Below, piece after piece: positions 1 through 64,000 of a DNA stretch of 64,000 nt. Under the pieces are notes generated by a model that had not been told where the DNA came from, searched no databases, and saw only the letters and a program-made list of their open reading frames with translations. The DNA lies in assembly GCA_002269645.1 (NCBI GenBank), contig NIVC01000700.1:124001-188000 (forward strand). Reading direction: 5' to 3'. The position numbers were made by a program, and so were the translations under genes. This DNA comes from Macrostomum lignano. Its lineage: Eukaryota. Positions within the stretch are counted from its first letter, which is position 1, and every line of letters starts with the position of its first letter.

Positions 1-814
1 ATTTTCCTAACTCTAACCAGTACTCAGCAGTACTGCTACTGACTATTATCTTTCCCTTTGAGCAAATCCAGTTACATACTCAATCAGCAATGCTTCTATG
101 CTATTCTAGTTTTTTATTTGTACTTAGCTCTTTAACTCACATTTTCATTAAGTTTTTTTTTTGATGGTTTCACGCGAATTCGTTTTACTTGACTAGTCTT
201 GCAGCCTTAGACAAGCTTTTATTATTATCTATGCATGATTCAACTACTCAATTAGTAGTGCAATTAGTGCTTAGCTTTTTCGCGCAGCGCTTCTTCCAGT
301 CTACGGTATTCGGAAAAGCTAAAAAATGACTCTATTTATTGCTGCATAGGAGGAATTACCAAAGCCAATTAGCTGTCCAGAAAATTATATGGTATCAAGT
401 TAACTGGAGACTATTTAAAGCGACTCCGATCAAACTTGGCAATTGAGTCGAAATTTTCTGCTGTTGTAGTTCTGTATTTAAATCTCTTCAAAATGTTCAA
501 GAACGACTACTTCGAGTAGAGAGTGCGACGTTTTACTAACAGATTGCAGGAGACAACGAGGCAGCATGTTCATCAAGTAAAACCGATTTAAGCGACTATT
601 AACGCTACTTATAAGACAGTTAGAAGTGAACTTGTGTTTTCACATGCAGGACAGCCACACTCTAGGTTACGCAATATACTAGCGGGCACGCAATATCGCA
701 CAATATGTGACTGGATGCTGGTGCAGACTGTTAAAAATTGACACTACGCTCGTACAAGTGCCAAAAAACTCGTCAGACTTCACTTTGCACTCAGATATTG
801 AGACATAAACCCCC

Positions 815-1320
815 ACTGAGACACCAACCCCTACTGAATCTCCAACCCTCACTGAAACACCAACCCAATGAAACACCAACCCCTACTGAATCACCAACCC
901 CCACTGAAACACCAACCCAATGAAACACCAACCCCTACTGAATCACCAACCCCCACTGAAACACCAACCCAATGAAACACCAACCCCTACTGAATCACCA
1001 ACCCCCACTGAAACACCAACCCAATGAAACACCAACCCCTACTGAATCACCAACCCCCACTGAAACACCAACCCAATGAAACACCAACCCCTACTGAATC
1101 ACCAACCCCCACTGAAACACAAACCCCTACTGAAACACCAACCTCTACTGAAACACCAAACCCTACTGAAACACCAACCCCCACTGAGACACCAACCCCA
1201 CTGAGACACCAACCCCCACTGAAACACCAACCCCCACTGAGACACCAACCCCTACTGAAACACCAACCCCTACTGAAACACCAACCCCTACTGAAACACC
1301 AACCCCTACTGAGACAGCAG
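815..1320. repeat. 18-bp tandem repeat (ACTGAAACACCAACCCCT-like)
   Basis: Directly visible array. It reads TETPTP in one frame, but in-frame stops and indels break it, so it is treated as non-coding. Confidence 0.9.
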
Positions 1321-1381
1321 CAAGACTTATTTCGAAAGAGCCCACAGTGGCTGATCTGGCTAACTGGCCCTCAGTACACTC

Positions 1382-4300
1382 TCAGACAGCCACAGCCGAT
1401 GTCGGCTCTCGACCTTCATCGGCCGCAGCCGAATCCTGGCCGTTCCGTCGCTTGCATTTCTTTGTGGCGCAGAGCAGGCGGCCCTCCAGCAGCATGTAGA
1501 ACAGGTCGAGCAATTCGCACAAGGTGAGCAGGCTGCAGCCGATGTAGAGGCCCAACAGGCCGCCCGTGTCAGCAAGAAAAGCAGTCCAAGAGTACGAGGC
1601 CGACAGCACAACTAGAGGTGACCGGGCGGAGGAGCCCCAGACGCTCACCCGCAGATGTGACTCGGCCACGTAGGAGCGAAACAAACTCTCCAGGTGAGCC
1701 GAGTGACCGCCCGGTTGCAGCAGCTGGCGGGCCATCCGAGTGAGCCGCCATCGGGCTGGCGCCTCCGCCTCCGAGACTGCCTGATGCTCCTTGGCGAAGT
1801 AACCAATTGTGGAGCTGCCAACGCCAGGCCAGCGGCCGAACGAGAACACGGCCCGGTAGGAACGGGAATGGCAGGGGATTCGTTTGGAGCAGCTGGCGCT
1901 GGCCTGCTTATCAATCTGGGTGGTCTCCTCCAGACTGGCCGAGCGAAGTCTGGTCAGCACCGCGCTGGACGCCTCGGACAGGTTGAGGCACCTCGGCCAG
2001 GCCCGGTGCTCCCAGAACAGGGGATAACCGGACGGCTGGCAGCCGAACGCGTTAATAAACAATTCGTGCTTGTGACGGTGAAAACAGGTCAGGTGGTTGT
2101 AGTGAAACTCCAGCGGTCTTTCTGCAAGCCAATGGGTTGAAAATAAAAGTCAGATGTGATTAAAGTAAGCTGAATAATAACTGTGCCTGAAATTTAACCT
2201 TAAGAAAATGCCCCAGCGAGAGAGCCATGATACTCACCTGTCAGGTGATCCCGGTAAATAACATCCGGTGAGCCAGGCACGCATTCGTTTCCGTGAAGCT
2301 CCTCGCTGGCGGCGCTCTCCTCCATCTCCAGCGCTACCGAGTAACCGTTGCCAGGAGCAACCAGGAAGCTGCTGCTTGGCGCCACCATCGGATATTCACC
2401 CGGCGGTACCAGCATCATGGTGTAGCCGGAGATCTGAAGCCAATAATAGTTAAGTCTTTTATGAGAGAAAAAGAAACCGAACAAGCAAATTTGTTTTGTT
2501 CTGAGTTTTCCAGACTTTATGATCTCTGAACAAAAAAAATAGAATACGCTGAGTCAGTTCACAAAGACATCAACGTCACAGGGTGCGTCTCAGAGCCTGG
2601 GCGTGAACGTAGGCTACATAGTGCACTACTCCTCGCGCCGATGGCAGCAACGCCTCCTGCACAGTCTGTGGGCGGTACATGCGGTACTCGGCGAGGATGA
2701 TATGGCTGGACGGATTAGGCCAGCGCGGTCATACGCTCGTACAGTGCCGGGTTGGAAACCCTCTCGTCGCCGATCTCGCAGGCACCGTCCAGGTCTAATC
2801 ATTGGATGGTAGTAGATGGTAGGATCTCGGACTGCATGGCTGGCCTCACAGAACGAAAAGCAGCCCAGGCAAGCCCGCGGCGACGCCGCAAATCCCGCGG
2901 ACGTCGGGAACCATCTCTTAAAATGTTGTGGCTATGAAATCTTTTAAACGTACGTAGCTTGGTTGTCTTTGCGGTTTTGTTGATTGTGAGGTTGTGTACA
3001 ATGTTCTACTGATCCTAGAACTTTTGCCCCATGTACATGGACATGTATAGATTAGCAGACGCTTGTTATCAGCCCTTCCGCTCTCCCCATGTAACTAGGT
3101 GTAAAGTTTTTCAGAGCAAAACGTGTGAGATACAAGTAAAAAGTCTGAAAACCTCTGAGTAATCGACGGCTCAATTTACGAGCATAGTGAATTTTCGTGT
3201 TGTTTTCCAACATTATGGTCATCTCATATTAAGCAATAAGCAGCAGCTCCTGACGGTAAGCATTGCAACCTGCCTTTAAGTCCTCGGCCCCTCCAGCATG
3301 CTGCCATTCAGTGAACTCCAGCGACTCGTTACCGAGTCTGTCTTTGATCGGCCGAATCGACTCTCCGGTATAGTTGAAGTCTGAGAAGTACGGATCTGTA
3401 GACAGCCACACGTGCAGGACGCTGCCGCTTGTCTGCATGTGCTGGCGCAGCTTTGGTGTGAGCACCGGCCGAAAGCAGATCAGGTTAGTCGGGTGGTAAA
3501 ACTCCTCCATAGCCACCTGGTCGACCCGGAAGTGACTCACCAGCTCGCTGCGCAGCACCGACTGCAGCTTGCGCAGCGCAAGGTACCTGGTTGGGGTCGA
3601 TCAAATCACATTATGCAATTTGCGACATTCACAAGAAGAATCGCATACTGAAATACAGCAGTCATTATAATAATATTTAAATAAAACTCGAGCGCATGTG
3701 TCCACAGGTGAGGTCCTGGCTCAACGGTTGATAACTTTTGACACGAGTAAGAAATTAAAAACCGACCTTGGCCTGACTGTTGGGCACACATGTAGAAGAT
3801 CATAGCCACCTCTGGATGATAGTAAGAATTGTTCCATTTCATGTTTACTCACCCCTGCTCAGCCCATGCACCTTGCGCAAGTACAACTTCGCAGGCAAGT
3901 CCCTGCTCTATGAAGGCCTATCTCTACAAAGCCTATCCCATACCATGCACCCACCTGATCGCCATGCCAACAGGCAGCGAGTTCTGAATAGCGGAGGCTT
4001 TGAGCAGCACATCGCTGTCATTTGTCTGGCTGTCGTACAGACTGCTCAACCGAGCCACTTCGTCATTCACAGCTTTCGCTTCCGCACTACTCAACGAGAA
4101 CGGATAACTGCCCGAGTACTGACTGTTCGGACAAAAGTACAGCTCGGGAAACACGAAAGACACGCGGCCAGCCTCGTAGGTCGAAGTCAGCTCCACACTC
4201 TGCAGCTTCTTCACGAGGCCCCTGGCCGTGTTAAGAAATAGACCAAGAAACACGGCGAACAGGATTGCCCACATCGCTTTGAGCGGGCCAGCCTTGGTAA

Positions 4301-4385
4301 TTGCCACTCTGCTAATGCCGTGAGCTGTGCTGGTGGTCAGCGCCTCCATCAAGAGTTCATATTTTGTCTTACCGGCGTAGGCCAT
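1382..4385 (-). CDS. DEG/ENaC (ASIC/FaNaC-like) amiloride-sensitive channel subunit; exons approx. 4385-3955, 3902-3853, 3811-3778, 3586-3274, 2433-2238, 2121-1382
   Basis: N-terminal TSTAHGISRV (HG motif) followed by TM1 WAILFAVFLGLF. Also FPELYFC, FYHPTNLICFR, EYPMVAPSSSFLVAPG, and TM2 FLADTGGLLGLYIGCSLLTLCE (GxS filter). Splice phases are consistent; exon 3 boundaries and the exon 4 donor are provisional. Confidence 0.88.
2550..2930 (-). mobile_element. Degenerate non-LTR retrotransposon (RTE-like) C-terminal remnant in an ENaC intron
   Basis: Minus-strand frameshifted peptides DERVSNPALYERM and SHIILAEYRMYRPQTVQEALL resemble, from memory, the post-RT tail of RTE-like LINEs. No search was run. 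Confidence 0.45.
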
Positions 4386-6258
4386 GTCGCTAGGTTTGCA
4401 CGATGAAGATGAAGCGATCTACGAGTATTCTGAAGAGGATGCGTTACAGAATCCCGCTTATATAGCCCCAGCATTCACCGGTCATCTGATTGGCCAATGT
4501 GCCGGTTCAGAAGATATTGAAAATTTACAAGTCTGAATTTGTTACATTAGGCATGCTGTTGTATCTCAAGGAGTGATCATTCCACGCAAAGGGGATTCTT
4601 TGCTGGACTGACCTAGGGAAAAATTTACATTTAACATACATGCATGTATGTAGATATATGCTTTATAAAGCTGGCAGTCTCTCCAACCATGGTGTACGTA
4701 GGAAATTGTGTTGTGCGCACCACACTTAGAAGCGCAAACATTTGGGGGCCCTGGCTATTGGTGGGTACTCTGTTTCTGAAAAACAGGTATGTTTCTGAAT
4801 AGGTATGCAAATGTCATCTGCAAGAGGTGATTAAAATGGAGCGATCTTTGTCATTCATCAAGCTTGCTGGCCTCGATTCGATTTCGCGCGTTTATGAAGT
4901 TTGTACTTTCTGTAGGGCCGCGGTTCTTTGGCGGGCGATGGGGGTGCACGGCCCTCTGATTTTCGACTAAACACCCACATTAACATGCGGCCATATTTTT
5001 AGGAATACTATTTAAGGATCTTTGTGACTTGTAATGATCAACGTCTAGAATAAAAATCTTTTTAAAAAACAAGCGACGACACGACTAACACAGCGGCTTG
5101 GGGAAAGACATTCGCTCTGTGGCATCTTTTAAACGTCCTTTCTGTTTAAGTATGGCCGAATTGATGGACGCTGCTGTGCCTATGCGATCACTTGCAATCA
5201 GCTGCGTCACATACGAGCTAAGAGCCAACGACTTTCATCCATTCTGCAGGTACACGGCATGGTTATACATGTAGGTAGATGCCTTCTTTCAGGTCATGTA
5301 GGTCGTAAACTGTGCATGCAGGATTATAATGCTTGAAGATACGAGCCTACCATAGCAGCAGTCAGAATTAATGTAGATCAATGCAATATTTATTTTCTTT
5401 TCAAAGAAACTAAAAAGAGTACTATCCAATATACTGCACCTGTGTAGCGATAAAAATTCCGTAGTTTCCAGTTCCAATCATGCGTCGCTGCCGACTTTTC
5501 TGGCCTCATAAATTTCCTCTGCGTAAGCCTAATTATCCGAAGTCGATCGCCAGATCTTGATAAAGAAGGCTGCCGTAAAATATTCGGCTTATATAGAAGC
5601 GGCGCATGAGACATGATCTACATGTAGACTTATAACCCGCGGCCAATGCATTTTCATGAGGAAATGCTAATCCGCTTTCTGATTATGCACTGCACTGTGC
5701 AGTAGTTGTTAACCAAGCATTTGGGAGGCAAACGTTTGTCTTAGATGCATCATTTGTACATATGCATGTAGATTAATTAGCGGAATTTTTTGCACTATAA
5801 AAGAAAAATAATGGCGGGAGCACGAGTTTTTTATGCCCTGCATGCTTTTTCGGTCAGGAGCTTCCCGGCCCAGTTTTCCCGACGAGTTTTTCCAGAGCCG
5901 GAGCTTTCCCGCAGGATTTTTCCCTGTTTTAGAGGGTCCTTTGTGCTTAAAATCATTGGTAGTGTGAAATGAAGTGATGAAAATCTAAGTGATAAAACAC
6001 CTGGTCTTCGTTTATCACTGCTATAATCTTCAAACCGAGACATCGGTTCGAATCTGCAGTGCTACATGTAGTCCGAGACTATAGCCATCTCACAGCACGC
6101 CGTGTTCCTCGCGCAACTAGACAAACATCCTCAGCTCTTCTCTACAAAAAACACGCTGAAGGCGTGACTGGCAGACCTTCCTGACCAACCCGCGACCCCA
6201 GCACCCAAGGCTACATGAATTTATATGGTATTCGGGCTCTTCTTTTATTAGCGACAAT

Positions 6259-7096
6259 AGGTCGTATGAATAAAAAGAGCAATAACTTGCGAGTTCAAGC
6301 TTAAACGCTGAGACTGAGCTACTGCTCAGGTCTGAGATTTTGCTCCGAGTCGGAGCATCTGCTCAAGGTCAGTATGAATAAAGTTGGGACTCCTAGTCAG
6401 AGTTCAGACTTTTGGTCTCAGAGCTGTAACTCCAATATTGCGATACTTTGAACCATAGACAAAATGTTGTTTTCTAAGAGTATGCTACGAGTATATGCTT
6501 TGTGTTTTATGTAGAATCCTTCTTTCTGTTTTCCCCTTGTGGCTTCTTTATAATCGGTTAAGTCTGTGCATCAAATCACGAATCAAGCCGGCATCAGCGC
6601 ACCGCCTCTTGTCTCTGTGCTGCCGTTCAGAAAGCGCGTGGCCAGATACTGCACGTTGGTGCGAGAAAATCGGTAGAATCGACCATACTCCGTGTCTCTA
6701 GTCAAGTCGGAAGATCGGCGCTCCGGATAAAACTTCCGTCGAGCGGGAGCACGTGCAGCAAAGAACTCAGCCATACTGCCAAAGAACTCAGTCAAAGAAC
6801 ATCAGCAACTAGAAAGCGCTAGTTACAGCAACCACTAGAGTATAGATGGCTGAGGCAGGCAGAGGGCTGCCTCAACATTTTGTGAGTTGCAGCTCAGAAA
6901 AGATTGTCTATGGCCCGAGTTTATTCATACAGACCGGAGAGTTTGCTCAGCCCCGGATTTTTTCGCTGACACTCGGAGCAACAACTTTCAAGTCAAAACT
7001 CATGAGCTGTTGCTCGGAAGTCACTGCTCCGTTTTTTCATACTGAGTCGAAATTTTGTGCGAGTCTGAGCAATTGCTCATTTTATTCATACGGCCT
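6259..7096 (-). mobile_element. Internally deleted PIF/Harbinger-superfamily DNA transposon (838 bp)
   Basis: 25-bp TIRs AGGYCGTATGAATAAAAWGAGCAAT (23/25 match), flanked by AT direct repeats at 6257-6258 and 7097-7098. Internal peptide 6583-6795 YRFSRTNVQYLATRFLNGSTETRGGAL resembles the N-terminal part of Harbinger-type transposases. Confidence 0.7.
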
Positions 7097-7374
7097 ATTG
7101 CCTCCTCGCTACATGTATGTCATCGAACCAACCCTGTAGATAACTGAAATAAGTCAATTTACGCGGTTTCGCTAGATCCAATAACCTCTGAACTCATACA
7201 CATGTATTGTTGTATAATGTAGCTCGTAGGGTTGCATGGATACCCCTGTCGTGCCAATAAAACAAAAATCTGTTATTCTGACGTAAAAGTGATCTCCGTA
7301 ATCTGCAAATGATCTGATTTATGATCGCGATACGCACTTTTGCATGAAAAGTTGCAGCAATAGTTGCGGATAAT

Positions 7375-10300
7375 ATGTACCCGCCCGAACTTCAGCGATT
7401 TGACTGCATTTCGACAAGTGCCGAGAAACCATTACAATGGGAGCAAAGGTCGACAAAATCTGCTTCGTCCATCATTTTCCCGAAAAGATTGCAGCTATCC
7501 GATGTCCCGGTTCAGCAGAGGAAAAAATCCTACATGGATTGCATCTACCGACAGCGCGTAACCATCAAGCGACTTCAAGACCAGATCGCCAAGGCAAAAG
7601 CAACAAAATTCAAAAGTGCGACAATGAGTCGAGTGATTCAGAGCAGCATCAAGCAGCAGTTTGTTGATTCCCGTGGAATGCGATGGTCAAAGAAAAGTAT
7701 TTCCGAATCTATCCAGCTGCACCACAAGAGCCCAGCTGCCTACCGAATGCTGCGCAACAAGTGGAATTTTCCACTTCCATCCGAGTCATCGCTGAAGCGG
7801 CGAACCCGGCAGTTCTTTTCATCCCCTGGTGTCTGCCAAAAAACGATCAAGCTGTTGCATGAAAAGCTTGCTAATGACCCCGAGCCACAGCGACTAGCAA
7901 CTCTCTGCTTGGATGGCATGAGTTTATCAGCCAGCATCCGCTACGACCATCATGGTGACCGAGTCGTAGGCTATGATGAACACTCTGCTGAGGACCTTGA
8001 GCAAAATCTTCAGAGACCCGTAAACGAAGCCGTTGTTGCTGTTCTCCGTGGAATCTGGAGCAACTGGAAGCAACCAATTGCATACTATCAAGTACATAGA
8101 ACCCTCGGTCAGCTTCGATTTAAGTCTGCGATAGACGAGTGCCTTCGCGCTGCCCATGAAGCTGGAGTTCGGGTTGTCGCACTGGTTGTTGACCAAGAAA
8201 CTACACAATGGGCCTACCTCAGCAAACTGGTGAGTTCAGTACTTTAATGATATAATCCCTTATAAATATTAAAGCATAGAGGAAATAATGCTCAAGTTTG
8301 GATATATTAAAAATTTATTTCGCACTAAAAATTATATTGCTATTGTTTCGAGATTTAAAACTTCAAAATAAAAAAATCAATGTTATTTGTGCCAGTAAAC
8401 GTTTTGATTACTTTAAGCCTTGCAACTTTTTATTTGTTTAGGTAAATCCTGCGGCTCCATTTCTAAACCATCCTGTGACACAAAAGCCCATATTTGTGAT
8501 TATCGATGTCCCGCACTGCCTAAAGAATGCGCGCAATGCCCTCATGAAGAACAACATCATTTTCGATGGAGACAAGCAAGCAAGATGGCAAGACCTAGTC
8601 GACTTCTACGAAAGGGACAGCAGCCGATCGCTTAGACTGGCGAGTCGGCTGAGCGATGCGCACTTCAACCTTCAATTGGGCCAGAAAATGAAGGTCTCCC
8701 TAGCCGCTCAGATCTTTAGTCACTCGGTTGCCAGCGGAATCAAGACACTAGTGCATCATCAAGAACTGCCTATCGATGCCTTGCAGACAGCAGATTTTGT
8801 GCAGAGAGTCAATGATGCATTCGACTTGTTGAATTCAACGCACATTTTTGACAAAGGATTTAAGCAGCCGATCACGCGAAATTCGCTTGCAGAGAAGATT
8901 GACGAGTTGCGCAGCGTCGAAGCCTTCATCAGAAGCTGGCAGTTCCTTCCTAGCAGCGGAAAGTCGCTAAAGGCGACTATGAAATTCAAAGAAGCATTGA
9001 TTCTGTCGACTTCTGCAATACGACAGCTCAGCACAGCGTTGATTCAAGATGAGCACTACGAGTTCGTGTGCACGCGAAGACTAACACAGGATCACGTTGA
9101 GGTGAGTTACCTTGATACTCGTACTTTAAATCAAACATTTTACAAATGTATAAATAGTGTAATCACAGGTGCAAAGAGCAATAGTACTTAGCTGAAATAT
9201 GTACTTCTAATATACCATATTGATGCACGCACAGAGTCAGATGACTCATCAGTCACAGAATCAGATGACTCAAGTCACTGAATCAAATTCAATGAGATGC
9301 CACTGCTCAAGGGGGAATCAATGAGGACTGACTGACTGACTGACTGACTGACTGACTGACTGACTGACTGACTGACTGACTGACTGACTGACTGACTGAC
9401 TGACTGACTGACTGACTGACTGACTGACTGACTGACTGACTGACTGACTGACTGACTGACTGACTGACTGACTGACTGACCTGACTGACTGACCTGACTG
9501 ACTGACTGACTGACTGACTGACTGACTGACTGACTGACTGACTGACTGACTGACTGACTGACTGACTGACTGACTGACTGACTGACTGACTGACTGACTG
9601 ACTGACTGACTGACTGACTGACTGACTGACTGACCTGACTGACTGACCTGACTGACTGACTGACTGACTGACTGACTGACTGACTGACTGACTGACTGAC
9701 TGACTGACTGACTGACTGACTGACTGACTGACTGACTGACTGACTGACTGACTATCTAAAGTTGTAAATTTATTTAAAGTAAAATGCATGTATAAACTTG
9801 AATTACAGAATCTGTTCTGCATCATCCGTGGCCGCAATGGCTTCAACGAAAAGCCTGAGATTGCAGCGTTTCTTGGGCACTGCGATCTGTAGCTGCCAGT
9901 GGCCTCTCCCAGCCAGATTCTGCGGCCAGAAACTGCGAAGACGACGGCTGTGTAGCTGCAGTCACAGCAGACTGTGCAGCTGTTGAACTCAGCACGACCA
10001 GCACGTCTGCCGCGAGTGATTCAAAGGCTGATGATCGGGGTGATGCGACTATTTCCAAAATATTGATACAACAAGAGCAGCCGGCTCATGATTCAATTCT
10101 AGAAGAAGCGACCGAGTATGTGGGCGGCTTTGTGCTCAATAAGAGTGGCGTCCTGGAATGCCAGAGCTGCAAGTTGGTTTTGACTGCTACGAATCCTACT
10201 GGAGTGCATCTACGGCATAAGACGCTGTCTCACGCGGTCTGTGGCCTAAAACTGCCTTCGCCAACTGCACTGCAAAGCTTTAACAAAATGGAAGCCATCT

Positions 10301-10543
10301 TCAGCGCTCAATCAGCAGCCTTCATTGTGCAGCCGAAAGTTGCATTCCGAGTAAAACAAATATTTGTAGCTCGTATCATCTGGAATTTCCTTCCCAGCTT
10401 GTGAAACGCATTTCGAACAAGTGCAAGACCGTTTATTTAAACCATTTTTGCGTCTGCGTTTACACCATTGGTGCCGATGTAGGATGCGCGCGGATGTCCA
10501 TTCTAAGTACTCTGCATTGCGAAAAGTCAAGAAATTTAACTAG
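7375..10543 (+). pseudogene. P-element/THAP9-type DDE transposase with introns (exons approx. 7375-8229, 8442-9101, 9809-10543); two frameshifts in the last exon
   Basis: Motifs LCLDGMSL, VVDQE, DVPHCLKNARN, KMKVSLAAQIFSHSVA, TQDHVE|NLFCIIRG, NCEDD, CETH, FLRLRLHHWC. GT-AG introns at 8230-8441 and 9102-9808. Frameshifts near 9876 and near 10370. Confidence 0.9.
9327..9752. repeat. (ACTG)n microsatellite in transposase intron 2
   Basis: Directly visible. Confidence 0.98.
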
Positions 10544-12183
10544 ATATTTGCATTAACAATACTTTTTACATCGATGGTTTGCTGCTATTCCGGAATTTAG
10601 TTGGTTCTATATTTTTCTGACAAAATTCGTCTTGAAGAGAATTTTCGGCGCTTTCTATAGCATTTTTGTTTTTTTGCCAGCGTCTATTTTGTACTTAATA
10701 TGATTTTTATCATCTAAGTATGCATTAAAATGTATGTATTAAAACGTATATATTAAAGTGAATTGCTCATTTTCATATATCTGCTACTGTTTGCTGTAAT
10801 TTCTGTTTGTGCTATGTATTCTCCTCACGATACTATCGCAAATATATCATACTCATCCTCCTAAAAAGGATAAAAAATATCTTAATCGATTTTTCTTTAC
10901 CAAAATTACACATTTTATGGAAAAAAATCGAAAAATGCCTATATTTCTACTGAACTGAAAGTAGAATGTTAGCGTATGTGCTGAGTGGCCTATCTAGTTA
11001 TTATAGTATCTGTGCTACTAGCCAAAAAATGTTTATAGTGATTCACAGTATAAAAATTGGATCAATTTTAGTACGCGATTACAGTCCGATTACAGTACGC
11101 GAAATCGGAGACATATGGGCCGATTGCTATTTAACTGAATAGTGGCTGCATGCTCTTCCCCCTGTCAGTTTTTTTAAGATGTGGGATTATACATGTATAT
11201 ATTGGACTTATCGCTTAATTTTGTGCTACTGATCAGGAACTAGTGAAAAAACAGCAGTAGCGGTAACTAAGTATCTAACTAAAACCAAAGCCTTGCCTTT
11301 CGCTTTCGCCGACCTTTAGTGCCAAAATAATTTATTCAGCTTTCAGTATCCAGGCTCCACTTAATTCTTCTGCTCCTTGCATTTGGGCAGTAAACCTGCT
11401 AGGAGAAACAGGGGCAGAACGATAATAACAAACAGCTGTTTCAGTAGTCCCTGCTTCTGCTAGTGCTAATCGTAATAAGTAAATTGATGGGAATGTTTTA
11501 GCTTTTAATGAATCTGCTTTAACCGACTTCTTGCTTTTATAGGGGTTTAACTGAAATGATTGGACTGACATGTCGAACTTTAAACTTTTTGGCTTAAGAA
11601 CCGAGCAACCAGCAATAAAGATTGTGCTTGTTTATACTAAATCGTTTTATTTTTAGATTAAACGCTGTTAATTCAATCACAGCTAAGGCAATAAAATTTA
11701 AAGTTTTGTTAATGTGCTTATTTTGGCTGTTATTGTATGAATTTAACTCGTCCATCAAATTACTATTTTTCTTCAGAGCCTATAAGTGAAAACCTCTTTC
11801 AAGAGATTAGAAATGCAGTATTAGGTTCAGTTCCAGTTCCAGAGTGAGGATGATTCAATTATTCGTAAGACTTTTGAGTAGTATTGCTATTTCTGGATTT
11901 CTTTTGCCAGATTAAGTCTTGAACTTGAAACTTTAAAGACAAAATACAGTCTATATTCTAGCGATTTTATACATTAAAAAGCTACTCACGTCACCAGACC
12001 TACTCTAAAGTTATTGCTAATAGCTTGTCATTAAGGTAAAATAAGTAGATTACTTAGTAGACATAGACATTGGATTTTGTCTGATTTTAAGTTCAAGTAA
12101 GCCTAGATTCATTTATTCTAAAGCTTAATAGGCCCCCTAGTTATATAGCCTATAGGCATAGTAGGTCTAGTCTTAGAGCTAAA

Positions 12184-15100
12184 ATGTCAATGTCATCTGA
12201 TAATTTTAATGAGATGGCATATACTGATCGCTACATTCAGTATGTTGCTCAAGGAGTTGGTTTTATTGCTGGAGTTGGTAAGTATTTTAAATATTTTGAA
12301 ATTTGTAAATAATGGATACTTAATGCCTTATATATATTTGTCACTAAAATAACTAGTTCCTTGTTTAGACCAATGTCTATTAAAGTGAATTCAAATTAAT
12401 CAAGATTGAATATTTTGCAGTTTTATTTTATTCATTTTTGCATCTAAACATTAAGTAAGACATTAAAGAAATCAATATTTTTTATATCCATTATAAATTA
12501 TTACTATGAAGGATAATATGAGTTTTTATTAATTAAGTTATAATAGACTTTTGCTTAGAGTTCCTAGTCTTATCCTCCTCTTTTCTTGGCCTATAAATTC
12601 TAACTATCTCACTAGCAAACAGATAAATAGCCTATTTTTGGAGTAAATGAACTCTTGGCTCCTTGGGCTAAAAATATTATTAACCTTCAAAAGGTTAGGC
12701 CACAATAATTGAAAATTCATCATGGTATAAGAAATACATAGAAAAATAATTGTAGGGTCTATTCAGTGGTGTAGCCAGGAATTTCAATTGGGGAGGGGGC
12801 TGGGTTAGTCTAGCTAGCCATGCTTTATGCCATTGCCACTTTTGGCGCTATAGGCACTCATTTTAGTGCCACAGGCACTCATTTCGGCACTGCAGGCACT
12901 CATTTTAGTACTGCAGGCACTCAATTGCCTCATGGTTTTTAGGTACCTACCATGCCCAACCCCACCCCTAGGTGATTGGGAAGGGCTGTGGCCCTCCTGC
13001 CCCCCTCCCTGTGGCCCTCCTGCCCCCCCCCTGGCTACGCCACTGGGTCTATTAGATCCCAAAATTTGATTTGAAGATTAATCACACTTTCTTAGTTACA
13101 AAGTCTTTTAAGAAAATAATAAATCTGCTTTGCATCCTATAACTGTTTTACTTTTATTAGATCAAAGCCAAACTTTTACTGGGAGCCTAATTTCTTTATT
13201 AACTTACAAACCAAGTAACAAAAAAATAATGCCATTATGCCATTATATGCTCATATTTTTTATAAGCTTTCAATAGCTTTCTATTTCCTTTGGTAAACAC
13301 CCTAGAATAGTATCCTAATCAGAATAAAAGTACTTAAAATTAGTAATCAATACAAATGTTTGAAACAAACCCAATAGCATAGCACAATCAACAGCTTATT
13401 TACTATTTGATACTTTTATTCAATATTAAAAAAAACTAAAACCACATATTCAATATTCAAAATAGATCAAATCTAAGAGGTGTTTAAGTTGATACTTTTT
13501 TGTACATTTTTAATTGACTAGGCCTAAGCAATAGCAAGAATGATGATCAGTATCTACCAAAGTTTTTGAATACTTTTTGGTCAAATTGCTAATGAATAGA
13601 CTTATTGGTAAATTCTAGACTATGTACTAATCTCTTTATCCTTGACTCGACTTTCTTCCCATGTTCATGCTCTTATCGACATTGTCATTTATACTGTCAT
13701 GATTTCATTGTCTGATTAAGCCATTTGAACTCTTGAATCTTTTGTTATAGTTTCATTCAGCCTGGGCATCCTGAACTGCCTGACTCTGAAGTCAGCCTGC
13801 TTTGCCGCTGGCACTATCCTTAGGTAAGTACATATTGCTGGCTTTATTTGAATTAATTAAACCTACAATCAGTAAATATAATTGTCACACCGCAGCATCA
13901 TTGGCACCATCCTCATTGTGCTGGAGGCGCCTCTCTGCTGCATTGGTTTGGCCTGCACCAATCGGGTTTACGAATTCTCGCAGCGATTCTCCTACCTACT
14001 GCGCGCTGTGGTCTACTTTGTGTGAGCTGGGAATGTGTCTTCAGTGCTTTTCTTTCTGCTTCTAATTTGCTAATAGTTTGGATTCACTCATCAGTAAAAA
14101 ATTCAAAGTCAAATGCTGCACCAACATCTCTACAAAGGGGGGGGGGCGTAGCCCAGTGGTCCAGCACGGCGCTCTGATGTGCCAGCGGCCCAGGCTCGAT
14201 TCCCAGTGCAGCCCACATTAATTTGGGGCTGAATTGGAATCTCGGCTTGGCTCTGCTCGGGCAATTAACGCCATTGCGGGCCAACACCCAAGGCACAGTG
14301 AAGTGTACATGCCTAAGGATGATTGATGAATAAAGTTAAGGGCCGCTGTACACTCCTGTGTGAGTGTGTGCCTGCGCGTGTGACTGCGTACTTATTCGCG
14401 CGCGCTTGTGTGCCTGCTCAGGGAAGTCGGCGGAATATGCAGTAATGCCTCTTGCCGGTTGTGTGACAATGTCGCTTAAAGTGCACTAGGGTGCACTAAA
14501 GGGCACCCTTGCCTCTAACTCTAACGAAAAAATCACAACCATGCCCTTTACACTGCTGGGCCTCTCTGGTCTACCGAAGTTGCAGAACGTCTGTGACTTC
14601 TAAGAATGATTGAATTCTTGAAATCCAAATAATTATAAAACCATCGCTACATTAAAGAATAGAAATTATTCTTAAAATGTAATCCAGCTTAGATTCAGGA
14701 TGCCAAAATTATTGTTGTCTCTCGCTCGCTATGACGCAATAACCCTAGGACTTAGGATGTTTCATTATAAAACTAGAGCTTCAGGAACTTAAATTCATGA
14801 TTTTTAAGAATCTTTAATATACTCGTAGAGTTTCTTTTTTTTAATTGTCGGCCACGATGTAAAAGTCAATAATTTTGGCTCAAAAGTCATGACTAGGATG
14901 AATTAACCAGTACAGGGAAAAATTGGCACGAACAAACAAAATTGCCAATCGCTTCGCCGCAGCGCCGCCGTGGTGCCCCTGCTGCTCTGTCTGCTGTCGC
15001 CCACCGTGTGGCTCGGCGCCGCCCCTGTAGCCACCTGCGGCGTCCTATACGGTGTGCGCGCCTTCCGCCGCGACCAGTGAGTTTCAAACCAGTAGCTTAT

Positions 15101-15899
15101 GCATTGGATTCTGCCTCAGACAGTAAAGCCATCGGTGACGCGGTTGCTAGGCGTCGGGAAAGTTTTAGGAAATTATGATTTTCTAGGAATGTAGAGTTTC
15201 GGAGAATGGGGGTTGTTTTGTTACAATGACTGGTTTCTAGGAAATTATGATTTTCTAGGAATGTAGAGTTTCGGAGAATGGGGGTTATTTTGTTACAATG
15301 ACTGGTTTCTAGGAAATTATGATTTTCATGGAATGGGCATGGGAACTTTTGAGAAGTTTAGAGTTTAAGAAAGCAAAATTTTTCAGGGAGATTTTATATG
15401 ATCTAGTTATTAGAAGTTTCTTGGAAATTGGGAGTTTTTGGAAGTAGGGAGCTTCGGGGAATGGGGAGTTTTGGGGAATAGGGAGGTTTGGGTAATGGGG
15501 AGGTTTGGGTAATGGGGAGGTTTGGGTAATGGGGAGGTTTGGGTAATGGAAGGTTTTGGTGATGGGGAGTTTTGGGTAATGGGGATTTTTAGGTAATGGG
15601 GAGTTTTGGGTAATGGGGAGTTTTGGGTAATGGGGAGGCTTGGGTAATGGGGATTTTTAGGTAATGGAGATTTTTGAGTAATGGAGAGGTTTAAGTAAGA
15701 GAGGTTTGGGTAATGGGGAGTTTTAGAGAATATTGAGTTTGGGGAATATTAAGTTTTGGGAATGGGGAGATTCTTTTCTCACCATCTGTTTTTCTGCTCT
15801 GTCGACAGACGCGACCGCGGTTTCGAAGGAGACGCCGAGCCGGCCGGCGGAGAGCAGCCGGGCTCCAAGAGCAATTTGGTCACCGGCAGGGCCAAGTGA
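12184..15899 (+). CDS. CACFD1: Calcium channel Flower homolog (CACFD1/fwe family), 165 aa; exons 12184-12277, 13751-13823, 13896-14021, 14963-15076, 15809-15899
   Basis: All four introns are GT-AG with matching phases. The spliced protein contains GVVSFSLGILNCLT, LIVLEAPLCC, LRAVVYF, AVVPLLL and GVLYG, matching Flower family motifs as remembered from human CACFD1. Confidence 0.9.
12764..13045. mobile_element. hAT-type MITE (282 bp) in Flower intron 1
   Basis: TIRs CAGTGGTGTAGCCAGG / CCTGGCTACGCCACTG. Perfect 8-bp TSD GGTCTATT at 12756-12763 and 13046-13053. Confidence 0.92.
14137..14508 (+). mobile_element. tRNA-derived SINE (near full length) in Flower intron 3
   Basis: tRNA-like head with A box (GGCGTAGCCCAGTGG) and B box (GGCTCGATTCCC). 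The body recurs at 21549-21823. Confidence 0.8.
15170..15760. repeat. About 78-bp duplication followed by a 17-bp minisatellite (TTTGGGTAATGGGGAGG) in Flower intron 4
   Basis: Directly visible. Confidence 0.85.
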
Positions 15900-16004
15900 A
15901 ACTGAAGAGATGCGGGATGCCAGCTGCGCGAAATGGGACTTTGTAGCTTGACGCTGGGATCGGGTGGAAACACTCGATTGTCTTATTAAGGTTGCACTGA
16001 GTCT

Positions 16005-16868
16005 GAGACGGAAGCAGATCAGTCAGAGTGACGGAAGCAGATCAGTCAGAGTGACGGAAGCAGATCAGTGAGGTTGACGGAAGCAGATCAGTGAGAGTGA
16101 CGGAAGCAGATCAGTGAGAGTGACGGAAGCAGATCAGTCAGAGAGACCAGAGAGTGACGGAAGCAGATCAGTCAGAGTGACCAGTGAGAGTGACGGAAGC
16201 AGATCAGTCAGAGTGACCAGAGAGTGACGGAAGCAGATCAGTCAGAGTGACCAGTGAGAGTGACGGAAGCAGATCAGTCAGAGTGACCAGTGAGAGTGAT
16301 GGAAGCAGATCAGTCAGAGTGACGGAAGCAGATCAGTCAGAGTGACCAGTGAGAGTGACGGAAGCAGATCAGTGAGAGTGACGGAAATAAATCAGTGAGA
16401 GTGACGGAAGCAAATCAGTCAGTGACAGAAGCAGATCATTCATAGTGACCAGAGAGTGACAAGCAGATCAGTCAGAGTGACAGAAGCAGATCAGTGAGAG
16501 TGATGGAAGCAAATCAGTCAGAGTGACCAGAGAGGGACGGAAGCAGATAAGTCAGAGTGACCAGTGAGAGTGACGGAAGCAGATCAGTCAGAGTGACCAG
16601 TGAGAGTGACGGAAGCAGATCAGTCAGAGTGACCAGTGAGAGTGACGGAAGCAGATCAGTCATAGTGACCAGAGAGTGACGGAAGCAAATCAGTGAGAGT
16701 GACAGAAGCAGATCAGTCATAGTGACCAGAGAGTGACGGAAACAGATCAGTCATAGTGACCAGAGAGTGACGGAAGCAAATCAGTGAGAGTGACAGAAGC
16801 AGATCAGTCATAGTGACCAGAGAGTGACGGAAGCAGATCAGTCATAGTGACCAGAGAGTGACGGAAAC
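16005..16868. repeat. Composite minisatellite (GTGACGGAAGCAGATCAGTCAGA core)
   Basis: Directly visible. Confidence 0.92.
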
Positions 16869-17549
16869 AGGAAACAGAACGGATTAAATTTGTGTGCTTA
16901 CAGTTTCAATTTGTTCCTGCCTATAGAGGATACACTCGTTAGTGACCCTAGTCAGTGAGCAGGATGTGGAAGTTTATTTTTGTCTTGCGTGGTGACGCAC
17001 GGATCGCCTGCTTGTTTTCGTTTCGGTTAGCTGGCTCAATACGAAAGTGAATTTGTGAGTGCGTGAGTGTGTATCCAATGCTTGGCAGTTCCTGTTCCAA
17101 GTCCTGGACACAGAGAAGACTCACAGTTGTATCATTCTCAACTTCGTCTTTTTTGGCTGTTGTGTCGTTTTCTGTTGCATTTCTGTCTGCAAATTTTACT
17201 TAGCTAAGTTAATAATTGTGCTGCTTGTGCTTTTATTCTGTTAAGTGTTTGCTAAATTTAACTTTTTTTTAAACCGCGTCTGGTCATTTTACTGTTCCCA
17301 AAGCTTTACTCGATATCATTTTATTAAACGTTGTTTTGTATTTTTTTCTATCCGGCATCGAGAACTTGTAGCTTGGATTTTGCTCTTGCTTTTTTCACCT
17401 GGATTTCACCATTGCTTTACAGAATTTCAGAATCTCAGAGCCCTTCATCGTACAATCAGAATTATTCGTCCCTGAATCCCAACTCTTCCCAGAAACCCAA
17501 ATTCCAAGACCTAAACCAAAACATTGATTTTATAGCTAGCAAAACATAG

Positions 17550-18505
17550 CTCCAATCCTACATCCCAGAATCCCAATCCTACATCCCAGAATCCCAATCC
17601 TACATCCCAGAATTCCGATCCTACATCCCGAAATCCCAATCCTACATCCCAGAATCCCAATCCTACATCCCAGAATCCCAATCCTACATCTCAGAATCCC
17701 AATCCTACATCCCAGAATCCTAATCCTGCATTCAAGAATCCCAATCCTACATCCCAGAATCCCAATCCTACATCCCAGAATCCCAATCCTACATCCCAGA
17801 ATTCCGATCCTACATCCCGAAATCCCAATCCTACATCCCAGAATCCCAATCCTACATCCCAGAATCCCAATCCTACATCTCAGAATCCCAATCCTACATC
17901 TCAGAATCCCAATCCTACATCCCAGAATCCTAATCCTGCATTCAAGAATCCCAATCCTACATCCCAGAATCCCAATCCTACATCTCAGAATCCCAATCCT
18001 ACATCCCAGAATCCCAATCCTACATCTCAGAATCCCAATCCTACATCCCAGAATCCCAATCCTACATCTCAGAATCCCAATCCTACATCCCAGAATCCCA
18101 ATCCTACATCTCAGAATCCCAATCCTACATCCCAGAATCCCAATCCTACATCCCAGAATCCTAATCCTGCATTCAAGAATCCCAATCCTACATCCCAGAA
18201 TCCCAATCCTACATCTCAGAATCCCAATCCTACATCCCAGAATCCCAATCCTACATCCCAGAATCCCAATCCTACATCTCAGAATCCCAATCCTACATCC
18301 CAGAATCCCAATCCTACATCCCAGAATCCTAATCCTGCATTCAAGAATCCCAATCCTACATCCCAGAATCCCAATCCTACATCTCAGAATCCCAATCCTA
18401 CATCCCAGAATCCCAATCCTACATCTCAGAATCCCAATCCTACATCCCAGAATCCCAATCCTACATCTCAGAATCCCAATCCTACATCCCAGAATTCCAA
18501 TCCTC
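17550..18505. repeat. 21-bp minisatellite (CCCAATCCTACATCCCAGAAT)
   Basis: Directly visible; it generates the spurious CRIGILG ORF. Confidence 0.95.
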
Positions 18506-18618
18506 CATTCCAAAAAACTATTTCTTATAGCTACAGATCCCAGTTCTCAAGCTGTGCCGCTCTGCATTTATAACTCAACACTCATCTCAGTGCCTAAACT
18601 GCGATTCTCCAGCTCGCA

Positions 18619-32233
<13,615 letters not shown>

Positions 32234-32234
32234 C

Positions 32235-32845
32235 GGTCACTTAGCAACTAACCAATTTTCCCTAGTAACAAGTAGTTTTCCGGAGCAACCAAGCAATTTT
32301 CTCTAGCAGCCAGAGGTTACCCCAGCAACCTGTGTTTCCTTGCAAGTAGTGGTTTTCCCTTAGCAACCAACCAAATTACCCCAGCAACCAACAAATTAAC
32401 CCTAGCAACCAACAAATTAACCCAGCAACCAACAAATTAACCCTAGCTTCCAACAAATTAACCCTAGCTTCCAACAAATTAACCCTAGCAACCAACCAAT
32501 TAACCCTGGCAACCAACAAATTAACCCAGCAACCAACAAATTAACCCTAGCTTCCAACAAATTAACCCTAGCAACCAACCAATTAACCCTGGCAACCAAC
32601 AAATTAACCCAGCAACCAACAAATTAACCCTAGCTTCCAAAAAATTAACCCTAGCAACCAACCAATTAACCCTGGCAACCAACAAATTAACCCAGCAACC
32701 ATCAAATTAACCCTAGCTACCAACCAGTTAACCCGAAAGCCCAATTTTCAGCAACCAACCAATTTTCATTAGCAACAGGCTGTTTACTTGTAAACCCGCA
32801 GATTCCCATAGCAACCAACCGATTGATTTTTGCCTTAGCAACCCA
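32235..32845. repeat. About 21-22-bp array (CCCTAGCAACCAACAAATTAA) directly after the TRAPPC11 stop codon
   Basis: Directly visible. Confidence 0.9.
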
Positions 32846-35117
32846 CTAACGCTCCCGAAAAGCCACCATTTGCAAACGTGTCGAACTCATTGCTAATTCA
32901 ACACCCTGCTGTGGCCAACCCCAATGCTGCCTGCTCTGTTGGGTGAGGCGCGCTCCTATCCGCATCAGAATCAACTTTAACCTGAATATTTTCTCTGTCA
33001 CAGGGCATTCCCCAATCTGTTGAATTGAATAATGCTTATTTTAAAATAGCGAAATTCGCTTCACTCTACTAACAGTAAGCTGTCTAGTAATGGCCAATAC
33101 TTCTCTTCCCTAGTTTATACAAGCGAACAAATAATATTCAATTCACGCTTTCCTGCAATGGCCTAATATAATGTATTCTTGATTAGCACTACCGTTATTA
33201 TAGATTGATTATATGCAGTTATTATCTGGATGTCCGTTTTATTAATCATTCTATATGCTTTCAACTGCTTTGTTCCATAGGCTGACTTGGAATGTTTATG
33301 TCAGCTTTGGCTCACTGTGTACATGTCAGTTAATGTATTAGTACACATAACAATAATACTAATGCGAGCAGTGTGATTGCTCGGCTCCTATTGCATGCGT
33401 TAAAGTTTTGACAAATCATATTGCCTGTTATTGTTCCTTAATCAATATAGTATATTGACATATTTTATTCTGATCTTAATAAACCTGCTTGCCAGTCCGG
33501 GTGTACAGAGTTGTGTCGCGCGCGCCGCCACAATCCGTTAATATTGCGCTCGGTTTAATTGAAAATCTCCTATTTTTCAGACCAATATTTTGTTATTATA
33601 TTCAACGCAGCAGTCGTGACTGTTTACTAATAAGTAGAAATTATGAAAATTTCCAGTTAAAATCATCTTACCATAAAAAATAAGTAATAAAGCTGGTTTT
33701 TAGATAGCTATAATACTAGCTATAATACTAGCTAATTTAATACATCGAGACTGGAGTCTGAAATCTTCTCAGAACTATTTTTCGAGTTCCAAGTTGAGAA
33801 GTTTGGTAGCTATTGGAATTTCTTAATCTAGTTTCCACTGGTAAGACCTAAACCAACTCACTTGAAAGTTCAAAGTTTGAAAGTTCAAGTGAGTTGTGGA
33901 GAATTTATTCATCTTTAAAATGGATCAGACTTGAAACAAATATGCATGCCTTGGCGTCTGGGCCGGCCGTCATCATGCAGTTAACATAACTTAATCAAGC
34001 GATTTCATTGTTGATCTAGATTGACTCATTTTGCTAATATAACATTAATATTACTTTTTGCGGGCATCAAGGTAGAATTGCCCTCACAAAATTCTACATT
34101 GATGCCCCGCAAAAAGTAATGTTTATATTATTATCATTAATGCAAGAGATTTCCAGACATCAATGTCGAAAATTCCGGGCTCTGTGTTATTACATAGAAT
34201 GCAGTTGAAATGTCTATGGCCATTCTTTCTTTTGATTTGCGAGCTCTGGGCCATAGACGAAGTTTTGATGGTCCAGGTCTAGAGATGGACAGTAAAACTG
34301 AAGGAGCTAGAAAAATGCTAAATGTATATTTTTCAAATCTGTCAGGACTAAGCTGTGCTTGAGTTCTGAAAATGATCAATCATTTAATTAATTATTCCAA
34401 TCTGCCGGGAGAAATGGTTTCCGGTATGTCGACCGAAGAGCTGGCGTGGGTATCATCCGAGTCGAACAGCCGGTATTTGGAGGAACTGAGCGAAGAATTT
34501 GCGCGCAAGATAGAATCAGAAGAGATTCTCGACATTCCGGAGGACGTGATGCAAGAGTTAAATCAGCTTGAATGAGATGGAATACCGGACTCCTCCGCCC
34601 GGCAGATGGAGGACAATAAAAACTGACACTATAAGTTTCCAAGTTAATCTTACCTCTTACCTCTCTGTTTTACTTCTTACTTAATTATCCTATTAAAAAC
34701 TATACTTCCTTGCTTCTGACAAAAAGGCTCTCTATAGAAGGCCATTCATCTAGGTTCCAGATCTCGATGACTCAGTTTTCCTCCCTCTTGTTGAAAATTG
34801 TCTATCACCACTTACAAGTGTTCGAGCTGCGTCATTCTACTTAAAGTAGAGTTATTTGCGCATTTAAATCGGTCACATTGTGTTCTTTTTTAACTGGATT
34901 GTTTCGAATTGAAAAAAGTTTATACAATGATTTATTTTAACAGAAAAAGCGAGAAGCCTTTCTAAAAGCAATTGGCTTGTTTCCTGCGATCTTTTCATAT
35001 TTAGTACCATTTGATAAGTCTTTTGATGCGAGACGGTCGACACTATGAAAACGAAGGCTTTTGATATGCATGTCGCTTAGTTACTTTATAAAAAAGTGTT
35101 TAAATTTAAAATACTTT

Positions 35118-35308
35118 ATCGCTTCTCGGCCTTATTGGCTAAGATCAAAGTGTAGTTTCTGTTCTTTAGAGATAATTCCTCTAACGTAGGCCATTGGTCT
35201 ACTAAGTAATTAATCCGGTTTTTGATGAGTCGGGCCAGTGCTTCGTGTTCACACGACCTGGTCCACGCGTAGGCCTTGCGCTGCAGTACAGCAAGGATCT
35301 GCGCATCT
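35118..35308 (+). ncRNA. U2: U2 snRNA, full-length reconstituted variant copy
   Basis: Starts ATCGCTTCTCGGCCTTATTGGCTAAGATCAAAGTGTAGT. Stem IIa TTAGAG/CTCTAA, stem IIb GTAGGCC/GGTCTAC, Sm-like GGTTTTTG, stem III, and stem IV CCTTGC/GCAAGG with a TGCAGTAC loop. Confidence 0.93.
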
Positions 35309-35707
35309 AAAAAAAAAAAAATAATGAAAGCGGAGGCATGGCAGTATCAAGGAGTACTGTACATGTATATAGCCATGTACAGTGGTCCTTTGGGTGGTAG
35401 GAAGAACGTAGAATACCGACGTCAGATGCAAAACTGACGCGGTCGACCTCCCTGTGCCTTCGCCTGATCGCCCGCGGTATCCACGCGCCCTTCTCTCTCG
35501 TTGCTCTTTGCTTCCCCTTTGACTTTTGCTCCTGTTTTCACCCGTCTACATCATACATTTTACATTTTATGTATCTATTTATCATTTATTTCATCCTCCT
35601 TTACCTTTTTAATCATTTCGACTCACTTTTCTATCCTATCCTTTCGTTTTCGCTTTTCTTTTACTTCTACTCTCGTTTTTATCCCCAGATATCCTTTTCC
35701 TCTAAAA

Positions 35708-37029
35708 TCTTGGTTCCAAGTCCGCCACGCCACCCGCGAAGTGCTCCACGCGACCGGGCTGCGCTTCACCATCAGCAACGACTGGACGGCCAGCCTGGAG
35801 TGGCGCGACCCGCTGTCCGGAACTATCCAGCGCTGTGACAGAGCGGCAGCAATCACCCGGAGGCTTCACCAGGTGGTCAGGGCAGCGCACACGGCGGCCT
35901 GGCGCGGGTGCCACTCCCAAGGCCGATTCGCCACGACTGCCACGCACATCGGCAGCCACACCTGGCTGTTCAGCAGCACCGGCATGCGCGCCTGCGACTG
36001 GCGCTTCATCCACCGAGCGCGGCTCAACCTGGTGCCCACCAACGCACTCCGGAGACTGGCCGACCCGACATCCGACCCGCGATGCCGCCGCTGCGGAGCC
36101 GGCGTCGAGACGCTCGGCCACGTCATCAACAGCTGCCCGGTGCACGCGGCCAGGTGGAGAGACCGCCACGACGGCATCGTCAACGCCGTCGCCACCGCCA
36201 TCAGCGAGGCCCGCCCAAACGCGACCATCACCACCGACCAGGAGGTCCTTCCCGGCTCTGATCTGCGACCTGACATCAGCATCATGGATCCAGACAGAGG
36301 CCGCCGCCTCCTGATCGAAGTCAAGTCGCCGTTCGAGGTCGGGCCGGCCACGTTCCCACGCAAGCACCGAGCCGTATGCCAGAAGTACGCCGGCATCACG
36401 CAGCAGCTCAGCGCAGAGGCGCCAACGGCCCTGGCCACGTTCTGCATCGGCTCGCTGGGTGCCTGGTCGCCCTTCAACAACGCCATCCTGCGCGCTGCAG
36501 GCCTGCGCGAGCGCGACATCCGGCACCTCCAACGACGACTGGCGCTGCACTGCATCCACTGGAGCCGCAACACGTGGGTGGAGCACTGCACCGGCGCACC
36601 TCAAATCCACTGATTTTGTGCCGAACTCTGCCAAACTCTGCTCATCTCAGCCCACCCTGTTACCTTTACTTTTACCTGTTTTATTTATCTTCCACTCTGC
36701 ATTTTTGTTTTACTTTGTTTTTCTTTAATATTTTACTTTTTACTGTCTCGAAGTTCATGCACTCTGTAAGCATTTTTCGCTGTGATTCCGCCTCTCGCGC
36801 CCATCCCCGCCGCCACCCCGTCTCCTGCGCCTTCACTTTTTCCCACTGTTTTAATTGCATTTACTTCAATGTTTTACTGTTTTACGCATCCTGCGAACCC
36901 GTTTTTAGCTACTTTCAGTAGCATCATCGGCTCTTGGCCAAATATTTCTGCTTATATCGCTTATTGTGTTTAATACTTAAATATATTGCCCGACCGTCGG
37001 ATACTCGGCCGACGGGCAGGGCCTTTCGC
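35708..37029 (+). mobile_element. 5'-truncated RLE-type non-LTR retrotransposon inserted in U2 (Utopia-like); ORF remnant to the stop at 36613 plus a 416-nt 3'UTR
   Basis: Contains WRFIHRARLN, CCHC knuckle CRRCGAGVETLGHVINSC, RHDGIV, and RLE nuclease RPDI...IEVKSPFE...KY. The 3' end abuts TCTGTTCTT of U2. There is no RT domain. Confidence 0.92.
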
Positions 37030-37181
37030 TCTGTTCTTTAGAGATTAATTCCTCTAACGTAGGCCATTGGTCTACTAAGTAATTAATCCGGTTTTTGATG
37101 AGTCGGGCCAGTGCTTCGTGTTCACACGACCTGGTCCACGCGTAGGCCTTGCGCTGCAGTACAGCAAGGATCTGCGCATCT
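37030..37181 (+). pseudogene. U2: 3' part of the interrupted U2 snRNA gene
   Basis: Near-identical to 35158-35308 and starts at TCTGTTCTT. Confidence 0.92.
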
Positions 37182-37631
37182 AAGAAATCTAAAATAATGA
37201 AAGCGGAGGCATGGCAGTATCAAGGAGTACTGTACATGTATATAGCCATGTACAGTGGTCCTTTGGGTGGTAGGAAGAACGTAGAATACCGACGTCAGAT
37301 GCAAAACTGACGCGGTCGACCTCCCTGTGCCTTCGCCTGATCGCCCGCGGTATCCACGCGCCCTTCTCTCTCGTTGCTCTTTGCTTCCCCTTTGACTTTT
37401 GCTCCTGTTTTCACCCGTCTACATCATACATTTTACATTTTATGTATCTATTTATCATTTATTTCATCCTCCTTTACCTTTTTAATCATTTCGACTCACT
37501 TTTCTATCCTATCCTTTCGTTTTCGCTTTTCTTTTACTTCTACTCTCGTTTTTATCCCGAGATATCCTTTTCCTCTAAAATCTTTTTGAAATGCGCTCCC
37601 GCCTTCTTTTTTGCTTCAAATTGCTTTAACA

Positions 37632-37784
37632 TTCGCCGCCCCCGTGCGACACCGTGACGTCGCCGACTTCCTGAATGGCGCGACGCTACCACCAAGCGGC
37701 GGGACATCCAGCTGGTGGTTTCAAGTGCGCCACGCCGTCCGAGAGGTCCTGCAGCCGCTTGACCTGAAGGGTTTTTTGCCTTAG
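37632..37784 (+). mobile_element. Short remnant of a second, diverged Utopia-like ORF
   Basis: Reads DVADFLNG...SSWWFQVRHAVREVL versus SWFQVRHATREVL at 35709. The differences are mostly synonymous. Confidence 0.78.
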
Positions 37785-40700
37785 AGAAGGCAGAGGTCCA
37801 GGAGCGCGTGATTTCCGCCATGCATAAACACGGACCAATTGGGCACTGAGGAATTCATGTGTGACTGGCTCACATGACAAGGGGAAAGCGGCCCACCAGT
37901 GAAGCCACTATTGAACCGCTACACAGAGCAAACCAAGAGCAGGCTGAGGCAAGCTGCCCAGCCCTGCAAAACAGAGCGCAGAGGGAACGGGGGGACAGGG
38001 AGCAAAAAGGGAGAGCTGCGCCCTGCGGCAGGCGGAGGCTCAGGCGAGGGAAGGGAGATAGCGAGGGCGAGGGAAACTGCTGACTATAAGAGTGAGACAC
38101 CAACAGTAATCCTAGTAGCTAGTACGGCTCACTACACAGAATCTATTAGTTTACATGTATTGCACTTCTATTCATTGCAGGAATCTCTGTGCCAGTTGCC
38201 AATATCAAAAAATGATTTCGTAAGTGTAATAAAAGTGCCATATGAATCGATATGATGGAATTGTTATTGTTTTGCAGCATAGATAGCAATCTTAGAATTG
38301 AGAGAAAAAAATTCTGCTTTTCAAACATAGCCTTGGAAATATCCATCCTCGAGAATTTGGCTAGTTGCAATGGGGCAACCGAAAATAGCCATTGGCAAAT
38401 GCATTTTAAGCCCCCAAGGGCCAAACTGGCAACTGGATTTCCAACCTTAAAAAATCCAGCTTCTACTCTTCTACTCAGAATAGAGAATGTGCGCTCTATT
38501 CTGTTAAAATAGTTTTTTGAAAATTCTAATGAAAAATTTAAACAAAATATTTGCCCTTTGTACTCCTACCGCTAGTAGCATGTGCAAGCAATGAAATTTT
38601 GCGATAAAAATAGGGTGAAAAAAATATTTTAGTGCCAATAGTCATGCTTTGTGCAACAGATACGTAACTAATAAAATCGTCGTTTTATTATGCTGAGTTT
38701 TCTTTCTCACTGATCATGGAATTCGTGTATCACTATCAGGAGTATCAGTGAAGATTGTCAGTCGTCAGTAGTTGTTCTTTTACTGCTTTTGTAAATATTC
38801 TCGCAGCCAATTGTGTATCTAATAATAATAAGTCATATTTGTATGTTTAGTCGTAGTATGTAACTGAACTGATAGGCCTATATACTTATTTAGTATTAAT
38901 ATAGTTTTTTATTATTATAATATTAAGCTTTTTGGTAGCTAAGTAGCTTCAACCCAAAGTATCATAATCGTTAGCTTAAGGCGATATTTAGCTTAAAATC
39001 TTGCAATATTTAGCTTAAGGCGAAATACTGGGGAATGAGGTATGGGGGGTTTTAGGGTAAAAAGATTCTCATAGTTGTGGATAGGCCTAGAGATTGATTT
39101 TATATACTTACCTTCAATAATAGAGGCATGGTGTCTATTGACTATTGTCTTGTCAGTATTGAAGATTAGGCCTAGGTATATAAAAGTTTGGCTTCCAGTC
39201 AATCTGGCAACAAGACAATCTGGCAACAGTCAAAGTGGCAACAAACAATCCAGCAACAGATTTTGTATAGTAAATTTTTATAAAGATCTTAGATGCAAAA
39301 AAACTTTACATGTTGTTTTTAGTGGTGTAGGACCAAGACCGCCACACACCAAGACTACCACACTTGGGGGAGCTAGGGAAGAAATTTGGCTCAATATGTT
39401 ATTAGATGGTGCTAGAAAGGAGATAGGCCCTAAGTAGGTAGGAGAGCCAGTAGGACAAGGCTGCAAGAAAGGAACCTATGAGAGGAATAGCAATGCTAAA
39501 AGATTGGTAGCTCCCCCTCAATACCAGTAGCCAGTAATAGCTGTGGTGGTCACATCACATTAGGGTGTCACATCAAACATTTAAATATAATAGTGTGAAT
39601 TTTTTTACATACATGACAGTTGTTGGAGCTTCCCAGTTGATATCCCTATTAAGTTACAACATGGATAATAACTGCTAGGTAATTTTGTATCTGATTATGC
39701 ATTTTACATTTTGCAAATTGTATCCTGTATGAAAAATATAAAATGTATCAATTTAATCTTTTATGTAGTTTCCCATTTTCCAAAGCAATTTTATCATTAT
39801 AAGAAAAGCTGTTAAAAGCTGCAGATTTTTAACCTGCTAAATTTTAAAATGCCAAACTCTTGTATATAGGCCTAGACTATTAAAAATAAATAAATAATAT
39901 ATTATAAAAGCCTTCTAACCTATTTAAATGTCAAATAGCTAGTTTAATAGCTTTTTAGTATACTTTGTTGCTAGATTGACTATTGCCATTTTGATTTTTG
40001 CCAGATTGTTTATTGCCACCTTGCTAGATTGTGTTGTTGCTATGTTGGATTATATATTTGCACAACCCCTCCCCTAATTTATATTAGCCATGCAACTTAC
40101 TTTTTAACCAAAAATGCAATTTTGGACAAATGGCAAAAGTAACTATGACTGTCTTATTCATTGCATGTTTTCATGCTTGGCAGTTGCGCATCTATAATAG
40201 ATTGACTGGATACCAAAAGTTTGGATTTAGGGGTGGGTAATCAACCAAAAATTCAATGACCAACAACTTAGGTAAAGCATATTATTTGTAGAATCACAAT
40301 GTCAATGAGCCAAGATTTTTTGTTTAAGCCAAGCTTGAGTTGAGTTATATTATAAAAGTAAATTTTAAGTAATCAAATTGCAAGCATAAAGAGTTCATTA
40401 TTAAATTGGCTTTGGTATATAAAATATACATAGAAATGAAAAAATTGAAAATGTAGATAAGATTAACAAATAATTATATATGGTGAAGGTCAATATATGG
40501 AAAATTTCTAGTTTGTTTTGCAATGTTATTTTCAAGTTTGGATTGGTGCCAGAATATAGTAAGTATATTAGAAAACGATGGCTATGACCAAAAAGGATAG
40601 GAAATAGAAGTCCTTAGCATAAGGCAAGTCAAAAGTCTATGGGTGGATCTTGGTATAAGACTAAGAGTCTAATAAAAATATAAATAGCCCTACCTAGCTT

Positions 40701-41479
40701 TTATTTTAGCTCTGGAAGAAATTAGCTCTGCTTTATTTTACTATCTATTTATATAACACTATTTAATAACTAAATCTATATGTATGCTACAAGTTTAATA
40801 AGTTTTATCAGAAAGTTTATAACTAATTGTCTGACTAAGTGACTATTGTTCCTATCCAATTGCATTTTTTTATATGATTTCCTATCCCTTTTGGCCATGT
40901 ATATCATGTTCCGGTATGACACTAAATTGTAGCACTGATTCAAAATTGAAAATAATATTGTGAAACAAGCTGGAAAATAATATATAAAAGAAACTGGAAG
41001 AAGATATATGAATAAAGCTAGATGCTAGACCCAAAAGCATATAATTATCATAGCAATAGAAATAGCATGAAAGAACTAATCCATACTTAATAAAGTATTC
41101 TAACCTAGGTCACTAGGGTAAATAGCATTGACAAGGTCTAATTTCTCTGTTAGACAAGGTCTATTATCATTTTTTATACTATCTCACATTATATAATGCA
41201 TATCATCCTATTCTAGTTATATATAACATATCCATTATATTATATTGTCACTATAGAAATCAAAAGAATATACTAAATAGTATGATATTGATAGCCTAGC
41301 TAAAATCAGTCAATCAGATGGATGTCTATAATATTGTTTCAAAATCTTAATTTATACAAAAAATTCAATCAAATATTTTGTCACTATTTTTTTGCAAATT
41401 TCTGGTCCTAATTAGCATGCAAATGGTTATTTTATCTTTCAATTCAATGTTGCTATTAAGCAAATAAAAATTTTAAAGA

Positions 41480-64000
<22,521 letters not shown>

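What the first reader, a model, noticed from the sequence alone, without database searches (positions are those of the whole stretch)
35118..37584. U2-targeting retrotransposon insertion that rebuilds the U2 gene through a 554-bp duplication
Seen: [U2 1-40][U2 41-end + about 400-bp flank][1.3-kb 3' end of an RLE retroelement][U2 41-end + same flank]. Segment 35158-35711 is repeated at 37030-37584, and the element 3' end sits exactly at GTGTAGT(A)|TCTGTTCTT. Known: RLE-type Utopia elements insert at this U2 site next to the branch-point recognition sequence and would normally split the gene; R2-like target-site changes are usually short. Inference: either an unusually long TSD or template jump onto a U2 read-through transcript, or a mobile chimeric unit (U2 + pyrimidine-rich linker + Utopia tail). 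Such a unit would be a SINEU-like non-autonomous passenger transcribed from the U2 promoter that restores a full-length U2 each time it inserts. That would be a host-sparing, self-promoting U2 retro-module.
Basis: partly seen in the sequence, partly recalled or inferred. Interest (0 to 1): 0.9.

Follow-up and report, generated by a model that had tools for sequence, protein, structure and literature searches.

The report
Utopia insertion with 554-bp U2 duplication
A truncated copy of a retrotransposon that targets the U2 spliceosomal RNA gene sits between two 99%-identical 554-bp copies of its target, so a full-length U2 copy stands upstream of it; that copy has a changed base in its branch-site-binding motif, and nothing shows the structure is mobile as a unit.

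Summary
A full-length U2 lies at 35118-35311. Segment 35158-35711 (U2 nt 41-end plus a 400-nt 3' flank) recurs at 37030-37584 with 98.9% identity. Between the copies lies 1,318 nt: the last 300 codons and the 3' UTR of an R2-like (RLE) retrotransposon. It has no reverse transcriptase and no poly(A). Its 3' end abuts TCTGTTC, the junction seen in more than 25 relatives, so it is a 5'-truncated Utopia.

New points:
- The rebuilt U2 reads GUAGUU instead of the invariant GUAGUA, changed at the base next to the insertion site.
- A second, diverged Utopia fragment (about 37638-37775) lies just beyond the right copy.
- Relatives show target duplications starting at the same nick, of about 27, 28, 33, 50 and 175 nt.

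Best reading (about 0.5): one insertion event duplicated 554 nt of target, an extreme target-site duplication. Main rival (about 0.3): pre-existing tandem U2 units, with upstream target deleted at insertion, as proposed for Phytophthora. The mobile SINEU-like module has no support (about 0.05). This is a new variant of a known kind, of moderate interest.

The parts
35085..35096 (+). TATA-like motif TTTATAAAAAAG at -33 to -22 of the U2 start; possible proximal promoter element
   Evidence: Read from the sequence. This is inference only; no promoter model was tested.
35118..35157 (+). U2 nt 1-40, present once. The last base (35157) is T where every other intact U2 examined has A (GUAGUA becomes GUAGUU).
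   Evidence: Rfam alignment. The pattern search finds this 5' part only once in the window. Intact sites in relatives read GTAGTA|TCTGTTC.
35158..35711 (+). Left copy of the duplication: U2 nt 41-end (35158-35311) plus a 400-nt 3' flank (35312-35711). The flank holds a 42-nt palindrome at 35349-35390; its last 272 nt are 76% pyrimidine.
35711..36613 (+). C-terminal 300 codons plus stop of a Utopia/R2-like protein: linker, CCHC zinc knuckle and PD-(D/E)xK restriction-like endonuclease. No reverse transcriptase. The first base is shared with the flank.
   Evidence: Best database relatives are 37% identical. Conserved DWRFIHRARL, CRRCG...H...C, RHN, RPD, V(K/T)xPF and KY motifs. The profile matches the R2 protein C-termini 9nl3, 9dou and 8gh6 at E 2e-35 to 2e-14. 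An HMM built from relatives alone scores 224 bits.
36614..37029 (+). 3' UTR of the element. It is pyrimidine-rich, has a stable hairpin near the end (36988-37022, -22 kcal/mol in a 60-nt fold) and no poly(A).
37030..37584 (+). Right copy of the duplication: 5'-truncated U2 (nt 41-end, 37030-37184) plus the same 400-nt flank
37585..37637 (+). Continuation of the U2 3' flank that is absent from the left copy (42% GC)
37638..37775 (+). Fragment 'B': a diverged piece of a related Utopia ORF (APVRHRDVADFLNGATLPPSGGTSSWWFQVRHAVREVLQPLDLKG, then a stop). It overlaps and extends 29 residues upstream of the point where the main element is truncated.
   Evidence: Nucleotide match of 30/38 to 35711-35748. 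tblastn 12/18 aa, E 0.006 in the window. An HMM of relatives alone ranks it as the second-best hit in the six-frame window, E 0.023, HMM positions 45-85.

Best explanation
A 5'-truncated, dead-on-arrival copy of a Utopia-type (U2-specific, restriction-like-endonuclease) non-LTR retrotransposon inserted by target-primed reverse transcription at the canonical nick in a U2 gene. The nick lies between the branch-site-binding GUAGUA and UCUGUUC. The upstream junction was not closed within a few bases or about 20-30 nt of the nick, as in relatives. Instead it formed 554 nt downstream of the nick. U2 nt 41-end plus 400 nt of 3' flank was therefore copied once more and now flanks the insert on both sides, as an extreme target-site duplication.

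The template for the extra copy could have been the target's top DNA strand (staggered breaks, or a jump of the cDNA end onto downstream target DNA). It could also have been a read-through U2 transcript of the same locus. The data do not separate these two.

The by-product is a full-length U2 copy with its promoter side and 3' flank intact. It carries a scar (A to T) at the base next to the original nick.

What is shown: the anatomy, the family, the junctions and the scar. What is inferred: that the duplication arose in the insertion event.
For: 1. The duplication starts at the exact base where more than 25 relatives have their 3' junction (|TCTGTTC). It ends at the exact 5' end of the insert, with 1 nt or less of microhomology.
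2. Only one U2 5' part exists in the window. No similarity is found between the sequence upstream of the U2 and anything downstream, and there is no third U2 even at E<=5.
3. The only departure of the first 47 U2 nt from the consensus outside a loop is at 35157, the base next to the nick. All intact sites in relatives read GTAGTA. With about 0.5-1% divergence between the copies, a random hit on that base has a chance of about 1% or less (my estimate).
4. Relatives show target duplications that begin at the same nick. These are about 27 nt in L005 (a full-length element); 28 nt in L027, with a later re-insertion into the regenerated site; three [Utopia][U2 39-58/62] units in the scorpion locus L002; a 33-nt tandem duplication of U2 39-71 in L001, the closest relative; about 50 nt in L048; and about 175 nt, U2 39-end plus about 25 nt of flank, in L063. 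Reptile Utopia elements make 20-bp TSDs.
5. Hundreds-of-bp TSD-like duplications have been observed de novo for an RLE-bearing LINE, Dualen-4b (median 900 bp), and 126 bp for R9.
6. Both polarisable differences are derived in the left, full-length copy: the stem-loop IIa deletion and the base at position 40. This would fit low-fidelity synthesis of that copy.
Against: - No empty allele, orthologous locus or second copy could be examined. Every anatomical feature except the scar is equally predicted by two pre-existing tandem U2 units plus an upstream deletion.
- U2 tandem arrays are the rule in the hosts of relatives. The spacing is 865 nt in L001, the unit is about 1.85 kb in termite locus L012, and the spacing is about 860 nt in P. 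infestans.
- The usual duplication in relatives is 20-33 nt, so 554 nt would be an outlier.
- Fragment B, 53-131 nt beyond the right copy, would need a second event of similar size at the same locus plus a later deletion of its 3' part.
- The scar is a single base.
Confidence: 0.5

Rival explanations
1. Pre-existing tandem U2 units plus target deletion. The locus held two or three tandem U2 units of roughly 0.8-0.9 kb. The element inserted at the canonical site of the second unit, and the 5' joining removed the rest of spacer 1, promoter 2 and U2 nt 1-40 of unit 2. Fragment B is the remnant of an older, independent Utopia insertion into a third unit with a similar upstream loss. This is the explanation Kojima and Jurka gave for Phytophthora arrays.
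For: - In Phytophthora, intact U2 genes rather than 1-38 fragments lie upstream of Utopia. That was interpreted as deletion on integration.
- True arrays exist there, with truncated U2 followed by intact U2 about 860 nt downstream. They also exist in the host of the closest relative (L001) and in a termite host (L012).
- The known length of the spacer here (at least 450 nt past the U2 end) fits inside such a unit.
- B is explained naturally as a second hit in the next unit. Different Utopia families share one array in Phytophthora.
Against: - There is no trace of a second promoter copy or a third U2.
- It needs extra events: a duplication or triplication of the unit, then two deletions of about 250-300 nt.
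- It does not predict the changed base next to the nick in an untouched neighbouring gene.
- In termite relatives the corresponding breakpoints lie about 25 nt and at most 125 nt after the U2 3' end, in a spacer of about 1.6 kb. That is unlikely for random deletion end points.
Confidence: 0.3
2. Mobile chimeric module. U2 plus the 400-nt linker plus the Utopia tail is a non-autonomous unit. It is transcribed from the U2 promoter, mobilised in trans by a full-length Utopia, and restores a U2 at each insertion.
For: - The order U2-linker-tail would be co-transcribed if transcription read through the U2 3' end.
- The tail keeps the 3' UTR and terminal hairpin that an RLE reverse transcriptase would need.
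- A second linker-to-Utopia transition (B) exists next door.
Against: - There is a single copy in 64 kb, and the linker 24-mer is absent from the metagenome collection.
- B joins the flank at least 53 nt further along, and joins the ORF 29 codons further upstream. It is about 21% diverged from the main element, while the two flank copies differ by 1%. The two are therefore not copies of one unit.
- In 77 related loci, no U2-Utopia chimeric junction is shared between loci.
- The flank downstream of the truncated U2 is the same as the 'linker', as expected for a local duplication. It would be expected for a unit landing in another U2 gene only if that gene had the same flank.
- There is no poly(A) and no SINE-like copy signature.
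Confidence: 0.05
3. Later rearrangement or assembly error. An ordinary insertion (U2 1-40 | element | U2 41-end) was reshaped afterwards by unequal exchange or repair. Alternatively, an assembler joined an empty and a filled allele.
For: - The locus lies in a window packed with minisatellites (88 tandem-repeat rows), which is difficult to assemble.
- The six differences between the copies could be allelic.
Against: - The flank-to-element junction at 35711|35712 has no sequence overlap that an assembler or homologous exchange could use.
- The two copies differ, so they are not a trivial duplication of reads.
- A reshaping would still need a non-homologous join at exactly this point.
Confidence: 0.07

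Closest known systems
Utopia, U2 snRNA gene-specific RLE non-LTR retrotransposons (Kojima and Jurka 2015, PMC4640811)
   Same: The 3' junction is the same, before U2 TCTGTTC. The C-terminal CCHC plus restriction-like endonuclease is present. The 3' end is precise and has no A tail. The 5' junctions are variable. In Phytophthora, intact U2 genes have been reported upstream of elements.
   Different: The reported duplications are 0 bp (arthropods) or 20 bp (reptiles). Here the duplication is 554 bp, covering the rest of the gene and 400 nt of flank at 99% identity. The protein is only 37% identical or less to anything retrievable.
Exceptionally long target-site duplications of RLE-bearing LINEs: R9 of bdelloid rotifers (126 bp) and Dualen-4b_cRei of Chlamydomonas (median 900 bp, seen de novo; PMC9977147)
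   Same: A direct repeat of target sequence, hundreds of bp long, immediately flanks a LINE insertion.
   Different: Those are regular properties of their families and were seen in many copies. Here there is one locus, in a lineage whose relatives usually duplicate 20-33 nt. The duplicated target here is a functional RNA gene.
SINEU, snRNA-headed SINEs of crocodilians (Kojima 2015, PMC4494074), and L1-mediated U6/U2 chimeric retrocopies made by template switching
   Same: An snRNA sequence is joined upstream of a retrotransposon 3' part. Template switching is a candidate origin.
   Different: SINEUs are multi-copy, have poly(A) tails, are linked to Tx1 (APE-type) elements, and carry snRNA sequence only, with no gene flank. 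Here the join is 400 nt past the U2 3' end, there is no A tail, and there is no evidence of more than one copy.
R2 5'-junction variation and template jumping
   Same: 5'-truncated copies have irregular upstream junctions and one-base microhomology.
   Different: R2 target changes are a few bp up to tens of bp.

Membership tests
Utopia (U2-specific RLE non-LTR retrotransposon) | 3' end joined to U2 immediately after the branch-site-binding GUAGUA (before UCUGUUC) | tested here: met
   The junction is 37029|37030 ...TTTCGC|TCTGTTCTTT and the U2 register is confirmed by Rfam. More than 25 homologous elements from metagenomes, and L001, have the same |TCTGTTCTT junction.
Utopia (U2-specific RLE non-LTR retrotransposon) | C-terminal CCHC zinc knuckle and PD-(D/E)xK restriction-like endonuclease | tested here: met
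   C125, C128, H137, C142, R152-H153, D188 and K225-Y226 are invariant in the alignment of 18 sequences. The profile matches the R2 protein C-termini in the PDB at E 2e-35.
Utopia (U2-specific RLE non-LTR retrotransposon) | Reverse transcriptase domain, or an autonomous partner in the same genome | not testable with these tools
   This copy starts about 1,040 residues into a roughly 1,200-1,340-residue protein and has no RT. Full-length relatives L004 and L005 have RVT_1. The source genome could not be searched.
Utopia (U2-specific RLE non-LTR retrotransposon) | Sequence relationship to the named Utopia families (Repbase) | not testable with these tools
   No Repbase copy was available. The proxy used was that protein relatives found by sequence are themselves inserted at the U2 site.
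Target-site duplication made at insertion | Direct repeats abut both ends of the insert and begin at the first-strand nick | tested here: met
   35158-35711 and 37030-37584, at 98.9% identity
Target-site duplication made at insertion | The empty site holds the sequence once | not testable with these tools
   No other allele, genome or reads were available. A scan of the metagenome collection for the flank found nothing.
Target-site duplication made at insertion | Other insertions of the lineage show duplications from the same nick | tested here: inconclusive
   Short duplications (27-33 nt) are clear in L005, L027, L002 and L001. Longer ones (about 50 and about 175 nt) occur in L048 and L063, but those too could be arrays with deletions.
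SINEU-like snRNA-headed non-autonomous retroelement | Many copies sharing one head-body junction | not testable with these tools
   There is one copy in the window. No junction is shared among the 77 related loci. The source genome was not available.
SINEU-like snRNA-headed non-autonomous retroelement | Poly(A) tail and mobilisation by a Tx1/APE-type partner | tested here: not met
   There is no A tail at 37029, and the tail is from an RLE-type element. SINEU features are taken from PMC4494074.
Functional U2 snRNA gene | Full-length match to the U2 covariance model, with Sm site and 3' stem-loops | tested here: met
   134.1 bits over model positions 1-192
Functional U2 snRNA gene | Invariant branch-point recognition sequence GUAGUA | tested here: not met
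   35152-35157 reads GTAGTT. All intact U2 sites in relatives and in P. infestans read GTAGTA, with one exception in P. infestans that changes the following base.

The most novel reading that the evidence does not exclude
Long target duplications may be a regular, if infrequent, outcome of Utopia integration. Each such event would rebuild a complete U2 gene with promoter and 3' box upstream, and leave a truncated U2 behind. The element would then neither use up its low-copy essential target nor its own landing site. That would explain three observations: truncated U2 copies outnumber intact ones, intact U2 genes are found upstream of Utopia, and several Utopia families persist on about ten U2 genes. 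The last is the puzzle left open by Kojima and Jurka 2015. A stronger form is that the U2-linker-tail product is itself retrotransposed.
Probability: 0.12. Interest if true: 0.75.

Novelty: new variant of a known kind. Interest (0 to 1): 0.45.

Why it matters
Utopia elements live in a low-copy, essential gene. How they persist there without exhausting intact U2 genes is an open question, raised in section 11 of Kojima and Jurka 2015. An insertion that duplicates the rest of the gene and its flank shows one way the target, and the host gene, could be regenerated by the insertion itself.

This locus shows the structure cleanly, with 99% identical copies and exact boundaries. It also shows the limit of the idea. 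The regenerated copy carries a change in the one hexamer that U2 needs to bind the branch site, so a benefit to the host is not demonstrated.

If the tandem-array explanation is right instead, the locus is an ordinary example of what was described in Phytophthora, now seen in an animal.

Tried and rejected
- Homology between the 400-nt flank and the element's 3' UTR. Both are pyrimidine-rich. The local alignment has z = 2.8, below the best shuffle, so no homology is shown. The flank is also not similar to the sequence upstream of the U2 or downstream of fragment B.
- A third U2 or a promoter copy. None was found at Rfam E<=5 or by motif search.
- Other element fragments in the window. tblastn with 29 proteins and an HMM search of all six frames found only fragment B.
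- Finding the source genome or more copies. The element's protein has no near-identical entry in the 5.8-billion-protein collection; the best hit is 37% identical. The linker 24-mer has no match in metagenome contigs.
- Identifying the species from a Piezo exon. Two protein searches returned nothing, although the exon matches Piezo1 structures at E 5e-23. The organism stays 'an animal'.
- Capture of the cDNA end guided by homology to fragment B. I rejected this as the direct cause of the junction, because every version predicts that the 131 nt at 37585-37715 would also be present in the left copy, and they are not.
- A second cleavage site resembling the target. The sequence around 37584 (AAAATCTT|TTTGA) matches the U2 site at only 7 of 13 positions, by eye. 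I do not regard this as meaningful.
- A shared chimeric junction among relatives, as a test of mobile modules. None was found.
- The Rfam alignment of the element's last 26 nt to U2 stem-loop I. I treat this as forced by the full-length alignment. Relatives' 3' ends show nothing similar.
Full report
**1. What is there**

Rfam finds a complete U2 snRNA at 35118-35311 (134 bits, model positions 1-192). It finds a second match at 37004-37184, whose real U2 part begins at 37030 with UCUGUUC.

A blastn of the region against the whole window aligns 35158-35711 with 37030-37584. The alignment has 555 columns at 98.9% identity, and nothing else in the 64 kb resembles any part of the structure. Each repeat copy consists of U2 nt 41 to the end plus 400 nt of 3' flank.

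The copies differ at six positions, which amount to about three events:
- one T fewer in the stem-loop IIa loop of the left copy;
- four substitutions within 7 nt just behind the U2 3' end (A13 in the left copy, AAGAAATCTAAAA in the right);
- one C/G difference.

Between the copies lie 1,318 nt (35712-37029). This comprises a 300-codon reading frame at 68% GC ending at 36613, and a 416-nt pyrimidine-rich 3' UTR. The UTR has a stable hairpin near its end and no A tail.

**2. What the insert is**

The 300 residues have only distant relatives, 37% identity or less. These come from metagenomes, a scorpion, a tick and a coral. The alignment shows the motifs of the C-terminal part of R2-type proteins: DWRFIHRARL, a CCHC knuckle (CRRCG...H...C), RHN, RPD, V(K/T)xPF and KY. 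A profile of the alignment matches the C-termini of solved R2 proteins (9nl3, 9dou, 8gh6) at E 2e-35 to 2e-14. Full-length relatives encode 1,202-1,341 residues with an RVT_1 domain. The window copy begins at about residue 1,040, so it has no reverse transcriptase and is a 5'-truncated, non-autonomous copy.

Family membership was tested through the relatives. In the contig of the closest relative (L001), and in more than 25 of 75 related metagenome loci, the element's 3' end is followed directly by TCTGTTCTT..., confirmed as U2 by Rfam. That is the Utopia insertion site. The insert is a Utopia.

**3.

*A changed base in the rebuilt U2.* The rebuilt U2 is not pristine. The base before the junction, 35157, is T, so the branch-site-binding hexamer reads GUAGUU.
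- The extra A in CAAAGUG is a natural variant, present in intact U2 genes of termite-associated loci.
- The extra base in the stem-loop I loop is in a variable loop.
- That leaves the base next to the Utopia nick as the one deviation in the conserved 5' region.
- All intact U2 sites in the related loci read GTAGTA.
- The left copy also lacks one loop base of stem-loop IIa that the right copy and the Rfam consensus have.

*A second Utopia fragment, B.* Just beyond the right repeat copy, after 53 more nt of flank, lies a second Utopia-like fragment at about 37638-37775. Its translation is APVRHRDVADFLNGATLPPSGGTSSWWFQVRHAVREVLQPLDLKG, then a stop.
- It matches the first 38 nt of the main element at 30/38, and the first 18 residues at 12/18.
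- An HMM built from relatives alone ranks it second in the whole six-frame window (E 0.023). That alignment reaches 29 positions upstream of where the main element starts.
- B has no 3' part, and no third U2 follows it.

**4. How relatives join their 5' ends**

Small deletions:
- U2 1-30| in L012
- U2 1-36| in L077

Short duplications starting at the nick:
- about 4 nt in L053
- about 27 nt in L005, a full-length element
- 28 nt in L027, where a second Utopia then entered the regenerated site
- three tandem [Utopia][U2 39-58/62] units in a scorpion locus (L002)
- a 33-nt tandem duplication of U2 39-71 behind the closest relative (L001)

Longer duplications:
- about 50 nt in L048
- about 175 nt in L063, where U2 39-187 plus about 25 nt of flank stands on both sides of a truncated Utopia
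- L007, where U2 up to its 3' end plus at most 125 nt precedes a near-full-length element

Published values are 0 bp for arthropods and 20 bp for reptiles. Duplication from this nick, which regenerates the landing site, is therefore common in animal Utopia elements. The window would be the long extreme. No chimeric junction is shared between loci, so in this sample such products are one-off events and not mobile families.

**5. Explanations**

*Insertion-coupled duplication (best, about 0.5).* Target-primed reverse transcription started at the canonical nick, and cDNA synthesis stopped or lost its template about 1.3 kb in. The upstream join formed 554 nt downstream of the nick, so U2 41-end plus flank was copied a second time. 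The extra copy was made either from the top strand of the target or from a read-through transcript of the same gene.
- This needs one event for the main structure.
- It fits the duplication series in relatives.
- It has precedents of 126 bp (R9) and a median of 900 bp (Dualen-4b, observed de novo).
- It predicts a possible scar at the old nick. The A-to-T change is there, where a random hit has roughly a 1% chance or less given 0.5-1% divergence between the copies (my estimate).

*Tandem array plus deletion (about 0.3).* This is the explanation Kojima and Jurka gave for intact U2 genes upstream of Utopia in Phytophthora.
- Arrays are real in Phytophthora (truncated U2, then an intact U2 about 860 nt on), in the host of L001 (865 nt) and in a termite host (about 1.85 kb).
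- The model accounts for fragment B as a second hit in the next unit.
- Except for the scar, it predicts the same anatomy.
- Against it, no promoter copy or third U2 survives, and more events are needed.
- In termite loci the corresponding breakpoints sit within 25-125 nt of the U2 3' end, in a spacer of about 1.6 kb. That is unlikely for random deletions.

*Mobile U2-linker-tail module (about 0.05).* No second copy is known. B joins at a different place and is about 21% diverged, while the flank copies differ by 1%. There is no poly(A). The downstream flank equals the 'linker', as a local duplication predicts.

*Later rearrangement or misassembly (about 0.07).* The non-homologous junction at 35711|35712 is not something an assembler or a homologous exchange would create.

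**6. What stays unexplained**

The main element's truncation point falls inside the roughly 140-nt stretch of the ORF that fragment B covers. For a random truncation of a roughly 4.5-kb element the chance is about 3%. This hints at a link between B and the 5' join. However, every homology-guided scheme I tried predicts that the 131 nt at 37585-37715 would also be in the left copy, and they are not. The clustered substitutions in the A-rich tract behind the U2 3' end are also unexplained.

**7. Limits**

The source genome could not be reached. The element's protein is not in the protein collection, and the flank is not in the metagenome collection. The organism is an animal, since the window holds Piezo and DEG/ENaC exons and a P-element/THAP9-like transposase. 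It was not identified further.

**8. Verdict**

This is a Utopia insertion with an unusually long, 99%-identical duplication of its U2 target, a new variant of a known kind. The claim that it spares the host is weakened by the GUAGUU change. The claim of a self-propagating U2 retro-module is unsupported.

The locus is still a good entry point to a real open question: how U2-specific elements persist on so few targets. The needed test, a search of the genome for this flank and this junction, is simple.

Noticed in passing
window 37638-37775: A second, diverged Utopia ORF fragment (B) lies just past the right repeat copy. It overlaps the point at which the main element is truncated, and has no 3' part or U2 behind it.
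   Followed up: partly
window 35152-35157: The branch-site-binding hexamer of the only full-length U2 in the window reads GTAGTT instead of GTAGTA. The change is at the base next to the Utopia insertion site, and would also alter the element's own target sequence.
   Followed up: partly
window 35312-35325 versus 37185-37197: Four of the six differences between the repeat copies fall within 7 nt right after the U2 3' end. The left copy has a pure A13 run and the right has AAGAAATCTAAAA.
   Followed up: no
window 35349-35390 (and 37222-37263): A 42-nt palindrome about 40 nt downstream of the U2 3' end folds into an 11-bp perfect stem (-25 kcal/mol as RNA in a 61-nt context). It could be a transcription-end or processing signal of the U2 gene.
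   Followed up: no
L001 1235-1300: In the contig of the closest relative, U2 nt 39-71 is tandemly duplicated (2 x 33 nt) directly behind the element's 3' end, with nothing between the copies. This could be the footprint of an aborted or lost insertion with a 33-nt staggered cut. A further U2 1-28|insertion junction lies 830 nt downstream.
   Followed up: partly
L002 6484-15407 (Centruroides sculpturatus scaffold KZ493916.1): Three Utopia copies lie in tandem, each followed by only 20-26 nt of U2 (nt 37/39 to 58/62). This is the pattern expected from repeated insertion into a site regenerated by a duplication of about 24 nt.
   Followed up: partly
L075 2199-3259: A Utopia 3' fragment on the + strand lies between two U2 copies that are both on the - strand. 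This is the opposite orientation to every other locus.
   Followed up: no
window 54940-55560 and 60521-61153 (+); 1382-2062 and 3933-4385 (-); 7375-9191 (+): The window holds exons of a Piezo-type channel gene, exons of an amiloride-sensitive (DEG/ENaC) channel gene, and a P-element/THAP9-like transposase (TNP-like RNase H and GTP-binding domains). The host is therefore an animal. The U2/Utopia locus may lie in an intron or upstream region of the Piezo gene.
   Followed up: partly
whole window, e.g. 49951-54795, 43946-45188, 17552-18512: Minisatellite density is extreme, with 88 tandem-repeat rows, including a 33-nt unit repeated 147 times over 4.8 kb. Many of the long 'ORFs' in the window are artefacts of these arrays.
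   Followed up: no
window 35501-35710: The element's reading frame stays open for 70 codons upstream into the pyrimidine-rich flank. This is expected from the lack of purines and is not evidence of coding. The first in-frame ATG is inside the element, just before DWRFIHRARL.
   Followed up: no
window 37004-37029: Rfam aligns the last 26 nt of the element (CTCGGCCGACGGGCAGGGCCTTTCGC) to U2 stem-loop I (CTCGGCC...GGC). This is probably forced by the full-length alignment, since relatives' 3' ends show no such resemblance.
   Followed up: partly

What the first reader, a model, noticed from the sequence alone, without database searches (positions are those of the whole stretch)
37632..37784. Second Utopia-like family remnant homologous to the exact truncation point of the first
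Seen: 47 bp after the end of the duplicated block lies an ORF fragment FAAPVRHRDVADFLNGATLPPSGGTSSWWFQVRHAVREVL. Its TGGTTTCAAGTGCGCCACGCCGTCCGAGAGGTCCTG aligns codon for codon with the first bases of the insert, TGGTTCCAAGTCCGCCACGCCACCCGCGAAGTGCTC, with six synonymous changes and one replacement. A random truncation is unlikely to land there. Inference: either the 5' junction was guided by pairing of the nascent cDNA with this older remnant, or both copies are versions of a recurrent U2-linker-Utopia unit made by two families. Either way this U2 locus was visited repeatedly.
Basis: partly seen in the sequence, partly recalled or inferred. Interest (0 to 1): 0.75.

Follow-up and report, generated by a model that had tools for sequence, protein, structure and literature searches.

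The report
Old Utopia stump beside U2 insertion
A 150-base leftover of a U2-gene-targeting jumping gene (Utopia) really does sit next to a newer, truncated Utopia copy from a different lineage. So this U2 gene was hit at least twice, which is known behaviour for the family, and nothing shows that the old piece guided the new insertion.

Summary
Window 37632-37784 encodes a 50-aa fragment (B). A profile built only from foreign Utopia-type proteins finds B as the single significant six-frame hit in the window (E 1.8e-5).

- **Overlap.** B overlaps the first 12 codons of the 5'-truncated insert A (35711-37029). There are 8 nt differences: 6 synonymous third-position changes and one replaced codon.
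- **Family.** A ends exactly at the canonical Utopia site in U2 (…|TCTGTTCTT). It carries the CCHC zinc finger and restriction-like endonuclease. Its relatives sit at the same U2 position.
- **Duplication.** A is flanked by a 555-bp duplication (98.9%) of U2 nt 41-end plus 400 bp of downstream flank. This leaves a full-length U2 upstream.
- **Best reading.** Two diverged Utopia lineages visited one U2 locus. A is a recent dead-on-arrival copy with a very long target duplication. B is an orphan stump.
- **cDNA-pairing idea not supported.** Every homology-guided route would keep 37585-37715 in the upstream copy, and that segment is absent.
- **Truncation point.** The match is a roughly 3-5% post hoc coincidence, and relatives show no clear truncation hot spot.

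This is a new member of a known kind. The long duplication that regenerates U2 is the more interesting by-product.

The parts
35118..35311 (+). Full-length U2 snRNA gene upstream of the insert. It carries two deviations in the invariant 5' region: an extra A, and GUAGUU instead of GUAGUA.
   Evidence: Rfam RF00004, 134.1 bits, model positions 1-192. nhmmer model positions 1-191.
35158..35711 (+). Upstream copy of the 555-bp duplication: U2 from TCTGTTCTT to its 3' end plus 400 bp of downstream flank. Base 35711 (T) is shared with the insert (1-nt microhomology).
   Evidence: 98.9% identical to 37030-37584.
35711..36613 (+). Insert A coding part: the C-terminal 300 codons of a Utopia-type protein (linker, CCHC zinc finger, PD-(D/E)xK restriction-like endonuclease), open to its stop. 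No reverse transcriptase, so it is 5'-truncated and non-autonomous.
   Evidence: Translation. Homologues up to 37% identity. Invariant DWRFIHRARL, C-x2-C..H..C, RHx, RPD and KY columns. The clade profile hits R2 proteins in PDB at E 3e-30.
36614..37029 (+). Insert A 3' UTR, pyrimidine-rich, ending in a stable hairpin. Its last base abuts TCTGTTCTT of U2.
   Evidence: Sequence. Fold of the last 70 nt: -25.5 kcal/mol, z -3.35. Junction seen in the alignment.
37030..37184 (+). Disrupted U2 (lacks the first 40 nt, equal to canonical nt 1-38). It starts at the canonical Utopia/Keno target TCTGTTCTT.
   Evidence: Rfam 80.6 bits, with no true match to the 5' part. nhmmer model positions 40-191. Kojima & Jurka 2015 report U2 nt 39 as the 3' junction.
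37030..37584 (+). Downstream copy of the 555-bp duplication.
37585..37631 (+). 47-bp pyrimidine-rich spacer between the duplication and remnant B. It is absent from the upstream copy.
37632..37784 (+). Remnant B: about 145 nt of the linker region of a second Utopia lineage (..DVADFLNG..SSWWFQVRHAVREVL..). Recognisable homology runs from about 37641 to 37775. No reverse transcriptase, endonuclease, 3' UTR or U2 fragment of its own follows.
   Evidence: Translation. Independent profile hit at E 1.8e-5. No further Utopia or U2 piece elsewhere in the window.
37716..37753 (+). The stretch of B that overlaps the first 38 nt of insert A.
   Evidence: 79% identity. Codon-by-codon pattern.

Best explanation
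One U2 snRNA locus in a metazoan-like genome was hit at least twice by U2-targeting Utopia (NeSL-clade, restriction-like-endonuclease) non-LTR retrotransposons from two diverged lineages.

**Insert A (35711-37029) is the recent event.**
- Shown: its 3' end lies exactly at the canonical U2 site.
- Shown: only the last 1.3 kb of the element is present.
- Shown: it is bracketed by two 98.9%-identical copies of U2 nt 41-end plus 400 bp of flank.
- Inferred: target-primed reverse transcription started at the canonical nick in U2, just 5' of TCTGTTCTT.
- Inferred: copying stopped early.
- Inferred: the cDNA end was joined with 1 nt of microhomology to a top-strand break about 555 bp downstream of the nick.
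- Inferred: filling in the stagger produced a 555-bp target-site duplication. Because it includes the whole 3' part of U2, it leaves a full-length U2 upstream and a 5'-deleted U2 downstream.

**Remnant B (37632-37784) is an orphan stump.**
- It comes from an earlier visit by another lineage.
- The rest of that element was lost. How it was lost is not shown.

**The truncation-point match is most likely coincidence.** B happens to span the codon at which A is truncated, and B played no part in forming A's junction.
For: **Family and target**
- The 3' junction is ...CCTTTCGC|TCTGTTCTT. This is the site reported for Utopia.
- In 16 of the 26 related loci that carry U2, a U2 fragment starts at model nt 39 or 40.
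- A has the CCHC and RLE motifs and matches the R2 zinc-finger/RLE region in PDB at E 3e-30.
- The closest relative, L001, ends in the same way in U2.

**Duplication**
- 555 bp at 98.9% identity. Its left edge is the target site and its right edge is the insert's 5' end.
- There is no other U2 piece or unit-like repeat in the 35 kb upstream or 26 kb downstream.

**Recent event**
- A's 300 codons are open, and the two duplication copies differ at only 6 of 555 aligned columns.

**B is real and from another lineage**
- Profile hit at E 1.8e-5.
- 6 synonymous changes against 1 replacement; P about 1e-4 under random substitution.

**Precedents**
- Several Utopia families share U2 arrays, and intact U2 genes lie upstream of copies in Phytophthora.
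- Relatives show 5' junctions 24-550 bp past the preceding U2 fragment (L002, L050, L065) and a 31-bp U2 duplication (L007).
- A long target duplication is reported for the RLE element R9 in rotifers (reference listed in PMC13580325).
Against: - A 555-bp target duplication would be far longer than any reported for Utopia (0-20 bp). No empty site is available to prove it was made by the insertion.
- B lacks everything expected of a previous insertion: a 3' UTR and its own disrupted U2.
- Two near-coincidences remain unexplained. The left edges of A and B are 84 nt apart in element coordinates. Their junctions are 47 bp apart in the target.
- The source organism's other U2 loci could not be examined.
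Confidence: 0.55

Rival explanations
1. Pre-existing tandem pair of U2 units plus deletion. The locus already held two near-identical units (U2 - linker - 47 bp - B - ...). A inserted at the canonical site of the second unit, and its truncated 5' end was joined in the spacer of the first unit. This deleted the rest of that spacer, including a first copy of B, and nt 1-40 of the second U2. Under this reading no target duplication was created.
For: U2 genes of relatives' hosts are tandemly arrayed, with a period of about 1.1-1.3 kb in the tick locus L003 and about 0.8 kb in L001. 5'-truncated copies that sit a short distance after a preceding U2 fragment occur in such arrays (L002, L050, L065). 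Kojima & Jurka favour a deletion of the U2 5' fragment in Phytophthora.
Against: There are only two U2 pieces in 64 kb. Nothing upstream of 35118 resembles anything downstream of 37785, so there is no sign of a repeat unit beyond the exact 555 bp. This reading needs an extra prior event and 99% identity between paralogous spacers.
Confidence: 0.2
2. Mobile composite. 'U2 - linker - A' is transcribed from the U2 promoter by read-through and retrotransposes as a unit. The U2 sequence at the cDNA end anneals to nt 1-38 of a new U2 target. Each insertion then recreates a full-length U2 followed by linker and A.
For: It gives exactly the observed order of parts without a 555-bp stagger. The tandem unit of L009 has U2 nt 39-190 only 41 nt in front of a full-length 1481-codon ORF. 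The four clustered changes in the A-run just after U2 (35312-35324 against 37185-37197) would fit one copy having passed through error-prone synthesis.
Against: The target's own flank would have to be 99% identical to the transduced linker for 400 bp, so the target would have to be the same locus or a very recent paralogue. No second copy of the composite was found in the window or in any collection searched. B's composite would differ by 131 bp in the junction but by 21% in the element, which a shared origin does not explain.
Confidence: 0.13
3. Homology-guided 5' junction. The nascent A cDNA paired with remnant B, and this fixed where A is truncated.
For: B covers the truncation codon, and the two share 38 nt at 79%.
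Against: Pairing and extension, a template switch or a crossover at the homologous point would all leave 37585-37715 between the linker and A in the upstream copy, and it is absent. Identity jumps from about 99% left of the junction to 79% right of it, so A is not a deletion derivative of the B arrangement. The longest exact run is 9 nt. The actual junction shows 1 nt of microhomology with the linker, not with B.
Confidence: 0.05
4. Truncation or processing hot spot. Elements of this clade tend to end at or near the W-x3-R-x-A-x-R-x-L motif, because of an RNA 5' end, an RNA structure or a reverse-transcriptase stop. A and B would then be truncated 84 nt apart for a common reason.
For: A and B left edges are 28 codons apart. 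One unrelated old truncated copy (L029/L030, a single shared event) starts one codon after the same Trp.
Against: In about 50 evaluable copies from 75 metagenome loci, the 5' extents are spread from fewer than 50 to more than 1200 residues upstream of the anchor motif, with no clear excess there. Several apparent ends near that point continue upstream on inspection (L056, L058, L061). tblastn ends tend to fall at the edges of conserved blocks, which inflates any apparent cluster.
Confidence: 0.07

Closest known systems
Utopia (U2 snRNA gene-targeting NeSL-clade non-LTR retrotransposons; Kojima & Jurka 2015, PMC4640811)
   Same: - 3' end joined to U2 at TCTGTTCTT (canonical nt 39).
- C-terminal CCHC zinc finger plus PD-(D/E)xK endonuclease.
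- 5'-truncated copies, and more than one lineage at one U2 locus.
- As in Phytophthora, a full-length U2 rather than a nt 1-38 stub lies upstream of the copy.
   Different: - The host looks metazoan, where the published arthropod and reptile families give 0 or 20-bp duplications.
- Here the flanking duplication is 555 bp and reaches 400 bp beyond the U2 gene.
- The best protein match to any sequence in the databases is only 37%.
- The RT needed for phylogenetic placement is missing from both pieces.
R2 / R9 (28S rDNA-specific RLE non-LTR retrotransposons)
   Same: - Same C-terminal zinc-finger/RLE architecture (PDB R2 proteins, E 3e-30).
- Target-primed reverse transcription, frequent 5' truncation and variable 5' junctions.
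- R9 of rotifers is reported to make an exceptionally long target duplication (title cited in PMC13580325).
   Different: The target is U2, not 28S. No Myb or N-terminal domains can be assessed here.
Keno (APE-type non-LTR retrotransposon that targets the same U2 site)
   Same: Identical 3' flanking U2 sequence.
   Different: [quoted passage not shown] Insert A has a restriction-like endonuclease, so it is not Keno.

Membership tests
Utopia (insert A) | 3' end of the element abuts U2 snRNA gene sequence starting at canonical nt 39 (TCTGTTCTT) | tested here: met
   The junction is ...CCTTTCGC|TCTGTTCTTTAGAG at 37029|37030. The U2 model match starts at position 40 of this U2, which has one extra A upstream.
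Utopia (insert A) | C-terminal zinc finger plus PD..D/ExK restriction-like endonuclease | tested here: met
   CRRCGAGVETLGHVINSC, RHD, RPD, IEVK and KY are aligned with invariant columns of homologues. The profile matches the R2 zinc-finger/RLE region in PDB at E 3e-30.
Utopia (insert A) | Reverse transcriptase that groups with Utopia/NeSL in an RT phylogeny | not testable with these tools
   A is 5'-truncated and has no RT. Indirect support only: relatives with the same C-terminal region carry RVT_1 and end in U2.
Utopia (remnant B) | Protein homology to Utopia-clade elements | tested here: met
   A profile of 12 foreign homologues gives E 1.8e-5, the only significant six-frame hit in 64 kb.
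Utopia (remnant B) | Own 3' junction in U2 | tested here: not met
   No 3' UTR, endonuclease region or third U2 fragment lies downstream of B anywhere in the window. B is linked to U2 only by lying 447 bp after the U2 3' end.
Keno | Apurinic/apyrimidinic-like endonuclease | tested here: not met
   A encodes an RLE at its C-terminus.
R2 | Insertion in the 28S rRNA gene | tested here: not met
   The flanks are U2. No rRNA was found by Rfam in the window.
Target-site duplication made at insertion | Direct repeat whose inner edges are exactly the two ends of the insert, with a single copy at the empty site | tested here: inconclusive
   The edges fit exactly. No empty site was available, because the organism's DNA was not found in any collection.

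The most novel reading that the evidence does not exclude
Utopia integration can use a top-strand break hundreds of bases downstream of its nick in U2. The insertion then duplicates the whole 3' part of the gene and regenerates a full-length U2 upstream. Repeated cycles at the same regenerated gene would stack elements (newest upstream, older stumps such as B downstream). This would explain the 'intact U2 upstream of every copy' puzzle that Kojima & Jurka left open for Phytophthora, and how a parasite of a low-copy essential gene persists. The near-coincidence of the A and B junctions (47 bp apart in the target, 84 nt apart in the element) would then reflect preferred break and stop positions rather than chance.
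Probability: 0.2. Interest if true: 0.55.

Novelty: new member of a known kind. Interest (0 to 1): 0.3.

Why it matters
**Small on its own.** This is one more U2 locus carrying pieces of two Utopia lineages, in a host lineage that is poorly represented in databases.

**What could matter is the geometry around it.**
- The locus is clean and not part of an array.
- A Utopia copy is bracketed by a 555-bp duplication that restores a full-length U2.
- If the duplication was made at insertion, it shows how an element that targets an essential, low-copy gene can insert without destroying its target.
- It would also show how arrays of 'Utopia - disrupted U2' units can grow.
- Kojima & Jurka 2015 raised this as an open point.

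**Caveat.** The restored U2 has two changes in its invariant 5' region, so whether it is functional is unknown.

Tried and rejected
1. **Other copies in the same genome.**
   - A protein search with A gave nothing above 37% identity.
   - An exact 31-nt pattern from this U2's 3' end gave 0 hits in metagenome contigs.
   - A Piezo exon used to identify the organism gave no hit at E <= 1e-10.
2. **More Utopia or U2 pieces in the window.** tblastn with 28 homologues, blastn of the block, flanks and 3' UTR against the window, and nhmmer with a U2 profile found nothing beyond the parts listed.
3. **Linker as an old Utopia 3' UTR.** Both are pyrimidine-rich, but no sequence similarity was found at word size 7 and E <= 1. 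The idea was dropped as untestable.
4. **The 131-bp difference (37585-37715) as an intron removed from a composite RNA.** There are no GT..AG boundaries.
5. **A as a deletion derivative of the B arrangement.** Rejected, because identity is about 99% left of the junction and 79% right of it.
6. **Truncation hot spot across relatives.** A survey of 75 loci showed a broad spread. Only one shared old event (L029/L030) is near the same codon.
7. **Twin priming.** Rejected, because B is in the same orientation as A.
8. **The repeat finder on L003.** The output was swamped by an 8-bp microsatellite. It was replaced by blastn with one U2 unit.

Full report
**1. What is at the coordinates**

The surrounding anatomy on the + strand is as follows.
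- A full-length U2 snRNA gene lies at 35118-35311 (Rfam RF00004, 134 bits, model 1-192).
- A 399-bp 'linker' follows at 35312-35710.
- An open frame starts at 35711 with WFQVRHATREVL and runs 300 codons to a stop at 36611-36613.
- A 416-nt pyrimidine-rich 3' UTR at 36614-37029 ends in a stable hairpin (z -3.35).
- A U2 fragment then begins at TCTGTTCTT (37030). It is followed by the same linker.

The two copies of 'U2 nt 41-end plus linker' are 35158-35711 and 37030-37584.
- They are 98.9% identical over 555 columns.
- They differ by one indel, one substitution, and a cluster of four changes in the A-run just after the U2 3' end.
- The fragment starts 47 bp after the second copy.

**2. Is the fragment real, and is the overlap real**

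DNA evidence:
- 37716-37753 matches 35711-35748 at 79% (30 of 38 nt).
Six are third-position synonymous changes and two fall in one codon (Thr/Val).
- With 8 random substitutions, the chance of at most one amino-acid change is about 1e-4.

Protein evidence:
- The fragment finds the insert start at E 8e-5 within the window.
- As an independent test, I built a profile from the equivalent region of 12 homologues from other organisms, with neither window sequence in it. I searched all 1703 six-frame pieces of the window.
- The piece 37590-37781 is the only significant hit (E 1.8e-5; next best 0.23). The alignment is PVRHRDVADFLNGAT..SSWWFQVRHAVREV.
- The fragment therefore carries about 25 residues of genuine element sequence upstream of the point where the insert begins.

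**3. What the two pieces are**

The insert's protein:
- It has 28 homologues at E <= 1e-3, the best at 37% identity.
- The alignment shows the invariant DWRFIHRARL, a C-x2-C..H..C zinc finger, RHx, RPD and KY columns.
- A profile of this alignment matches the zinc-finger/restriction-like-endonuclease end of R2 proteins in the PDB at E 3e-30.

The relatives sit in U2.
- The best hit (L001) ends ...GCAAC|TCTGTTCTT in a U2 fragment.
- L002 is three Utopia-U2 fragment units in a row.
- The tick locus L003 is a U2 tandem array with four interrupted units.
- In 16 of the 26 related loci that carry U2, a U2 fragment starts at model nt 39 or 40.

This is the defining behaviour of Utopia (Kojima & Jurka 2015, PMC4640811).
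- Insert A is therefore a 5'-truncated Utopia copy that lacks reverse transcriptase and was dead on arrival.
- Remnant B is a 145-nt piece of the linker region of a second Utopia lineage.
- No other Utopia or U2 piece exists in the 64 kb.
- The host looks metazoan: Piezo and ASC/ENaC exons, a P-element/THAP9-like transposase and very many minisatellites. It could not be identified.

**4. How the arrangement most likely arose**

The inner edges of the 555-bp repeat are exactly the two ends of the insert. The left edge is also exactly the Utopia nick site.

The simplest reading is as follows.
- Target-primed reverse transcription starts from the canonical nick.
- Copying stops early.
- The end is joined with 1 nt of microhomology (T at 35711) to a top-strand break 555 bp downstream.
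- The stagger is filled in.

The result is a full-length U2 upstream and a 5'-deleted U2 downstream.

Kojima & Jurka saw just this outcome in Phytophthora: intact U2 genes, not nt 1-38 stubs, lie upstream of copies. They could not explain it, and noted that a duplication remained possible.

5' junctions in relatives vary.

| Junction type | Loci |
|---|---|
| U2 nt 1 to about 30-43, then Utopia (canonical) | tick L003, L002 copy 1, L014, L055, L079 |
| U2 nt 1-69, then Utopia (31-bp duplication) | L007 |
| 5'-truncated copy 24-550 bp after the preceding U2 fragment | L002, L050, L065 |
| Tandem unit: U2 nt 39-190 only 41 nt before a 1481-codon ORF | L009 |

A long duplication has a precedent in the RLE element R9 (reference in PMC13580325).

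Two rivals give the same product.
- One is a pre-existing pair of tandem U2 units with a deletion at insertion.
- The other is a composite 'U2-linker-A' RNA that moves as a unit.
- Against the first, nothing outside the exact 555 bp is repeated and no third U2 lies within 61 kb of flanks.
- Against the second, the target's flank would have to match the transduced linker at 99%.
- Neither rival can be excluded without an empty site.

**5.

*Pairing of the cDNA with B.*
- I considered strand invasion with extension, a template switch to a read-through transcript, and a homeologous crossover with an empty allele.
- Each would put 37585-37715 (47 bp plus the 84 nt of B upstream of WFQ) between the linker and A.
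- In the upstream copy the sequence goes directly from ...CTCTAAAATCT to TGGTTCCAAG.
- Identity is about 99% left of that point and 79% right of it, so A is not a deletion derivative of the B arrangement either.
- The longest exact run between A and B is 9 nt.
- This mechanism is not supported.

*A recurrent U2-linker-Utopia unit made by two families.*
- The general pattern (U2 3' part, short spacer, truncated Utopia) does recur in relatives.
- Two lineages at one locus is established here.
- Whether it recurs in this genome cannot be tested.

**6. How surprising is the matching truncation point**

- B spans about 145 nt of an element that is about 5 kb long in relatives (L009 unit).
- A random 5' end falls inside it about 3% of the time. 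The figure is somewhat higher if short copies are favoured.
- It was noticed after the fact.
- If B's left edge is itself a 5' junction, then the two junctions are 47 bp apart in the target and 84 nt apart in the element. That is more striking, but it rests on the assumption.

I looked for a hot spot in relatives.
- Among about 50 evaluable copies, the 5' extents range from fewer than 50 to more than 1200 residues upstream of the WRFIHRAR anchor, with no clear excess at 96-124.
- Three apparent ends there continue upstream on inspection.
- One old truncated copy does start one codon after the same Trp. It is shared by L029 and L030 with a common upstream flank, so it counts as one event.
- This is not enough to claim a hot spot and not enough to exclude one.

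**7. Verdict**

- The finding is real, and its weakest claim ('this U2 locus was visited repeatedly') holds.
- That behaviour is already described for Utopia.
- The homology-guided junction is not supported.
- The by-product worth keeping is the 555-bp duplication that regenerates a full-length U2 at a locus that is not part of an array.
- Novelty: new member of a known kind. Interest: 0.3.

Noticed in passing
window 35143-35160: The 'intact' U2 deviates twice from the otherwise invariant 5' region. It reads AUCAAAGUGUAGUUUCUG instead of AUCAAGUGUAGUAUCUG: an extra A, and GUAGUU instead of the branch-point-pairing GUAGUA. The changed base is the one immediately 5' of the Utopia nick site. It could be a scar of junction repair, a lineage-specific variant or a pseudogene.
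   Followed up: partly
window 35312-35324 vs 37185-37197: Four of the six differences between the two duplication copies are clustered. The upstream copy has A13 where the downstream copy has AAGAAATCTAAAA. This looks like one complex event (slippage or error-prone fill-in) rather than independent point mutations.
   Followed up: no
window 35349-35390 (and 37222-37263): A 42-nt imperfect palindrome (GTACTGTACATGTATATAGCCATGTACAGTGG...) lies about 40 bp downstream of the U2 3' end, in both copies.
   Followed up: no
window 37004-37029: The last 26 nt of insert A (CTCGGCCGACGGGCAGGGCCTTTCGC) were aligned by Rfam to the 5' stem-loop of the U2 model and share CTCGGCC with U2 nt 8-14. They are part of a stable terminal hairpin. 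Possible mimicry of the lost U2 5' end, or chance.
   Followed up: partly
L001 1233-1300 and 2062-2089: In the closest relative's contig, the U2 fragment after the element starts with a 33-bp tandem duplication of U2 nt 39-71. The next U2 unit, about 825 bp downstream, is cut after nt 28 and continues into unrelated sequence, perhaps the 5' end of another element.
   Followed up: no
L009 1-5284: The contig ends are identical (1-48 = 5237-5284), which implies a tandem unit of 5236 bp. The unit consists of U2 nt 39-190, 41 nt, a 1481-codon intact ORF and a 3' UTR. It appears to be an active-looking Utopia amplified as 'U2 fragment + element' units.
   Followed up: partly
L029 1-330 and L030 1-330: Two contigs share a truncated Utopia copy whose homology starts one codon after the same Trp at which insert A starts. 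Both are preceded by a shared non-Utopia flank, and the two are about 76% identical.
   Followed up: partly
L012, L016, L019, L020, L026, L050, L054 (U2 hits): In several relatives the U2 profile match after the element begins at model position 17-34 rather than 39. This suggests either a different insertion point or U2-like sequence at the element's 3' end.
   Followed up: no
window 7375-9191: Two adjacent ORFs match the P-element/THAP9-like transposase domains TNP-like_RNaseH_N and TNP-like_GBD (E 1e-27 to 1e-28).
   Followed up: no
window 54940-61153 and 1382-2062(-): Piezo channel exons (Piezo_TM25-28, E 4e-28) and an ASC/ENaC channel exon are present. The Piezo exon had no hit at E <= 1e-10 in the 5.8-billion-protein collection, so the host lineage is poorly sampled.
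   Followed up: partly
window, many sites (e.g. 49951-54795, 43946-45188, 17552-18512): Minisatellite density is exceptional: about 25 arrays with periods of 18-45 bp. One is a 4.8-kb array of a 33-bp unit (147 copies, 95% matches). They create long spurious ORFs on both strands.
   Followed up: no
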